Positions 1 to 64,000 of a stretch of 64,000 nucleotides of DNA are shown piece after piece. Source of the DNA: Acidimicrobiia bacterium (GTDB lineage Bacteria > Acidobacteriota > Vicinamibacteria > Vicinamibacterales > UBA2999); NCBI GenBank assembly GCA_016871275.1, contig VFZG01000001.1, forward strand, positions 42,334-106,333, written 5' to 3'. Every line of letters starts with the position of its first letter. Positions within the stretch are counted from its first letter, which is position 1. Under the pieces are notes generated by a model. That model made no database searches and was not told the origin of the DNA. It was given only the letters and a program-made list of their open reading frames with translations. Both the position numbers and the translations under genes were made by a program.

Positions 1-995
1 TGGCGGCCGCCGCGGGGACCGGCCGCGCCATGGGAGAGTCGATCAACGCCGCGCGCGTGCTGATCAACGAGCCGGGCAACTACCTCACGCCCACGGTGAT
101 GGCCGACCGCGCGGCATCGCTGGCGTCGGTATCTGGCATCACGGCCGATGTCCTCGACGAGAAACAGATCGCCGCGCTGAACATGGGCCTGCTGCTTGGC
201 GTGGCTCGCGGCAGTGCCGAGCCGCCCCGCCTGCTCGTGCTGAAGTACGCCGGTCCCGGCGCCGGCGGCAAGAACGTCCTTGGCCTGGTCGGCAAAGGCA
301 TCACCTTCGACACCGGTGGTCTGTCGCTCAAGCCCGCCGACGGCATGGAACGAATGAAGGACGACATGGCCGGCGGCGCCTCGGTGGTTGCGGCGCTGCG
401 ATCAATCGCCCAGCAGCAGTTGCCGATCCGCGCCATGGCCGTCGTGCCCATGACCGAGAACATGCCCGGCGGGAAAGCCACCAAACCAGGCGACATCCTC
501 ACCGCTGCCTCTGGCCTGACGGTGGAGGTGAACAACACCGATGCCGAGGGACGCCTGATCCTCGGCGACGGGTTGTGGTACGCGCGACAGCAGGGCGCCA
601 CCCACCTGGTCGACGTCGCGACGCTCACGGGGGCCGTAGTCGTGGCGCTGGGCAAGATCACCACGGGCGTGTACGGCACGCCGCAACCGTGGGTCGATCA
701 GATTACGAGGGCGGCCGATCGCGCCGGCGAGAAGGTCTGGCCCATGCCGCTGTTCGACGAATACAAGGAACAGCTGAAAAGCGACATTGCGGACATGGTG
801 AACAGCCCTGGGCGGCCGGCCGGCTCCATCACCGCCGCGATGTTCCTCAAGGAGTTCGTCGGCAACGGCCCGTGGGCACACCTCGATATCGCCGGCACGG
901 CCTGGGCCGAAGATGCCAAGTCCTGGCAGCCGAAAGGCGCCACCGGGACCATGATTCGCACGCTGATTGAAGTCGCACGCGGATTTGCGGGGTAA
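1..995 (+). CDS. pepA: Leucyl aminopeptidase (M17), C-terminal part; 5' end outside window
   Basis: Frame is open to the window edge. M17 catalytic signatures VGKGITFDTGG and NNTDAEGRLILGD. Confidence 0.9.
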   Translation, partial: AAAAGTGRAMGESINAARVLINEPGNYLTPTVMADRAASLASVSGITADVLDEKQIAALNMGLLLGVARGSAEPPRLLVLKYAGPGAGGKNVLGLVGKGITFDTGGLSLKPADGMERMKDDMAGGASVVAALRSIAQQQLPIRAMAVVPMTENMPGGKATKPGDILTAASGLTVEVNNTDAEGRLILGDGLWYARQQGATHLVDVATLTGAVVVALGKITTGVYGTPQPWVDQITRAADRAGEKVWPMPLFDEYKEQLKSDIADMVNSPGRPAGSITAAMFLKEFVGNGPWAHLDIAGTAWAEDAKSWQPKGATGTMIRTLIEVARGFAG

Positions 996-1021
996 GCCGC
1001 CCTTGGGCGGATAATCACATC

Positions 1022-1270
1022 GTGCAGCCACCGCTGGCACAACCGGAAGCGCAGCCCCTGACCATCGTTCAGGTGGCACCGGCCGAGCCCGCCCGGGAAA
1101 TCGGGATGATCGACGTCGCGTTGGCCGGGTTTGGCGTGACCGGAGTGATCATGGCGGCGGCGCTAATGACAGGAATCCTGGCCGGGGCCGGCTACATCTG
1201 GTACCGGTCGAGGCGTGCCGTCAGCACCATGGAAGAGCGCGGCCACACGAGCAATCTGTTCAGGGCCTAG
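1022..1270 (+). CDS. Small hypothetical membrane protein (one TM helix)
   Basis: 82-aa ORF with GTG start and hydrophobic segment VALAGFGVTGVIMAAALMTGILAGAGYIW. No family recognised. Its 3' end overlaps the convergent amidase gene by 4 nt. Confidence 0.35.
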   Translation: MQPPLAQPEAQPLTIVQVAPAEPAREIGMIDVALAGFGVTGVIMAAALMTGILAGAGYIWYRSRRAVSTMEERGHTSNLFRA

Positions 1271-3045
1271 CGATCGACCGTCGCGGCTGACGTGCCCTTG
1301 AGCGACTTGCGATAGCGCAAGACCGCGTTCGAGAGGGCCTGCGCGATGCGGTCTTTATACGCGGCGGTCTTCAGCAGCGCCAGTTCCTGGCGGTTGGTCA
1401 TGAACGAAATCTCGGCCAGCACGCTCGGCATGGCCGCGCCGATCAACACCACGAACGGCGCCTTCTTGACGCCGCGGCTCCTCACATCCTTGTTCGATCG
1501 CTTCAGCGTGGTCACCAGCGATTCCTGGACCATGCCCGCCAGATCGCGCGATTCATCGAGCTTGTTGTTCAGCGAGATCGCCTTGATCAAGTCAGGCAGC
1601 TCGTGCATCTCCTTGCCCGATGTCGAGTTCTCGCGCGCCGCAATCGCCTCGGCTTCCGGAGACGAGGCGAAGCTCAGGAAGTAGGTTTCGATGCCGCTGG
1701 CGTTCCGATTCCGGCTCGAGTTGGCGTGAATCGACAGGAACAGATCCGCATTCTGCCGGTTGGCGATCGCGGTGCGCTCCTGCAAGGGAATGTGGACATC
1801 CGTCCGGCGCGTCAGCACCACTTCAACGCCGGGTTCTTTCGCCAACAGCTTCTCGACGCGCAGCGCAATGTCCAGCGTGAGATCGGCCTCATTCAGGCCG
1901 CGCGCCGTCGTGCCGGGATCGTGACCGCCGTGCCCCGGGTCGATGACGATGCGCGAGACGCTCAATCCCAGCTGACGCGCGATCGAGAAACCACCCGTCA
2001 CGTTGGCGGCAGCGGGAACCGGCGGCGGTGGCGGCGTTTCCTGAACCGGCGGCGCCAGCGGAGCCTCACGACTCTCTATCGGTGGCGCCGCAGGACCGGT
2101 GGGTTCGACGGGCGCGGGCGGCGCAGGCGCCGGGGCTGCCACCGTCGTCGCCACCGGGCGCTCTGCATCGACCACCAGGCGGAACGGGCTGTACAGCGTG
2201 AACACGCTGAACTTCGGGACGTTCTCGAGATCGAGGACCACACGGACCGTGCCTTCCGGCCGGCGCCCGACGCGGATCTTGGCCACGACGTCGGTGTTGT
2301 ACGACAGCACCTGATCGGCCAGCGCCGGCGTTACCTGCACGTTCAAGTCAAAGAACACCCGAGCGGGGCCGGACAGCCGTTGCTCGCGATACGCAACCTC
2401 GCGATCGAACTCGAGCGTCACGCGCACGCTGCCCGGGAGCACCGTTCGCTGAACGCTTGTCAAGGTGGCGCGCTCGGCGGGGAGCGCCGGCGCAGGCGGG
2501 GGAGCCACTGTCTCGAGCGTGACGTTGGCGGCCGGCACCGCGTGGGCGGCGGCGGCTGGTATTGCTGTCACGGGGGGCGTTGCCACAAGCGCGGGCAGTG
2601 ACCTGGCCGGTGGCGCGGGCGACGGCGGCACCGGCGGCGCGTTGGTCTTGGTCAACCGCGCGATCTTCGCGTTGGCCTGCTTGATCAACGCGCTCCGGGG
2701 GTACTCACGCACCAGCCACCGGTAGGTCTTCAGCGCCCGATCGCGATCCTCGGGTCGGCTCATCCGCTGATAGGCTGCATCCGCCAGGCTCGCTGCGTGG
2801 AACAACGCATCGTCGGCATAGCCGCTGGTGGGGAAGCGGCGCACCAGGGCCTCGAACGACGTCAGCACCTGCGCGACCTGGACGGCCAGCTCCGTGGCCG
2901 GCGTCTTGTCCTTGAAGTTGGTGAGCAGGAGGCGAACTTTCTCGTCCTGCTGTTGCGCGTCTTGGTAGCGCTCCTTGGCGGTCTGCCCGGCAGCGGGCGC
3001 GCACACCAGCAGCCACACGGCAAGTGCCGTGGTCGCTACCCGCAT
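1267..3045 (-). CDS. N-acetylmuramoyl-L-alanine amidase with N-terminal TPR (YbgF-like) and AMIN domains
   Basis: Amidase_3 signature IVIDPGHGGHDPGT...FLSIHANS. AMIN-like segment VRVTLEFD...VFFDL. I chose ATG 3045 (MRVATTALAVWLL, signal peptide) over the track start at 3069, which would overlap ftsK. Confidence 0.85.
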   Translation of the reverse strand: MRVATTALAVWLLVCAPAAGQTAKERYQDAQQQDEKVRLLLTNFKDKTPATELAVQVAQVLTSFEALVRRFPTSGYADDALFHAASLADAAYQRMSRPEDRDRALKTYRWLVREYPRSALIKQANAKIARLTKTNAPPVPPSPAPPARSLPALVATPPVTAIPAAAAHAVPAANVTLETVAPPPAPALPAERATLTSVQRTVLPGSVRVTLEFDREVAYREQRLSGPARVFFDLNVQVTPALADQVLSYNTDVVAKIRVGRRPEGTVRVVLDLENVPKFSVFTLYSPFRLVVDAERPVATTVAAPAPAPPAPVEPTGPAAPPIESREAPLAPPVQETPPPPPVPAAANVTGGFSIARQLGLSVSRIVIDPGHGGHDPGTTARGLNEADLTLDIALRVEKLLAKEPGVEVVLTRRTDVHIPLQERTAIANRQNADLFLSIHANSSRNRNASGIETYFLSFASSPEAEAIAARENSTSGKEMHELPDLIKAISLNNKLDESRDLAGMVQESLVTTLKRSNKDVRSRGVKKAPFVVLIGAAMPSVLAEISFMTNRQELALLKTAAYKDRIAQALSNAVLRYRKSLKGTSAATVDR

Positions 3046-3052
3046 GACACGA

Positions 3053-5419
3053 CTACCGCAGTTGTGCATCCACTTCCTCGAAGTACTCCCGACCGACCAG
3101 CACCTCGCGCGGCTTGCCGCCGGTGCCGGACGAGACCAGGCCTTCGGCTTCCATCATGTCGACGAGGCGAGCGGCCCGGCTGAATCCGATTCGCATCTTG
3201 CGCTGCAGGTAGGAGATCGACGCCTGGCCGGTCTGGACCACGATCCGCGCCGCTTCGTCGTAGAGTTCGTCCTTCTCGAAGTCCGGGCCCTCCGGACCGC
3301 CCTTCTTTTCTTCCTCGGTGATGGTCTCGTCGTAGACCGGCTTGCCCTGCTTGCGCAGGAAACTCGCCAGCCGCGCCGATTCCTGCTCGGAAATATAGGG
3401 GCAGTGCAGGCGGAGGTGGCGCGAGGACGCCGGCGGCAGGAACAACATGTCGCCCTTGCCGAGCAATTGTTCGGCGCCGTTGCTGTCCAGAATCGTGCGC
3501 GAGTCGATCTTCGACGTCACGCGGAAGGAGATGCGGGACGGCATGTTGGCCTTGATCAAGCCGGTGATGACATCGACCGACGGACGCTGCGTGGCGAGGA
3601 TCAGGTGAATGCCGACCGCGCGCGCCATCTGCGCCAGCCGGCAGATCGACTCTTCGACTTCGTTGCCGGCGACCATCATCAGGTCGGCCAGTTCATCCAC
3701 GACCACGACAATGAAGGGCAGCGGCCGGTTCGGCTCGCCCTCGTCGATCGCTTCACCGGACTCCAGCGTCGCCCGGACGTTGCGGTTGAACTGCTCGATG
3801 TTGCGCACGCCATACGCCGCGAGCGTCTTGTAGCGCTCTTCCATTTCGCGCACCGCCCAGCGCAACGCGTTGGCGGCCTTCTTGGGCTCGACCACGACCG
3901 GCGTCATCAGGTGCGGAATGTCTTCATACATTCCGAGTTCGAGGCGCTTGGGGTCGACCATGATCATCCGCACGTCGTCCGGCGTCGCGCGATACAAGAT
4001 GCTGGTGAGCATCGCGTTGAGGCCGACCGATTTGCCCGAGCCGGTCGACCCGGCGATCAGCAGGTGAGGCATGGTCGCCAGGTCGGCCACGTACGGCTCG
4101 CCGTGGATGGTCTTGCCGAGCGCGACCGCCAGCTTCGAGGTGTGGCGCGTGTAGGCGTCGGATTCGAGCAGCTCACGCAACGAAATCGCTTCCCGATGCG
4201 GATTCGGGATCTGGATGCCGACCGTGGCCTTCCCGGGGATGCGATCGATCAAGACCGACTCGGCCTGCATGGCGAGGCACAAGTCGTCCGACAGGCCGGT
4301 CACCTTCGAGTACTTCACGCCGGCATCAGGCTTGAGTTCAAAGGTCGTGACGACCGGACCCGGATGGATTTGCACCACGGCGCCTTCCACGGAGAACTCA
4401 CGGCACTTCTCCTCGAGGTGCCGGGCGGCGTCCATCAGCTCACGCTCGTTGATCTTCGTTTCGGCTCGCGGTGCGTCGAGCAGCGAAACCGGTGGCAGCG
4501 AATACGACCCCAGGCGCCGCTCCACACGTTCCGGCTCCGGCAGCGGCAACGCCGCTGCCAGCGGCGTCTTCGCGACCGGCTTCTTCTGCACGACCGGCGC
4601 TGACGTGCGCACCGGCGCCGGAGCGTCGTCCTCGTCGCGGTCGATGCGCGGGGTCGTCCGCTCGCGCGCCACCGCTGGCTCGGGTTTCGCAGCCGGCCTG
4701 TCGATCCTGGCGGGCTTGCTCTCGGGCTTGGCAACGACCGGCGCATCCTTCCTGCCGTACTTCTCCATCACGTCGCGGCGTTGTTTCGCCTTGCGACGCT
4801 CCGCGCGCCACTGCGCCAACGCCTCGCCGCCCTGCGCGGCCGCGTTGCTGATGCCCGCAAAGACCGCGCTGAACAGACGGCCGAGTGAGAACTGGGTCGC
4901 CAGAATCACGGCGACGACGATCAAGGTCAGGATGACGATGACCGAGCCGGTCCGGCTCAGGTACTCGGATATCAACCCGCCGAGCCACTCGCCGAGGTAG
5001 CCGCCGGCGCGGAAGGCCCGCGGCCCGAAATCCACGCGGCCGATCGTCAAATGGAGGAAGGCGCTGCTGCAGGAGAACAGCATCGCGGCACCGATCAGCT
5101 TGGTGTAGACCGCCTCGATCGCCGTACACCAGAAGTAGTGCCAGCCGGCCACGGCAATGATGGCCGGAATCAGGTACGACGCGTAGCCCAGCACCTGGAA
5201 CGACAGCTCACTGAGGAACGCCCCGACACGGCCGGCGAAGTTCAAGGGCACGTCCTGCGTGCCGGTGCTGAAGAACCAGGCGCCGTCGCTGGGGTCGTAG
5301 GTCGCCAGCGCGATCAGCCAGATCAGCGCTACCGCGAACAACGCGACGCCAACCACCTCGCTGACGCGACGCGAGAGGGCAGAACTGTTAGTCACCACTC
5401 TTGAGCCTTTCTGTCCCAT
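3053..5419 (-). CDS. ftsK: DNA translocase FtsK/SpoIIIE
   Basis: N-terminal TM helices, Pro/Ala-rich linker, Walker A GSTGSGKS, and a C-terminal gamma (winged-helix) domain SISYLQRKMRIGFSRAARL. Confidence 0.95.
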   Translation of the reverse strand: MGQKGSRVVTNSSALSRRVSEVVGVALFAVALIWLIALATYDPSDGAWFFSTGTQDVPLNFAGRVGAFLSELSFQVLGYASYLIPAIIAVAGWHYFWCTAIEAVYTKLIGAAMLFSCSSAFLHLTIGRVDFGPRAFRAGGYLGEWLGGLISEYLSRTGSVIVILTLIVVAVILATQFSLGRLFSAVFAGISNAAAQGGEALAQWRAERRKAKQRRDVMEKYGRKDAPVVAKPESKPARIDRPAAKPEPAVARERTTPRIDRDEDDAPAPVRTSAPVVQKKPVAKTPLAAALPLPEPERVERRLGSYSLPPVSLLDAPRAETKINERELMDAARHLEEKCREFSVEGAVVQIHPGPVVTTFELKPDAGVKYSKVTGLSDDLCLAMQAESVLIDRIPGKATVGIQIPNPHREAISLRELLESDAYTRHTSKLAVALGKTIHGEPYVADLATMPHLLIAGSTGSGKSVGLNAMLTSILYRATPDDVRMIMVDPKRLELGMYEDIPHLMTPVVVEPKKAANALRWAVREMEERYKTLAAYGVRNIEQFNRNVRATLESGEAIDEGEPNRPLPFIVVVVDELADLMMVAGNEVEESICRLAQMARAVGIHLILATQRPSVDVITGLIKANMPSRISFRVTSKIDSRTILDSNGAEQLLGKGDMLFLPPASSRHLRLHCPYISEQESARLASFLRKQGKPVYDETITEEEKKGGPEGPDFEKDELYDEAARIVVQTGQASISYLQRKMRIGFSRAARLVDMMEAEGLVSSGTGGKPREVLVGREYFEEVDAQLR

Positions 5420-5445
5420 CTGTGCTGTCTGTGCCGTTCGGTGGC

Positions 5446-7194
5446 TCAGATCTCCATCACCACGGGCAACACCATCGGCCGCCGGCCCGTGCGCTTCTTC
5501 AGGAACTTGCGCAGTTCCACTCGAATCCGTTCCTTCATCAATCCAGGGTCGCCGCGCTGTTCCACGCTACAGTCGTCGATGGCGTTGGCCACGATGACGG
5601 CGCCCTCACTGAGCACGTCGGCCGTGCCCTCGTCGCTCACGAAACCGCGCGCCACCAATTCGGGCACGCCTTCGATCACGCCGCTGCGGGCGTTGATGGC
5701 CACCACCGGGACGATCAAGCCGTCCATCGAGAGATGGCGCCGGTCGCGCAGCACTTCGTCGCCCACTTCGCCGACCCGCGTGCCGTCGATCAATACCTTG
5801 CCGACGCGCGTCTTCTCCACGACCCGCCCGCCCTCGCCGTCGAAACGCATCACGTCGCCGTCTTCAGCGGTGATCACCTGCACCGCGGACGGCAGCCCGC
5901 GCGTCACGAACCTGGCCACTCGCGCATGCTGCGCCAACTGGCGATACTCGCCGTGGATCGGCACGAAGTACTTCGGGCGCACCAGCGACAGCACCAGCTT
6001 CAGCTCCTCTTCGGAGCCGTGGCCGGAGACGTGCACGTGCCTGGAGGATTCGGTAAGGATGTCCACGCCGCGCCGGGCGAGGTGATTCATCACCCGGCCG
6101 ATGGCCTTCTCGTTGCCGGGGATCGCCCGCGCCGAGATCACCACGCGATCGCCTTCCGTCAGCTGCACGTGCCGGTGATCGTCGATCGCGATCCTCGACA
6201 GCGCCGCGTTCGGCTCTCCCTGCGACCCGGTCGCGACGCACACCACGTCGCTGGCGGGGAAGTGCTGCACGTCGCTGTCCCTGATCACGACGCCGGCGGG
6301 CAGGTGCAGGAAGCCCAGGTCCTGCGCGATCCGTGAGTTCTCGATCATGCCGCGGCCGACGAAGGCGACCTTGCGATCGAACTGGGCCGCCAGATCGACA
6401 ACGATCTGCAGCCGATACAGGCTCGACGAGAACGTCGCGACGACGATCTTGCCCTGGCTGCTGGTGAAAATCTCCTCGAACGCGTCTTCGACGTCCGCCT
6501 CGGAGCCGGTGTAGCCGCGGCGGTCGATGTTGGTGCTGTCGCAGAACATCGCCAGCACGCCATCCGAGCCGAGCTGCGCGAAGCGGTGCAGGTCGAACGC
6601 CTGGCCGTCCAGCGGTGTCTGATCGACTTTGAAGTCGCCGGTGTGGAGCAGCACGCCCTGCGGCGTGCGCACCACCACCGCCACGCAGTCGGGCATGCTG
6701 TGCGTCACGCGCACGAACTCGATCGTGAACGGGCCGATGACAATCACCGAGCCGGGCGCGATCGCCACCGTCTTCGGCTCAAGCGCATGCTCTTCAAGTT
6801 TGTTGGCCACCATCGCCAGCGTGAGCGGGGTCCCGTACACTTCGCCGTCGAGATGCGGCAACAGGTAGGGCACGCCGCCGATGTGGTCTTCATGCGCGTG
6901 CGTCAGCACCAGCGCCTTGAGTTGTCCTTTACGGTTCTCCAGGTAGGCCAGGTCCGGCACGATCAGATCGACGCCCGGCAAGTCCGCCTCGGGGAACATC
7001 GCGCCCGCGTCGATGACGATAGTCGTTCCCTGACACGAGATCGCCATCATGTTCAGGCCGAACTCGCCAAGGCCGCCAAGCGGCACGACATCAACTGGAG
7101 GCGCACCGGCAACCACCGGCGCACCCGCGGACACACTCATACGAGATCCCAGCAGGGCGATTGAGCGCCCCGGGCGTACCTTCCAAGCAACCAT
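5446..7194 (-). CDS. rnj: Ribonuclease J (MBL/beta-CASP)
   Basis: VPLGGLGEFGLNM start region, HAHEDHIGG metallo-beta-lactamase motif, beta-CASP layout. The true start may be the internal ATG near 7140 (MSVSAG...). Confidence 0.9.
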   Translation of the reverse strand: MVAWKVRPGRSIALLGSRMSVSAGAPVVAGAPPVDVVPLGGLGEFGLNMMAISCQGTTIVIDAGAMFPEADLPGVDLIVPDLAYLENRKGQLKALVLTHAHEDHIGGVPYLLPHLDGEVYGTPLTLAMVANKLEEHALEPKTVAIAPGSVIVIGPFTIEFVRVTHSMPDCVAVVVRTPQGVLLHTGDFKVDQTPLDGQAFDLHRFAQLGSDGVLAMFCDSTNIDRRGYTGSEADVEDAFEEIFTSSQGKIVVATFSSSLYRLQIVVDLAAQFDRKVAFVGRGMIENSRIAQDLGFLHLPAGVVIRDSDVQHFPASDVVCVATGSQGEPNAALSRIAIDDHRHVQLTEGDRVVISARAIPGNEKAIGRVMNHLARRGVDILTESSRHVHVSGHGSEEELKLVLSLVRPKYFVPIHGEYRQLAQHARVARFVTRGLPSAVQVITAEDGDVMRFDGEGGRVVEKTRVGKVLIDGTRVGEVGDEVLRDRRHLSMDGLIVPVVAINARSGVIEGVPELVARGFVSDEGTADVLSEGAVIVANAIDDCSVEQRGDPGLMKERIRVELRKFLKKRTGRRPMVLPVVMEI

Positions 7195-7284
7195 CGAACT
7201 CTGGCGAGCGCGAACGGTCGCGTTTCAGGCCGCTGGGAGGGCCTGGAAAGAACAGGCGGGTTGACCGGAAACTATAGCACAGCT

Positions 7285-8127
7285 TCAGCTTACGGGCGCC
7301 GACGCATTCGACGGACGGGCGGCGAACGTGCCCGCCAGCGCGGCCATTTCCGCCAGCTCGAGCGTCTCGGGGCGCCGCTGGGGGTCAATCCCAACCCCGA
7401 TCAGGACCCGTCCAGCTTCCAGCCCCCTGTCGGCGGCGAACGATTTCAGGGCATTGGCGGTGGTCTTCCGCCGCTGCGTGAAGATGGTCCGGACCATCGC
7501 TTCAAACAGTTCCGGATCGGCAATTGAGACGGGTGAGGGGCGGAAGGTCAGCCTGACGACGGCTGAATGGACCTTCGGGGCGGGCCGGAACGCGCCCGGA
7601 GGGAGCGACAACACCCTCGTGACATCCGCGTGCAGGCCGGTCAGCACGGTCAAGACGCCATAGTCGCGGGTCCCGACCCTGGCGACCAGGCGGTCGGCCA
7701 CTTCCTTCTGCAGCATGAGCAACGCATCGCGCACGCCATGGGTCCTGGCGGCGAAGTCGAGCAGTGCGAACAGGATTGGCGACGAGAGATTGTAGGGGAG
7801 ATTGCCGATAAGGCGAATCTGGTTCCCGGGACCGGGCGCGGCGCCGAGCCAATCGCCCACCACCCGGCCCAGGTCGACCTGGAGGACGTCGCCGGTCACG
7901 ACGCCAAGGTTCGGCAGGGCGGCGGCCTCGAGGTCGGCGGCGAGAAGGCGATCGACTTCAATCGCCAACAGGCGGCCCGCCTTTTCCGACAACGGCCGCG
8001 TGATGGCGCCGCGACCCGGACCGATTTCCAGCACGGCATCGTCGGCGGTGAAACCGGAGGCGGCGACCAGCTTGTTCACCCAGGCCCGCTCGAGAAAATG
8101 CTGGCCGAAGCGCTTGCGGGCTCTCAA
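7285..8127 (-). CDS. rsmA: 16S rRNA (adenine1518/1519-N6)-dimethyltransferase
   Basis: KRFGQHFL start motif and VLEIGPGRGAIT SAM motif. I placed the start at TTG 8127, which overlaps the upstream stop (TTGA). The upstream part of the track ORF (to 8451) is Arg-rich non-coding-like sequence. Confidence 0.85.
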   Translation of the reverse strand: MRARKRFGQHFLERAWVNKLVAASGFTADDAVLEIGPGRGAITRPLSEKAGRLLAIEVDRLLAADLEAAALPNLGVVTGDVLQVDLGRVVGDWLGAAPGPGNQIRLIGNLPYNLSSPILFALLDFAARTHGVRDALLMLQKEVADRLVARVGTRDYGVLTVLTGLHADVTRVLSLPPGAFRPAPKVHSAVVRLTFRPSPVSIADPELFEAMVRTIFTQRRKTTANALKSFAADRGLEAGRVLIGVGIDPQRRPETLELAEMAALAGTFAARPSNASAPVS

Positions 8128-8567
8128 CCTGGCGTCCCGGTCGGCGGCTCGTCGTCTTCCTCGTCGAGCCCGGGCGGGAACGGATCGCCGCGCCAGTACC
8201 GCTCCTCGATGTCCATGATTTCCTCTTCCGACATCCCGAAGTAATGACCAAGCTCGTGGATCAGTGTCTCGCCGATGGCGGCGACGATTTCCTCTTCGTC
8301 GCCGTTGGCCTCGTCCTCGATTGAAAACTGGAAGAGCGTGATGCGGTCGGGCAGGACGTTGCCGTAGCCCCAGCCGCGCTCGTTCAGCGGTGTCCCTTGA
8401 TACAAGCCAAGCAGCTCGGACGGATCGTCGATGTCCATTTCGTCGAGCCATTCGTCCGAGGGCTCATCTTCGATCACGATGGCCAGGTTCCGCACCTGCC
8501 GGGCGAACTTCAGGGGAATGGTGTCGATGGCCTCCTCGACGAGCGCGCGGAACTGCTCGCGCGTCAC
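8124..8567 (-). CDS. Zincin-like metallopeptidase family protein (DUF1025-type)
   Basis: HELGHYFG HExxH motif near the C-terminus, acidic tail. Start set at GTG 8567, which overlaps the nth stop (GTGA). The longer track ORF (to 8804) would run 240 nt through nth in another frame. Confidence 0.7.
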   Translation of the reverse strand: MTREQFRALVEEAIDTIPLKFARQVRNLAIVIEDEPSDEWLDEMDIDDPSELLGLYQGTPLNERGWGYGNVLPDRITLFQFSIEDEANGDEEEIVAAIGETLIHELGHYFGMSEEEIMDIEERYWRGDPFPPGLDEEDDEPPTGTPG

Positions 8568-9295
8568 GAGCGCGCCGGCCCTTTTCTGGCGCCCACCCCG
8601 CGCGAGGCGCGCTTGTAGGGAGAAGGCGCGATCCGAGTCGAAGGGCGGCCGGGTGGGTTGGTCACGACGCCAGTCCGGAAAAAGTCGCAGTCCGGTCGCA
8701 CGTTGCAGCGAGGGCACAGCGGCTTCGGCTTGCACATCCGCCGGCCATGCAGGATCAGGCAGTCCGAGGCGCGCGTCCATCGCTTCGGCGGCAGCAGCTC
8801 GCACAGCTGCGCCTCCACCTTGACCGGATCGTCGTTCCTGACCAGGCCAATGCGATTCGCCACTCTTAGCACATGCCGATCGACCGGCAGGCCTGGCACG
8901 CCAAGCGCGTGGCCGAGCACCACGTTCGCGGTCTTGCGGCCGACACCAGGCAGCCTGACGAGCGCCTCCAGGTCGGCCGGCACCTCACCGCCGTGCGCGT
9001 CGATGAGCAGGGCCGCCATGCCGATCAGCGATTTCGACTTCTGCCGGAAGAACCCGGTCGAGACGATCAGCTTCTCGAGTTCGGGCGTCTTCGCCGCCGC
9101 GAGCGCGCGGGCGTCCGGATAGCGCTCGAACAAGAGCGGCGTCACCATGTTCACGCGCGCGTCGGTCGACTGCGCTGAGAGCATCGTGGCCGTCAACAGT
9201 TCGAAGGCGTTGCGGTGCACCAGCTCCGTATCGGCATTCGGATGATGCCGATCGAGCGCGTCGAAGATGCGAGCGACAGCCGCTGGTGGCTTCAC
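8564..9295 (-). CDS. nth: Endonuclease III
   Basis: HhH-GPD motif LPGVGRKTANVVL and C-terminal 4Fe-4S cluster CKPKPLCPRCNVRPDC (C-x6-C-x2-C-x5-C). Confidence 0.9.
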   Translation of the reverse strand: MKPPAAVARIFDALDRHHPNADTELVHRNAFELLTATMLSAQSTDARVNMVTPLLFERYPDARALAAAKTPELEKLIVSTGFFRQKSKSLIGMAALLIDAHGGEVPADLEALVRLPGVGRKTANVVLGHALGVPGLPVDRHVLRVANRIGLVRNDDPVKVEAQLCELLPPKRWTRASDCLILHGRRMCKPKPLCPRCNVRPDCDFFRTGVVTNPPGRPSTRIAPSPYKRASRGVGARKGPARS

Positions 9296-9313
9296 GCGAG
9301 GAGTCGGACGGCG

Positions 9314-9637
9314 CTAGTGAATCGGGCCCTTGCCGGACGGAACCGGTAGCGGTGGCTGATGCGATTCAGAGAAGATGCGCATGTTCTCCTGCAATGCGGC
9401 AATCAGCGTCGGGACGAACTGCACCGGCAGCACGAGGCGGGCGCGAATCGGCGCGCGCACGACGTGCTCGGCCTCGGCGTCGCGGATCTCCTTCTCGGAC
9501 AACGGCATCACCTCGCAGAAGGTGAGCGTGAAGTCGAACGGCGTGTGGTTGACGGCGCAGAAGTTGGCATAGGTGCGCGGCTCGTTCCCGCCGTCTTCGG
9601 GAACAATGGTGAAGTTGATCTGTTTGCGGTCGCTCAT
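9314..9637 (-). CDS. DUF3467 family protein
   Basis: 107 aa from ATG 9637 (MSDRKQINFTIVPE...YANFCAVNHTPFDFTLTF). The pattern matches my recollection of DUF3467. The upstream part of the track ORF is not coding-like. Confidence 0.6.
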   Translation of the reverse strand: MSDRKQINFTIVPEDGGNEPRTYANFCAVNHTPFDFTLTFCEVMPLSEKEIRDAEAEHVVRAPIRARLVLPVQFVPTLIAALQENMRIFSESHQPPLPVPSGKGPIH

Positions 9638-9677
9638 GACCGCTCGATTGTAGCTGTTGCCACGCTCCGCGCGGCGG

Positions 9678-10286
9678 CTAATACTTCCGCATGACCCCGA
9701 CGACGACGCCCTGAATCTGCAAGCCATCGGGCTCCACGTAAATCGGCGGCGTCGTCGGATTTGCCGGCTGCAGGCGGATGCGGTTGGATTCCTTGTAGAA
9801 CTTCTTGAGGGTGACGTCCTGGCCGTCGACCAGGGCAATGACCATTTCGCCGTTGTCGGCCGTCTTGCGGTCTTCGACCACGACCCAGTCCCCGTCGCGA
9901 ATCTGCTCGTCGATCATGGACTCGCCACGGACGCGGAGCACGTAGGTGTCGCGCTTGCCGGTGACCAGGGAGTCCGGCACGCCGATAGTTTCGTTGCCGG
10001 CCACCGCCTCAATCGGCATACCCGCGGCCACATAGCCCAGCATGGGCAGCTCGATCGCCCGGCCACCTGAACGGCTGGGGAGCAGCTCCACCGAACGGCT
10101 GCGGTTCCACGATCGGCGGATGAATCCTTTTTCCTGGAGGTTGGTCAGGTGTTTGTGCACCGTGGCCAACGACGACAGGCTGAAGCGCTCGCCGATCTCC
10201 TCGAGGCTTGGCGCATAACCGTGCTGCGCGATAAACTCGTTCAAATAGTCCAGAATCTCTCGCTGGCGCTTGGTCAGTGGCTGCAT
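9678..10286 (-). CDS. lexA: LexA repressor
   Basis: MQPLTKRQREILDYL winged-helix N-terminus, AAG cleavage region (VAAGMPIEA), and S24 peptidase Ser/Lys region (RVRGESMID...VALV). Start at ATG 10286. Confidence 0.9.
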   Translation of the reverse strand: MQPLTKRQREILDYLNEFIAQHGYAPSLEEIGERFSLSSLATVHKHLTNLQEKGFIRRSWNRSRSVELLPSRSGGRAIELPMLGYVAAGMPIEAVAGNETIGVPDSLVTGKRDTYVLRVRGESMIDEQIRDGDWVVVEDRKTADNGEMVIALVDGQDVTLKKFYKESNRIRLQPANPTTPPIYVEPDGLQIQGVVVGVMRKY

Positions 10287-10408
10287 GGTGTTTACCGTTT
10301 CTTCGCCCGGAAGAGGAAGCGTAAACAAACAAAAGGCGAAAGTCAAATTCCCGCCGTTTCCCCGTAACCTCTAAGGAACCGACCGGTCTAATCAGGTGAG
10401 GCCGGGAT

Positions 10409-11017
10409 ATGCCGCATGAATCAGCCTTGGCGATCGCGCCGTGGACGCTCTGCGTGGTGACGCAAACACCGCTCGCCGAGCTGGATGACTCGGCGTTGGT
10501 CGCCGCGGCGCTCGACGGCAGGCGCGAGGCGTTCGACATCATCGTCGAGCGCCATCGGCGCAGCGTGTATCAGGTTTGTTACCGCTTCGTGAACAACCAT
10601 GAGGACGCCAGCGACCTGGCGCAGGACGCCTTCGTGCGCGCCTGGAAGGGACTGAGGAGTTTCAAGGGCCAGTCGGCGCTGTCGACGTGGCTCTATCGGA
10701 TTGCGGTCAATGTCAGCCTCAACAAAGTCAGCGCGAAGCGCGCGCCGACCGAGTCGATCGAAACGACCGACCAGTTCGAGGATGTCCGCATCGAGGGCGC
10801 ACCGCAGGCGATTCTTCGCAAAGAGCGGGCGGCGGCGGTCAGAAGGGCGATTGCCAGCCTGCCGGACAAACAGCGCGCCACGCTCATCCTGCGGACCTAT
10901 CACGACATGTCGCACCAGCAGATTGCCGAAGTCCTCGGCAGCAGCGTCGGCGCGGTGAAGGCCAACTTGTTTCACGCCCTCACGAACTTGAAGAAGATCC
11001 TGGGATCAGAACCATGA
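10409..11017 (+). CDS. ECF (group 4) RNA polymerase sigma factor, full length
   Basis: Region 2 (DLAQDAFVRAW...STWLYRIAVN) and region 4 (LPDKQRATLILRTYHDMSHQQIAEVLG) are both present. The start could also be GTG 10454/10457. Confidence 0.85.
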   Translation: MPHESALAIAPWTLCVVTQTPLAELDDSALVAAALDGRREAFDIIVERHRRSVYQVCYRFVNNHEDASDLAQDAFVRAWKGLRSFKGQSALSTWLYRIAVNVSLNKVSAKRAPTESIETTDQFEDVRIEGAPQAILRKERAAAVRRAIASLPDKQRATLILRTYHDMSHQQIAEVLGSSVGAVKANLFHALTNLKKILGSEP

Positions 11018-11568
11018 CGCACCTCACTTCGGCTGAACTTATCGATGCCATGGAGGGGATGCTAATACCCGAGCGCGCCGCCCATCTTGCGGCGTGCGGC
11101 GCGTGCCGGCGTCGACTCGACGACCTGTCGAGCGTACTCAACGAGGCGAAGCAGGTAAGCTGCCCCGAGCCGTCGCCGTTGTTCTGGACGCATTTCTCCC
11201 ATCGCGTGCGCGCGGCCATCGATACGGAACCTGCCGAATCCCGAAACGCCTGGCCGTCCTGGCTGCGGTGGCAGGTGCTGCTGCCGTTCGGCACGATGGC
11301 GATGATCCTCATGGCGCTGATGCTGGCTGTTCCCAGGCAGGTTGCCACTGACTCGAGCGAGAATGACGTGGCCGTCATGGACACGCCGGCGGCCGACTCT
11401 GCGGACGCACTCGAGATGCTGGTGGGTTGGCTCGACCTTGAGACGGCCGGCGCTGCCGCCGTGATTGAGCCCGGCTTTGTCGAGCAGGCGTTTCTGGAAT
11501 TGACCTCGGAAGAGCAGCAGGAACTGGCGAGGCTCCTGCGTGCGGAGTTGAGTCGAGAAAAGTCATGA
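11014..11568 (+). CDS. Membrane-spanning zinc-finger (zf-HC2) anti-sigma factor
   Basis: ATG 11014 overlaps the sigma stop (ATGA). H-x3-C-x2-C motif HLAACGAC. One central TM helix (LLPFGTMAMILMALMLAV). Confidence 0.7.
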   Translation: MTHLTSAELIDAMEGMLIPERAAHLAACGACRRRLDDLSSVLNEAKQVSCPEPSPLFWTHFSHRVRAAIDTEPAESRNAWPSWLRWQVLLPFGTMAMILMALMLAVPRQVATDSSENDVAVMDTPAADSADALEMLVGWLDLETAGAAAVIEPGFVEQAFLELTSEEQQELARLLRAELSREKS

Positions 11569-12137
11569 GAGCATTCGTGTTGACCGTCGCGCTGCTGGCA
11601 TCGCCGGCCGCATTCGCGCAGAACCTCCAGATGGTGAATCCGCCGCCGCCGCCCGACGTGCCCGGCCCACCGCCGAACCTGGCAGGCGGCGACATGACGC
11701 CTGCCGAAGTCCAGAAGCTGTTCGACGCCTACCTCGTCATGGAAGCGCAACAGGCAATCTCGCTCTCCGATCAGCAGTACCCGCATTTTCTCGCCCGTCT
11801 GCGGGCCCTGCAGGACACGCGGCGCCGCAACACCCAGGAACGCATTCAGTTGATGGGACAGTTGCAGCGCCTGTCGAATCCCCGGCAGCCAAAGCCGGTC
11901 CAGGAATCAGAGATCAAGGAGCGGCTAGTCGCGCTGCAGGAGCTCGAATCGCGGAACGCCGCCGAAATGCGCAAGGCCTACAACGCGCTCGACGAAGTCC
12001 TGGACGTTCGCCAGCAGGCACGCTTCCGCGTATTCGAGGAGCAGATCGAGCGGCGAAAGGTCGAGCTGTTGATGCGCGCGCGCCGCCCCAATGCGGCCAA
12101 CCCGCCTGCAATCCGCCGCCCGCAGCAGCAGCGATAG
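11565..12137 (+). CDS. Periplasmic Spy/CpxP-like (LTxxQ-type) protein
   Basis: ATGA overlap with the anti-sigma gene. Signal peptide MRAFVLTVALLASPAAFA. Helical Arg/Gln-rich body with LSDQQ and LDVRQQ motifs. Confidence 0.45.
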   Translation: MRAFVLTVALLASPAAFAQNLQMVNPPPPPDVPGPPPNLAGGDMTPAEVQKLFDAYLVMEAQQAISLSDQQYPHFLARLRALQDTRRRNTQERIQLMGQLQRLSNPRQPKPVQESEIKERLVALQELESRNAAEMRKAYNALDEVLDVRQQARFRVFEEQIERRKVELLMRARRPNAANPPAIRRPQQQR

Positions 12138-12148
12138 TAGAATGGCGC

Positions 12149-12724
12149 ATGCGGCTGTTGGCAGCCATCGCGCTCGCCGGTTCGCTGGCTTCCGACGTGT
12201 TGACGCCTCAGCTTGCGGACGCGTTCGAAAGAAAGATCGTCCTCGTGCAGGCGCAGGCCGGTGAGAAGGCGGCCAGGGACCGCGCGGTCACGTTCTCTCA
12301 AGCCGAAACCAATTCCTACCTGAAGTTCAACGCCGGCAGCCTGCTGCCCACCGGCCTTACCCAACCTGAAGTCACGCTGCTCGGCAAGGGCCGAGTGTCC
12401 GCCAAGGCGATCGTCGATCTGGACGTCGTTCGACAGAAGCAGAGCAGCGGAGCTTGGCTGGACCCCACGAGTTACCTGACCGGCAAGCTGGAGGTTTCGG
12501 CGACTGGCCACGTGGTCACGTGGGACGGCAAGGGCAAGGTGGAGCTCGAGACCGCTTACCTCAGCGGCCTGCCGATCCCGAGGTCGTTCCTGAACCAGAT
12601 GGTGAACTTCTTCACGCGCACCGCCGACAATCCCAAGGGATCGACGGTGGACGACACCTTCGAGCTGCCGGCCAGCATCCGCCGCATCGACGTCGAACAG
12701 AGCCGCTTCATCACGCATCAGTAG
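12149..12724 (+). CDS. Hypothetical exported protein
   Basis: 191-aa ORF with an N-terminal hydrophobic leader, directly downstream of the ECF module. No family recognised. Confidence 0.4.
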   Translation: MRLLAAIALAGSLASDVLTPQLADAFERKIVLVQAQAGEKAARDRAVTFSQAETNSYLKFNAGSLLPTGLTQPEVTLLGKGRVSAKAIVDLDVVRQKQSSGAWLDPTSYLTGKLEVSATGHVVTWDGKGKVELETAYLSGLPIPRSFLNQMVNFFTRTADNPKGSTVDDTFELPASIRRIDVEQSRFITHQ

Positions 12725-12748
12725 CTGGCGAGGCCGTAGCGGTCATAA

Positions 12749-14908
12749 TTGGCATGGAGTCGAATGCCGGTCAACGATGTCCTCCAGATGCCCCTGCAGT
12801 TCCTGAAGGGCGTCGGTCCCCGCAAGGCCGCCGATCTCAAGAAGGCCGGACTCCATACCGTCGAGGACCTGCTGTTCCGCTTCCCGCGGCGCTACGAGGA
12901 TCGCAGCCGCATGCAGACAATCCTCTCGCTGCGACCCGGCATGACGGCGGCGATTTCAGGCAAGGTGTTGAACGCGGGCCTCGCACACACGCGGCGACCG
13001 GGATTCAAGTTGTTCTCGGCGCTGGTCCAGGACGAGAGCGGGCAAATCCAGGCCGTGTGGCCGAACCAGGCGTTCCTGAAGGACGTCATCAAGTCGCAGC
13101 AGCGCATTGTGCTGTTCGGCAAGGTCGAGATCTGGGGTTCCCGCGGTTTGCAGATTACCGACCCGGAGTTCGAAATCGTCAGGGACGGGGATCAGGGATC
13201 AGGGAGCGGGGAGCGGGGGGAGGAACAGCTGCACACCGGCCGAATCGCGCCCGTCTACGAGCGCACCGGCAGCGTGACCACGAACATGCAGCGCCGGTTC
13301 GTCTGGCAGGCCCTCCAGCAGCTGGCCCCAGGCGGTGCCGAGGGTCCGCCGGACGCGAGCTTCGATCCCGTGCCCGAGGACATCCTCGCGCGCCAGCGCT
13401 GGCCCACTCGCAAGACGGCCCTGTGGCAGACACACTTTCCGTCGTCCGACGCCAGCGTCGACCAGCTGAATGCGTTTGCAACCGCCGCGCAACGCCGGCT
13501 GGTGTTCGAGGACTTCTTCGTCTTCCAGACGGGCCTCGCGCTTCGCCGACATGAGAATGCGCAAGTGACCAAGGGCCTGGTGTGCCGGGTCGACGATCGC
13601 ATTCGCCAGTGTGCGCGCGCCGTGCTGCCATTCAAACTGACCGGGGGGCAGCGCGACGCGCTGGCTGAGATCGTCGCCGACATGCAGAAGGCCTGCCCCA
13701 TGCAGCGCTTGCTGCAAGGCGATGTCGGCGCCGGTAAGACCATCGTCGCGCTGCTTGCGGCCGTCGTGGCCATGGAGAACGGTTGCCAGGTCGCCTTCAT
13801 GGCGCCAACGGAAATCCTGACGGAGCAGCACTACCGCACGATCGTCCAGGCGTTGATGGGGAAGCCGTATCGGGTGGCGCTTTTGAGCGGACGCGTCACG
13901 GCAGCCACGCGCCGCGATCTCCTGCCCGCGATCGAGCGGGGCGACATCAACCTGGTCGTCGGCACGCAAGCCCTGATCCAGCAACACGTGAAGTTCAAGT
14001 CGCTCGCCCTGGTGGTCATCGACGAACAGCACCGCTTCGGGGTGGTGCAACGCGGTACTCTGGCAGTAAAGGGCGCGAATCCCGACGTGCTGGTGATGAC
14101 GGCAACGCCGATCCCGCGCACCCTGGCATTGACCGAATGCGGCGACATGGACGTGTCGGTGATTCGAGGCCTGCCACCCGGGCGTCAGCCGGTTCGCACG
14201 CTGGTGCGCGCCGACTCACGCCGGGACGAAGCGTTCGCGATGATGCGGCAGGAAGTCGCCCGCGGACGGCAGGTCTACGTGATCTATCCGCTCGTCGAGG
14301 AGTCAGAGAAGGTGGACTTGAAAGCCGCTACCGCGATGTCGGAGCAAATCGCCCGGGTGTTTCCCGAATTCAGCGTCGCCCTGCTGCACGGCCGCATGAA
14401 GGGCGACGAGAAGGCAGCGGTGATGCAGCGCTTCGCATCCGGTCGGTTGAACATCCTGGTCTCGACGACAGTCGTCGAGGTCGGCGTCGACGTGCCGAAT
14501 GCGACGCTGATGGTGGTGGAGCATGCCGAGCGGTTCGGCCTGTCGCAGCTGCACCAGCTGCGCGGGCGCATCGGCCGCGGCCGGCACGCCTCGACCTGCG
14601 TGCTGCTGTACCAGGCGCCGTGGTCGGACGATGCGCGGGAGCGATTGCGGGCGATGTCGGATACCAGCGACGGTTTCGTGATTGCCGAGCGGGATCTCCA
14701 GTTGCGCGGGCCCGGCGACTTCTTCGGCACCCGGCAATCCGGCGTACCCACGCTCCGCGCCGGCGACCTGATGCGCGACGGCGATCTGCTGGAGCGCGCC
14801 TTCGAAGAAGCGCGCGCCCGCGTCGAGGCCGGCACGCTGTCGGCTCCGCAGCTGGCCTACGTCCGAGCTGTGTGGCAACGTCAGTTCGGCTTGATTACGG
14901 TGGGCTGA
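12749..14908 (+). CDS. recG: ATP-dependent DNA helicase RecG
   Basis: Wedge domain followed by the helicase core: GDVGAGKT (Walker A), DEQHRFG, VMTATPIPRT, and the TRG motif QLRGRIGRG. Confidence 0.95.
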   Translation: MAWSRMPVNDVLQMPLQFLKGVGPRKAADLKKAGLHTVEDLLFRFPRRYEDRSRMQTILSLRPGMTAAISGKVLNAGLAHTRRPGFKLFSALVQDESGQIQAVWPNQAFLKDVIKSQQRIVLFGKVEIWGSRGLQITDPEFEIVRDGDQGSGSGERGEEQLHTGRIAPVYERTGSVTTNMQRRFVWQALQQLAPGGAEGPPDASFDPVPEDILARQRWPTRKTALWQTHFPSSDASVDQLNAFATAAQRRLVFEDFFVFQTGLALRRHENAQVTKGLVCRVDDRIRQCARAVLPFKLTGGQRDALAEIVADMQKACPMQRLLQGDVGAGKTIVALLAAVVAMENGCQVAFMAPTEILTEQHYRTIVQALMGKPYRVALLSGRVTAATRRDLLPAIERGDINLVVGTQALIQQHVKFKSLALVVIDEQHRFGVVQRGTLAVKGANPDVLVMTATPIPRTLALTECGDMDVSVIRGLPPGRQPVRTLVRADSRRDEAFAMMRQEVARGRQVYVIYPLVEESEKVDLKAATAMSEQIARVFPEFSVALLHGRMKGDEKAAVMQRFASGRLNILVSTTVVEVGVDVPNATLMVVEHAERFGLSQLHQLRGRIGRGRHASTCVLLYQAPWSDDARERLRAMSDTSDGFVIAERDLQLRGPGDFFGTRQSGVPTLRAGDLMRDGDLLERAFEEARARVEAGTLSAPQLAYVRAVWQRQFGLITVG
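13182..13220 (+). repeat. G-tract / heptamer tandem array inside recG (G-quadruplex motif)
   Basis: GGGacGGGGatcaGGGatcaGGGagcGGGGagcGGGGGG: six G-tracts with 2-4 nt loops. GGGATCA x2 then GGGAGCG x2. Encodes the RDGDQGSGSGERGEE loop. Confidence 0.7.
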
Positions 14909-14925
14909 CAGCCTGCCAGCCTGAC

Positions 14926-15459
14926 ATGCGGATCATTGCCGGCACCCACAAGGGACGAACGTTGAAGGCCCCCCGATGGGATGGCCTTCGCCCGACCTCC
15001 GGCAGGCTGCGCGGCACACTGTTCAACATCCTGCAGGCCCGCATCGCGGGGGCGCGCGTGCTCGATGTGTTTTCGGGCACCGGCGCGATCGCGCTTGAAG
15101 CCCTGAGCCGCGGTGCGGCCGTCGCCACGTGTGTGGAGAGCGATCGGCGCGCCGCCGGGCTGATCGCCGAGAATGCGACGCTCTGCCGAGAGTCGAAGCG
15201 CTGTGTTATCATCCGCGACGTTGCGGAGCGGGCGTTGTTGACGCCGCTCCCCGGCGGTCCGTTCGACATCGTCGTGCTCGATCCGCCGTACGACTACGCG
15301 CATCTGGTGGCGGCCGTCGCCGACGCCGGCCGGCAGCGCGCGGAAGGCGGCATCGTGATTCTCGAGCATGCGAGGCGAGTGACACCGCCGCAGCCGGCCG
15401 GTCTTGCGCTGACCCGGGCGGTCACCTCTGGCGACAGCGCGCTGACCTTCTACTCATGA
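14926..15459 (+). CDS. rsmD: 16S rRNA (guanine966-N2)-methyltransferase
   Basis: MRIIAGTHKGRTL start, VLDVFSGTGAIALEALSRGA SAM motif, and DPPY motif (VVLDPPYD). Start at ATG 14926 inside a longer artefactual track ORF. Confidence 0.85.
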   Translation: MRIIAGTHKGRTLKAPRWDGLRPTSGRLRGTLFNILQARIAGARVLDVFSGTGAIALEALSRGAAVATCVESDRRAAGLIAENATLCRESKRCVIIRDVAERALLTPLPGGPFDIVVLDPPYDYAHLVAAVADAGRQRAEGGIVILEHARRVTPPQPAGLALTRAVTSGDSALTFYS

Positions 15460-15959
15460 CCACACCGAGCGGGCGCGTCGCCATTTATCCCGGATCCTTC
15501 GATCCGCTGACCAGCGGCCACGTTGACATCATCGAGCGCGGCGCCAGGATCTTCGACTCGATCATCGTGGCGATTCTCGCCAATGTGGAGAAGACGCCGC
15601 TGTTCAGTGAGCAGGAGCGCGTCGAAATCATCAAGGACGTGTTCCAGCATCAGCCCAACGTGAAGGTCGAGACGTTCAACGGCCTGCTGGTGGACTACGC
15701 GCAGCAGAAGCAGGCGCACGTGCTGGTCCGCGGCCTGCGCGCGGTCTCGGACTTCGAGTACGAGTTCCAGATGGCGCTGATGAACCGCCACCTGGCGCCG
15801 GGCCTTGAAACGGTATTCATGATGCCGGCGGAGCAGTACACTTACATCAGCTCGCGGCTGATCAAGGAAGTGTTCACGCTGGGCGGCGAGATTTCGGGAC
15901 TGGTGCCGCCGCTCGTCGAACAGAAGCTGCAAGCGAAGCAGAAGGCAAAGAAGCGATGA
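15456..15959 (+). CDS. coaD: Phosphopantetheine adenylyltransferase
   Basis: YPGSFDPLTSGHVDII (T/HxGH) motif and ISSRLIKE motif. ATGA overlap with rsmD. Confidence 0.95.
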   Translation: MTTPSGRVAIYPGSFDPLTSGHVDIIERGARIFDSIIVAILANVEKTPLFSEQERVEIIKDVFQHQPNVKVETFNGLLVDYAQQKQAHVLVRGLRAVSDFEYEFQMALMNRHLAPGLETVFMMPAEQYTYISSRLIKEVFTLGGEISGLVPPLVEQKLQAKQKAKKR

Positions 15960-17164
15960 CGTTCGCGGGGCGGATGAGCAAGGTCACGGTGTCGCCGACC
16001 CTGAAGGTCGCCGCCGATGCGGAACGGTTGCGCCGCGCGGGCGTGGACGTCGTCGACCTGGGCGCGGGTGAACCGGACTTCGCCACCCCGGCACACGTCA
16101 AGCAGGCCGCCCATCGCGCGCTCGACGGGAATTTCACCAAGTACACCCCCACCCCGGGCGTCATGGAGCTCCGCGAGGCCGTGGCCCAGCGGTATCAGGC
16201 CGACTACGGCGTGTCGTTCACGCCGGAAGAGGTCATCATCACGGCCGGCGCCAAGCAGGCGCTCTACAACTCGGCCATGGCGCTGTTCGATGCCGGTGAC
16301 GAGGTCATCACGCACGGCCCTTTCTGGCCGAGCATCGGCGATCAGGTCAAGCTCGCCGGCGCCGCCCCGGTCATCGTCCAGACCCACATGGAAGACGGCT
16401 TCACGATCAAGGCCGCGCCGATCGTCGAGGCCATCACGCCGCGCACCAAAGCCATCATCGTCAATTCGCCCTGTAACCCCACCGGCGCCGTGATCTCGGA
16501 GACCGAGATGGCGGCGATTGCCGATGCGGCGACGGCGCGCGGCATCTGGGTGATCGTCGACTTCACCTACGAGAAGCTGATCTACGAGCCGGTCGCGCAC
16601 AACCTGATCAAGGTGCTGTTCGATCGCATGCGTGACAAGACGGTCATCTGTAGCGCCGCATCCAAGGCCTACGCCATGACCGGCTGGCGGTGTGGCTGGG
16701 CGATCGGGCCGAAGGACGTCATCGCGCAGATGAATGTCGTCCAGGGCCATTCGACCTCGAACATCAATTCCATCACCCAGAAGGCGGCCATCGCCGCGCT
16801 GACCGGCCCGCAGGACGGCGTCACGGCCATGCTCAACGAATACCGCCATCGCCGCGACGCGGTGCACGGCTGGCTGACCGGCGATTCCCGCATCGTGTGC
16901 GTCAAGCCTAGCGGCGCCTTCTACCTGTTCCCATACATCGCCGACTTGCTGTCGCCGGCCGGCATTCTTAGCTCCGGCGAGTTCGCCGAAGCGCTCCTCA
17001 AGGAAGTCGCGGTCGCGGTGACTCCCGGCGAAGGCTTCGATGCGCCGGGCTATTTCCGTCTGTCGTATGCGACGTCGATGGAGCGGCTGAAGGAAGGGTG
17101 CGAGCGCATCAAGGCGTTCGTCCGGACACTCGAATCGACAGGCAAGCTGACCGCCGCGCGGTGA
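15956..17164 (+). CDS. Class I/II pyridoxal-phosphate aminotransferase (aspartate aminotransferase-like)
   Basis: SPCNPTGAV and the PLP-lysine motif SKAYAMTGWRCGW. ATGA overlap with coaD. Confidence 0.85.
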   Translation: MTFAGRMSKVTVSPTLKVAADAERLRRAGVDVVDLGAGEPDFATPAHVKQAAHRALDGNFTKYTPTPGVMELREAVAQRYQADYGVSFTPEEVIITAGAKQALYNSAMALFDAGDEVITHGPFWPSIGDQVKLAGAAPVIVQTHMEDGFTIKAAPIVEAITPRTKAIIVNSPCNPTGAVISETEMAAIADAATARGIWVIVDFTYEKLIYEPVAHNLIKVLFDRMRDKTVICSAASKAYAMTGWRCGWAIGPKDVIAQMNVVQGHSTSNINSITQKAAIAALTGPQDGVTAMLNEYRHRRDAVHGWLTGDSRIVCVKPSGAFYLFPYIADLLSPAGILSSGEFAEALLKEVAVAVTPGEGFDAPGYFRLSYATSMERLKEGCERIKAFVRTLESTGKLTAAR

Positions 17165-17175
17165 CCCACACCCGG

Positions 17176-18843
17176 TTACCGGTTGGCAACCAGCACGACC
17201 TTGATGAGATCTCGATCGCGATCGGGCCACAGCAGCGTGCGGATACGCACGCCGGCTTCGTTGAAGTAGCGCAGCTCGGCGATCCGGTTCAGCGTGATTC
17301 CCAGCTCTCGCTCGAGTCGATCCACCTCAGATGACGGCGCCACCAGCAGCGCGCGGTTCGGCTGCGACAGGAAGTTCTTCACCTGCTCGTCGCCAATCAC
17401 GTCCGTGGTCTTGATGCCCGAGTAGAACACCAGGTTCCGCACGAATACGCCGAGCGTCGCGACCGGCTCGTTGGCGGTCCGGTGCTGCACGACCAGGTTC
17501 GCCATCTGCTTGACGGTGTCGTCGCCGCCGCTCGACAACGCCCCGTATTGCACCACCGGCAGCGTGATGGCCGCGGCCAGCGCGATCACGACTGGGGCGC
17601 TGCGCCACGCGTTCGAGACCGACGCCACCATCACCAGCGCCCCGGCCGTGGCCATCAGGCACGACGCCATGGTGGTGTAGACCGGCTGGACGTTGATCAG
17701 CAGCGGCTGGGCGCGATACAACGAGACGCCCAGCGCCACGAAGAAGACACCGCTCAGCAGTGAGCCGATCACCACGGGCAGCGCGCGCCGCGGCGTCGAT
17801 CGCACGCCATCGAGGTCGCGCCACTCCTGCGTGCGCTCGACGATCGAGGACGCCAGCAGGATCGCCAGCGGCGGCAGGACGGGTAACACGTAGCGCGGCT
17901 GCTTGCCGATCGACAGGGAGTAGAACACCAGCGGCAACGCGGCCCACAGCAGCAGCCGCAGATCGATAATGCCCACCGAGCGGCGCCCGCGCAGCAGCTG
18001 GGTGATGGGTCCGAGCCAGGTGAGCGCCAGCGGCGTCCAGGGCAGCAAGCCGCCGGCAATCACCGGCAGGTAGAACCACCAGGGACGCGGATCGTTGAAG
18101 CGGTCCGTGGCGAACCGCTCGAAGTTATCGCCCACGAAGAAGCTCTGCAGGTAGTCGTTGCCGTGGCGCGCCCACATCGCGAAGTACCACGGCGTCGCGA
18201 TCGCCAGCATCACGACGAATCCGAGCACGATATCGAGGGGATTGAGGCCAATCGATCGGCGCTCGATCATCAGCACCGGAATGATGACGACGGCCGGAAT
18301 GATCAGCCCGACCGGTCCCTTCATGAGGAAGCCGAGCCCCAGGCCCAGTGCGGCCAGGATGACGAACTTGCGCGGCGACCGCTCCGGCTCGAGCGTCGAG
18401 ACCAACGCCGCCCAGATCGATAAGGTGATGCAGAAGGTGAGCGGCAGGTCGGGCAGCGCCATCCGGCCGATCGAGAAGTAGCCGAAGTTTGTGGCGACGA
18501 TCGCGCCGGCCAGCAGTCCGGTGGTCTCGCCGTACCATCGCCGCCCGCAGGCGGCCGTGATCAACACCAGGCCGACCCCGGCCAGCGCCGCCCATAACCG
18601 CGCGCCGAGCTCGCTCGGACCGCTGACCAGGTAGGTGGCCGACGTCAGCCAGTAATAGAGAATCGGCTTCTGAAAGCGCGGTTGGTAGTTGTAATAGGGT
18701 GTCACCCAGTCGCCGGACGCGACCATTTCCCGAGACGACTCCGCGTAGAAGGCCTCGTCTGAGTCGGTAATCGCCCCACGCCCCAGGCCGGCAAAGAAGG
18801 TCAGCGCTGCGAGCAGCAGCAGCGGGAGCGTGATGCGATGCAC
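17176..18843 (-). CDS. Glycosyltransferase family 39 (ArnT/PMT-like) membrane protein
   Basis: DEAFYAESSREMVASGDWVTPYYNYQPRFQKPILYYWL N-terminal motif and about 12 TM helices. Start set at GTG 18843 (VHRITLPLLLL). Confidence 0.8.
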   Translation of the reverse strand: MHRITLPLLLLAALTFFAGLGRGAITDSDEAFYAESSREMVASGDWVTPYYNYQPRFQKPILYYWLTSATYLVSGPSELGARLWAALAGVGLVLITAACGRRWYGETTGLLAGAIVATNFGYFSIGRMALPDLPLTFCITLSIWAALVSTLEPERSPRKFVILAALGLGLGFLMKGPVGLIIPAVVIIPVLMIERRSIGLNPLDIVLGFVVMLAIATPWYFAMWARHGNDYLQSFFVGDNFERFATDRFNDPRPWWFYLPVIAGGLLPWTPLALTWLGPITQLLRGRRSVGIIDLRLLLWAALPLVFYSLSIGKQPRYVLPVLPPLAILLASSIVERTQEWRDLDGVRSTPRRALPVVIGSLLSGVFFVALGVSLYRAQPLLINVQPVYTTMASCLMATAGALVMVASVSNAWRSAPVVIALAAAITLPVVQYGALSSGGDDTVKQMANLVVQHRTANEPVATLGVFVRNLVFYSGIKTTDVIGDEQVKNFLSQPNRALLVAPSSEVDRLERELGITLNRIAELRYFNEAGVRIRTLLWPDRDRDLIKVVLVANR

Positions 18844-18849
18844 GGTGTT

Positions 18850-18858
18850 TGCTATACT
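18850..18858 (+). promoter_or_regulatory. Candidate extended -10 promoter for rho
   Basis: TGcTATACT, about 115 nt upstream of rho ATG 18974. I saw no convincing -35. Confidence 0.35.
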
Positions 18859-18973
18859 ACCGGGAGTCTCGTTCCGGATTGCCTGCGTTTCTTGCGCGGC
18901 CGGTACACTGCAGTGCCACCGCACCCAGTCACACCAACAACCGAACATCCCCGTTTGAACCCGGATAGCCTGC

Positions 18974-20353
18974 ATGCCCAGCCACAAGCGTCATGGATCC
19001 CACCGCGGTGGCGGTGGGAAACAGCCACCCCCGCAGCCCGACGTTGCCGTTGAAGCCGCTGAACTGCAGCAGCAGGAAAGCCAGCAAGGCCGGAAGCCCG
19101 GCCTGAACATCACCGACCTGAAGGAGATGACCATCCAGCATCTGACCCAGGTCGCCAAGGACCTCGAGGTCCTTGGCGCCACCGGCATGCGCAAACAGGA
19201 GTTGATCTTCCAGATTCTCAAAGCGCAAACCGAGCAGAGCGGCTTCATCTTCTCGGAGGGCGTGCTCGAGGTGCTGCCGGATGGCTTCGGATTCCTCCGT
19301 GCCCCTGACTACAACTACCTGCCCGGCCCCGACGACATCTACGTGTCACCCTCGCAAATCCGCAGGTTCGATCTGCAGACCGGCGACACCGTCTCGGGGC
19401 AGATTCGCCCGCCGAAGGAAGGCGAGCGCTATTTCGCGCTGATCAAGGTCGAAGCCGTCAACTTCGAGGCGCCGGACCATGCTCGCGACAAGCTGTTCTT
19501 CGAGAACCTGACGCCGCTCTATCCGCTCGAGCGCCTCAAGCTCGAAACCGAGGCCGAGAACCTGTCGTCCCGCGTGATGGACCTGATGACGCCGCTCGGC
19601 AAGGGCCAGCGCGGACTGATCGTCGCGCCGCCGCGCACCGGCAAGACCATGTTGCTGCAGGCGATCGCCCAGTCGGTGGCCAGGAACCATCCCGAGGTGT
19701 ACCTGATCGTGCTGCTGATCGACGAGCGCCCGGAGGAAGTCACCGACATGCAGCGCTCGGTCGACGGCGAAGTCATCTCGTCGACCTTCGACGAGCCCGC
19801 GCAGCGCCACGTGCAGGTTGCCGAAATGGTGATCGAAAAGGCAAAGCGCCTCGTCGAGCACAAGAAGGACGTGCTGATCCTGCTCGACTCGATCACGCGG
19901 CTGGCGCGCGCCTACAACACGGTGATCCCGGCATCGGGCAAGGTGCTGTCCGGCGGTCTCGACAGCAACGCCCTGCAGAAGCCGAAGCGCTTCTTTGGCG
20001 CCGCCCGCAACATCGAAGAAGGCGGCTCGCTGACCATCGTCGCCACCGCGCTGATCGACACCGGCTCGCGCATGGACGATGTGATCTTCGAAGAGTTCAA
20101 GGGCACGGGCAACAGCGAGATCCATCTGGATCGCAAGCTGTCCGACAAGCGCACGTTCCCGGCGATCGACATCCAGAAGAGCGGCACTCGCAAGGAAGAG
20201 TTGTTGATCCCGAAGGACGATCTCAACCGCATCTGGGTACTGCGCAAGGTGCTGAATCCGCTGTCACCGGTCGAAGCGATGGAATTGCTCCTCGACAAGA
20301 TGGCGAAGACCAAGAACAACGCCGAGTTCCTGTCGGCAATGCAGAGGGGATAA
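18974..20353 (+). CDS. rho: Transcription termination factor Rho, with a ~45-aa basic Gly/Gln/Pro-rich N-terminal extension
   Basis: [15 protein letters not shown]-terminal helix bundle, RNA-binding domain (GFGFLR), Walker A PPRTGKT, and R-loop/Q-loop regions. Confidence 0.95.
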
Positions 20354-20593
20354 ATGGTCACGCTCAAGATTCGGCAGAACGGGTCGATCCTCGTCGAGGG
20401 CGAGGATGTAAAGCTGGTCGACTGGAACGGCAACGAGTATTACCTGCCCCAGAAGCCGTTCGCGCTGTGCCGCTGCGGCCAATCGAAGGAGCGGCCGTTC
20501 TGCGACAGCACGCACAAGCTGTGCGCCTTCCAGGCGGCCGAGCCGGCGCCGGGCCCGAGGGTGCCGCCACCGGACGCGCCGACGACCACCTAG
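20354..20593 (+). CDS. CDGSH iron-sulfur domain protein
   Basis: CRCGQSKERPFCDSTH matches the C-x-C-x2-S-x3-P-x-C-D-G/S-x-H pattern. Its ATG directly follows the rho TAA. Confidence 0.8.
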   Translation: MVTLKIRQNGSILVEGEDVKLVDWNGNEYYLPQKPFALCRCGQSKERPFCDSTHKLCAFQAAEPAPGPRVPPPDAPTTT

Positions 20594-20603
20594 GACTCGG
20601 CTG

Positions 20604-22436
20604 CTACAGCGTCGGAACCATCCACGGCACGACGTACGCCTGTAGCATCGCGAGCAGGCCCATGAGGGCCGTCAGGATCAGGCTGTGGACGATCACCCTC
20701 GAGAAGATTTCGCCCTCGCGGCCGACCGCTCCCACGCCGGCGGCGCCGACCGAGAGGTTCTGCGGGCTGATCATCTTGCCCATGACGCCCGCGGAGCTGT
20801 TGGTCGCGCCCATCAGGATGGGATCGAGCCCGGACACGCGGGCCGTCGTGGCCTGCAGCGGCCCGAACAACGTGTTCGATGACGTGTCGCTGCCGGTCAG
20901 GAACACGCCGAGCATTCCCAGCCAAGCGGAGAAGAACGGGAACAACCATCCGGTCGCCGCCAGCGCGAGCGCCATCGACGAGGTCATGCCCGAATAGTTC
21001 ATCACCGTCGCAATCGACAGGATGAAGGCAATCGTCACGATGGGAAGCCTCAATTGCGCCACGGTCTTCCCGAACGCGACTCCGAGGATGCCCGGCCGGC
21101 CGCCGGCCGCGACCATCGGAATCAGCGCGATGAGCGTCGCAAACAACACCAGCGTGCCCGCGGTCGCGAGGAAATCCAGCCGATACGTGAGCGGGTACGG
21201 CGACGTGGTCGCGACCACCGGCGCGCTGCGCTGCACTTTCCCGACCAGCTTGCCATCGATGGTGTTGTACGCGCCCGGCCAGCTGAACTCCCAGACCGGG
21301 AAACGGAAGCCTTGCGGATTCACCGCGGCGGGCTCACCAATCCACGGTTCGGGACACAGCCGGTTGCCAATCTGTCCGCAGCGCAACAACATCGTCACGT
21401 TGGCGGGGGGCTGCAGGTTCTGCATGCCGGCAAAGTTGCCCACCTGCCCGATCAGCACCGTGACAATGAGGATGCCGTAGGTCGCATAGGCGCGCCAGAT
21501 GCGACCGGACGTATCGACGATCGATTCGGTAACGACGGGCCGGCCGTCTAGGTAGCCGTCCTTGGGTTGCCAGAACTTGAGCAGCAGCGCCACGGCCGCC
21601 AGCGAGAGCAGCGCGGCCAGGGTGTCGGTGAGCTCCGGCCCCACGTAGTTCGAGACGAGGAACTGGCCAATCGCGAACGACACGCCGGCCATCAACACGG
21701 CGGGGAACACCGCCATCATCCGGCCCCAGCCGGCGTACAGCACCACCAGGTAGGCCGGGATGATCAGCGAGAAGAACGGCAGCTGGCGCCCGACCATGGA
21801 CGAGAGCGCCCGGGTAGTGGCCTGCACATCCTCCCCAAGCATCGGCGCCAGCAGGCCGCCGAGGGTGGTGACCGGAATGCCGAGCGAGCCGAACGCCACT
21901 GGCGCGGTGTTGGCGATGAGCGCCATGACCGCAGCGCTGATGGGTTCGAAGCCGAGCCCCGCGAGCATGGCGGCGGTAATCGCGACCGGCGCGCCGAACC
22001 CGGCGATGCCTTCAATCAACGCGCCGAAGCAGAAGGCGACCAGCAGGATCTGAATACGGCGATCGGTCGTCAACTTCGCCAGCGATCGCCGAATGACATC
22101 AAAGTCGCCGCTTTCAACCGACAGGTTGTAGAACATCACTGAGCTGAACACGATCCAGCAGATGGGCCACAATCCGAACGCCATGCCATGGGTCGCGGCG
22201 GCGACGGTCAAGCCAAACGGCATGCCCCACACGATCCAGGCCAGTACGAACGCGCTGACCGCGCCGACAATGGCCGACTTCCACGGCGCAATGCGCAGCA
22301 CGGCCAGGCAGATCGCGAGCAGGATGGGCGGCAGCGACGCAACGAGCGCCGACAGGAAAATGCTGCCGGCGACCGGGCTGTAGTTCTGGAAAAAGAGTTC
22401 AGGCACGGTGCCACTATACACGTGCCTGGCCGTCAC
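20604..22436 (-). CDS. L-lactate permease (LctP family)
   Basis: N-terminus FFQNYSPVAGSIFLSALVASLPPILL resembles the LctP/LldP start. Polytopic membrane protein of 610 aa. Confidence 0.85.
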   Translation of the reverse strand: MTARHVYSGTVPELFFQNYSPVAGSIFLSALVASLPPILLAICLAVLRIAPWKSAIVGAVSAFVLAWIVWGMPFGLTVAAATHGMAFGLWPICWIVFSSVMFYNLSVESGDFDVIRRSLAKLTTDRRIQILLVAFCFGALIEGIAGFGAPVAITAAMLAGLGFEPISAAVMALIANTAPVAFGSLGIPVTTLGGLLAPMLGEDVQATTRALSSMVGRQLPFFSLIIPAYLVVLYAGWGRMMAVFPAVLMAGVSFAIGQFLVSNYVGPELTDTLAALLSLAAVALLLKFWQPKDGYLDGRPVVTESIVDTSGRIWRAYATYGILIVTVLIGQVGNFAGMQNLQPPANVTMLLRCGQIGNRLCPEPWIGEPAAVNPQGFRFPVWEFSWPGAYNTIDGKLVGKVQRSAPVVATTSPYPLTYRLDFLATAGTLVLFATLIALIPMVAAGGRPGILGVAFGKTVAQLRLPIVTIAFILSIATVMNYSGMTSSMALALAATGWLFPFFSAWLGMLGVFLTGSDTSSNTLFGPLQATTARVSGLDPILMGATNSSAGVMGKMISPQNLSVGAAGVGAVGREGEIFSRVIVHSLILTALMGLLAMLQAYVVPWMVPTL

Positions 22437-22650
22437 GCCGAAACCGAGTCGGCGGAGGCGCCGGGGCCGGGGAGCCGTGCTCGGCCTTCTTCAGCGTGCC
22501 GCGAATGCTGGTGTCGTTGACGGACACCTCGGCCACCTGGCCGCCCCGCACCAGGGCCTTGAACGCACTGTAGGAGATCGGCCGCCCTGCCGGCGCCATG
22601 CAGGACGCCTGGCCAATGGCCAGCAGCGTCAACGCACCGCGAACGCCCAC
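22414..22650 (-). pseudogene. Possible 5' fragment of an ftsH-like gene (TM + FtsH_ext start)
   Basis: 78-aa GTG ORF with a hydrophobic start and PISYSAFKALVRGGQVAEVSVNDTSIRGTLKK, resembling the FtsH periplasmic N-domain (..YSeF...v..g.V..v.i). GC3 is high. The ORF runs into the lctP start and has no AAA or protease part. Confidence 0.3.
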
Positions 22651-22713
22651 TACAAGGCGGTGGGCTTGGCGGGCGGTGGACGGCGCTGCTTGCCGCCGGG
22701 CGGGAGCGTGGGA

Positions 22714-25260
22714 CTAGGCATGGACCGCGTGACCTTTCGCGAAACTCAACTCGTCTCCGGACACATCCACGGCGACCGTATCGCCTTCGCGGAACTCGCC
22801 TTCCAGCACCCGCAGCGCCAGCGGATCCAGCAACCGCCGCTGCAGGGCGCGCTTGAGCGGTCGCGCTCCGTACACCGGATCATACCCCTCGCGGACCAGG
22901 ACGTCCTTGGCCCGGTCGCTCAGCTCGACCGTGATCTTGCGATCCTCGAGCCGTGTCAGCAGCGCGCGCAGCTGGATCTCGATGATCTGCTTGATGTGCT
23001 CGCGCTCGAGCGAGTGGAAGAACACAATCTCGTCGATGCGGTTGATGAACTCCGGTCGGAAGTGTCCGCGCAGGGCGTCCTGGTCGCGCAGGTTGGACGT
23101 CATGATGATCGCGGCGTTGGTGAAGTCGACCACCCGGCCCTTGCCGTCGGTCAGACGTCCGTCATCGAGCAGCTGGAGCATGACGTTCAGCACCTCGGGA
23201 TGCGCCTTCTCGATTTCGTCGAACAGCACGACGGCGTACGGTCGCCGGCGAACCGCTTCGGTGAGTTGCCCCGCCTCGTCGTAGCCGACGTAGCCCGGCG
23301 GCGCACCGATCATGCGCGACACCGTGTGCTTCTCCTGGTATTCCGACATGTCAATCCGGATCATCGCCTGCTCATCGTCGAACAGAAACCCCGCGAGCGC
23401 GCGGGCGAGTTCCGTCTTGCCGACGCCGGTCGGACCAAGGAAGATGAAGCTGCCCAGCGGTCGATTCGGATCCTGCAGGCCGGCCCGCGCCCGGCGAATG
23501 GCGTTGGCGACCGCACCAATCGCGGCATCCTGTCCGACCACGCGGTGGTGCAGGCGCTCTTCCATCTTGAGGAGCTTCTGGATTTCACCTTCCATCAGCC
23601 GGCTCACGGGAATGCCCGTCCACTTACCGACGACTTCGGCAATGTCTTCTTCGTCGACTTCCTCCTTCAGCATGCTCTTGGTCCGCTGCAGCTCCTGGAG
23701 GCGAGCTTCCTGGTTCCTGATTTCCGCTTCGAGGGCGGGCACCTGGCCGTACTGCAACTCCGAGGCCTTGGCGTAGTCGCCGGCCCGCTGGGCCTGTTCG
23801 ACCTGGCGCTTGACCTGCTCGAGCTGCTGTTTGGTGTCCCGCGACTTCTGGATTGACGCCTTCTCCTGTTCCCAGTGCGAACGCAGGGCGGCCGACTGCT
23901 CCTTGAGGTCGGCGATCTCCTGTTCGAGCTTCTGCAGGCGATCGCGCGATGCCTCGTCCTTCTCCTTGCGCAGCGCTTCGCGCTCGATCTCGAGCTGCAT
24001 GGTGCGCCGCTGCGCCTCGTCGAGCTCCACCGGCAGCGAGTCGATCTCCATGCGCAGCTTCGAGGCCGCTTCGTCCATCAGGTCAATCGCCTTGTCAGGC
24101 AGGAAACGGTCGGAGATGTAGCGATGCGAGAGTACCGCGGCCGCCACCAGCGCGGCGTCTTTGAACGTCACGCCGTGATGAATCTCGTAGCGCTCGCGCA
24201 GTCCGCGCAGGATGCTGATCGTGTCTTCAACGCTCGGCTCGCCAACCGTCACCGGCTGAAAGCGCCGCTCCAGCGCCGCGTCCTTTTCGATGTGCTTCTG
24301 GTATTCGTTCAGCGTCGTCGCGCCGATGGTGTGCAGTTCGCCGCGCGCCAGCATCGGCTTGAGCATGTTGGACGCATCGAGCGAGCCTTCCGACGCGCCG
24401 GCACCCACCACCGTGTGCAGCTCGTCGATGAACAGCACGATCTGGCCGGCGGAGTCGACCACTTCCTTCAGCACCGCCTTGAGGCGGTCTTCGAACTCGC
24501 CGCGATACTTCGCGCCGGCGATCAGGGCACCCATGTCGAGCGTGACGATCTGCTTGTCCTTCAGCCCCTCGGGTACGTCGCCGCGAACGATGCGCTGGGC
24601 CAGCCCCTCGACGATGGCGGTCTTGCCGACGCCCGGTTCACCGATCAACACGGGATTGTTCTTGGTGCGGCGGGAGAGCACCTGGATGACGCGGCGGACT
24701 TGTTCGTCGCGCCCGATCACCGGATCGAGCTTGCCCCGGCGCGCCAGCTCAGTCAGATCGCGGCCGTACTTCTGCAGCGCCTCGTACTTGCCCTCCGGAT
24801 TCTGGTCGGTCACGCGCTGCGATCCGCGGACCGATGCCAGTGTCTCGAGGACGCGCTCGCGCGTCACCCCGCGCAGCTCGAGCAGGTCGAGCGCCGGCCA
24901 GCGCCCGGGTTCGGCCAGCAGGCCGAGCAGCAGGTGCTCGGTGCTGACGAACTCGTCCCGCATGCCCTTGGCTTCGGCCTGCGCCGCGTCGAGCACGACC
25001 CGCAGGCGAGGGGAGAGGGGCGGCTCCGAGCCGCCATGCGCCTTCGGCTGCCTGCCGAGTTGTTCGCGCATCGCCGTGGCGATATCCGTCGGCTGGCTGT
25101 TCATCTTGCGCAGCACGCTCGGCACCACCCCGTCCTGCTGCTCGGCGAGCGTCACGAGCAGATGCTCGGGCTCCACCTGGGCGTGACGCAGCTCCGACGC
25201 CAGCTGCGGTGACGCGACGACGGCTTCCTGCGCCTTTTCGGTGAACTTGTTGAGATTCAT
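22714..25260 (-). CDS. clpB: ATP-dependent chaperone ClpB
   Basis: Clp N-domain, two AAA+ modules ([16 protein letters not shown]) and a long coiled-coil middle domain; 848 aa. Confidence 0.97.
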
Positions 25261-25265
25261 GGTCT

Positions 25266-26270
25266 TCAGCTCTTCGCTTTGGTGTGTTGACTGCCGCGGA
25301 GCGCTTCATAATGCGCCCGCTCTTCCTCTGACAACTGCTTCGGAATATCGATTTCGATGCTGGCGTACAGATCACCTCGCTCGTCGAACTGACCGACGCT
25401 CGGCAACCCATGGCCGCGCAACCTGAAACGCTGGCCGCTTTGTGTCCCGGCCGGCAGCTTCAATCGCAGCGTCTTCTTCTCTAGTGTGACGACGTCCACT
25501 TCGCCGCCGAGCACGGCCGTCGTCACCGGGACGCGCGCCCTGGTGTACAGGTCGCGGCCCTTCACGCCGAACACCGGGTGCGGCTTCAACTGCACCCGCA
25601 AGTACAGGTCACCGCTCGGACCGGCGCCGGCCCCGCGTCCGCCTTCGCCGGCGACGCGCACGCGCGAGCCGTCGGTTACACCTGCGGGTATGCGCACCTC
25701 GACGCTGCGCGCGTGGCCGTCGTGGCGCAACTGCAGCCGCTGCACGCAGCCGCGCATCGCGTCCTCGAGGTCAAGCTCGAACGGATGCTCCACGTCCTGG
25801 CCCTTGCGGCTTCTCGGCCGCGCCCGGCCGCCGCGCGCGCCGGTGGGCTCCTCGGCGTCCATGCCGCCGAAGAACGTCTTGAAGAAATCCGAGAACGGGC
25901 TGTCGCCGCCGGCGCCGAACATGTCCTCCATCTGTTCCTGGGTCATGGTGCGAAAGCCGCCCTGCCTGCCCTGAGCGGGGTCGAAGGGCCCGCCGCCGTG
26001 CCACTGGCCGCCGAACGGATTCGCGCCCGGCGGCGCGTTTTCATAGGCTCGCCAGTTGGCGCCCAGCTCGTCGTATTTCTTCCGCTTCTGCGGATCGCTC
26101 AGGACCTCGTTGGCCTCGTTGACTTCCTTGAACTTCGCCTCGGCGCCCTTGTCACCCGGATTCACGTCAGGGTGGAACTTGCGGGCCAGCTTGCGAAAGG
26201 CCTGCTTGATGTCCTTGTCGGTGGCCGTCTTGGAGACGCCGAGCGTGGAGTAGTAGTCCTTGAAGTCCAC
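25266..26270 (-). CDS. J-domain co-chaperone without zinc-finger region (CbpA-type DnaJ)
   Basis: [32 protein letters not shown]-domain, G/F-rich linker, no CxxCxGxG repeats, and DnaJ C-terminal domains. Confidence 0.85.
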
Positions 26271-26271
26271 G

Positions 26272-26631
26272 TCAGGCCTCGTCGTCGAGATCCAGTCCGA
26301 GCATCGCCGCCAGGCGGTCCATCTCCCTCAGCAGCCGCCGGCGCGTGGCGTCGCGCTGCACCGCCGCGGGCTGGACCAGCGGACGGATCCGCTGCATCGC
26401 CTCGGCGACGGACAACAACTGCTGGACGCCGGCCAGATTGACCCCTGACTCATCGACCAGCCGCTTGATGAAGCGCAGCCGCTCGATCTCGTCGCGCGAG
26501 TAGAGCCGCATGCTGCCCACGGTGCGCGCCGGGCGCACCAGCCCGAGGCGCTCGTACTTCCGAAGCGTCTGCGGGTGCATCCCGAGGATCCGGGCCGCGT
26601 CCGAGATGAACATCAACTCCCAGGTTGACAC
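26272..26631 (-). CDS. hspR: HspR-type MerR-family heat-shock repressor
   Basis: [62 protein letters not shown] aligns closely with my recollection of Streptomyces HspR. The start is either GTG 26631 or ATG 26613, which is preceded by GGGAG. Confidence 0.85.
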
Positions 26632-26637
26632 GTTTCA

Positions 26638-26666
26638 AGGATACCAGTTGATACGATACGTATCAA
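26638..26666 (-). promoter_or_regulatory. Candidate sigma-70 promoter of the hspR operon
   Basis: On the gene strand: TTGATA (26666..26661), 17 nt, TATCCT (26643..26638). Confidence 0.45.
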
Positions 26667-26668
26667 CT
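26646..26668 (-). promoter_or_regulatory. HAIR-like operator (perfect inverted repeat)
   Basis: AGTTGATACG-ATA-CGTATCAACT, equivalently GTTGATA-N7-TATCAAC. Compare the HspR operator CTTGAGT-N7-ACTCAAG. Confidence 0.5.
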
Positions 26669-26727
26669 TAGGGAGGGGTCGGGCTGCGGGCTACGGGAAG
26701 GACAGAACCGAGTTCTCTGGCCAGCGG

Positions 26728-26973
26728 CTACTGGCCACTCTGCTGGCGGGTGGCGGGGACGGCCTTGATGAGTTCTTCGGGCATGGCCGGCATTTCGTCG
26801 CTCATCTCGTCGCAGGCGATCTTTCCGGCCTTGATGGCCACTTCGTACTGCACCATGTGGTGGTGGCAGTTCTTGCACTTGCCGAGGTGGAGCTCGAAGT
26901 GGGTGCGGGTCTCCACCGGGAGTTCACCGCTCACGTAGTCGTTCAGGAATTCGGCGAGTTCCCGGCATTTCAT
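26728..26973 (-). CDS. Soluble zinc-binding anti-sigma factor (ZAS, RsrA-like)
   Basis: 81 aa with no TM helix. C3 and H29-x3-C33-x2-C36 (HLGKCKNC). ATGA overlap with the upstream sigma ORF. Confidence 0.7.
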   Translation of the reverse strand: MKCRELAEFLNDYVSGELPVETRTHFELHLGKCKNCHHHMVQYEVAIKAGKIACDEMSDEMPAMPEELIKAVPATRQQSGQ

Positions 26974-27266
26974 GAGGCAGCACTCCCGAAGTGGCGGGCC
27001 AGCAGCGTCCGCAGCGCCTGACGGGCGCGATGCAGCCAGGTTGAGAGCTTGGCGTGGCCTTCACAGCGATCGAGGCTGCGAAACGCGCTCATGAACGCGT
27101 CCTGCACGACGTCGCGGGCGTCTTCCTCGGACCCGACGATACGACGCGCGACCGCCAGCAGCCGGCCGCCGCAGGCACGGACGACCTGCTCGACGGCGGC
27201 CTCGTCGCCGGCGCGCAACTGCCCGATGAGCGTTGCTTCATCGTCGACAGGAGTCGCACTGGCCAA
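26970..27266 (-). CDS. ECF sigma factor remnant: region 2 only (apparent in-frame internal deletion)
   Basis: 98 aa with a TTG start. Region 2 is present (EDARDVVQDAFMSAFRSL...LSTWLHR) and is fused directly to the C-terminal tail ARQALRTLLARHF. There is no region 4 HTH. Confidence 0.6.
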   Translation of the reverse strand: MASATPVDDEATLIGQLRAGDEAAVEQVVRACGGRLLAVARRIVGSEEDARDVVQDAFMSAFRSLDRCEGHAKLSTWLHRARQALRTLLARHFGSAAS

Positions 27267-27414
27267 CGATCGGGCCGATCACAGGGGCAGGGCCGAGCCG
27301 GCACTGCGGTCGCGGGATGGGCGGCGAGGCCCCGTTGCGCCCGGCAGGCCGATTGGTGACCATGCTGGCGAACGACCATACGTAATATGCTGGCCAGTCG
27401 TAGATCAGCTGCCC

Positions 27415-28659
27415 ATGCGAACATCGAAGACCGCTCTCACACTTTGTGCCGGCATCACGACGCTGGCGTTCACGCTCACCTCGATGTCGGCCGCCCCGAT
27501 GGTGAGGGCGACGCCCGAGTCCGTGGGGATGTCCGCGGATCGCCTGCAGCAGGCGACGGCGCTGCTGCGCCAGTACGTCGCCGATCGGAAGATTATCGGC
27601 GCGGTCGCCGCGGTCGCGCGGCGAGGCAAGCTCGTCTATCTTGAGCCGGTCGGACTCCAGAGCCTCGAAACGAAGGCTGCGATGACCGAGCGCTCGCTGT
27701 TCCGCATCTACTCGCAGACCAAGGCGGTCACCGCGGTCGCAGTCATGATGCTGAGCGATGAGGGCCGTCTCTCGATCGACGAGCCCGTGTCGAAGTACCT
27801 GCCCGAGTTCAGGAGTGCGATGGTGCGGGACGGCGGAACGGGCGCGCCCCGGCGGCCGTCGCGCGAGATCACGATTCGAGATCTGCTGCTGCACACCTCG
27901 GGGCTGAGTCATCGCACGTCGGATCTCTATCGGCGGCTGCAGGTTCGCTCCCGCGCGATTGCGCTGCCGCAGTTGGTGACCAACATCACGAAGGCCCCGC
28001 TGCTCGAGGACCCCGGCACGCGTTTCCGGTACAGCGAAGCCACGACCGTCCTCGGGCGGATCGTGGAAGTCGTCACGACGCGGAGCTTCGATGCGTTCGT
28101 GACGGCGCGCATCCTCGAGCCGCTGGGAATGGACGATACGGCCTTCTGGGTCGAGGGAGATGCGGTCGCCCGCCTCGTCACGGTGTATCAGCGCAGCCAG
28201 GACGGCACGGTGGCTCCGTTCGAGATCGAGGAGGTGCCCTTCACGCAGAAGCCCGCGCTGATGGAGGGAGCCGTGGGGCTCGTGTCGACCGCCGAGGACT
28301 TCCTGAAGTTCAGCCAGATGCTGCTGGGTCAGGGCCAGCTCAATGGCGTCCGGTTGCTGAAAGCCGACACCGTGGCCGCCATCACCGCCAACGGGCTGCC
28401 AGACGCGGTGCTCCTCACGAAGGGCAACGGCGCGGTGGGCTGGGGCCTGGCCAACGTCGACGTGGTGGTGAAGCCTGGTTCGCGCGGCTATCTCACAAAC
28501 GTCGGTGAATACGGGTGGGACGGCTCCGCCGGGACGTTCTTCGCCGTTGATCCCTCGCGGGAGCTGGTCGTCGCACTGATGACGCAGAACCTGCCAGCCA
28601 ACCCCGATGGTTTGCGTCAGAAGTTCAAGGCAGCGGTTCTGCAATCGATCGTTGAATGA
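27415..28659 (+). CDS. Serine hydrolase, beta-lactamase/PBP4-like family (exported)
   Basis: Signal peptide MRTSKTALTLCAGITTLAF and SxxK motif SQTK. Start at ATG 27415 inside the longer track ORF. Confidence 0.85.
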   Translation: MRTSKTALTLCAGITTLAFTLTSMSAAPMVRATPESVGMSADRLQQATALLRQYVADRKIIGAVAAVARRGKLVYLEPVGLQSLETKAAMTERSLFRIYSQTKAVTAVAVMMLSDEGRLSIDEPVSKYLPEFRSAMVRDGGTGAPRRPSREITIRDLLLHTSGLSHRTSDLYRRLQVRSRAIALPQLVTNITKAPLLEDPGTRFRYSEATTVLGRIVEVVTTRSFDAFVTARILEPLGMDDTAFWVEGDAVARLVTVYQRSQDGTVAPFEIEEVPFTQKPALMEGAVGLVSTAEDFLKFSQMLLGQGQLNGVRLLKADTVAAITANGLPDAVLLTKGNGAVGWGLANVDVVVKPGSRGYLTNVGEYGWDGSAGTFFAVDPSRELVVALMTQNLPANPDGLRQKFKAAVLQSIVE

Positions 28660-28739
28660 ACGGCCAGACCCATGTCTTCCACACCGGACATCCGGACATC
28701 CCGCAGGACATGATGGAGAGGGCGACTCTGAAACCGTGA
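28656..28739 (+). CDS. Candidate 27-aa micro-ORF coupled to the hydrolase gene (or gene remnant)
   Basis: ATG 28656 overlaps the hydrolase stop (ATGA). Peptide MNGQTHVFHTGHPDIPQDMMERATLKP. GC3 is 22/27 by my count. Confidence 0.25.
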   Translation: MNGQTHVFHTGHPDIPQDMMERATLKP

Positions 28740-28796
28740 CCGCCGTCGCTTGCAATCCGGTGTTCAGCCACAATCCCGACTTGTTCTGGGACTTAG

Positions 28797-29098
28797 ACCC
28801 CTCGCGCCCGCCCCGCCTCGTCGTGGATCGTGTTTGCGGCCGCGATTGGCTGCGTGAGCGGCCTGCTGGTGATGGCTACGATGGTCGTGATTATCCCGTC
28901 GGGCGTCGCGATTGTCACCGAGCCGTTACTCTCGGCCGCTTCTGCGAAGGTCGAGGTCGAACCCACCACCAGGGAAGAAGCCACGCCGGCAACGCGCCGC
29001 GGGACACGCCGCATCTTCACTTCGCGATTGTCAAGATGACCGGCGGGAAGAAGTGGTGGCAGGGAACCGCGATCGACCCTTACTCGGCCCTGAGGTAG
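28797..29098 (+). pseudogene. Probable remnant of a membrane-anchored M23/LytM peptidase (TM segment + C-terminal tail, frame change near 28980)
   Basis: Frame 0 (28830..): VFAAAIGCVSGLLVMATMVVIIPSG is TM-like, with codon-position GC of 62/48/78 %. A different frame (28982..29098) encodes HAGNAPRDTPHLHFAIVKMTGGKKWWQGTAIDPYSALR, the typical end of the M23 domain. The HxxxD motif and the rest of the domain are absent. Confidence 0.35.
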
Positions 29099-30072
29099 GT
29101 GGCGCGCGTCTCTTCGAGGCTCTCGAGGATCCGGGCCGCGAAGGCTGCGGGCGCGATGACCTTCGCCGCCGGCCCGAAGCCCATCACCCACGCCTGCAGC
29201 TCCCAGTCAATCACCACATCCATCGTCAGGCGAAGGCGTCCGCCGGGCAGGTCATCGATCGTCTGCGAGGCATGAAACTCGCGCTCGCGCACGTAGGGCG
29301 CCTCGGCCGCGGTGAACTCGATCACCACGCGCTCGGGTGTGCCGGAGAAGGCACCGAGTGAGTGCGCGAACACGTCGGGTGCGGATTCAACGGGGTTGAA
29401 TCCGTCTTCGAGCCCAACAGCCTGCTCGATGCGCTGCGCGGCGAACGTGCGCATTTCGCGGTACTCGGGCACAAACGCCTGCAGGTACAAGCCGCCCTGC
29501 GCGTAAGCCAGGCGATATGGCTCAACGATGTAGTCCTTGACCTGCTGGCTGGAGAAGGAGTGATAACGCAGGCGCACGCGGCGACGGCCCAGGATGGCCT
29601 GCATCAACCTATCGATGGCCTTTGCCGAGCCAGCGGCGCGAGGGCGGGACGCGTGCTCCTTGGCGCCCATCGCATCGGGAAGGCTCTCGATGAACTTCCA
29701 CATGGGCGGCGGCAGCGCATCATAGAGCTTGTCGAACGCCGAGGCCAGGCTGTCGCGGAACGGCCCGCCCGCCACGGCGGTCAGCACCGTCCGGCTCAGA
29801 TGCAGCGCGCAGAGTTCGGAGAGTGAGAAACCTGCCGCGGCCACGCCGCGGAAAACTTCCCGATTGAGGACAAACACGGTTTTCCCGTCCCGTTTTGAGG
29901 TCTCAATAGGGAAGCCGGCCTGCGCCAGGGCGTCGAAATCGCGGCGGATGGTCCGTTCGCCGACACCATCCCCGGCTTCCTGCTGGGCCTCCGACAGCGT
30001 CAGGCCGCGGGAGCGGCCCTCCAAAGCCAGCAAAATGCGCCATTGCCGTACGATTTCAGTGTGTCTCTCCAT
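29080..30072 (-). CDS. HTH-WYL-WCX transcriptional regulator (PafBC-like architecture)
   Basis: Starts at ATG 30072 (MERHTEIVRQWRILLALE..., HTH). WYL domain RVRLRYHSFSSQQVKDYIVEPYRLAYAQGGLYLQAFVPEYREMRTFAAQRI, followed by a C-terminal extension domain. The upstream 124 codons of the track ORF have low GC3. Confidence 0.85.
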   Translation of the reverse strand: MERHTEIVRQWRILLALEGRSRGLTLSEAQQEAGDGVGERTIRRDFDALAQAGFPIETSKRDGKTVFVLNREVFRGVAAAGFSLSELCALHLSRTVLTAVAGGPFRDSLASAFDKLYDALPPPMWKFIESLPDAMGAKEHASRPRAAGSAKAIDRLMQAILGRRRVRLRYHSFSSQQVKDYIVEPYRLAYAQGGLYLQAFVPEYREMRTFAAQRIEQAVGLEDGFNPVESAPDVFAHSLGAFSGTPERVVIEFTAAEAPYVREREFHASQTIDDLPGGRLRLTMDVVIDWELQAWVMGFGPAAKVIAPAAFAARILESLEETRATYLRAE

Positions 30073-30199
30073 TGATCGGCGCCTGCCGTGCCGTTGCCGG
30101 ACGACGGAGTCAGGGAACCCCATAGTACGGCACAACGTATGCAAAGGTGTGCAGTCGAGTGTAGTTCCAGGGAACCTGACGCCGCGGCAGCCCGAATGA

Positions 30200-30228
30200 C
30201 CTGACCTGTCAGGGGCGCCGCGTAAGGT
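30200..30228 (+). promoter_or_regulatory. Palindrome plus RecA-NDp-like promoter upstream of the small Cys4 ORF
   Basis: CCTGAC-CT-GTCAGG at 30200..30213. TGTCAGGG-N8-TAAGGT at 30207..30228. The -10 ends 6 nt before ATG 30235. Confidence 0.35.
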
Positions 30229-30234
30229 GACGTT

Positions 30235-30492
30235 ATGACGATTCGCCTCCGATTTCGCCGTCCTGCACCCGTCGCTCGTAGGGCCTGCAAGCACTGTGAG
30301 TACCGCCGTAGGCTGTTCCGCCAGGAAGGCATCCTGAAGTGGGACCCGTACTATGCGCTCTGCTACAAGTGCTACCAGCGCTATTTCAACCGCGCGCAGG
30401 GCGAACCGGCATCGCCGGTTGCAGCGGCCAGTGCCGCTGATCACCGTCGTAGAACACCCGCTCTAGAAACAGGCCTGATGCCGGCGCGGTAA
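30235..30492 (+). CDS. Hypothetical Arg-rich Cys4 (zinc-ribbon-like) micro-protein
   Basis: 85 aa: ...RRACKHCEYRRRLFRQEGILKWDPYYALCYKCYQRYFNR.... Codon-position GC over the first 55 codons is 56/49/76 %. The tail overlaps the 3' end of truA antisense by 107 nt. Confidence 0.4.
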   Translation: MTIRLRFRRPAPVARRACKHCEYRRRLFRQEGILKWDPYYALCYKCYQRYFNRAQGEPASPVAAASAADHRRRTPALETGLMPAR

Positions 30493-31159
30493 GCCGCGCC
30501 GCATCGACGGTCCACACCTCGCCGGGGTCGAGCTGTCCTTTGCCGACCTCGACGAGCACGCCGACCATGCGGCGCACCATCTTCCAGATGAAGTGTGAGC
30601 CGCCGACGCGCACGAGGATCAGGTCGCCGTCCTCGCCAATCGTCACCTCCTCCACCAGGACCTCGGTGGACTTCTCGTCGGGATCGTCGTCGCTGAACGA
30701 CTGGAAGTCGTGCATCCCGCTCAAGCGCGCCGCGGCGTCCTTCATGCGCTCGAGGTCCAGCGCTTCTTTCACCCACCAGACAAACGGCTTCGCGAACGCG
30801 CTGCGCCTCCGAGAAATCTGGTAGATGTAGCTCCGCGCCACCGCGCCGTGACGCGCGTGGAAGCGGTGGGGCACAGAATCCACCGCCAACACGTGGATGT
30901 CGGCCGGCAAGGCGTCGTTGAGACCGCGCCGGAGGCTTTCCGCGGGGAGAGGGTTGCGCACGTCGAGGTGCGCGACCTGCCGGAGTGCGTGCACGCCGGC
31001 ATCGGTGCGGCCCGATCCCATGCACTCGAACGTCTGGTCGTGGGTCAGCTCGCCGATGGCGCGTTCGAGTTCGCCCTGCACGGTGCGGGCGTTCTTCTGC
31101 TTCTGCCAGCCGCTGTAGCGCGTTCCCGCATACTCAATCGTCAGTTTGTAGCGAGGCAC
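30386..31159 (-). CDS. truA: tRNA pseudouridine(38-40) synthase
   Basis: MPRYKLTIEYAGTRYSGWQKQ start and catalytic Asp motif GSGRTDAGVHAL. Confidence 0.95.
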   Translation of the reverse strand: MPRYKLTIEYAGTRYSGWQKQKNARTVQGELERAIGELTHDQTFECMGSGRTDAGVHALRQVAHLDVRNPLPAESLRRGLNDALPADIHVLAVDSVPHRFHARHGAVARSYIYQISRRRSAFAKPFVWWVKEALDLERMKDAAARLSGMHDFQSFSDDDPDEKSTEVLVEEVTIGEDGDLILVRVGGSHFIWKMVRRMVGVLVEVGKGQLDPGEVWTVDAARLTAPASGLFLERVFYDGDQRHWPLQPAMPVRPARG

Positions 31160-31207
31160 TCACCGTATGATAGTCGCGCGATGGGCGCGGACGCGCCTGG
31201 AGGAGAC

Positions 31208-31594
31208 ATGAGTCACAAACCTGTGCACGCCGCCCACCTTCCCAAGCCGGTCGGCCCCTATTCACCGGGCATGAACTTCGAGCGCCTGATCTTCGTGTCC
31301 GGGCAGGGCGCGACCGATCCCGCCACCGGCAGGCTGGCCGGGACGGATGTCGAAACACAGACGGAGCAGTGCCTGAAGAATCTGCAGGCCATCCTGAAAG
31401 CAGGCGGCTCGAACCTGCAGCACGTGTTGCGCTGCGGCGTGTTCCTGATCGACATGTCCGAGTTTCAGAGGATGAACGCCGTATACTCACGCATGTTCGG
31501 CGACCATCGCCCTGCGCGCACCACCATCGCCGCCGCGGCCCTGCCCGGGGACGGATTGAGGGTTGAAATCGACTGCATCGCGTACGTGCCATGA
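31208..31594 (+). CDS. ridA: RidA/YjgF family reactive-intermediate deaminase
   Basis: PKPVGPYSPG...IFVSGQG...RTTIAAAALPGDGLRVEIDCIA. ATG 31208 is preceded by GGAGA. Confidence 0.9.
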   Translation: MSHKPVHAAHLPKPVGPYSPGMNFERLIFVSGQGATDPATGRLAGTDVETQTEQCLKNLQAILKAGGSNLQHVLRCGVFLIDMSEFQRMNAVYSRMFGDHRPARTTIAAAALPGDGLRVEIDCIAYVP

Positions 31595-31668
31595 GAGGTG
31601 GCAGTTGGCAGTTGGTGCTGCGTGGTTTTTTTCTGGCAACTGGCAGCCGGACACCGGAAACTAGCACC

Positions 31669-33771
31669 ATGACCCACTCCACGCGCCGGACTGTCGTCGT
31701 TCTCGCGCTGCTGGCGGCGCTTCCCGTCGTCGGTCATGCGAATGAGGGGTTCTGGCCGTTCAATCGCATCCCGAAGGCCGCGATCAAGCAGGCGCTTGGC
31801 GTCGAACTCTCCGATCAGTGGATTCAGCGCGTGCAGCAGGCGTCGGTGCGCTTCCCGAGTGGATCCGGATCGTTCGTATCGCCGGACGGCCTGGTGCTCA
31901 CCAACCACCACGTCTCACTCGATCTCCTGCACAAGCTGAGCACGCCTCAGCGCGACCTCGCATCCCGCGGTTATCTGGCCGCCAATCGCGGCGAGGAGCT
32001 GCCGCTCAAGGATCTCGAGCTGATGTCGTTGCAGCGGATTGACGACGTCACGGCCAAGGTGAACGAGTCGGTGAAGCCGGGGATGTCGTCGGCCGAGACA
32101 CTGGCGGCGCGCCGCTCCGCGATTGCGGCGATCGAGAAGGACGCGCAGGACAAGACCGGCCTTGAAGCCGAAATGGTGACCCTTTTCCAGGGCGGGCAGT
32201 ATCACCTGTACCTCTACAAGAAGTTCACGGACGTGCGCCTGGTGTTCGCGCCGGAGTTCGACGCGGCGTTCTATGGCGGCGACCCGGACAACTTCACCTT
32301 CCCGCGCTACTGCCTGGACATGACGATCTGGCGCGTGTATGACGATGGCAAGCCATATCGCTCGGCCAGCTATCTGCCGTGGTCGACCACGGGCGTCCAG
32401 GAAGGCGACGCGGTGTTCACGTCCGGTCATCCGGGTGCCACGCAGCGCCTCAACACCGTGGCGCACCTGGAATTCCTGCGCGACAACGCGCTGCCGCTGT
32501 CGATCAATGCCTTCACGATGATCCGCGACTCGCTCGCAGCCTACTCGAAGCAGGGCGCCGAACAGGCACGCCAGGCCAACGACGATTTCTTCGGCGCCGA
32601 AAACTCGCTGAAGTCGTGGAAGGGACAGCTCGCCGGCCTCGAGGACGCCGCGACGATGAACAAGAAGCGCGCCGACGAGAAGGCGCTCCGCGACCGCGTG
32701 CATGCCGACGCCGACTTCGAGGCACAGTATGGCGATGCGTGGGACAAGGTCGCCACCGCTCGCGGCTCCTTGCCGCCATATAACTACGAACGCGTGGTGT
32801 TCGAACAGGGACTGGGCTTCTACACGCAGTACTTCACGCTGGCCCGCACCCTGGTGCGCTGGAGCGACGAGAGCGCCAAGCCGAACGGGCAGCGGCTGCC
32901 GGAGTATTCCGAAGCGCGCAAGGCCGCCATCGAACGCCAGCTGGCGTCGGAAGCGCCGATTCACGCCGGAGCCGAGCAAGCCAAGCTCGACGCGTCCCTG
33001 GCCGTGATGGTGAAGATGGTTGGCGCGGACCACCCGCTGGCCAGGCAGGTCCTCGCCGGCAAGACGCCGCCGGCGAGGGCCGCCGAGCTCGTCGCCGGCA
33101 CGAAGATGGGGGACCCGGCTACCCGAAAGGCGCTGCTGGCCGGCGGCAAGGCCGCGGTGGATGCATCCGCCGACACGTTCATCCAGCTGGCCCGGCTGGT
33201 CGACGCGCGCGCACGGGCACTGCGCACCAAATACGACAACGAAGTGCTCGGTGTGGAGCGTGACGCCTACGCCAAGATTGCGCAGTCGGTGTTTGCGACC
33301 CGGGGCGACGCCGCGTATCCCGACGGCACCTTCACGCTGCGGCTGTCGTTCGGGCAGATCAAGGGCTACATGGAGAACGGCAGGAACGTCACGCCGTTCA
33401 CCGAGCTTCGCGGCCTGTACGTGCGCGGCGACGAACACAAGCAGCAGCCGCCGTACAAGATCGCGGACTCCTGGCTGAAGGCGCGCGCGGTCGTGAAGCC
33501 GACGACGCCCTACAACTTCGTCAGCACCAACGACATTGTCGGGGGCAATAGCGGCTCGCCGACCATCAACGCGAAGGGCGAGATGGTCGGGCTGATCTTC
33601 GACGGCAACATCCAGTCGCTGCCGGGATACTTCATTTACGACGCGGCGGTGAATCGGGCGGTGTCGGTAGACTCACGTGGAATGCTCGAAGCGCTGCGCG
33701 TGGTCTACAAGGCCAACCGGCTGGCGGACGAACTGGTGGGCGGTGCGGCCGTCAAAGCCGCCGCACGCTGA
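31669..33771 (+). CDS. S46 family dipeptidyl-peptidase (DPP7/DPP11-like), exported
   Basis: Signal peptide MTHSTRRTVVVLALLAALPVVGHA, NEGFWPF start of the mature protein, LTNHHV (catalytic His) and GGNSGSP (catalytic Ser). Confidence 0.85.
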   Translation: MTHSTRRTVVVLALLAALPVVGHANEGFWPFNRIPKAAIKQALGVELSDQWIQRVQQASVRFPSGSGSFVSPDGLVLTNHHVSLDLLHKLSTPQRDLASRGYLAANRGEELPLKDLELMSLQRIDDVTAKVNESVKPGMSSAETLAARRSAIAAIEKDAQDKTGLEAEMVTLFQGGQYHLYLYKKFTDVRLVFAPEFDAAFYGGDPDNFTFPRYCLDMTIWRVYDDGKPYRSASYLPWSTTGVQEGDAVFTSGHPGATQRLNTVAHLEFLRDNALPLSINAFTMIRDSLAAYSKQGAEQARQANDDFFGAENSLKSWKGQLAGLEDAATMNKKRADEKALRDRVHADADFEAQYGDAWDKVATARGSLPPYNYERVVFEQGLGFYTQYFTLARTLVRWSDESAKPNGQRLPEYSEARKAAIERQLASEAPIHAGAEQAKLDASLAVMVKMVGADHPLARQVLAGKTPPARAAELVAGTKMGDPATRKALLAGGKAAVDASADTFIQLARLVDARARALRTKYDNEVLGVERDAYAKIAQSVFATRGDAAYPDGTFTLRLSFGQIKGYMENGRNVTPFTELRGLYVRGDEHKQQPPYKIADSWLKARAVVKPTTPYNFVSTNDIVGGNSGSPTINAKGEMVGLIFDGNIQSLPGYFIYDAAVNRAVSVDSRGMLEALRVVYKANRLADELVGGAAVKAAAR

Positions 33772-34938
33772 TTGCCCGCTCTCCCACGACCCATCCGGTT
33801 GCTCGGATGGGTCAGCCTGCTGACCGACGCGGCCACCGAAGCGGTCTATCCGCTGCTGCCGGTGTTCATCACTCAAGTCCTCGGGGGTCCGCCGATTGCC
33901 CTCGGCATTGTCGAAGGCGCGGCGGAGGCGACCAGCAGTGCGCTCAAGGTATTCGCCGGCCGGTGGTCCGATCGTCTCGGCGTTCGCAAACCGATCGTCG
34001 TCTTCGGCTACACGCTGTCGTCATTGATCCGACCGTTGATGGCGATCACCACCGGTTGGGGGCATGTCTTTGCGATTCGAGTGATCGACCGCATCGGCAA
34101 GGGCCTGCGCAGTTCGCCGCGCGACGCCATGCTCGCGGCCCTCGCGCCGCCAGGTGAGCGGGGCCGCGTGTTCGGCTATCACTGGGCGATGGATCACGCC
34201 GGCGCGGCGGTTGGACCGCTGCTGGCGGCAGTGGTGTTGTATCTCTCACCGGGGAATTACCGGCTGCTGTTCGCCTTGACGATCGTTCCCGGCCTGCTCG
34301 CGGTCGCGACGCTGCTGCGAGTCCCGGACACCGTGCCTGAGCCGCAACGCGTCCGAGCGGTGGACATGGCGACGGCGCCCCTGGGACGCCCGCTCAAGCA
34401 ATACCTTGGCATCCTCACGGTCTTCACGCTTGGCAACTCGTCCGACGCGTTTCTGTTGCTGCAGCTGTCGAACGCCGGCGTGCCGCTGGTTGGATTGACA
34501 CTGCTGTGGAGCGGCCAGCACGCACTCAAGGCGCTGATCACCATGCACGCGGGAATGTTGTCGGATCGCTTCGGACGGCGCACGCTGATCATCAGCGGCT
34601 GGATCGTCTACGCGAGTGTCTACACCGGATTTGCCGTGAGCGAGACCAGGGATGCGCTGATTGCCTGGTTCCTGTTCTACAGCACCTACGCCGCGGCCGT
34701 GGAGGGAAGCGAGAAAGCGCTGGTTGCCGATTTGACACCCGATCATCTGAGGGCGACGGCGTTCGGCTGGCACGCGGCGGTGCAGGGGATTGGCGCGCTG
34801 CTGGCGGGACTGTTGTTCGGCGGGTTGTGGCAGTTGTGGGGCGCGCCGGTCGCGTTCATGACCGGCGCGGCCCTGGCCCTGGTTGCGGCGCTACTTCTTG
34901 GTGTGTCCCACGACCTGCATGGCGGTGGTGATCATTGA
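33772..34938 (+). CDS. MFS transporter
   Basis: About 12 TM helices; GRWSDRLGVRKP and SDRFGRR MFS loop motifs. TTG start immediately after the S46 stop, so the start is uncertain. Confidence 0.8.
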   Translation: MPALPRPIRLLGWVSLLTDAATEAVYPLLPVFITQVLGGPPIALGIVEGAAEATSSALKVFAGRWSDRLGVRKPIVVFGYTLSSLIRPLMAITTGWGHVFAIRVIDRIGKGLRSSPRDAMLAALAPPGERGRVFGYHWAMDHAGAAVGPLLAAVVLYLSPGNYRLLFALTIVPGLLAVATLLRVPDTVPEPQRVRAVDMATAPLGRPLKQYLGILTVFTLGNSSDAFLLLQLSNAGVPLVGLTLLWSGQHALKALITMHAGMLSDRFGRRTLIISGWIVYASVYTGFAVSETRDALIAWFLFYSTYAAAVEGSEKALVADLTPDHLRATAFGWHAAVQGIGALLAGLLFGGLWQLWGAPVAFMTGAALALVAALLLGVSHDLHGGGDH

Positions 34939-35811
34939 CGCCACGTCGGCGACGTTCGACGGCAGGATGATGGTGTCGGCGTTGTTGATCACCTTGCCGA
35001 ACTCGCCAATGTACTGCTCGGCGACGCGCAGTTGGATGGCCTCAGCCCCGCCAGGGGCCTGGGTCGCCTCGGCGACACGCCTGATGCCTTCCGCGGTGGC
35101 GGTGGCCACCGCCAGGATCGCCGCCGCCTGGCCTTCGGCTTCGTTGATCTGCTGCTGCTTGCGCGCCTCCGACGCCTTGATGGTCTCCTGCTTCGCGCCT
35201 TCGGCATTGTTGATCGCCGCATCGCGCTGGCCTTCAGAGGTCAGGATGACGGCGCGCTTCTCACGCTCGGCACGCATCTGCTTTTCCATCGCGGCCAGCA
35301 CGTCAGCCGGCGGCGTGATGCTCTTCACCTCGTAGCGCAGCACCTTCACCCCCCACGGCTCGGTGGCCTTGTCGAGTTCGGCGACGACCGCGGTGTTGAT
35401 GTTGGTGCGCTCCTCGAACGTCTTGTCGAGATCGATCTTGCCGACCTCGCTCCGCAGCGTCGTCTGGGCCAGCTGCGAGATGGCAAAGATGTAGTCGGAG
35501 ATGCCGTACGACGTGCGTTCGGGATTGAGCACCTTGAGATAGAGCACGCCGTCGACCTGGACCTGCACATTGTCGCGCGTGATGCAGATTTGCGCCGGGA
35601 TATCCAGCGCCATCTCCTTGAGCGAGTGGCGATAGCGAATCACGTCCACGAACGGCACCAGGATGTGGAACCCGGCGTCCAGCGTGCCGGCATAGCGGCC
35701 CAGCCGCTCGACGACGAACGCGCTCTGCTGCGGAACGACGATGGCCGTCTTCCACAAGACCACCAGCACTACGAACGCCAGCAAACCGAATACGATCAGT
35801 CCGCCTTCCAT
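34891..35811 (-). CDS. SPFH/band 7 (stomatin-like) protein
   Basis: N-terminal TM helix, SPFH domain (VPQQSAFVVERLGRY...TRDNVQVQVDGVLYLKV) and a coiled-coil tail. Confidence 0.9.
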   Translation of the reverse strand: MEGGLIVFGLLAFVVLVVLWKTAIVVPQQSAFVVERLGRYAGTLDAGFHILVPFVDVIRYRHSLKEMALDIPAQICITRDNVQVQVDGVLYLKVLNPERTSYGISDYIFAISQLAQTTLRSEVGKIDLDKTFEERTNINTAVVAELDKATEPWGVKVLRYEVKSITPPADVLAAMEKQMRAEREKRAVILTSEGQRDAAINNAEGAKQETIKASEARKQQQINEAEGQAAAILAVATATAEGIRRVAEATQAPGGAEAIQLRVAEQYIGEFGKVINNADTIILPSNVADVASMITTAMQVVGHTKK

Positions 35812-35858
35812 GGAACTCCTTGTCGGGCCACCCGGCTGTCAGGCCGTCGGGCCATCAG

Positions 35859-36287
35859 CTATTCGGGAACAACCGTTAGCGTGAGACCGTCCACTGCCGC
35901 CACGCGCGCCCGCTGGCCCACGCTGAGCGTGACGTCGCTGGTGTTGCGCGCGCTCCATATCGAGCCGCGCACTTCGACCTTGCCCACCACACCGGGCGAC
36001 AACGACTCCTGCGGAATCGCCAGCACGCCGACCAGCGAGTCGACGTTTGGTGGCGGGGGCATCTGGATGCGGGCCTGCAAACGGCCCCGGAAGACGATCA
36101 CGTAAACCACGGAAAGCACGCTGAACCACAACAGCTCGATGCCGAGGCTGCTGATGACCTTCAGCGCCGCCAGCACGCCCACCGTCAGGGCGCCCAGGCC
36201 GAAGAAGATGATGAAGAAGCCGCTCGGCGTGACCAGTTCAGCCACGACCAGCGCCAGACCGACGGCAAGCCACAGCCACCATTCCAT
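35859..36287 (-). CDS. NfeD family membrane protein
   Basis: Three TM helices plus a C-terminal OB-fold (GKVEVRGSIWSARN), upstream of the stomatin gene. This is the classic NfeD-SPFH pair. Confidence 0.8.
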   Translation of the reverse strand: MEWWLWLAVGLALVVAELVTPSGFFIIFFGLGALTVGVLAALKVISSLGIELLWFSVLSVVYVIVFRGRLQARIQMPPPPNVDSLVGVLAIPQESLSPGVVGKVEVRGSIWSARNTSDVTLSVGQRARVAAVDGLTLTVVPE

Positions 36288-36380
36288 ATGCTTGAACTAT
36301 ACATGGATACGGTCCTGTTGGTGCAAGGGTTCAGGAGGTGCAACGGTTCTGGAGTGGGGTGAGATAACATCAATGGATCA

Positions 36381-37124
36381 ATGCCAGTTATTCTCGTAAC
36401 CAATGACGACGGAGTGACGTCGGAAGGTATTCATGCGCTCGCCGACGCCATGCGGCCGCTCGGCGAAGTGCTGGTCGTCGCGCCGCTGCAGGAGGCCAGC
36501 GCGATCGGCCACGCGCTGACGTTGCGCCGGCCGCTGCGGATCGAGCCGCTCCGCGACGGCGTCTACGGCGTCGACGGCACACCGACGGACTGCGTCAATC
36601 TGGCGTGCGCCATCCTGTTGAAGAACCGGCTGCCCGACCTGGTGGTCTCCGGCATCAACAAGGGCTGGAACCTTGGCGACGACATCACCTACTCGGGGAC
36701 GGTGTCTGGCGCGCTCGAGGGTGCGCTGCTCGGTTCGCCGGGCATCGCCGTATCGTTGAAGCGCAGCCGGAAGAACTACGACTTCGGCCCCTCGGCGGAC
36801 GCCGCCGCAACGGTCGCCGCCGCGGTGCTCGAGCAGGGCCTGCCGCCGCGGAGCTTCATCAACATCAACGTCCCGGGCGGCACGCCCAAGGGCGTGCGCA
36901 TTACGACGCAGGCCAAGCGCAATCACGTCACCAAGATCAGTTCGCGCACCGATCCCCGCGGCACTCCGTACTACTGGATCGAGGAAGCCCTGGACGAATA
37001 CCATCCCGACAGCGGGCGCTCGGATTACGAGGCGGTCAGAGCAGGGTATGTGTCGGTGACGCCGCTGCAGCCCGACATGACGGCCTATGACGCACTGGAG
37101 CGGTTGGCAGCGATTCTCGAGTAG
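36381..37124 (+). CDS. surE: 5'/3'-nucleotidase SurE
   Basis: MPVILVTNDDGVTSEGI start and GINKGWNLGDDITYSGTVSGA motif. Confidence 0.95.
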   Translation: MPVILVTNDDGVTSEGIHALADAMRPLGEVLVVAPLQEASAIGHALTLRRPLRIEPLRDGVYGVDGTPTDCVNLACAILLKNRLPDLVVSGINKGWNLGDDITYSGTVSGALEGALLGSPGIAVSLKRSRKNYDFGPSADAAATVAAAVLEQGLPPRSFININVPGGTPKGVRITTQAKRNHVTKISSRTDPRGTPYYWIEEALDEYHPDSGRSDYEAVRAGYVSVTPLQPDMTAYDALERLAAILE

Positions 37125-37211
37125 CCTCGCGCTTGTAGCGCCGGTGGTTGACCGTCAGACTCAACGCGAGATTAGGCGGTTTTGCGTCAATAAGGTAGAC
37201 TGAGGCCTTCG

Positions 37212-37288
37212 CGGGGCGTGGCTCAGCTTGGTAGAGCGCTCGGTTCGGGACCGAGAGGCCGCTGGTTCGAATCCAGTCGCCCCGACCA
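37212..37288 (+). tRNA. tRNA-Pro (anticodon CGG), CCA encoded
   Basis: Hand-folded cloverleaf: acceptor CGGGGCG/CGCCCCG, D stem GCTC/GAGC, anticodon stem CTCGG/CCGAG with loop TTCGGGA, T stem GCTGG/CCAGT with loop TTCGAAT; 77 nt. Confidence 0.9.
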
Positions 37289-37303
37289 CTATTCAAAGGC
37301 ACG

Positions 37304-37327
37304 AGGCCCGGGTCTCCGGGCCTTTTG
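37304..37327 (+). terminator. Intrinsic terminator after tRNA-Pro
   Basis: AGGCCCGG-GTCT-CCGGGCCT followed by TTTTG. Confidence 0.6.
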
Positions 37328-37393
37328 CTTGTACGGCGGCCGGCAGGGAAGACGGCGCGGCGTGGCCGTCTATCGCAAGCCCTTCGACACCGC

Positions 37394-38785
37394 TCAGGGC
37401 AAGCCGACAGCCACCAAGTGGTTGCGGGTGCGGAACAGAAGCGTGCCGTCGGAGATCGCGGGCGTGGCCATCGCGACTTCGCCGAGCGGGTTCGTCGCCA
37501 GCAACTCGTAGGTTGGACCGGCCTTGACCACGTAGACATCGCCATCTTCGCTGGTGAAGTAGATCCGTCCGCCCGACGCCACCGCTGACGCGGAGAAGCC
37601 GGTCTTGCCGTCGCCGAGCCGCGCCTGATAGTGGCGGGTGCCGGTCTTCGCATCGAACGCGCCCAGTACGCCGTTGTCGCGGCACACGTAGAGAATGTCG
37701 CCGACGACGATGGGCGTCTGCATGTAGCCGCCGTCGCGCTGGTAGCTCCACGCGATGTGCGCGTTCGACGATTCACCGTCCTTGAGCGAGATGTCGCCGG
37801 TCGCCGTCGGCTTGATGGCATAAATCGGCGCCATCTTGCCGTGTGCGTTGGTAATGAACACCAGCCCGTGCGCCGTGATCGGCGTGGGCACCGGAATATC
37901 ACCGCCGCCGGTCATGCGCCACACTTCCTTGCCGGTTTCGAGGTCGTAGCCGCCAATGTGCCTCCAGCCGTTGACGATCACCTGGTCGCGGCCGTTCATC
38001 GAGACGATGGCCGGCGTGCTCCACGTCGGCACATCGGTCCTCGGCGTCCGCCACAACTCCTTGCCCGAGCGGACGTCGAATGCCGCCACGAACGAGCCCT
38101 TCTGGACGTCAGCCTGCAGGATGACGCGGCCATTGTGAATCACGGGGGAACTGGCAAAGCCCCACTGCGCGTCCGGCACCATGAAAAACCCGGAATCGAG
38201 CGTCCCGAACTCCTTCTGCCAGAGCCGCTCGCCGCTCATCGAGTACGCATACATGCCTTCCGAGCCGAACATCGCGACAATGTGTCGGCCATCGGTGGCC
38301 AGGGTGGAGCTGGCGTGCGTGGACTTCGGATGGCGCTTGATGATCGGCACGCCGCGCTTGGCCACGCGCTCCCAGCGCGGCTTGCCCGTACGCTTGTCGA
38401 AGCAGGCCACGATGAACTTGTGCTCGGTTTGATCGAGCACCGAGCCGATGTCGCCGTAGAGACCCACCTTCAGCTGCGGGTCGGGCGTGCCGCTGATGGC
38501 GCTGGCGGTGCAGACCTGGTCGCCCCACACCACCGGGCTCGAGTGGCCCAGGCCGTTGACCGGCACCTTCCACTTGACCAGCCTGGACTCCGGCACACTC
38601 CACTGCAGCGGCAGCGGCTTGGCCTCATCCACGCCGCGTGCCGCAATCCCGCGGAAGCCGGGCCAGTCAACGCCGGCCCGAGGAGCGGATTGGGCCGAAG
38701 CGTTGCCGGCCAGCAGCCATACGGCGGCGGCGAACGCCGTGAACCCCTTGAATGTCCTGAACGATTGCACCGGTGAACCCTTCAT
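37394..38785 (-). CDS. Exported PQQ-like beta-propeller repeat protein (BamB-like fold)
   Basis: Start ATG 38785 (MKGSPVQSF...signal peptide...ASAQ) overlaps the upstream stop (ATGA). Repeated propeller blades with W/G-rich motifs. Confidence 0.7.
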   Translation of the reverse strand: MKGSPVQSFRTFKGFTAFAAAVWLLAGNASAQSAPRAGVDWPGFRGIAARGVDEAKPLPLQWSVPESRLVKWKVPVNGLGHSSPVVWGDQVCTASAISGTPDPQLKVGLYGDIGSVLDQTEHKFIVACFDKRTGKPRWERVAKRGVPIIKRHPKSTHASSTLATDGRHIVAMFGSEGMYAYSMSGERLWQKEFGTLDSGFFMVPDAQWGFASSPVIHNGRVILQADVQKGSFVAAFDVRSGKELWRTPRTDVPTWSTPAIVSMNGRDQVIVNGWRHIGGYDLETGKEVWRMTGGGDIPVPTPITAHGLVFITNAHGKMAPIYAIKPTATGDISLKDGESSNAHIAWSYQRDGGYMQTPIVVGDILYVCRDNGVLGAFDAKTGTRHYQARLGDGKTGFSASAVASGGRIYFTSEDGDVYVVKAGPTYELLATNPLGEVAMATPAISDGTLLFRTRNHLVAVGLP

Positions 38786-39555
38786 GATGGATACCAATTC
38801 GCGAGACGCACCTCGATCCCGTGACGGGACAGTGCATCCGTAAGTTCCTTGAGCCCGCGGGTCGACGGCACCGGCCGCTTGCCGCCGGCAGGAACGGGCC
38901 GGACCCATTCCTGATCGTAGTGATAGGGGTAGACAACCTTTGGCTTGATGGCCGTCAGGCACTCGATCGCCGCCGCCGGTTCCATGCGCTGGAGCGGCAC
39001 GTTGATCGCAAAGAAGATCACGTCAATGCTGCTGGCGCCCCGCACCTCCGGCACACACTCGGTGACGCCGGCCACATAGATCCGTTTGCCGCCCAGCGTG
39101 ACGATGTATCCGTTCGCTTCGCCTTTTGGATGAAACGGCTCGCCGGGCTTGATGTCGTAGGCGGCAGTCGCCTCGATCTTCACGCCGGCGATCTCGCGAG
39201 TGTCGCCGTTCATCATCACGATGCCGTCCGGCACGCCCTTCAGGCCGTTCGACGCCACCACCACCGGCGCGCCGGGTTTGCGAACATGCGCGATGGCCTT
39301 CGGATCGAGATGATGCCCGACATCGTCCGTGATGAGGATCAGGTCCGCGGGCTTGCCCTTCGACAGATCGCTGACGCTCCAGGGATCGATGCGAACCACC
39401 GTGCCGGCGTGTTCGAGCTGAATGTCGGAGTGCGTGAAGGTCGTAATGTCAACCTGACCAACCTGATCGGTGGCCGCCAGCAGCGAGCCGCAGCATACGG
39501 CAGCGATCAAAGACACTTGACGGCCTGATGGCCTGATGGCCTGATGACCCGTCAT
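38782..39555 (-). CDS. MBL-fold hydrolase-like exported protein
   Basis: ADLILITDDVGHHLDP (degenerate HxHxDH region) and overall UlaG/Lactamase_B_3-like length. ATGA overlaps on both sides. The alternative start is GTG 39516. Confidence 0.55.
   Translation of the reverse strand: MTGHQAIRPSGRQVSLIAAVCCGSLLAATDQVGQVDITTFTHSDIQLEHAGTVVRIDPWSVSDLSKGKPADLILITDDVGHHLDPKAIAHVRKPGAPVVVASNGLKGVPDGIVMMNGDTREIAGVKIEATAAYDIKPGEPFHPKGEANGYIVTLGGKRIYVAGVTECVPEVRGASSIDVIFFAINVPLQRMEPAAAIECLTAIKPKVVYPYHYDQEWVRPVPAGGKRPVPSTRGLKELTDALSRHGIEVRLANWYPS
39522..39545. repeat. Perfect 8-nt tandem repeat x3 (GGCCTGAT; ATCAGGCC on the gene strand)
   Basis: Read directly at 39522-29, 39530-37 and 39538-45. It lies in codons 4-12 of the MBL-like ORF. 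Confidence 0.9.
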
Positions 39556-41525
39556 GGCAGCCGGTAGGCGATCAACTCGCCGGGCTTGATCGAGCTGCTC
39601 GAGGCCACCACCACATACTGCTTGCCGTCGAGCATGTAGCTCATCGGCGCACCGGTTTGCGCGCCCGGCATGGCCACCGCACCGACATCAGCGCCAGTCC
39701 GTTTGTCATACGCGCGCAGCATAGCGCCGCGCGATCCATCGGGCATCGTCACCGTGCCGCCTTCGCCCGAGATCACCAGCGTCTTGGTGACGAGGACGCC
39801 GATGCCGCCCGAACTGCCGCCGGCGCCGGCCGGGCGCCCGGTGCGCGGGATGCTGAGGCCCTTCAGCGCCGGATTGTTCCTGATCGCGTCGGGTGTGTCA
39901 CCGTGAGCGACCTGCCAGACCATCTCGCCCTTGTTCAAGTCGATCGCGCTGATGCGGCCATACGGCGGCTTGATGAGCGGCAGGCCCCGCACTGACACGC
40001 CGCCCAGCCCGCCGTCTTCGAGCAGCGCGCCGTTGTTGATGTAGGCCATGTCCGATCGCTTGGGGTCGTTCTCCATCGACAGCACGCGCAGCAGCGCGTG
40101 CGAGTAGACATACATCGTGCCGGTCTCCGGATCGAACGCTCCGCCCGGCCAGTTCGCGCCGTTGGGGATGAACATCGTACCGAGCTTGCCGCCCTCACCT
40201 CGCGCAATCGGCGGCGTGTAAATGGGCCCGTGCTTGTAGCCCTGCAGAATCTTCAAGCCCTCGGCGCGCAGTTCGGGCGTGAAGTCGATCACCATGTCCT
40301 CGGTGAAGCCACTTCGTTCGAACGCCGGCGGCCTGGTGGGGAAGGGCTGCGTCGGTGAATACCACTCACGCGGCAACGTCCCTCGTTCGACGGGGCGCTC
40401 CTCGATCGGCCACACCGGCTCGCCGGTCTTGCGATCGAACACGAAGGTGAAACCCTGCTTGGTCGGCTGCGCGACCGCGGCAATGTTACGGCCGTTGACC
40501 GTGATGTCGACCAGCATTGGCGCGCACGGGATGTCGTAGTCCCAGATTGGGTGGTGCACGGTCTGGAAGTGCCAGATGCGCTTGCCGGTCTGCAGATCGA
40601 CCGCGACCAGGCTCGCGCCGAAGAGATTGTTGCCGGGCCGGTGACCGCCGAAGTAGTCGCCGGTCGGATCTTCCACCGGCAGGTACGCCATGCCGAGGTT
40701 CTCATCGACCGCAATCTGCGACCACACACCGGTATTGCCGGTGTACTCGGCCGACTTCTCGAGCCAGGAGTCATGCCCAAACTCCCCGGGCTGCGGGATG
40801 GTGTGGAAGATCCACAGCCGCCTGCCGGTCCGGGCGTCGAAGCCGCGGATGTAGCCCTTGGTGTTCCGCATGCTCCGCGGGGCCTGGCCCGATCGGTGCG
40901 AGGCGCCGATGATGACGACGTTCTTCGCGACGACCGGCGCGCCATTCCACGCCACCTCGCCTTCGATCGGATCGATGTCCTGATCGTTGTCCTTCTTCAG
41001 GTCAACCACGCCGTTGACGCCAAAGTCCTTCAGCGGAATACCGGTCTTCGCGTCCAGGCCGACCAGCTGATACCCGATCGTGACGTAGAAAATGCGCTCG
41101 TCACCCTTGCCGTCGGTCCAGTAGCCGACACCGCGTCCCGACAGCCGGCGCGCGGAGCGCTCCGCCCGGCGGCCCTCCTCGAGGCGATGCATCCACAGCA
41201 GCTCACCGGTGGCGGCATTGAGCGCCACGGCATTGCGGTGCTCGCCGGCCGTGGCATACAGCACGCGGCCAATCATCAGCGGCGTGGTCTGCAGGTTGTA
41301 GTCCGGACGGGCGCCGAAATTGTCGGTGCGGAACCGCCAGGCCACCTCGAGCGCATTGAAGTTCGCCGCGGTGATCTGATCGAGCGGCGCGTAGCGGGTG
41401 ACGCCGAGATCGCCGCCCCAGGTGCGCCACTCGCCGTCCGTCGTGCCTCGCTGGGCGGACGCTGTCGAAGTCAGCAGTGAGAAGAGAGAAGGGAGAAGCA
41501 GGAAAGCCGACGCGTAGCTTCTCAC
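39552..41525 (-). CDS. PQQ-dependent dehydrogenase (8-bladed quinoprotein, glucose/alcohol dehydrogenase superfamily), exported
   Basis: GEWRTWGGDLGVTRYAPLDQITAANFNALEVAWRF start of the propeller, HHPIWDYD active-site region, 657 aa. Start at GTG 41525 (VRSYASAFLLLPSLFSLLTSTASA signal peptide). Confidence 0.85.
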   Translation of the reverse strand: MRSYASAFLLLPSLFSLLTSTASAQRGTTDGEWRTWGGDLGVTRYAPLDQITAANFNALEVAWRFRTDNFGARPDYNLQTTPLMIGRVLYATAGEHRNAVALNAATGELLWMHRLEEGRRAERSARRLSGRGVGYWTDGKGDERIFYVTIGYQLVGLDAKTGIPLKDFGVNGVVDLKKDNDQDIDPIEGEVAWNGAPVVAKNVVIIGASHRSGQAPRSMRNTKGYIRGFDARTGRRLWIFHTIPQPGEFGHDSWLEKSAEYTGNTGVWSQIAVDENLGMAYLPVEDPTGDYFGGHRPGNNLFGASLVAVDLQTGKRIWHFQTVHHPIWDYDIPCAPMLVDITVNGRNIAAVAQPTKQGFTFVFDRKTGEPVWPIEERPVERGTLPREWYSPTQPFPTRPPAFERSGFTEDMVIDFTPELRAEGLKILQGYKHGPIYTPPIARGEGGKLGTMFIPNGANWPGGAFDPETGTMYVYSHALLRVLSMENDPKRSDMAYINNGALLEDGGLGGVSVRGLPLIKPPYGRISAIDLNKGEMVWQVAHGDTPDAIRNNPALKGLSIPRTGRPAGAGGSSGGIGVLVTKTLVISGEGGTVTMPDGSRGAMLRAYDKRTGADVGAVAMPGAQTGAPMSYMLDGKQYVVVASSSSIKPGELIAYRLP

Positions 41526-41544
41526 TTTGCTCTTCTCCCTTCTC
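41486..41544 (-). promoter_or_regulatory. Inverted repeat able to sequester the SD/start codon of the PQQ dehydrogenase gene
   Basis: GAGAAGGGAGAAG (41486..41498, + strand) and its exact reverse complement (41532..41544) flank GTG 41525. Part of a purine-rich AGTGAGA 14-mer tandem array spanning 41518..41562. Confidence 0.5.
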
Positions 41545-41556
41545 ACTTCTCTCCTC

Positions 41557-43686
41557 TCACTTCGCCAGCGGGTCCGGGCGCAGCTGCACATGATAGACCT
41601 TGCTGGTCGTGCCCTTGCCCGTTTCCATGTGGTACGGCGTGCGCGTGCTGATGGTAGCCCACAACCCGCGGCCCTTCCAGCCGGCCTTGGGATCGTCAAT
41701 GCGGCCGTCCATCCACTTCGTATAGAAACCCGTGGGGTAGGGGATCCGCAGCACAACCCATGTGCCGTCCTTCAGTGCGAGCAAGCCCTCCGACGCGTTG
41801 CCGGTGTTGATTGGGATGTTCTCGCCAAGACCGAGTGCGCCGAACTGATCGACCCAGGTGTAATAGCTTCCTTCCACGCTGCCGCCGTCACTGACGCCGC
41901 GGAACTGGGGCAACGGCTCCGTGTACAGCGTCCACCCTTCGGGGCAGTGCTGGCCGGTGGCGGTCGGGCCGTTCAGCACCTTGCACTTCCGCCGATCGAA
42001 GCTGGCCAGGTGGCCGCTGGCCAGCGCCGCCCAGAACACGCCGTTGCGATCGACGTCGCCGCCGCGCGGGGAGAAGCCGGGCCGCTTCGGATCGCGGAAC
42101 GGCGGCTCGTACACTTCCGCAAGCGCGGTCTCCGCCGGATTGGCACCGGGAACCAGGCGCACCACCTGGCCGGGATACCCCAGCACCGTGCCCCAAATCG
42201 ATCCGTCCGGAGCCGGTGCCACTGAATAGAAGGCCGCGCCGAATCGCTTGTCCCTGGCCGGATCGACGGGCTCGTTCGGCTCCACGAACGCGTCGCGCCG
42301 GCCGTTGCCGTTGGTATCCATGATCAGCGGCGTCCAGCCCTGCGACCGCTGCACGTCGCCGGTCTCATCGAACAGCTTGCGGTTCAACCAGCCGACCACC
42401 TGGCCGCCACCGCTGGTCCACAACGTGTGATTGGCGTCCTCGGCAAACATCAGGTGATGCGTGCCGAAGCAGGTTTCAATGTGCGTCAGCTTTTTCGCCG
42501 CCGGGTCATAGACCTGCAAATGGCGCCCGCTTCGCTGGATCGGAAACAACTTTGCCGACGGATGGCTCGATCCTTCCCTGCACCACGCGGGATTCTCCGG
42601 CCCACGCACCGCCGAGGTCAGCCACAGCCGGCCCTTCTCGTCGAGCATCGGGTTATGCACGTTGTTCTTGCTCGTCCAGATCACTTCATCGCCCCAGTAC
42701 GGCGACGGCGCGGGCATCTTCGGATTGGTGGGCGGCGTATTCGGATCGCCGACCGTGAGCGGGATGCGATCGATCGAATGCGTCTTCGGGTCGAGAACCG
42801 GCACGTAGTCGGAGCTGAGTTCGAGCGCGCCATAAAGCGGGCCGTGCGCATTGACGGTCGGATTGCGCCGATCGGTCGACACGACGTCGTGCAAGTAGGA
42901 TTTCGGATCGGCCCAGTCCCACATCGTGATGACGACGTTGCGCTCCACGCCCTGGGGGCGCGGCGGCGCCGGTGGCACCTCCCCCCGGTTGACGCGGTCT
43001 GTCCAGTCGGCAAAGAGCAGCAGGGCGCGCTCCTTGCCCATGTTGTTGACGCCGTTCACCATCTGCCCGCCCGCCTGGCCCGAGGCGATGCGGCGCTCCC
43101 AGGCCTGCACGAGCGAGGGAAAGGTGCCGAGCTCCCTGGGAATCTCGCGCGTGCCCTTCGTGCCGAGCTGGTGGCACGCCGTGCATCCGCCCGACTTTAC
43201 CATTCGCACCCAATCCTGCTGGCTGCGGACGTTGGGCGAAATGCCGTTGCCTTGCGGCCCGGTGCCGGGAAATTCGCCGGCTTCGGGAACACGCAGCATC
43301 GACAACCAGTAGCCGGCTGGATAGTACTGCGCGGCCGCATGATCGTTGGGCGCAATCACCGCCGTCAGATTCACTGCCTGCCCGGGCACCGTGTTCACGC
43401 GCGGGGAATCCACCAGCCCATAGCCGCGAACGAACACCGAAAAGTTCGCTTTCGGAAGATCGGGCACGAGGTAGCGGCCCTGGGCGTCGGTGACGACGAT
43501 TTTCACGTACGGCGTTGGCAGGTCCTTCGTCTCGGCGATCACCCAGACGCCGGCCTCGGGCCCCTTGCTGCTCCGCACCACGCCGGCAAGATCGTCGGCG
43601 TCGGCCGCTGGCGCCGGTGGCTGTCGCGCGCTGAGGGTTGCGACGGCGACACCACTTGCCAGGACAACCAGGAATATCCGCTTCAT
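41557..43686 (-). CDS. Exported CarboxypepD_reg-like domain + c-type heme (CxxCH) + large C-terminal beta-rich domain protein
   Basis: Start ATG 43686 (MKRIFLVVLASGVAVATLSA). VVTDAQGRYLVPDLPKANFSVFVRGYGL (carboxypeptidase-regulatory-like fold). GGCTACHQ heme c motif. Confidence 0.65.
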   Translation of the reverse strand: MKRIFLVVLASGVAVATLSARQPPAPAADADDLAGVVRSSKGPEAGVWVIAETKDLPTPYVKIVVTDAQGRYLVPDLPKANFSVFVRGYGLVDSPRVNTVPGQAVNLTAVIAPNDHAAAQYYPAGYWLSMLRVPEAGEFPGTGPQGNGISPNVRSQQDWVRMVKSGGCTACHQLGTKGTREIPRELGTFPSLVQAWERRIASGQAGGQMVNGVNNMGKERALLLFADWTDRVNRGEVPPAPPRPQGVERNVVITMWDWADPKSYLHDVVSTDRRNPTVNAHGPLYGALELSSDYVPVLDPKTHSIDRIPLTVGDPNTPPTNPKMPAPSPYWGDEVIWTSKNNVHNPMLDEKGRLWLTSAVRGPENPAWCREGSSHPSAKLFPIQRSGRHLQVYDPAAKKLTHIETCFGTHHLMFAEDANHTLWTSGGGQVVGWLNRKLFDETGDVQRSQGWTPLIMDTNGNGRRDAFVEPNEPVDPARDKRFGAAFYSVAPAPDGSIWGTVLGYPGQVVRLVPGANPAETALAEVYEPPFRDPKRPGFSPRGGDVDRNGVFWAALASGHLASFDRRKCKVLNGPTATGQHCPEGWTLYTEPLPQFRGVSDGGSVEGSYYTWVDQFGALGLGENIPINTGNASEGLLALKDGTWVVLRIPYPTGFYTKWMDGRIDDPKAGWKGRGLWATISTRTPYHMETGKGTTSKVYHVQLRPDPLAK

Positions 43687-43720
43687 TGCTGTGTCCTCAA
43701 CAGTCCGCCGGAGGCGGAGG

Positions 43721-45196
43721 CTACCGCTTCGGTGCGTCGTTGGTCGAGCGAGTGCGGCGCTTCGCGAGCTCCTCGTGGTACTGCTCGTCGCTGAGAAACG
43801 CGATGTCCGTCCATCCGTGGCCCATTTCATCCATCGTCCGCGATCCCCATCCAATCCATGCAGTGGGATCCGGATTGTGCCGGTTGTTCGCCGTGTTGTC
43901 GTGGATAGACACCGTGTGCAGGATCGTGCCAGCCGGAAAGAGGTGCGGCACCTTGTACTTGTAGGTGACCTGCCAGTTCTGTTCGTAGTGCGTGGCATTG
44001 GTCAGGATCTCGCGGCGGCCGTCGGGATGAATCGCCTCCAGCAGCATCTTCGAGCCCCGGAAGTGCATGTGCGGCTGGAAGCTGATGATCAGCGCCGGCT
44101 TCGGCAACGGGAAGTAGCGGTCGTGCGTCACGACGCTGTTCGGGGGAATGCTCAGGAACGCGGCACTGTGCAGCGGGTTTTCGGCCACCAGGGCGCCGGT
44201 CGGCATCGCCGGCTCGTCAATGGCGATCTTGTGTCCCGCACGCAGCAGCAGGTCTTCGACGCGCTCGCGATTCAGCACCCAGTCGTTGCCGACGCCGGTG
44301 CGGATGCGGTGTGACGTGACGACGTGTTCGGGCTGGTAGCCTTTTGGATAGAACTTGACGCCCACGCGCATGCGGTCGAAGGCCTCTTCACCGTACGGGT
44401 GATAGTGGCCTTCGAAGCGGAAGATCGATCCCTTGGGCAGCATCTTCGACGTGCCGTCGGGGAAAATGTCCGCGTCGTTGCCCGCGCCGTACTCGATCAA
44501 GTCCATCGAGTTGCCGACGTTGGAGCCCATGTTGAGGCCCAGGGCGGCGCGATCGACGTCCTCGGGCAGATCGACATAGACGTGCGCATGGTGCACGGCG
44601 CGCCACGCATCGGGAATGATCTGCACCCATTTCACATGGCGATCCTCGGTGAGCTTCGGATCGACGTGCTCTTCAGGAATGAAGTCCGGACCGGTCGCCG
44701 GAATCCTGAATCCCTTCTCCATGCGCACGATGAGATCGGGCTCACCGTAGGTCCACTCGGTGCTGGGCGGAAACACGCGCGGCGCCGGCGCATCGGCCCG
44801 GTTGCCTTCGGGTGCGCCCGCATCGATCCAGGCCGCGATGGTGGCGACTTCCTGGTCGCTCAGCGACGGATCGTTCGAGTACTCGCCGATGCTGCGATCG
44901 ATGTGCCAGGGCGGCATCTCGCGATTGGTGACCTTGGTCTTGATCGATCGCGCCCAGGGGCGCGCCTCGGCGTAGGTCAGCAGCGACATCGGCGCCGGCG
45001 TACCGGGCCGATGGCAGGACTGGCAGGATTTCTGGAGAATCGGCAGGACATCCCTGCTGAATGTCGGCGCCGATTGCCTGTTCTCCGTCGCGCCGGGCGC
45101 GGAGGCGGCGGCATGGGTGACCGACCGGGCCGGGAAGAGCAGGCTGAGGGCAAACGCCGCGACGCTGACACCGGCAATCCGCAAAATGGTGACCAT
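43721..45196 (-). CDS. Membrane-anchored/exported c-type heme domain fused to a copper type II ascorbate-dependent monooxygenase-like (PHM/DBH-like) domain
   Basis: Start ATG 45196, preceded by GGGAGG. SCQSCH heme motif. His pattern HHAH...(63 aa)...HYH and HMH...(77-80 aa)...MDEM resembles the CuH/CuM ligand spacing of PHM as I recall it. Confidence 0.5.
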   Translation of the reverse strand: MVTILRIAGVSVAAFALSLLFPARSVTHAAASAPGATENRQSAPTFSRDVLPILQKSCQSCHRPGTPAPMSLLTYAEARPWARSIKTKVTNREMPPWHIDRSIGEYSNDPSLSDQEVATIAAWIDAGAPEGNRADAPAPRVFPPSTEWTYGEPDLIVRMEKGFRIPATGPDFIPEEHVDPKLTEDRHVKWVQIIPDAWRAVHHAHVYVDLPEDVDRAALGLNMGSNVGNSMDLIEYGAGNDADIFPDGTSKMLPKGSIFRFEGHYHPYGEEAFDRMRVGVKFYPKGYQPEHVVTSHRIRTGVGNDWVLNRERVEDLLLRAGHKIAIDEPAMPTGALVAENPLHSAAFLSIPPNSVVTHDRYFPLPKPALIISFQPHMHFRGSKMLLEAIHPDGRREILTNATHYEQNWQVTYKYKVPHLFPAGTILHTVSIHDNTANNRHNPDPTAWIGWGSRTMDEMGHGWTDIAFLSDEQYHEELAKRRTRSTNDAPKR

Positions 45197-45231
45197 GAGG
45201 CCTCCCAGAGTTAAGGCATACTCTAGCATCT

Positions 45232-46008
45232 ATGCCTGTCTTGCCGAAGCGCCTGAGCGGAGGCGGAAGACGCCTCGCGGCCTGCGTGCTGCTTGGTTTC
45301 GTGGTCATCGGCGCCAGACCGTCGGCACAGCAGAACCAACCCATTTACCCCGCCTACGACGGCTTTCTCAAGAACCCCGACGGCAGCTACACCCTGGCCT
45401 TTGCGTACTTCAGCCACAACGCCGATCCCGTGACGATCGCGCCGGGCGCGGGCAACTCCTTCGCGCCGGCGCCAGGCGACCGGATGCAGCCGACGACCTT
45501 CAAGCCGGGGCATTGGCGCTTCCAGTGCGTGATGGTCGTGCCCGCGGACTTCGACGGCAAAATGCGGTGGTCGCTGACCTACGGCGGCGTGACCACCGGC
45601 ACCAGCGAGCGCATGCTGCAGTCGAACTGGAACCTGGTCGAGGGCGCCGCCCAACTGGCGAAGATTGATTTCGCGAAGGTGCCGAAAGGTGTGTGCCTGA
45701 ATCAGCCGCCGACCGTGCGCGTGCTCGGCGTGGTTGCGAATCCGAAGACGCCGCCCACGCTGAAGGCGAGTCTGAACGAAGAGCTCAACCTGTTCGGCAG
45801 CGCGCACGACGAAGGCCTGCCCCGCGGCAAGGGGCTGGTCGTCGAATGGAAGCTGCTGGCGGGACCCGGCACTGTGACGTTCACGATCCCCGGATCGGCG
45901 CGCACCAAGGCGCGCTTCTCGGCTCCGGGCATCTACGAGCTCGAGCTCACGGCAACGGATTCCGAGTTTACCCGCAGCACTCGCGTCCATGTGAGTGTCG
46001 GCTCGTGA
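45232..46008 (+). CDS. Hypothetical exported protein with C-terminal Ig/PKD-like domain
   Basis: Signal-like N-terminus LAACVLLGFVVIGARPSAQQ. C-terminal beta-sandwich-like segment VEWKLLAGPGTVTFT...YELELTATD. Confidence 0.5.
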   Translation: MPVLPKRLSGGGRRLAACVLLGFVVIGARPSAQQNQPIYPAYDGFLKNPDGSYTLAFAYFSHNADPVTIAPGAGNSFAPAPGDRMQPTTFKPGHWRFQCVMVVPADFDGKMRWSLTYGGVTTGTSERMLQSNWNLVEGAAQLAKIDFAKVPKGVCLNQPPTVRVLGVVANPKTPPTLKASLNEELNLFGSAHDEGLPRGKGLVVEWKLLAGPGTVTFTIPGSARTKARFSAPGIYELELTATDSEFTRSTRVHVSVGS

Positions 46009-46022
46009 GGTAGCATTCCAGG

Positions 46023-47006
46023 GTGAGTTCCCGTGCGCCGGGCCTGGCGCGTCTCATCACCACACTGGCGGCCATCGTCGGCGTCGTGCTGCTGGTCGTT
46101 ACCGTGCGGCGCGTCGGCGGATGGACCGCGGTCGTCGACGGCGTCGCCAGCATTGGCTGGTGGTTTATCGTGGTGGTGCTGCTGGGCGCGTTCCGCATGG
46201 CCTGCCGCACCCGCGCGTGGATGATCGCGGCCGACGAGCCGGGGCTGCGCTTCGTCGATGCCTTCAAGGCGTGGATCGTCGGCGATGCGATGGGCAACCT
46301 CACGCCGCTGGGACTGCTGGCCAGCGAGCCCACCAAGGTATTGATGGTCCGCACCAGGATCTCGACCGTCACCAGCATTGCGTCGGTCACCATCGAGAAT
46401 GCGTCGTACACGGCGTCGGTGCTGGCCGTGCTGTTGCTCGGCACGTGGCTGTTCCTGCAGCGCGCCAATGTCCCGCCCGGACTCGAGCAGATCTCGGAAG
46501 TGATCGTCGCCACGGTCGCCCTCGTCGCCGTTGCCGGGGTCTGGGCAGTTCGCGCGCGGCCGGCCGTGCTGTCGCGCCTCGGCCCGCTGGTCGCGCGGCT
46601 GGCGGGGAAGTCCGATGCGCCGGCTGACGCGATCAAGGAAGTCGAAGCACGCATCTACGCGGTGCCGCAGTGGCCCGGCACCCGAATCGCGCGACTGACC
46701 GCGTGGGAGGTCCTGTTCCACCTGGCGGCGATCGCCGAAGTGTGGGTCGTGCTGCGGCTGCTGGTGCCCGACATCACGATTGCCGAAGCCTTCATGCTCG
46801 AGAGCACCGGCCGATTCGTCATCGTGGCGTTCAAGTTCGTCCCGTACCGGCTCGGAATCGACGAGGCGGGTTCCGGCGCCGTCGCCACCGTCCTCGGGTT
46901 GCCACCCGCCGTCGGCGTCACGCTGGCCCTGGTCCGCCGGCTGCGCATCATCGTCTTGAACGCGGTGGGATTGATTTCAATGATTCAAGGGCGTCACGGA
47001 CGTTAG
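46023..47006 (+). CDS. Lysylphosphatidylglycerol-synthase-TM-like (flippase-like, UPF0104) membrane protein
   Basis: Eight predicted TM helices, GTG start, and conserved-looking GDAMGNLTPLGLLASEPTK loop. Confidence 0.65.
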   Translation: MSSRAPGLARLITTLAAIVGVVLLVVTVRRVGGWTAVVDGVASIGWWFIVVVLLGAFRMACRTRAWMIAADEPGLRFVDAFKAWIVGDAMGNLTPLGLLASEPTKVLMVRTRISTVTSIASVTIENASYTASVLAVLLLGTWLFLQRANVPPGLEQISEVIVATVALVAVAGVWAVRARPAVLSRLGPLVARLAGKSDAPADAIKEVEARIYAVPQWPGTRIARLTAWEVLFHLAAIAEVWVVLRLLVPDITIAEAFMLESTGRFVIVAFKFVPYRLGIDEAGSGAVATVLGLPPAVGVTLALVRRLRIIVLNAVGLISMIQGRHGR

Positions 47007-47044
47007 GTGGTCCGCGGCCACGTCTGTCCGGTAAGATTTTGGGC

Positions 47045-50000
47045 ATGAGATTCGCTCGTTTTCTGGCACTCGTGGGTCTTCTGGCGTCCATGGCTCCGGT
47101 CGGAGCCCGGCAGGGAGCGACGGTCGATCCCAGCCTGTACAACGGCATGCGCTGGCGCAGCGTCGGCCCGTCACGCGGCGGTCGGTCGCTCGCGGTTGGC
47201 GGCAGCGATGCGCGGCCGCACGAGTATTGGTTTGGCACGGTCGGCGGCGGCGCCTGGAAGACCACCGATGGTGGCTCGAACTGGACGCCCATGACCGACG
47301 GCAAGATCCGCACCTCGGGCATTGGTTCGCTGGCGGTCTGCCAGTCGAATCCGGATGTCGTGTACATCGGCGGCGGCGAGACGCAACTGCGCGGCAACAT
47401 CATCCAGGGCGACGGCGTCTACAAGACCACCGATGGCGGCGTGACGTGGGACCATCTCACCGACCTGCGCGATTCGCAGGCGATCGCGCGCCTCCGGATT
47501 CATCCCACCAGCTGCGACGTCGCGTATGCGGCGGTGCTCGGGCAGATCTACAACGAGCATCCGCAGCGCGGCATCTTCAAGACCACCGACGGCGGCAAGA
47601 CCTGGCGCCGCACGCTGTTCCGCGACAACAAGACCGGCGGCGTGGACCTCTCGATCGATCCGAAGAACCCGGACGTGATGTTCGCGTCACTCTGGGAAGC
47701 GTTCCGCACACCGTGGAGCATGTCGAGCGGCGGTCCGGGCAGCGGCCTCTTCAAGTCGACCGACGGCGGCGATTCATGGGCCGAGATCACCAGGAACCAG
47801 GGCCTGCCTACCGGCCTGTGGGGCAAGGTCGGCGTGTCGGTGTCGGGCGCCGACGGCAATCGCGTCTACGCGCTGATCGAGCATGAAGCCGCGGGCGGGC
47901 TCTACGTATCCGATGATGCCGGCACGTCGTGGAAGATGATCAACGACAACCGCAACATGCGTCAGCGCGCCTTCTACTACACGCGCCTGAACGCCGACCC
48001 GATCGAGAAAGACACCGTCTACATCCTCAACGTGCAGTTGTTCCGTTCGACGGACGGCGGAAAGACGGTGACCAGCATCCAGGTCCCGCACGGCGACAAC
48101 CACGACCTGTGGATCTCGAGCACCGACAACCGCCGCATGGTCCAGTCGAACGACGGCGGCGCGAACGTGTCGGTGAACAAGGCGGCGACCTGGACCGGGC
48201 AGGATTACCCGACCGGCCAGTTCTACAACGTGTTCACCACCAGGCACGTGCCCTACCACATCTGCGGCGCGCAGCAGGACAACAGCACCGCGTGCGTCGG
48301 CAGCCAGGCGAATCCGGGCGCCGGCGAAGGCAGCCTGCCGCCGATCTTCTACGCGGTGGGTGGCGGCGAGAGCGGCTACATCGCGCCGGATCCGAAAGAC
48401 CTCGACGTGTTCTTCGCGGGCAGCTACGGCGGCTACCTGAGCCGGCTCGATCGCCAGACCGGCCAGCAGCGGTCGGTCAACATCTACCCGAACAATCCGA
48501 TGGGCTATTCCTCGATCGACATCAAGGAACGGTTCCAGTGGACCTACCCGATCGTCTTCTCGCCGCTCGATCCCAGGGTGCTCTACGCGACGTCACAGCA
48601 CGTCTGGCGCACCACCAACGATGGGCAGAGCTGGCAGCGCATCAGTCCGAACCTGGCGCGTTCGGATCCGAAGACCATGCAGGCGTCCGGCGGCCCGATC
48701 ACCAAGGACCAGACCGGTGTGGAAACCTACGCAGTGGTGTTCACGCTGGCGCCGTCGAAGCAGGACATCGACACCCTCTGGGCCGGATCAGACGACGGCT
48801 GGGTGCACATCACGCGCGACGGCGGCCAGAACTGGGACCGCATCACGCCGCCGGACCTGCCGGAGTTTGCGCGCATCAGCCTGATCGAGGCGTCGCCGCA
48901 CCAGAACGGCGTTGCCTACCTTGCGGCCAATCGCTACCAGATGGGCGACCGCACGCCGTACCTCTACAAGACAGCCGACTTCGGCAAGACGTGGCAGAAG
49001 ATCGTCACCGGCATTCCGGACACCGACTTCCCGCGGGTGATCCGCGAAGACATCAAGCGCCGCGGGTTGCTGTATGCCGGCACCGAGCACGGCGTCTACG
49101 TGTCGTTCAACGACGGCGCGTCATGGCAGTCGCTGACGCTCAACCTGCCGACCACGCCGGTGCACGGCATTGTCTCGGAGGATCGCGACCTGGTCATCGG
49201 CACGCACGGCCGCGGCTTCTACGTCCTCGACAACATCAGCGTGCTGCGCCAGGCGACCGCAGAGCTGACCAGCAACCCGCTGTTCGTGTTCGAGCCGCTC
49301 GACGCGATGCGCGGCCGCGATCGCAACGTCACCTTTGACTACTTCCTCAACAAGGACGCCGCCGAGGTGAAGATCGAGTTTCTCGACGCCTCCGGCACGG
49401 TGCTGCGCACTTTCAGCGGCGGCGCCAATGCGCCGCCGCCACCGGCGCCCGGCGACGGCGGCTTCTTCGGCGGCGCGCCGCCGCGCGTCACCACCCAGCG
49501 CGGCATCAACCGCTTCACGTGGGACATGCGCTACGAAGGTGCGGTGGTGTTCCCGGGCATGATCATGTGGGCGGCACAGCCGGCACGAGGGCCGGCCGCG
49601 CCGACCGGCAACTATACCGTGCGCATTGCGGCGAACGGCGAGACCAAGACCCGTAATTTCGCCGTCGCCATCGATCCGCGGCTGATTGCCGACGGCATTA
49701 CCGAAGCCGACCTCGCCGAGCAATTCAAGCTGTCGTTGCGGGTGCGCGACAAGGTCAGCGAGGCCAACCAGGCGGTGATCGACATCCGCGCGCTGCGCCA
49801 GCAGATCAACGATCGCCTGACGAGGGTGTCGGCGCGCCGCAAAACCGAAATCCAGCAGCTCGCCGAGGCCGTGCTGGTGCCGCTGACCGCGGTCGAAGAG
49901 GAGGCCTACCAGGTCCGCAACCGCAGCGGCCAGGATCCGCTCAACTATCCGATCAAGTTGAACAACAAGATCGCCGCGCTGGCTGGCGTGATTGAGAGTG

Positions 50001-50188
50001 CCGACGCGAAGCCCACCGACCAAAGCGTCGAGGTGTTCAACGAACTCGCGAAGGAACTCGACGCGCAGATCCAGAAGATGAACGACACGCTGAAGAAGCA
50101 GCTGCCGTTGCTGAATGCGGCCCTGGCGCGCGAGAAGCTGGGCACCGTCGATCCGAAAGCCAAGCCCGTCTCGCCCACGCCGAAATAG
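47045..50188 (+). CDS. Exported sortilin/VPS10-type BNR (Asp-box) repeat protein
   Basis: Start ATG 47045 (MRFARFLALVGLLASMAPVGA). Repeated S/T-x-D-G-G-x-T/S-W Asp-boxes (TTDGGSNW, TTDGGVTW, TTDGGKTW, STDGGDSW, and others); 1047 aa. Confidence 0.8.
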   Translation: MRFARFLALVGLLASMAPVGARQGATVDPSLYNGMRWRSVGPSRGGRSLAVGGSDARPHEYWFGTVGGGAWKTTDGGSNWTPMTDGKIRTSGIGSLAVCQSNPDVVYIGGGETQLRGNIIQGDGVYKTTDGGVTWDHLTDLRDSQAIARLRIHPTSCDVAYAAVLGQIYNEHPQRGIFKTTDGGKTWRRTLFRDNKTGGVDLSIDPKNPDVMFASLWEAFRTPWSMSSGGPGSGLFKSTDGGDSWAEITRNQGLPTGLWGKVGVSVSGADGNRVYALIEHEAAGGLYVSDDAGTSWKMINDNRNMRQRAFYYTRLNADPIEKDTVYILNVQLFRSTDGGKTVTSIQVPHGDNHDLWISSTDNRRMVQSNDGGANVSVNKAATWTGQDYPTGQFYNVFTTRHVPYHICGAQQDNSTACVGSQANPGAGEGSLPPIFYAVGGGESGYIAPDPKDLDVFFAGSYGGYLSRLDRQTGQQRSVNIYPNNPMGYSSIDIKERFQWTYPIVFSPLDPRVLYATSQHVWRTTNDGQSWQRISPNLARSDPKTMQASGGPITKDQTGVETYAVVFTLAPSKQDIDTLWAGSDDGWVHITRDGGQNWDRITPPDLPEFARISLIEASPHQNGVAYLAANRYQMGDRTPYLYKTADFGKTWQKIVTGIPDTDFPRVIREDIKRRGLLYAGTEHGVYVSFNDGASWQSLTLNLPTTPVHGIVSEDRDLVIGTHGRGFYVLDNISVLRQATAELTSNPLFVFEPLDAMRGRDRNVTFDYFLNKDAAEVKIEFLDASGTVLRTFSGGANAPPPPAPGDGGFFGGAPPRVTTQRGINRFTWDMRYEGAVVFPGMIMWAAQPARGPAAPTGNYTVRIAANGETKTRNFAVAIDPRLIADGITEADLAEQFKLSLRVRDKVSEANQAVIDIRALRQQINDRLTRVSARRKTEIQQLAEAVLVPLTAVEEEAYQVRNRSGQDPLNYPIKLNNKIAALAGVIESADAKPTDQSVEVFNELAKELDAQIQKMNDTLKKQLPLLNAALAREKLGTVDPKAKPVSPTPK

Positions 50189-50195
50189 CCTGTCG

Positions 50196-50228
50196 GGGAC
50201 GGCGCGGCGCGGTTGGTCGTGCCGTCCC
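50196..50228. terminator. Hairpin between convergent genes (possible bidirectional terminator)
   Basis: GGGACGGC-N17-GCCGTCCC. There is no U-run, so support is weak. Confidence 0.3.
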
Positions 50229-51697
50229 TACTCGCTGTTCCAGCGGCCGGCCCGCCACGCTTCGGGCCGGATGATGACCAGCACGGTGATCACCTCGAGC
50301 CGGCCGATCCACATCGTGGCCGTCAGCGCCATGCGGCTGATCGGGTGCAAGTCGCCAAAGTGGCTCATCGGGCCCACCAGGTTGAAACCGGGACCGACGT
50401 TCCCGAGGCACGCGGCAGTGGCGGAGATGCCGGTCACCAGATCCGCGCCGAGCAGCACGACGACCGCCGTGCACATCGCGAACGTCAGCATGTAGAACAG
50501 GAAGAAGACGATCACCCCCTGCACGATGTGCGCGGGCACGACGCGGCCAGCAAGCTTGACCGGAAGGACGGCATGCGGGTGCAGCGCTCGTCGCAGCTCG
50601 TGCAACGTGAACTTCGCCAACAACACGTGGCGAACGACCTTCGGGCCGCCCGCCGCCGACCCGGCGCAGCCACCAATGAACATCAGGCCGAGCAGAATCG
50701 CCTTCGCCTGGTCGTTCCACAACTGGAAGTCCACGCTGGCATAGCCGGTGGTGGTGAGAATCGACAGCACCTGGAACAGCGCGGTGCGGAGCGCGGACTC
50801 ACTCAACAACGGCAGCTGCGTGGCCCAGACCAGCAGCGCGGTGGCGACAATCACCACCCCCGCATACGCGCGCAACTCCTCGTCACCGGTGATCAGTCGG
50901 TGATCGCGCCGTGCCAGCGCGCGATACTGCAGCGCGAAGTTCGCGCCGGCCAGCGTCATGAAGACGATGATCACCCACTCAGCCGCCGGATTCTGGTAGC
51001 CGGCCAGCGACAGCGGATGCGGTGAGAAGCCGCCGGCCGCGAGCGTCGTGAAGGCGTGGCTGACACTGTCGTACCACGACATGCCGGTGAGCCGCAGGGC
51101 GACCGTCTGGATTGCGGTCAGTGCGGCATACACCTGCCACAGCACCGCCGCCGTCCGCCGGATCTGCGGGGTCACCTTCTCGTCGTCCGGGCCGGAAGCT
51201 TCGGCGAAGAACATTTCCCGCCCGCCGATGGCGAGACGGGGCAGGATGGCCACGAACAGCGCGATGACGCCCATGCCGCCGAGCCACTGCGTCAGGCTCC
51301 GCCAGAAGAAGATGCCGCGGCCGAACTGCGCGAAGTCGCGGAACACCGTCGCCCCGGTGGTGGTCAGGCCGGACATCGATTCGAACATCGCGTCGATCAC
51401 GCCCAGCCCGGCCCACACGTACGGCAGCGACGCGAACGCCGCGATCAGCAGCCATGCGCCGGAGACCACCGCCAGCCCCTCGACGCGGCGCATGCGTTCG
51501 ACCGCATCCTCCGCGCCGCTGCCGCCTGCCCGTCGCATGACCTGACCGGCCATGCAGGTGACCACCGTCGCGATCGCGAAACCCGCCGCGTCGCGGTACT
51601 CGCCGTAGAGCAGGGCCACGGCCAGCGGCGCCAGCGTCATCAAGCCGAAGACGCGGACAATCAGGCCGATGACGTGAACGACCAGCGAGATGCGCAT
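50228..51697 (-). CDS. trkH: TrkH-family potassium uptake protein
   Basis: Polytopic protein with repeated M1-P-M2 units (TTTGA.. / TTTGY.. selectivity-like motifs), upstream neighbour of trkA. Confidence 0.9.
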   Translation of the reverse strand: MRISLVVHVIGLIVRVFGLMTLAPLAVALLYGEYRDAAGFAIATVVTCMAGQVMRRAGGSGAEDAVERMRRVEGLAVVSGAWLLIAAFASLPYVWAGLGVIDAMFESMSGLTTTGATVFRDFAQFGRGIFFWRSLTQWLGGMGVIALFVAILPRLAIGGREMFFAEASGPDDEKVTPQIRRTAAVLWQVYAALTAIQTVALRLTGMSWYDSVSHAFTTLAAGGFSPHPLSLAGYQNPAAEWVIIVFMTLAGANFALQYRALARRDHRLITGDEELRAYAGVVIVATALLVWATQLPLLSESALRTALFQVLSILTTTGYASVDFQLWNDQAKAILLGLMFIGGCAGSAAGGPKVVRHVLLAKFTLHELRRALHPHAVLPVKLAGRVVPAHIVQGVIVFFLFYMLTFAMCTAVVVLLGADLVTGISATAACLGNVGPGFNLVGPMSHFGDLHPISRMALTATMWIGRLEVITVLVIIRPEAWRAGRWNSE

Positions 51698-51745
51698 CAG
51701 GCTGCCGGCAATCGGACGTCGCGAGCCGGTGGCCGGCGGTGCGGC

Positions 51746-53098
51746 CTATGAGTCAAACCCATGGAAGTAGGCCTGGACGCGCTCTGCCGCCTCGCGCGTG
51801 GAAAACACGATGAGGCGATCGCCCGGTGAAATCTGGTCGTCACCGCGCGGCACAATCACCTCGGACCCGCGGAGGATGGCGCCGACAATCACATCCGCTG
51901 GAGCTCCGATCTGCTTGAGCGGTCGCGGCTCAAAGCGGTCCGACACGACCAGCTCGAGCACGCGGGCCTCGCCGTGCTCGACGACGGCGAGCAGGCTCGA
52001 CGCGCCGCCGGTGATTTGATGCAGAATCGACGCCACCGCGGCGGCACGCGCCGACAACGCGACATCGATACCGACGCGCTCGAACAACCGCAAGTTGGTC
52101 GGCCGGCTGACACGGGTGACGATTTTGGGCACACCGAGCTGCCGGCCCAGCAGCGATGCCAGCAGGTTCCGCTCATCGTTATCGATCACGCATACCAGCA
52201 CGTCACTGCGACCGACGTTCTCGCTCTCGAGAAACTCCAGATCGGTGCCATCCCCGTTCAGCACGAGGGTGCGCGTCAGCCGCGCCGCCAGCATTTCGCC
52301 TCGCGCCGGGTCGCGTTCCACGATGCGCACCTGGCACGCCGGCGATCGCTCCAGGCGCTCGGCCAGCTGCAGGCCGACGTCGCCGCCGCCGACAATCGTG
52401 ACCTCGATGTCGCCCCCGGCGCGGGCGGGATGAATCAGGCGATGGACCTCTTGGATCGCAGACGGCGCGCCCATGACGATCACCTTGTCGTCGGCCTGCA
52501 GGACGGTCGCGCCGCGCGGCACGAACAGCGCACCGGCACGCTTCACCGCGACGATCAAGGAGCCGCGCGGCAAATGCAGCGCGCCGAGCGTCTTGCCGAC
52601 CATGACCGAGCCGGTGCCGAGGCGGTACTCGAGCAGGCGGATGCGCCCGCCGGCGAAAATCTCCGCATCGATCGCACCGGGAGCGCTGACCACGCCTTCG
52701 ATGTCCGCTGCCAGCTGCGCCTCCGGCCACAGCACGCGGTCGATGCCGAAATCCCGGAGGCCGACGCCCGCCTGCCCGTCGGGCAGGAAATCCGACCGCG
52801 ACACCACGCAGATCGTCTCAGGATTCGACATCCGGTTCGCGATGGCGCAGGCGACCACGTTGACCTCGTCGAGCGGGGTCGTCGCAACAAAGAACCGGGC
52901 GTCTTCAATCCGCGCCCGCTTGAGCATGTCCTGGCTGGTGCCGCTGCCGATCAGCAGCTCGGCATCGATATGGTGGAAGGCCGCGGCGACGTCCGGATTG
53001 TGGTCGATGACGACGACCTCGTGCTCCGCCGCCAGGGCCTTGGCCAGCGACGATCCGATTTGCCCGCCGCCGACGATCACGATGCGCATCTGCTTCAA
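51746..53098 (-). CDS. trkA: Trk system NAD-binding subunit TrkA
   Basis: Two RCK modules, each with a Rossmann motif (IVIVGGGQIGSSLA and VTIVGGGDVGLQLA). Confidence 0.9.
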   Translation of the reverse strand: MKQMRIVIVGGGQIGSSLAKALAAEHEVVVIDHNPDVAAAFHHIDAELLIGSGTSQDMLKRARIEDARFFVATTPLDEVNVVACAIANRMSNPETICVVSRSDFLPDGQAGVGLRDFGIDRVLWPEAQLAADIEGVVSAPGAIDAEIFAGGRIRLLEYRLGTGSVMVGKTLGALHLPRGSLIVAVKRAGALFVPRGATVLQADDKVIVMGAPSAIQEVHRLIHPARAGGDIEVTIVGGGDVGLQLAERLERSPACQVRIVERDPARGEMLAARLTRTLVLNGDGTDLEFLESENVGRSDVLVCVIDNDERNLLASLLGRQLGVPKIVTRVSRPTNLRLFERVGIDVALSARAAAVASILHQITGGASSLLAVVEHGEARVLELVVSDRFEPRPLKQIGAPADVIVGAILRGSEVIVPRGDDQISPGDRLIVFSTREAAERVQAYFHGFDS

Positions 53099-53164
53099 TT
53101 TACTTCACGATCGGGCTCGCCGGAGCGCAGGCCGACGATTATGATAACGGGTTACACTAGCTTG

Positions 53165-53437
53165 ATGCGCGCCGCCCGAAGATTCCTGGTGAGCGGGCGT
53201 GTGCAAGGCGTGGGCTTTCGCTATTTTGTGCTCGAGGCGGCGCGCCGCGAGGGCCTGAACGGCTTTGTCACGAACCGCGACGATGGCAGCGTCGAGGCCG
53301 TCGCCGAAGGCGAGGCCGAGTCGATCGAGCGGTTCGAACGCGCATTGCGGCAGGGGCCGTCACGGTCGCGAGTCGAGCACGTCCGGGTCGACGACGAGGC
53401 ACCGGCATTGCCGCAGACGGGCTTTACGATTCGTTGA
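53165..53437 (+). CDS. acyP: Acylphosphatase
   Basis: VSGRVQGVGFRYF signature; 90 aa. Confidence 0.9.
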   Translation: MRAARRFLVSGRVQGVGFRYFVLEAARREGLNGFVTNRDDGSVEAVAEGEAESIERFERALRQGPSRSRVEHVRVDDEAPALPQTGFTIR

Positions 53438-53444
53438 GAGCAGC

Positions 53445-53960
53445 ATGGATCATCTGAAGGCGAAGATTCGCGAGATTCCCAACTTCCCGACGCAGGGCAT
53501 TCTCTTCTACGACATCACCACGCTGTTGTGCGACCCGCAGGGGTTCCGCGACACCGTGGACGCGCTGGCCGCGCCCTATATGGGCGAGGACATCGACCAG
53601 GTGGTGGGCATTGAGAGCCGCGGCTTCATTCTCGGAGCGGCGGTGGCCAACACGCTTGGCTGCGGCTTCGTGCCGGTGCGCAAGCCAGGCAAGCTGCCTG
53701 GCGCGACGCACTCCCAGGCCTACAGCCTCGAGTACGGCAACAACGCCCTCGAGATTCACCAGGATGCCTGCGCCGGCCAACAGCGCATCCTGGTCGTCGA
53801 CGACGTGCTCGCCACCGGCGGCACCGCCAAGGCGGCCCTTGACCTGGTGCGGAAAGCGGGCGGACACGTCTTTGGGATTGCGTTTCTGATTGAGCTGGAT
53901 TTTCTCGGCGGCCGCTCGGAGCTGCCTGGTGCGAACGTCTATTCCGTCCTGCACTACTGA
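53445..53960 (+). CDS. apt: Adenine phosphoribosyltransferase
   Basis: IREIPNFPTQGILFYDIT start and PRPP motif ILVVDDVLATGGT. Confidence 0.95.
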   Translation: MDHLKAKIREIPNFPTQGILFYDITTLLCDPQGFRDTVDALAAPYMGEDIDQVVGIESRGFILGAAVANTLGCGFVPVRKPGKLPGATHSQAYSLEYGNNALEIHQDACAGQQRILVVDDVLATGGTAKAALDLVRKAGGHVFGIAFLIELDFLGGRSELPGANVYSVLHY

Positions 53961-53966
53961 GGGAAG

Positions 53967-54042
53967 TGGTGCGCGTGGCAGGAGTTGAACCTGCGACCCC
54001 CCGCTTAGGAGGCGGGTGCTCTATCCACTGAGCTACACGCGC
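53967..54042 (-). tRNA. tRNA-Arg (anticodon CCT), CCA encoded
   Basis: Hand-folded cloverleaf: acceptor GCGCGTG/CACGCGC, D stem GCTC/GAGC, anticodon stem CCCGC/GCGGG with loop CTCCTAA, T stem GCAGG/CCTGC with loop TTCAACT; 76 nt. Confidence 0.9.
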
Positions 54043-54082
54043 GACGGTCATTCAGTGTAACGTGAACGTTGAAGGTTGAGCT

Positions 54083-54832
54083 ATGAAGACTACCGAGCGG
54101 CATCATCTGAAAGACAACGAGCTGGCCATTGCGCTGGGGCATGCGCAGGATTGGACCGGCAGGAATGCCCGCACCCTGCTCGGCGTCATTGGCGCGGTCG
54201 TGGTGATTGGCGCCGGCTTTCTGGGTGTCACCGCGTGGCGCAACAGCGGCAACAATGACGCGCGTGCCGCACTCGCCGCGGCCATGGTCATCGACGAGGC
54301 CCGCGTCATGCCGCCGGCCCCCCCGGCCGGCACGACCAACGATCCGAATGCGCTGGGCGGGCAGTTGCCCGGCACCTATCCCACCGAGCAGGCCAAGCTC
54401 GAAGCGGCCCTGCCGAAGTTCCAGGCGGCCGCCGACGCGTTCCCAACTCACGAGGCCGGCCTGACCGCCCGCTATCACGTGGCACGCACGCTGGTTTCGC
54501 TCGGACGCTTCGACGATGCCGTCGCGGCATACGACCGGGTGATCGCCGGCGGCAACACGTTGCTGGCGCGCAGCGCGCGGCTCGGCAAGGGCGAGGCGCA
54601 ACTGCGCGCGGCGCAGTACGAACCGGCAATCGCCACCTTCAAGCAAATCGTCGATCAGAAGGACGCGGCGCTGCCCACCGAGGCGGTGCTGATGGAACTG
54701 GCGCGTGCCTACCGGCTGGCCGGCAGGACCGAGGAGGCCCGCAAGACGTTGACGCAGATCGTCGAGCAGCATGCCGACACGCCGTACGCCGGCGATGCGC
54801 GCTCCGAATTGGAGAAGCTCGGGAAAGCGTGA
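54083..54832 (+). CDS. Single-pass TPR protein (YfgM-like architecture)
   Basis: Short cytoplasmic N-terminus, TM helix LLGVIGAVVVIGAGFLGVTAW, then TPR-like helical repeats. Confidence 0.55.
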   Translation: MKTTERHHLKDNELAIALGHAQDWTGRNARTLLGVIGAVVVIGAGFLGVTAWRNSGNNDARAALAAAMVIDEARVMPPAPPAGTTNDPNALGGQLPGTYPTEQAKLEAALPKFQAAADAFPTHEAGLTARYHVARTLVSLGRFDDAVAAYDRVIAGGNTLLARSARLGKGEAQLRAAQYEPAIATFKQIVDQKDAALPTEAVLMELARAYRLAGRTEEARKTLTQIVEQHADTPYAGDARSELEKLGKA

Positions 54833-54854
54833 CGCCAGCCGGCCCGCGAGCCCG

Positions 54855-56374
54855 TTAGCCCGCCGGCCGTCGATTCTTCACGACATCCCGCAGGAACGTA
54901 AAGTCAGCCGAGGGCGTCAACTTGACGCCCTCGACTACCGTACGGGACACGGCGACGTTGGTCTTGTACCACAGGCTGATGTACGGGGCGTCCTCGGCGA
55001 TGATGCGCTGCGCCTGGCCATACAGGCGGCGCCGGTCTTCGTCGGCAGGCGCCGCCATGGCGGCGTCAATCAGCCGGTCGACCCCGGGATTCTGGTAGTA
55101 GCCGCGGTTGAATCCGTTGGGCGGCATCTGCTGCGAGTGGAACACGCGTCGCAGCATGTCGGGATCCGACACGCCCACCCATTGCAGCGTGAACAGCTGG
55201 AAGTTGCCCTTGAGGACATCCGCATAGAGGGTTGCGAACTCGTACGAGCGCACGTCCAGTTCGATGCCGACCGCCCTGAGGTCCTGTTGAATGACCGCGG
55301 CCTGCAGCCGGATGAACTCGTTGGTCGACACCTTCAGCGACAGACGCAGTCGCGGCTCCGGACCATCGCCATCCGGATCGCGATACCCGGCCTCCTCGAG
55401 CAGCGCCCGCGCCTGTGCCGGGTCGTGTGAGAACTGGAACACCCCAGCGTCGAATGCCCAGGACGCCGGCGGAAGAATGCCGACGGCCGGCCGGGCCAGG
55501 CCCCGCCGGAGGTGATCGACGATGGCCTGACGGTCAATCGCGTAGCCCAGCGCGTGGCGAACGCGCCGGTCCTTCAGGACCGGGTCTCGCATGTTGATGC
55601 CGACATACGCGTAGTCGGTGCCTGCCGACTCGGCAATCGAGACCGTCTGGTCGGCGGCGAGCTGGTGCACGACGTCCGGGGACAGGTCGTTCACCACTAT
55701 GTCGATCGTGCCCTTGCGCAGTTCCAGCGCCCGCATGATTTCGTCGGGCACCACCTTCAGCACCACGCCGCCGTTGGCCGGCCGGCCGCGGAAGTAGTCG
55801 GGGTTGGCGGCGAGTTCGACCCGGTCATCGACCGCGAAGCTGACGAACCTGTAGGGCCCGGTGCCGATCGGCTTGTCGCGCAGGTCCGCGCCGGCGCCCT
55901 TGGGCACGACCGGCATCACCAGGTTGATCGGGAAAGAACCAAACGGCTCCTTCAGCGTGAAGCGCACCGTGTAGGGGTCGAGGGCCTCGACGCTCTTCAG
56001 CGATCGATAGGCGCCCTTGCGCGGCGAGACGAAGGTCGGATCGATGAAGCAATTGAACGTGAAGACCACGTCGTCCGCCGTGAGCTCGTGTCCGTCATGG
56101 AACCTGACGCCCTTGCGGAGGCGCACGAGGTAGTTGAGCGGGTCGGCCTGCTCCCAGCTGGACGCGAGCCCGCCGACCACGCGGAGCCGATCGTCGAGTG
56201 CGAGCAGGTAGTCGTAGATCAGGGTGTGAATGCGCTGCGATGTCTCGTCGCTGCCGACACGCGGATCCAGGCTGTTGGGCGAGCTGAGCACGGCCAGCGT
56301 GATGACGTCGGGCCGAACGGTCTGGCCTGCGCAGCCGCCCACCAGCAGCACGAGTGCCAGCCGCGCGGCGCGCA

Positions 56375-56375
<1 letters not shown>
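54855..56375 (-). CDS. ABC transporter substrate-binding lipoprotein, family 5 (peptide/nickel type)
   Basis: Lipobox LLVGGCAG and SBP_bac_5-like body (FHDGHELTADDVVFTF). No permease or ATPase genes are adjacent. Confidence 0.85.
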
Positions 56376-59029
<2,654 letters not shown>

Positions 59030-59117
59030 GGTGCGAAAGTGTGTCGGCGAGTATGACAGACTTTAGGCGGGGAGGGCCGGTGAGGCGGGCAGGCCTGGTG
59101 AGGCTGGTGGAGCAGAT

Positions 59118-59810
59118 GTGATCGTCCTCGCACTTGACACCACGACCCGTGGCGGGAGCGTCGCCGTCATGGACGACGACCAGTTGCTGGCGCTGTTGCC
59201 GGGCGATGCGGCGCGCACGCACGGGGAGCGTTTGCCCGGCGAAATCGCCCGGGCGTTGGAGGCCGCGTCGATCACGCGCGATCGGATTGATCTCCTGGCG
59301 GTGGCCGCGGGGCCGGGCGCCTTCACCGGTCTCAGGATTGGCCTGGCCGCCATGCAGGGCCTGGCGCTGGCACTGAGGACACCCGTCATCGGCGTGTCGG
59401 CACTCGATGCGCTTGCGGAGCAGGCGCGAACCCACGCCACCGATCGGATCGTGCCGTGGATGGACGCGCAGCGCGGCGATGTCTTCGCGACGATTATCGA
59501 CGTCGCGTCCGGGGCACACCTCGAGCCGCCAACCACCGCGGCGCCGGCGGCGTTGCTCTCGGACTGGCGGAGCCATTTCGCCGATCGATCCGTGACGTTC
59601 ATCGGCGATGCGGTTCCGCGCGATGCGGCGGCAATCGATGCGTCAGCCCGCCGCGCCACCCGGCGAATGCCGGAATCGCTTGCGCCGCAGATCGGGCGGC
59701 TGGCACGGCTCAGAGCGGCACAGGGCGCTGGCGGGCATCCCCACGCGCTCGAGCCGATCTACGTCCGTCGTCCCGATGCCGAGATCGAACGTGAGCGGAA
59801 TGGCCGTTGA
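59118..59810 (+). CDS. tsaB: tRNA t6A biosynthesis protein TsaB
   Basis: IVLALDTTT start and GPGAFTGLRIGLAAMQGLA motif. GTG start. Confidence 0.85.
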   Translation: MIVLALDTTTRGGSVAVMDDDQLLALLPGDAARTHGERLPGEIARALEAASITRDRIDLLAVAAGPGAFTGLRIGLAAMQGLALALRTPVIGVSALDALAEQARTHATDRIVPWMDAQRGDVFATIIDVASGAHLEPPTTAAPAALLSDWRSHFADRSVTFIGDAVPRDAAAIDASARRATRRMPESLAPQIGRLARLRAAQGAGGHPHALEPIYVRRPDAEIERERNGR

Positions 59811-60246
59811 GCGCATCTCGTCTGACGCGGATCTCGACGCGATCCTCGCCTTGGAAGAAGCCTCGTTCAACAACCCGACGACCCGCGAATGGTACGAGGG
59901 GGAGTTGAAGCGTCCGGACGTCTGCTTCATCTACGTGCTGCGGGCGCCCGCGCACCGGGTTGCGGCGTTTTGCGCCTTCTGGCTGATTGCCGAACAGGCG
60001 CACATCAACAACCTCGCGGTCCTGCCGGAGCTCCGCGGTCAGGGTCTCGGTACCCAACTGCTGGCCGCCATCGTCGATGAGGCGGCACATCGTGGGGCGT
60101 CGGAAGTGACGCTCGAGGTTCGCGAGTCGAACACGGCCGCTCTTCGGTTGTATGCCAAAGCCGGCTTCGAGCGGGCCGGGGTGCGGAAGAACTACTACAC
60201 GAGTCCGGTCGAGGACGCCTTCATCCTCAGCCGTAAGAGCAGATAG
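59800..60246 (+). CDS. rimI: Ribosomal-protein-alanine N-acetyltransferase (GNAT)
   Basis: GNAT motif A LAVLPELRGQGLGTQLL and TLEVRESNTAALRLYAKAGF. Overlaps tsaB by 11 nt. Confidence 0.85.
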   Translation: MAVERISSDADLDAILALEEASFNNPTTREWYEGELKRPDVCFIYVLRAPAHRVAAFCAFWLIAEQAHINNLAVLPELRGQGLGTQLLAAIVDEAAHRGASEVTLEVRESNTAALRLYAKAGFERAGVRKNYYTSPVEDAFILSRKSR

Positions 60247-60345
60247 CGAAAGATCAGGGGGATCCCTCGGATGGCAGTTGTGTTACAGTCCGGCGCATAG
60301 GGACGGCGTCATACCGCGTCGGATCCCGGAAGGGAGGCGGAAACG

Positions 60346-60585
60346 ATGGCTGAGGATTTGAAACACCTCCTCATCGAGACCAACCACGAGTACCGCGAGT
60401 TGGCCTCCATGCACCACTCACTCGATAGTCGCCTGCACGAGCTTGAAGCCAAGCAGTACCTGTCAGACGCCGAACAATTCGAAGAAGTCAGCCTCAAGAA
60501 GCGAAAACTCCAGTGTAAGGACCGGATGGAAACGATCCTGCGGGAGCACCGGACGCACGGTTCGCCCAGCGGCCTGTCGGCGTAA
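60346..60585 (+). CDS. DUF465 (YdcH-like) protein
   Basis: 79 aa: HEYRELASMHHSLDSRLHELE...LKKRKLQCKDRMETIL. GGGAGG lies 8 nt upstream of the ATG. Confidence 0.7.
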   Translation: MAEDLKHLLIETNHEYRELASMHHSLDSRLHELEAKQYLSDAEQFEEVSLKKRKLQCKDRMETILREHRTHGSPSGLSA

Positions 60586-60595
60586 CACATTTCCC

Positions 60596-60622
60596 AAAGG
60601 GCATCCACGCCGGATGCCCTTT
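60596..60622 (+). terminator. Intrinsic terminator after the DUF465 gene
   Basis: AAAGGGCATCC-ACGCC-GGATGCCCTTT, an 11-bp stem, followed by a T-containing tract. Confidence 0.6.
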
Positions 60623-60676
60623 GCACTTTCCCGCCTTCGCCAGGGCTGCGGCCAGGCAAGCAAGTATCATCAGTAG

Positions 60677-61306
60677 ATGGGCATTGACCGTGCGGGGTGG
60701 CCGTTCGTCCTGGTCGCCGTCGCCGTGGCAGGTGTCGTCGGACTGTGGTTGGGGCGGGCGTGGTCGGTGCCATTTCTCATTCTCGCCGCGTTTTTCCTGT
60801 TCTTTTTTCGGGATCCGGATCGGCATCCGCCGGCCGGAGATAACCTGGTAGTGTCCCCAGCCGACGCTCGGGTCATGGTCATCGGCACCGTGCCCTGGAA
60901 TGGCGCACCGGCCGGGGACTGGCAGGTGATCAGCATGTTCCTGTCGCCGCTGGACGTCCACGTGAACCGCACGCCGGTGGCCGGACGGGTGACACGGGTG
61001 GAGTATCATCCGGGCAGGTTTCTGCCCGCGTACCGGACCGAGGCCGGCGAACTGAACGAATGGACCGAAGTCTGGTTCGATCGTCCCGGCGGCCCGGTGG
61101 TCGTTCGGCAAATCGTCGGCGTGCTGGCGCGGCGCATCGTGTGCCGCCTGACGGAAGGCGATACCGTCGCCGCCGGCGATCGATTCGGCGTCATGAAATT
61201 CGGGTCGCGGATTGATTTGTATCTGCCGCGCACGGCGACGATCACGGTGAAGCCGGGTGACAAGGTCATCGGCGGAGAAACCAAGCTCGCAACGTTGGCA
61301 CCATGA
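60677..61306 (+). CDS. psd: Phosphatidylserine decarboxylase proenzyme (short, archaetidylserine-type)
   Basis: FFRDPDR, LSPLDVHVNR, and self-cleavage site MKFGSRIDL. Confidence 0.9.
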   Translation: MGIDRAGWPFVLVAVAVAGVVGLWLGRAWSVPFLILAAFFLFFFRDPDRHPPAGDNLVVSPADARVMVIGTVPWNGAPAGDWQVISMFLSPLDVHVNRTPVAGRVTRVEYHPGRFLPAYRTEAGELNEWTEVWFDRPGGPVVVRQIVGVLARRIVCRLTEGDTVAAGDRFGVMKFGSRIDLYLPRTATITVKPGDKVIGGETKLATLAP

Positions 61307-62130
61307 GCAACCAGCAGAAACCGGACAATCTCTTCCGGCTCCACACACCGGCACGTGGCCACGATCGGCGTGGCATCCGGCGCGGTGTGTCGCTGCTGCC
61401 CAGCCTGTTCACGCTCGCGAACCTGTTCTGCGGCTGGGTCTGCGTGGTGCACGCCATGCGTGGCGAGGTTGCCACCGCCGCGCCGCTGATCGGCATTGCC
61501 ATCGTGCTCGACATGCTCGATGGCCGCATCGCGCGGATGACCGGCACGACCAGCGATTTTGGCGTGCAGCTCGATTCCCTCGCGGACTTGATCTCGTTCG
61601 GCATGGCGCCCGCCGTGCTGGCGTTCCAGTGGGGACTGGCTCCGCTCGGCCGCATGGGATGGGCCGTCGGCTTCATGTATCTGACCGCCACGGCGCTGCG
61701 CCTGGCGCGCTTCAACATCCAGGTCAACACCGACAAGCGCTACTTCATCGGTCTGCCGAGCCCAGCGGCGGCCGGCCTGGTCGCGGCAACGGTCTTCTAT
61801 TTCCCTGAGGGCCTGCAGGCGAAGCCGCAGGCGTGGCTTGGCTTCGCGATGCTGGTGGTGCTGGCGCTGCTGATGGTCAGCACCATCCGCTTCCAGAGTT
61901 TCAAGACCTTCGATCTCGGGATGCGGCGCGGCTGGCGCGGGCTGTTCCTGGTCGCCGCCGGCATCGCGTTGATGGTGTCGTATCCGCACGAAGTGCTGAT
62001 CGTGATGGCCTATACCTACTTTGCCTCGGGCTTCATCGGCCAGGCGATGGCACGTTTCGGTGGCCGGAAGGACGCGCCGGACGCCGCCCCCGCGCCGGCC
62101 TCGCAGCGGCGCACCAAAGACGCCAGCTAG
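61303..62130 (+). CDS. pssA: CDP-diacylglycerol--serine O-phosphatidyltransferase
   Basis: CDP-alcohol phosphatidyltransferase motif DMLDGRIARMTGTTSDFGVQLDSLADLISFG. ATGA overlap with psd. Confidence 0.9.
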   Translation: MSNQQKPDNLFRLHTPARGHDRRGIRRGVSLLPSLFTLANLFCGWVCVVHAMRGEVATAAPLIGIAIVLDMLDGRIARMTGTTSDFGVQLDSLADLISFGMAPAVLAFQWGLAPLGRMGWAVGFMYLTATALRLARFNIQVNTDKRYFIGLPSPAAAGLVAATVFYFPEGLQAKPQAWLGFAMLVVLALLMVSTIRFQSFKTFDLGMRRGWRGLFLVAAGIALMVSYPHEVLIVMAYTYFASGFIGQAMARFGGRKDAPDAAPAPASQRRTKDAS

Positions 62131-64000
62131 TCCTGCGGCAACGTCATCGTCACGCTGGTGCCGCGGCCGGGCGATGACGTCACCGTAATCAGGCCGCCAT
62201 TCGCCTCCACATTCCGCTTCGCGATCGTCAGGCCCAATCCCGTGCCAATCGTCTTCGTCGAGAAATACGGCTCGAAGATCTTCGCTATCGCCTGATCGTC
62301 CATGCCGATGCCGGTGTCGCTGACGCGCAGCTGCACCATGCGATCGGGCGCCAGCGCGGCGTCGACCGCCAGCGTGCCGCCAGTGGGCATGGCGTGCAGT
62401 GCGTTCTCGATGACGTTGGTCAGGGCGCGGCCAATCAGCATGCGGTCGATGCGCACGACCGGCAGGCTCGCCGGCACGTGCGTGCTGAGCGCCACGCGGC
62501 CGGCCAGGCCGGTGCGATACGGCTCCACAACCTCCTCCACCAGGCCGGCGAGGCTGGTCTCGACGGGCCGCGGTTCGGGAGAGGTCGCGAAGCTCGAGAA
62601 CTCCGCCGAGATCTGCCGGAGCAGCCGAATCTGTCCGAGGATGTTCGTCACGCACTGGTCAACCACCGGGCCCAGCGGCCGGCCACGATCGCCATGCACG
62701 CGCCGCATGTGCTCGGCGTTGAGCTGGATCGGCGTCAGCGGATTCTTGATGTCGTGCGCCACCTGTCGCGCCATGTCGGCCCAGGCCGCCAGGCGGTTGG
62801 TGCGTGCCAGTTCTGCGCGCTGCTGCTGCAGGTCGCCCGCCATCTGGTTGAACGCATCCACCAGCCGCTGCAATTCATCCGAGGAGGTGGCCAGCACACG
62901 CGCGTCGAGATCACCGCGCGCAATCCGGCGCGTGGCGCGCATGAGTCGATTGACGGGATCGGCGATGCGCTCGGCCATGTAGTAGCCGATGCCGGCGCCG
63001 AGCATGATGAACAGCACCGCCGCGAGCAGCACACGGCGATCGAGCTCTTCGATCTGTGCCTGGGTCTCTTGTTGACGGGAAGCGAGCGGCACCGTCAACA
63101 CCGCCTGGCGACCCTCGAGTTGTACGGGCGTCGCCGCAACCAGGTACTCGAGGCCTCCGGCGCGCTCGCGGCCGACGTGTGACGGCCGCCCGTCGAGCAA
63201 GACCGCCCGATACACCTCGCCGGGCGTGCGGCCGGGCAGCAATCCCGAGGCAAACAGGTTCCGCTCGCTCGAGGCCAGCAGCAGCGGACCGTCGAAGATG
63301 TTGACGTCCTGTCCGACCACCCGGCTCAACCACACGATCAGGTCGTCGGCCACCGCAGCCTGGCCGACCAGCGCCCGCAAGTCCTGGAACACGCGGCTGG
63401 CCACGGTCGCCAGGCGGGTCGCGTTCTGCTCGATCCCGGAGAGCATCACGCCGGCCATGTAGTTGCGCGATACCAGTGCGAGAGCCAGCACCGGCACGAT
63501 GGCGGCCGCGACGAACGCCAGGAACAACTTGCGATAGAAACTGGCCCGCACCTCGGCGAACAGCGCGCGCCCCGATGCCGGCGCGCGGCCGACCATCAGG
63601 TTGAACAACATGTGGCCAAGCACCGCGGTAACGAACACTACGAAGGCCAACGCGAGCAGCTCGGCCTCGGCCACCAGATGGCCAAACAGATCCCGCCGCG
63701 ATGTCATCAGCACCTGGATTGCGCCGCGGTCGTTCAGCACGAAGGCATCCCGTGACTCCGAGCCGCGCGTCATGGTGGTCCAGAACGGCGTGCGCGAGGC
63801 ATTGGCGCGACGAAACGCGTCTTCCGTGAGCGGCGGCGCCTCCTCGGCTGAGCTGTACAGGACACGCCGGCTCCAGCCGTAGACGTACAGCGCCACGTCA
63901 AGGCGCGGCTCGCGCTCCGGCCGCGCCGAACGCATCAACTGCACGTAGGGGCTCTGCGGAGAGAGGAACGACAGGTTGCCGTAATCGAGCATCGAGTGCA
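62127..64000 (-). CDS. NtrY-like sensor histidine kinase (HAMP-HisKA-HATPase); N-terminus probably outside window
   Basis: HAMP domain (RIADPVNRLMRATRRIARGDLD), H-box VAHDIKNPLTPIQL, N/G boxes. The frame is open to the last in-frame Met at 63992, close to the window edge. Confidence 0.85.
   Translation of the reverse strand, partial: HSMLDYGNLSFLSPQSPYVQLMRSARPEREPRLDVALYVYGWSRRVLYSSAEEAPPLTEDAFRRANASRTPFWTTMTRGSESRDAFVLNDRGAIQVLMTSRRDLFGHLVAEAELLALAFVVFVTAVLGHMLFNLMVGRAPASGRALFAEVRASFYRKLFLAFVAAAIVPVLALALVSRNYMAGVMLSGIEQNATRLATVASRVFQDLRALVGQAAVADDLIVWLSRVVGQDVNIFDGPLLLASSERNLFASGLLPGRTPGEVYRAVLLDGRPSHVGRERAGGLEYLVAATPVQLEGRQAVLTVPLASRQQETQAQIEELDRRVLLAAVLFIMLGAGIGYYMAERIADPVNRLMRATRRIARGDLDARVLATSSDELQRLVDAFNQMAGDLQQQRAELARTNRLAAWADMARQVAHDIKNPLTPIQLNAEHMRRVHGDRGRPLGPVVDQCVTNILGQIRLLRQISAEFSSFATSPEPRPVETSLAGLVEEVVEPYRTGLAGRVALSTHVPASLPVVRIDRMLIGRALTNVIENALHAMPTGGTLAVDAALAPDRMVQLRVSDTGIGMDDQAIAKIFEPYFSTKTIGTGLGLTIAKRNVEANGGLITVTSSPGRGTSVTMTLPQD

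Follow-up and report, generated by a model that had tools for sequence, protein, structure and literature searches.

A probable sigma/anti-sigma remnant left by a 309-bp in-frame deletion between short direct repeats in an ECF sigma gene

An open reading frame in the window, the 64-kb stretch of DNA analyzed here, encodes the first domain of an ECF sigma factor joined to the last residues of the second, and remains coupled to a gene for a soluble ZAS anti-sigma protein. We consider the two genes, with a probability of roughly 70%, to be a fixed and slowly decaying sigma/anti-sigma remnant that arose by deletion between short direct repeats. The ancestor would have been an ordinary two-domain ECF sigma gene of ~201 aa in a conserved sigma / soluble ZAS / hspR-dnaJ-clpB neighborhood, from which a RecA-independent short-homology deletion (replication slippage) would have taken the segment between two in-phase repeats. 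Lacking σ4, the product would be unable to read a -35 element and could not serve as a sigma factor; the anti-sigma would then be without a productive partner, and both genes would drift near-neutrally, heading for loss. In itself, the locus would be a decaying regulator gene of an uncultured soil or freshwater bacterium, an ordinary remnant and one more example of a kind already known.

The sigma remnant lies at 26970..27266 on the (-) strand, begins with TTG and encodes 98 aa, as established from the ORF list, Pfam and an alignment of orthologues. It consists of a σ2 domain (residues 1-80), 18 residues from the extreme C terminus of region 4.2, and the stop codon. Pfam places Sigma70_r2 (PF04542) at residues 29-90 (E 4.8e-13, 49.1 bits vs. 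a cutoff of 24), and neither region-4 model (PF08281, PF04545) is found in this ORF even at E ≤ 1. The other ECF sigma of the window (10409..11017, 202 aa) contains both r2 and r4_2/r4 and continues for ~105 residues beyond its STWLYR, compared with 18 residues between STWLHR and the stop in the remnant. An earlier reading of the sequence alone (the sequence-only reading) had described just this, a normal ECF start that ends 18 residues after STWLHR while the intact sigma of the window runs on for about 100 more, and the profile search that it proposed as a check on the absence of region 4 agrees. Because σ4 is absent, the 98-aa protein falls outside the ECF (group IV) σ70 family. It also scores 40.7 bits against the NCBIfam ECF superfamily model TIGR02937 (sigma70-ECF), under the cutoff of 42.9, which fits the label "hypothetical protein" that NCBI gives to the identical MAG protein MBM3806628.1. 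Its best PDB matches are to region 2 of SigW, SigH and sigma-E.

Alignment of the DNA with the orthologous loci L007, L012 and L014 shows the window sigma gene to be shorter by exactly 309 bp (103 codons), a stretch that began late in region 2.4, crossed the linker and ran on through nearly the whole of region 4.2. In L007 and L012, two perfect 11-bp direct repeats, GGCTGCATCGC, bracket the lost segment 309 bp apart and in the same codon phase, the first copy coding for WLHR in region 2.4 and the second for RLHR in region 4.2. The repeats have their origin in a Leu-His-Arg motif that region 2.4 (sTWLHR) and region 4.2 (iRLHRAR) have in common. The window retains a single copy at 27027..27037 on the (-) strand, made up of the Leu-His-Arg codons preceded by the final 2 nt of the Trp codon, and this copy is the deletion junction. 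In the protein search, full-length relatives end ...NATKIRLHRARQALRSLLAPHFRSAVS, and the window protein instead reads ...STWLHR and then ARQALRTLLARHFGSAAS. This tail, encoded by 26973..27026 on the (-) strand, lines up with ...RLHRARQALRSLLAPHFRSAVS in the full-length orthologue P0031/L007 and represents the end of the ancestral region 4.2. Since the repeats are in phase, the deletion left the reading frame, the original stop codon and the ATGA coupling with the anti-sigma gene untouched. The event had been foreseen as an in-frame loss of roughly 0.25-0.3 kb, bounded by two microhomologies that code for LHR and leaving a junction near 27027 and a tail from the extreme end of region 4.2; each of these points held, and the alignment of orthologous loci that had been suggested for sizing the deletion now gives its exact length.

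Deletions between short direct repeats, by replication slippage or short-homology deletion, are familiar in bacteria, with E. coli lacI as the classic case. By the arrangement of its flanks, the junction reads as the classical signature of such an event. Like the known short-repeat deletions, it has a perfect repeat (here of 11 bp) flanking the lost segment, one copy left behind, and a loss of a few hundred bp; unlike them, the repeats here are dictated by two conserved protein motifs within a single gene and share one codon phase.

The 98-aa protein might instead be one half of a split, two-subunit sigma of the SigO-RsoA kind, with a σ4-only partner encoded elsewhere. ECF-like sigmas with σ2 and σ4 on separate polypeptides are known (PMC7826278), and the window ORF resembles B. 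subtilis SigO-RsoA in being a small polypeptide with sigma region 2 only. However, tblastn queries of the 64-kb window, one with the missing 103 aa and one with a full-length orthologue, found no other copy of the lost segment and no σ4-only ORF, only the complete ECF sigma at 10409..11017. Moreover, RsoA is a conserved gene that has a σ4-bearing partner, whereas the window ORF carries a deletion scar, has no partner in the window, and has relatives that are single full-length genes, the short form itself not being conserved. We therefore regard a split sigma as very unlikely.

Many database relatives that appear to contain r2 only are truly artifacts (contig ends, adaptor tails, long-read frameshifts), and the window allele could in principle be another, through a collapsed repeat or a chimeric contig. 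However, the deletion allele, with the same genes around it, recurs in no fewer than 14 further assemblies or runs that are 99.06-100% identical to the window. These comprise six Logan assemblies built from different runs (L001-L006, 99.86-100% identical), a JGI contig (L016, 99.4%), L017 and L018 from a more diverged strain (99.06-99.10%), and six further contigs (L020-L025) that include a 128.8-kb ENA MEGAHIT contig; the NCBI MAG protein MBM3806628.1 likewise represents the allele. The junction is thus identical across different runs and pipelines (Logan, JGI, ENA MEGAHIT, NCBI MAG), its flanks carry strain-level SNPs, and the 11-bp repeat is much shorter than the k-mers that assemblers use. 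Because a repeat of this length cannot collapse in an assembler, we reject an artifact as the source of the junction and leave it next to no probability. The protein search returned no full-length allele with more than 90% identity. The deletion is fixed in a population of species rank whose members diverge by up to 1%; it predates the ~1% divergence among strains, and the split from the closest full-length orthologue sampled lies much further back. With regard to the earlier suggestion of a fresh pseudogene, the evidence leans toward a pseudogene, but the allele is not the oddity of a single assembly: it is fixed and has accumulated later substitutions.

The orthologous loci L007 (a 730-kb contig), L012, L013 and L014 have in common the neighborhood beta-lactamase / sigma / ZAS / MerR / DnaJ / ClpB. 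The full-length orthologues score best against the generic PRK11922, SigM and SigW models, all under their cutoffs. In functional terms, the ancestor, an ECF sigma whose partner was a soluble ZAS protein of the CHCC type, beside heat-shock genes, is reminiscent of SigR-RsrA and SigH-RshA. The likeness lies in a typical σ2 gene translationally coupled to a soluble anti-sigma of ~80 aa with the pattern C-x25-H-x3-C-x2-C, and in the heat-shock genes (hspR-like merR, dnaJ, clpB) that adjoin the window sigma gene. Unlike these systems, the window sigma lacks region 4 and hence the defining two-domain architecture, and the window ZAS protein falls below the cutoff of the RsrA equivalog model.

The anti-sigma gene, for a soluble ZAS protein with a class I ASD, occupies 26728..26973 on the (-) strand and encodes 81 aa with the ligands C3/H29/C33/C36; the assignment is based on Pfam zf-HC2 (PF13490; 28.8 bits vs. 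a cutoff of 22.2) and on an alignment of 106 homologues. Its start codon overlaps the sigma stop codon in a 4-nt ATGA (26970..26973, (-) strand), a translational coupling signal that is also present in L007 and L012 and is inherited from the intact operon. Both the overlap and the motif, H29-x3-C33-x2-C36 with C3 placed 26 residues before H29, are as originally noted. The homologues, which are typically 79 aa, form a very conserved family, in which C3, H29 and C33 are found in 106/106 sequences and C36 in 105/106. In RsrA the zinc ligands are C11/H37/C41/C44, of which Cys11 is needed (PMC4960319). The N-terminal Cys arrangement of the window protein is CHCC rather than HHCC, and its C3-H29 spacing of 26 equals that of C11/H37 in RsrA; the protein has the CHCC spacing required for disulfide sensing, and is a putative redox sensor. 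Nevertheless, it is not an RsrA equivalog, with 21.4 bits against TIGR03988 (cutoff 62.5), and a PDB profile search gives marginal matches to RslA (E 0.05) and RsrA (E 0.28). An AF2 model of moderate mean confidence (pLDDT 73) predicts helices at residues 3-15 (H1), 20-32 (H2), 34-55 (H3) and 66-78 (H4). In a high-G+C genome and in genes this short, an open frame and four retained zinc ligands are weak counter-arguments to decay.

Although pairwise dN/dS between the σ2 part and its orthologues is low (0.06-0.16), dS to the nearest of them is 0.6-1.0, so that these ratios mainly record the history before the deletion and are uninformative on the period after it. We therefore used lineage-private changes and within-species polymorphism in place of pairwise dN/dS. 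The σ2 part of the window branch has 6 private nonsynonymous changes (A15G, F25V, Y32C, N60S, F68C, N71H) and 5 synonymous ones, compared with 0-5 private nonsynonymous changes, mostly conservative, in each of five orthologues. The post-deletion excess of nonsynonymous changes is small, ~2 above expectation. One of these changes, F68C, replaces a residue that is Phe in 112/117 homologues. Private changes in the anti-sigma, relative to the 106 homologues, are Y39H (Tyr in 106/106), L73P (L/M/I in 103/105), E38H and T46A. The earlier description of an intact RsrA-like anti-sigma thus holds for the zinc ligands, which are kept, but not for the protein as a whole, given Y39H and L73P at invariant or near-invariant sites and the score below the RsrA equivalog threshold.

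Polymorphism within the species was scored in 15 sequences and corrected for two-nucleotide codon changes. The sigma remnant and the anti-sigma together contain 8 nonsynonymous and 3 synonymous segregating sites, the former being V25F, H79D, A81D and L89P in σ2 and F9Y, T22A, K48E and Q78K in the anti-sigma. Among these, H79D changes the WLHR motif and F9Y changes an invariant Phe. The neutral expectation of N:S for the two genes is ~2.7-3.8. The observed 8:3 differs from the 31:48 of neighboring genes (Fisher p=0.038), but not significantly from the 20:18 of equally sampled neighbors (p=0.20), against which the density of nonsynonymous sites is nevertheless higher (14.7 vs. 5.0 per kb, p=0.015). 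These numbers are small, and are suggestive of relaxed constraint on both the sigma remnant and the anti-sigma.

The same data bear on whether the 98-aa protein might have been kept as a functional σ2-only protein, either titrating the ZAS protein as a decoy or competing for the beta' clamp helices of core RNA polymerase. AF2 yields a four-helix, σ2-like model of moderate confidence (pLDDT 70), whose chimeric last helix (74-96) is continuous through the junction, and isolated ECF σ2 domains of 95-106 aa have been structure-solved (2MAP, 2MAO/4LUP, 5OR5); thus, a stable protein is plausible. The window fragment matches these laboratory constructs in domain and nearly in length, and differs from them in being natural, in its chimeric last helix and in its conserved-core substitutions. 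In class I anti-sigma domains, helix 4 binds σ2 regions 2.1-2.2 (PMC7406223), and the acidic DAED-type motif of σ2.2 that is needed for beta' contact (PMC8999054) is retained here as EEDARD. These features make it physically plausible that a stable fragment could bind the ZAS protein or core polymerase. The preserved frame, stop and coupling and the fixation of the allele across all sampled strains also speak for this reading. On the other hand, the private substitutions at conserved core positions are radical (F68C, Y32C), a change in the WLHR motif is segregating (H79D), L73P introduces a proline in the middle of the predicted, σ2-binding helix 4 of the anti-sigma, and population N:S is near neutral in both genes. 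There is also no conserved short family, the window shows no second cognate sigma, and, once the anti-sigma has no sigma left to control, a decoy for it would serve no obvious purpose. Literature searches found no described natural ECF sigma without region 4 that acts as a decoy. A retained function would be unlikely, and between the two outcomes offered by the sequence-only reading, a fresh pseudogene or a sigma-2 decoy, the evidence leans toward a pseudogene.

The distribution of the short form among relatives is in keeping with a decaying remnant. The nearest relatives, at 86-90% identity over σ2, all read on as ...WLHRIVVNAAL and are of the full type. Dozens of "r2-only" matches initially suggested a conserved short family, which was rejected when they proved to be contig-end fragments, sequences with adaptor or junk tails, or frameshifts. 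L015 ends in Illumina adaptor sequence, the frameshifted ones lie on noisy long-read contigs in which DnaJ and ClpB are also split, and the artifactual relatives all run on as ...WLHRIVVNAAL..., the full type. The sequence record searched here does not point to any conserved σ2-only family.

Searches for the junction itself show that it is very rare overall, among species genomes, JGI records and protein representatives alike. A degenerate DNA pattern of the junction had no true case in 185,579 species genomes; it matched a Myxococcota sigma with a normal region 4.2 containing ...VWLHRARQALR, and an unrelated acetyltransferase-like ORF, and both were discarded. The junction DNA pattern was found in 241 million JGI records only in the window's own species. 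In a HMMER scan of 1.84 billion cluster representatives, the junction-type sequences among the best 150 were P0001 (the window allele) and P0027 only. A 40-aa junction-centered peptide gave 2 candidates, none useful, in an index of 5.8 billion proteins, a word index that is too strict for short queries.

Recurrence is nevertheless apparent. P0019, from a Gemmataceae MAG, has the identical junction, TGGCTGCACCGC followed by GCCCGCCAG, on a contig that ends 24 nt past it, and P0037 and P0061, which are 92% identical to P0019, are of the full type; P0019 thus reflects a separate deletion of recent date. In P0027 (L008) the junction is surrounded by unrelated genes, and no ZAS gene follows it. P0018 (L019) has lost another segment of region 4 in frame, ~37 residues long, and still has a ZAS gene downstream. 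The identical junction has therefore arisen independently in at least one other lineage, and probably in two, and the repeat pair thus acts as a hotspot for deletion within this ECF group.

These independent losses of region 4 in the same ECF group (P0019, P0027, P0018/L019), and the fixation of the deletion in every sampled strain, could also reflect adaptive loss, in place of the hotspot or in addition to it, in which silencing of the ECF regulon was of benefit, the deletion was selected for that reason, and what is left of the genes is now neutral. This scenario paints the same molecular picture as the decaying remnant and differs in the reason for fixation. However, a mutational hotspot formed by the in-phase 11-bp repeats explains the recurrence equally well, and the junction is rare overall; we give selection for the loss a low probability.

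For the decaying remnant, one useful generalization is that the in-phase WLHR/RLHR repeat is a recurrent in-frame deletion hotspot. As two conserved ECF motifs supply repeats in a single codon phase, the deletion product is always in frame and the event recurs across lineages, which makes a precise deletion of σ4 a recurrent mutational outcome. Alleles with the junction keep an open frame and operon coupling and thus look intact to gene callers. It is a long shot that the repeat pair is, beyond this, a general and recurrent one-step route to a stable σ2-only protein that is cotranslated with its anti-sigma and retained as a regulator in some lineages; if it were, the retained product, possibly here too, would titrate the ZAS redox sensor as a decoy or compete for core RNA polymerase. 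The locus also offers a dated natural example of a ZAS anti-sigma orphaned by the loss of its sigma, in which the ligands are kept and positions in helix 4 and helix 3 drift. For annotation, the relatives call for caution, as nearly all other "Sigma70_r2-only" relatives in large protein collections are contig-end, adaptor or long-read frameshift artifacts.

The region upstream of the sigma remnant contains no recognizable ECF-type autoregulated promoter, the only conserved element being a -10-like TGTGATA. In line with decay, this element is changed to TGTGATC in the window, and the start codon, which is ATG in 5/5 orthologues examined, is TTG in the window sigma remnant.

The sigma remnant, the ECF sigma gene that has lost region 4 (26970..27266, minus strand), differs from its orthologues in its start region (27264-27290), where the window has a TTG start codon as opposed to the ATG found in five of the five orthologues examined. 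These orthologues also share a conserved -10-like element, TGTGATA(A/G/C), 9-10 nt 5' of the sigma start, which reads TGTGATC in the window. Both the TTG start and TGTGATC are fixed in the population, and together they may reflect decay of the expression signals.

The candidate of a conserved short "Sigma70_r2-only" family was rejected, since inspection of loci L007, L012, L013, L014, and L015 revealed that most such database relatives are artefacts. The long-read or low-coverage contigs that encode them are frameshifted, with DnaJ and ClpB split in the same contigs, and one contig among these loci terminates in Illumina adaptor sequence; such entries can easily give the impression of a conserved short family. 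In P0018 (L019, 992-1731), which is a related ECF sigma, a different in-frame deletion has removed ~37 residues within region 4 (...AETKA|TPNAVKVRLHR...), and a 78-aa ZAS gene persists there, overlapping the stop of the P0018 gene. This deletion represents another type of sigma4 loss, the second within the same ECF group.

Gene order was compared between window 27267-27414, L007 4335-4784, and L013 2404-2859. In L007 and L013 the beta-lactamase-family gene is separated from the sigma gene by a response-regulator gene, which is absent from the window and from L012. A TerC gene separates the ZAS and MerR genes in L012 and L013 and is absent from the window. The comparison indicates that the sigma/ZAS locus has undergone repeated remodelling.

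Next to the remnant, also on the minus strand, a MerR/HspR-like gene (26272..26631) is followed by DnaJ (25266..26270) and ClpB (22714..25260). Upstream of the MerR/HspR-like gene lies a perfect inverted repeat with 10-bp arms (26638-26668; AGTTGATACG-ata-CGTATCAACT), one arm of which is polymorphic in strain L017. Since this repeat overlaps the -35 (TTGATA) of a TG-extended, sigma70-like promoter (TTGATA-17-TATCCT), the heat-shock operon seems to be under an operator and promoter of its own that do not depend on the dead ECF sigma.

In L017 (6225-6473, mapping to window 27022-27033), four substitutions are packed into a 12-bp stretch precisely at the junction of the deletion (CTGCATCGCGCC changed into CTGGACCGCGAT; encoded peptide WLDRDR), a patch unusually dense for strains that are 99.06% identical. 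Four independent Logan contigs of the same species (L002, L004, L005, and L006) all stop at 26743, adjoining position 26742, where Q78K segregates in the anti-sigma; this shared end looks like an assembly-graph branch from strain variation, not a structural feature.

The source MAG is named "Acidimicrobiia bacterium" at NCBI (identical proteins MBM3806611-MBM3806628, whole window). Among named homologues, the one nearest to the anti-sigma comes from Vicinamibacterales (80% identity), and the only sigma relatives with organism names are from Gemmataceae (69% identity) and Planctomycetia (67%); the "Acidimicrobiia" label looks doubtful.

Follow-up and report, generated by a model that had tools for sequence, protein, structure and literature searches.

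A variable periplasmic locus of Vicinamibacterales combines a predicted PQQ dehydrogenase and an MBL-fold protein with heme c proteins, one of them a putative relative of PHM and DBH

Introduction

Do five tightly packed genes for exported proteins in a soil acidobacterium constitute a single redox pathway, or are they separable units that share one place on the chromosome? The question is raised by genes A to E, five minus-strand ORFs that follow one another in the same direction from 37394 to 45196 with gaps of 34, 31, −4 and −4 nt, in the window analysed here, a stretch of 64,000 nucleotides from a Vicinamibacterales (Acidobacteriota) MAG. A preliminary description had proposed that these genes encode periplasmic redox-type proteins, among them a dedicated electron-transfer chain. 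The ORFs agree with the direction and spacing given there and a Pfam scan agrees with its domain calls for the five proteins; each product opens with a hydrophobic N-terminal segment (read by eye), consistent with a periplasmic location. A literature search on this gene cluster returned nothing relevant.

Results

The features of the locus are as follows.

37212–37324, plus strand: tRNA-Pro(CGG) (37212–37288) and a GC-rich hairpin with a T-run, downstream boundary
37394–38785, minus strand: gene E, exported BamB-like PQQ_2-repeat beta-propeller, 463 aa
38782–39555, minus strand: gene D, exported MBL-fold protein (Lactamase_B_3), 257 aa
39552–41525, minus strand: gene C, predicted soluble periplasmic eight-bladed PQQ-dependent dehydrogenase of the glucose/quinate-dehydrogenase type, 657 aa
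41557–43686, minus strand: gene B, CarboxypepD_reg-heme c-propeller protein, 709 aa, GAGGA before its ATG
43721–45196, minus strand: gene A, exported cytochrome c domain and putative PHM/DBH-like binuclear copper monooxygenase core, 491 aa
43787–44749, minus strand: PHM-like two-domain core of gene A (about residues 150–470), assigned by structure match and ligand conservation
44792–45064, minus strand: cytochrome c domain of gene A (about residues 45–135), heme motif CQSCH at 45011–45025
45232–46008, plus strand: PKD-like divergent partner of gene A, exported, 258 aa

Genes A to E are probably transcribed as a single unit. Downstream the block is delimited by the tRNA gene and hairpin, upstream by the divergent gene, which lies 35 nt from gene A. 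No terminator-like sites above shuffled-sequence level were found between the five genes, and a promoter scan yielded two weak sites within gene C, about the number expected from shuffling and thus nothing meaningful.

The copper monooxygenases of the PHM and DBH type are familiar from animals, where they depend on ascorbate. Gene A, which starts at an ATG with GGGAGG ahead, appears from its sequence to code for a cytochrome-c-fused relative of both, predicted to bind copper and heme. Its AF2 model has a pLDDT of 73 overall and mostly 75–95 in the core, and when the model was compared with the PDB by Foldseek, the best 31 matches were all PHM or DBH (prob 1.0, ~350 aligned columns), with target-normalised TM-scores of ~0.5–0.6 for PHM entries and 0.35–0.38 for DBH. 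The two-domain fold is the same (PDB 1phm, 6nck, 4zel), as is the ligand pattern of HH...H and HxH...M with similar spacing, although sequence identity is 10–17% and Pfam scores fall below threshold. The putative CuH-type ligands are H202/H203 (44588–44593) and H264 (44405–44407), and the putative CuM-type ligands are H376/H378 (44063–44071) and M458 (43823–43825). All five histidines are invariant across 89 orthologs and 19 paralogs (29–41% identity), and M458 is kept in every ortholog and in 17/17 paralogs covering the position, whereas other His positions vary within the family. The Cu2_monoox_C model scored 18.7 bits against a gathering score of 23, and the Cu2_monoox N-terminal domain model of Pfam had no match in gene A. 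An insertion of ~50 residues (300–347, low model confidence) further distinguishes the protein from PHM and DBH.

The cytochrome c region forms a three-helix segment in the AF2 model and matches Cytochrome_CBB3 of Pfam below threshold (E = 4.6e-4, 20.9 bits against a cut-off of 27). Its heme motif C58xxC61H62 and the candidate axial ligand Met94, within MPPW, do not vary among orthologs or among paralogs of 29–41% identity, so that CxxCH and a conserved distal Met, the marks of a class I c-type cytochrome, are both present. Unlike PHM and DBH, the protein is bacterial and periplasmic, and it carries this domain at its N-terminus where the animal enzymes use ascorbate; DBH itself has a DOMON domain instead. 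We found no curated family or paper for the gene A family, and a search of the literature for bacterial cytochrome-c-linked PHM/DBH homologs gave nothing relevant.

Synteny was surveyed from gene A in 62 related genomes with enough flanking DNA. The divergent PKD-like gene adjoins gene A in 58 of these 62 loci, and PKD-like paralogs (26–29% identity) adjoin paralogs of A at loci L036, L044, L046, L049, L064, L073 and L080; the two genes are a stable unit. The partner consists of a beta-rich N-terminal domain of no assigned type followed by a C-terminal PKD/Ig-like domain. Sequence and profile searches of the PDB with A, B and the PKD-like partner returned only the PKD domain and weak Vgb-lyase/SdrD matches. 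The preliminary description, whose coordinates end short of this gene, had overlooked gene A's most constant partner.

Gene C starts at a GTG behind a purine-rich SD and matches PF01011 over its full length (E = 4e-175; 584.5 bits, cut-off 26.7; model positions 1–595); public annotation of its close relatives reads 'quinoprotein glucose dehydrogenase'. Alignment with the whole periplasmic eight-bladed PQQ domain of E. coli Gcd (29% identity) pairs D329, D331, K356, W268 and T288 with Gcd D466, D468, K493, W404 and T424, D329 being the predicted catalytic Asp (40539–40541). Among 42 aligned Acidobacteriota sequences (41 orthologs and one 42% paralog), D331, K356, W268 and T288 occur in 42/42 and D329 in 41/42. 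Gcd H262 and H775 are absent from gene C, and the proposed metal-ligand region of Gcd (D354/N355) does not align with it. Both proteins carry a DxD motif (D329-Y-D331 in gene C), which was read as lanthanide-binding in a 2026 preprint. The match to TIGR03074, the NCBIfam model of membrane-bound glucose/quinate/shikimate dehydrogenases, begins only at model position 145 and reaches 364.8 bits against a cut-off of 832.65, which places gene C outside that family: where Gcd and the TIGR03074 family have a five-helix N-terminal membrane/ubiquinone domain, gene C has a signal peptide. Its electrons must therefore go to some other acceptor, soluble or otherwise.

"Empty" quinoproteins have been proposed for some Acidobacteria without PQQ synthesis. 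Were gene C such a cofactor-less homolog, the cluster would not be PQQ-dependent; Pfam scans of window ORFs of at least ~190 aa, which leave the short pqqA and pqqD outside their range, agree with the preliminary description in finding no pqq gene families, and gene C does match TIGR04528, the model of acido-empty-quinoprotein group A. That match is weak, however, at 218.9 bits, far below the cut-off of 650 and below the TIGR03074 score, and gene C and its relatives retain the catalytic Asp, Lys, Trp and Thr in the proportions given above. We rejected the reading on this score and these residues, and consider it highly improbable. The presence of the PQQ importer PqqU in Vicinamibacteria, reported together with a lack of PQQ synthesis (PMC12124388), also argues against it, and makes the missing pqq genes not unusual. 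Gene E scores 34.1 bits with TIGR04528, likewise short of the cut-off.

The product of gene D matches Lactamase_B_3 of Pfam with 49 bits, above the cut-off of 24, and its closest solved relative is PDB 3kl7, a 'putative metal-dependent hydrolase' (E = 3e-36). It shares the fold of 3kl7 and the UPF0173 MBL-fold proteins but has the non-canonical TDDVGHHLD where HxHxDH is expected; at least 95% of 33 aligned sequences retain D77, D78, H81, H82, D84, H142, C167, H212 and D214. We also considered gene D as PqqB and rejected this, its sole NCBIfam match being PRK00685 'metal-dependent hydrolase', below cut-off. Gene E is 78–90% identical, mostly 83–90%, wherever relatives have it. Its scores with the BamB equivalog models, 58.6 and 51.4 bits against 285 or 423, leave it outside BamB proper, and it matches BamB chains in the PDB over a partial stretch only.

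Gene B codes for an Ig-like CarboxypepD_reg domain (residues 33–110), a helical heme c domain (115–250) with the motif CTACH at 43171–43185 (C168xxC171H172), and a beta-propeller (251–709). Its AF2 model has a pLDDT of 89; the CarboxypepD_reg match lies below the Pfam threshold, and no Pfam cytochrome match was obtained. CxxCH is kept in at least 90% of an alignment of the family, which comprises 6152 cluster representatives. A CuZ- or cd1-like metallo-propeller is not supported, since this alignment holds no conserved His cluster.

Are the five genes one dedicated and obligatory pathway, with the hemes of A and B as the fixed chain for C, and D and E as essential accessories? The tight spacing and the two ATGA overlaps would suit such a pathway, and the full gene order recurs in 8 species-level genomes, at L015 and on the large contigs L001 and L002. 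Against it, the full set is present in only 8 of the 62 loci and is not kept beyond shared flanks. The same chromosomal slot holds six other combinations: A-B-C-D, A-C-D(-E), A-C, B-C-D-E (L168, without A), C-D-E (L165, without A or B and with no heme gene adjoining) and A alone. Gene A and its PKD-like partner occur without C in 27/62 genomes. Relatives of gene B are stand-alone genes in 79/80 other loci, those of 56–76% identity never adjoin A, C, D or E, and clustering the neighbours of 80 homologs revealed no recurrent partner. Because every module is also found alone (L165; 27/62; 79/80), no partner is obligatory. The synteny data thus largely refute an obligatory five-gene pathway, which we regard as very unlikely.

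What the locus contains instead is three modules that can be separated from one another, C-D(-E), A with the PKD-like gene, and B, in a variable slot flanked by housekeeping genes. Genes C and D form a stable unit to which E is optional. Gene D, for which the preliminary description saw no clear function within known quinoprotein systems, is no odd extra but gene C's most constant neighbour, and in one genome the two are fused (P0392). Of the dedicated electron-transfer chain, the part that stands is the recurrence of heme c genes directly upstream of gene C across relatives; as a conserved unit of five genes it does not stand. Gene C lies downstream of gene A in 34/62 loci, with an opposite-strand gene between them in L019–L023. 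Close relatives all have the same flanking housekeeping genes, so some of the gene order they share simply reflects common descent.

Could the modules be coincidental neighbours, perhaps co-transcribed, that share neither electrons nor substrate, the cytochrome of C being encoded elsewhere? All modules are found independently, and the slot, while its housekeeping flanks stay constant, gains and loses a molybdo-enzyme, toxin-antitoxin pairs and a GGT-like gene. However, paralogs of A adjoin a PQQ dehydrogenase of another, cytochrome-fused subfamily at L061, L062 and L064, and the C-D fusion likewise speaks against coincidence. In addition, 4-nt stop/start overlaps join A to C in L166 and L169 and B to C in L001 and L002, pointing to translational coupling. 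We consider coincidence rather unlikely, though it carries real weight. At L040, no more than ~1.7 kb separates a paralog of A from an ADH-type PQQ gene, itself in a pair with an MBL gene.

Discussion

We favour, with somewhat better than even confidence, the reading that the five genes for exported proteins, probably transcribed together, bring three separable modules into a combination specific to this lineage, and that electrons may flow through it. It builds on gene structure, domain identities, ligand conservation and modular synteny, and adds proposals on how the cofactors are loaded, which way electrons travel and what the substrates are. Gene C, loaded with scavenged PQQ, would oxidise a periplasmic alcohol or sugar and, as it has no quinone site, may pass the electrons to c-type hemes. 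The heme domain of gene A would accept them and reduce CuH and CuM in place of the ascorbate of the animal enzymes, and the reduced coppers could then carry out an O2-dependent hydroxylation of a substrate. Gene B may instead provide the heme acceptor, or may be an enzyme in its own right, while gene D might act on the product or substrate of C, for example by lactone or ester hydrolysis.

Operons that pair a quinoprotein dehydrogenase with a dedicated cytochrome c are known from MxaF-MxaG, XoxF-XoxG and ExaA-ExaB. Like these operons and the quinohemoprotein alcohol dehydrogenases, the locus places a periplasmic PQQ enzyme beside possible heme c acceptors. In contrast to small carrier cytochromes, the heme domains here are fused to the putative copper monooxygenase core (A) or to a propeller (B); the heme-PQQ adjacency is not universal, and gene C belongs to the GDH branch rather than to the methanol/ethanol branch. 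In fungi, LPMO is activated by a PQQ-dependent pyranose dehydrogenase (CcPDH) or by cellobiose dehydrogenase, so that a sugar dehydrogenase and a heme relay likewise feed a copper oxygenase. This is an analogy only, as all folds differ: the fungal systems use a six-bladed AA12 domain, a cytochrome b and a mononuclear histidine-brace copper.

A bolder view, which we hold to be doubtful, is that the A family constitutes a new bacterial class among the binuclear copper monooxygenases, cytochrome c-driven, with a PKD-like partner and fed by periplasmic PQQ dehydrogenases. If so, after hydroxylation (RH + O2 + 2e- -> ROH + H2O) the quinoprotein would return 2e- by oxidising the product or a co-substrate, and the A-C cycle would need no external reductant. 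By analogy with the LPMO that works with a PQQ pyranose dehydrogenase, A-family substrates could be glycans or other polymers.

A large bacterial family with both copper sites and a c-heme in the donor's place would show how the periplasm powers PHM/DBH chemistry, and would bring a new group of oxygenases to light in Vicinamibacterales, an order whose members in metagenomes from soil and other environments contributed relatives of these proteins by the thousand. "Glucose dehydrogenase" quinoproteins that lack the membrane domain are reported to be numerous in genomes of soil phyla (2026 preprint), and the locus suggests how they may be wired to acceptors. It also points to PQQ dehydrogenases and MBL-fold proteins as a recurrent pair, and warns annotators that tight packing in a single genome is not a pathway.

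Minor observations from the surroundings hint at carbohydrates: L166 has a sulfatase-MBL fusion with ThuA, L164 and L165 have TonB-type outer-membrane proteins, and a BNR/sortilin protein is encoded beside the locus.

A block of five co-directional genes and its setting

The preliminary description had proposed a redox cluster of five co-directional minus-strand genes at 37394-45196, and both this arrangement and its domain calls are borne out by the coordinates of the ORFs and by Pfam and NCBIfam assignments. In order of transcription, the genes are:

43721-45196, minus strand: gene A, cytochrome c and PHM-like protein, 491 aa
41557-43686, minus strand: gene B, heme c-propeller protein, 709 aa
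39552-41525, minus strand: gene C, PQQ dehydrogenase, 657 aa
38782-39555, minus strand: gene D, metallo-beta-lactamase (MBL)-fold protein, 257 aa
37394-38785, minus strand: gene E, BamB-like propeller protein, 463 aa

Gaps A-B, B-C, C-D and D-E measure 34, 31, -4 and -4 nt, as described. A, B and C each start after a purine-rich Shine-Dalgarno-like stretch, and no terminator-like site within the block exceeded shuffle expectation. The block is limited downstream by an opposite-strand tRNA-Pro and a hairpin, and upstream by a divergent gene 35 nt from A. The remainder of the window (65% G+C for the whole) encodes ordinary housekeeping functions, including FtsK, RNase J, LexA, RecG, Rho, ClpB, DnaJ, MutS and TrkAH. 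Consistent with the preliminary description, Pfam scans of ORFs of about 190 aa or more found no pqq families in the window.

Just 35 nt (45197-45231; about 30-60 nt in relatives) lie between the start codon of A and that of its divergent PKD-like neighbour, implying either promoters inside the neighbour's coding sequence or very short mRNA leaders. Further upstream are genes for a WYL/WCX-domain regulator (29080-30444) and a serine beta-lactamase-family protein (27091-28659), neither with an apparent link to A-E.

Gene A combines a cytochrome c with a PHM/DBH-like copper core

Protein A contains a CxxCH motif and sub-threshold Pfam matches to Cytochrome_CBB3 and Cu2_monoox_C. Its AlphaFold model has a pLDDT of 73 (mostly 75-95 in the core), and its 31 best PDB matches are all peptidylglycine alpha-hydroxylating monooxygenase (PHM) or dopamine beta-hydroxylase (DBH), with probability 1.0. 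Across 89 orthologs and 19 paralogs (29-41% identity), C58xxC61H62 and M94 are invariant, M94 being the likely axial ligand of the heme c site. The patterns of both copper sites, H202-H203...H264 (CuH) and H376-x-H378...M458 (CuM), are likewise invariant, apart from two truncated paralogs that lack M458; nine further His, invariant or nearly so among orthologs, vary in paralogs. We found no NCBIfam model for A, no solved homolog by sequence search and no paper on a protein of this type.

Another kind of A paralog, about 29-31% identical and with stop-to-stop open frames of 694-739 codons, occurs in L035, L037, L041, L046, L049 and L061, loci from other genomes. These proteins, such as that at L035:7732-9012 (minus strand), join the cytochrome c and PHM-like core to a C-terminal region that is TPR-like by eye, and keep every heme and copper ligand position.

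Gene C encodes a soluble PQQ dehydrogenase

Gene C encodes a full-length PQQ propeller (Pfam, E = 4e-175) and aligns with the whole periplasmic domain of E. coli glucose dehydrogenase (Gcd) at 29% identity. In this alignment D329, D331, K356, W268 and T288 correspond to Gcd D466, D468, K493, W404 and T424; all are present in 42/42 aligned Acidobacteriota sequences, except D329 (41/42). Vicinamibacteria are reported to have PqqU importers and to lack PQQ synthesis (PMC12124388). Set beside the conserved residues, a cofactor-less C is the least probable of the readings considered. C is a new member of the known GDH-type quinoproteins, in a soluble form: its match to the NCBIfam membrane-GDH model begins only at position 145 and scores under cut-off, and the N-terminus, read by eye, is a predicted signal peptide, so that C lacks the membrane domain that binds ubiquinone. 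The score of C against the NCBIfam model for an "acido-empty quinoprotein" was far under cut-off. A 2026 preprint describes eight-bladed "PQQ-GDH" genes with a DxD motif as abundant in soil phyla.

Genes B, D and E

Protein B has a CxxCH motif and a sub-threshold CarboxypepD_reg match (Pfam). In its model (pLDDT 89), an Ig-like domain is followed by a helical heme c domain and then by a large propeller, whose structural matches are only generic; the family numbers 6152 cluster representatives at E <= 1e-3, a few of which weakly match Vgb-lyase and SGL models. Protein D is assigned to Lactamase_B_3 (Pfam) and resembles PDB 3kl7 (E = 3e-36), and keeps likely metal ligands that depart from the canonical set (D77, D78, H81, H82, D84, H142, C167, H212 and D214). 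Protein E carries PQQ_2 repeats (Pfam) forming a BamB-like propeller, yet its score fails BamB models. E is optional, but where present it is usually the best conserved of the five (mostly 83-90% identity; C has 72-88% and D 52-82%).

The locus is modular

Three independent synteny surveys were seeded with A, B and C. For the first, 80 GTDB species genomes were compared by tblastn with all window proteins, and gene sets were counted wherever the sequence ran on for at least 8 kb downstream of A (62 loci).

Gene sets at 62 A-seeded loci
A-B-C-D-E: 8/62
A-B-C-D: 6/62
A-B-C-E: 1/62
A-C-D-E: 1/62
A-C-D: 9/62
A-D: 1/62
A-C: 9/62
A alone: 27/62

The divergent gene (45232-46008, PKD-like C-terminus) adjoins A in 58/62 loci, and in several loci A paralogs (29-41% identity) are adjoined by PKD-like paralogs (26-29%). 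In L019-L023, A and C are separated by a gene on the opposite strand whose N-terminal sequence is GGT-like.

For the B-seeded survey, 80 loci from metagenomes were used, in which B is 56-87% identical. A, C and D occur near B only in L084, the closest of these; A, D, E and the partner are absent near B from the other 79, three of which have, a few kb from B, a PQQ-like gene only distantly related to C (26-43% identity) and nothing else of the set. No other recurrent neighbour of B was found among the 80. Tandem duplicates of B-family genes occur at L145:10100-14521, L163:9810-14542 and L080:1582-6186.

Six C-seeded look-ups gave A-C-D (L164, L167), A-C-D-E (L169), B-C-D-E without A or partner (L168), C-D-E alone (L165), and A-C followed by D fused to a sulfatase domain (L166:8977-11013, 678 aa) and ThuA. 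A relative of C, P0392 (L009:13680-16477, 933 aa), is a C-D fusion; it comes from a long-read assembly and may be a sequencing artefact.

Most loci share a slot flanked at one end by BNR/sortilin and LPG-synthase genes and at the opposite end by SurE/NfeD/Band7; L164 lies outside it, adjoining quinohemoprotein amine dehydrogenase genes. The slot acquires and sheds unrelated genes. A molybdo-enzyme gene (Ald_Xan_dh_C/MoCoBD, about 814 aa) stands between the LPG-synthase and PKD-like genes in L001 (4617-7061), L002 and L167 and is missing from the window (46009-46700), showing the slot to be variable. From this gain and loss and the gene combinations across loci, the five-gene form is one of several ways in which three modules are combined: [partner / A], [B] and [C-D(-E)]. 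A dedicated five-gene system is not supported, since the full set occurs in only 8/62 A-seeded loci, and an obligatory five-gene pathway is improbable.

Heme genes recur upstream of PQQ dehydrogenases

A or B repeatedly lies directly upstream of C; in L001, L002, L166 and L169 the neighbouring genes overlap by 4 nt. At L064:13819-18739 a quinohemoprotein of another PQQ dehydrogenase subfamily (N-terminal cytochrome c and PQQ propeller, 706 aa) is directly upstream of an A paralog followed by a PKD-like paralog, all three co-directional; a PQQ enzyme of this type also precedes A paralogs in L061 and L062. These loci are an independent instance of the association. In L040 an A-family paralog lies within about 1.7 kb of an ADH-type PQQ enzyme paired with an MBL gene.

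The analysis establishes how the genes are arranged, which domains they encode, which ligands are conserved and that the synteny is modular; every function that we propose for A-E is inferred. Lacking a quinone domain, C needs another electron acceptor, and the recurrent gene order, with its overlaps and the A paralogs beside other PQQ dehydrogenases, suggests that the c-hemes of A or B would take its electrons. The heme fused to A may stand in for ascorbate, reducing CuH and CuM. The dedicated electron-transfer chain proposed earlier is partly supported, in that heme genes recur upstream of C, but no partner is obligatory because each module occurs alone. We favour, by a modest degree over even chances, a modular locus with heme-mediated coupling; mere co-location, in a slot open to unrelated genes and against the recurrent order, is distinctly less probable. 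A reductant-neutral couple of copper hydroxylase and quinoprotein, possibly acting on glycans, is a tentative proposal, rather doubtful at present.

In placing a cytochrome beside a quinoprotein, this locus follows a known design. What is new is the fusion of cytochrome c to a PHM-like core, accompanied by a constant partner protein, together with the heme c-propeller family of B and the recurrence of PQQ dehydrogenase and MBL-fold protein as a pair.

The region L040:4148-20917 has four genes for PQQ dehydrogenases and two of the A family, as well as a second PQQ-dehydrogenase/MBL pair, whose MBL gene belongs to a different Pfam family (Lactamase_B).

Taxonomic origin

Protein A is identical to MBM3806643.1, and MBM3806642.1 is near-identical to B, both on one MAG contig labelled Acidimicrobiia. 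Because hundreds of close relatives and nearly all of the 80 genome loci belong to Vicinamibacterales or Acidobacteriota, this label is probably a binning or classification error. Other MAGs with a Vicinamibacterales-type locus are labelled Acidimicrobiia, Cyanobacteriota or "uncultured cyanobacterium", Bifidobacterium or Gammaproteobacteria; these records (L004, L006, L009, L011, L012, L022, L032, L039-L041 and L049, besides the window's own contig) are probably mis-binned or mislabelled.
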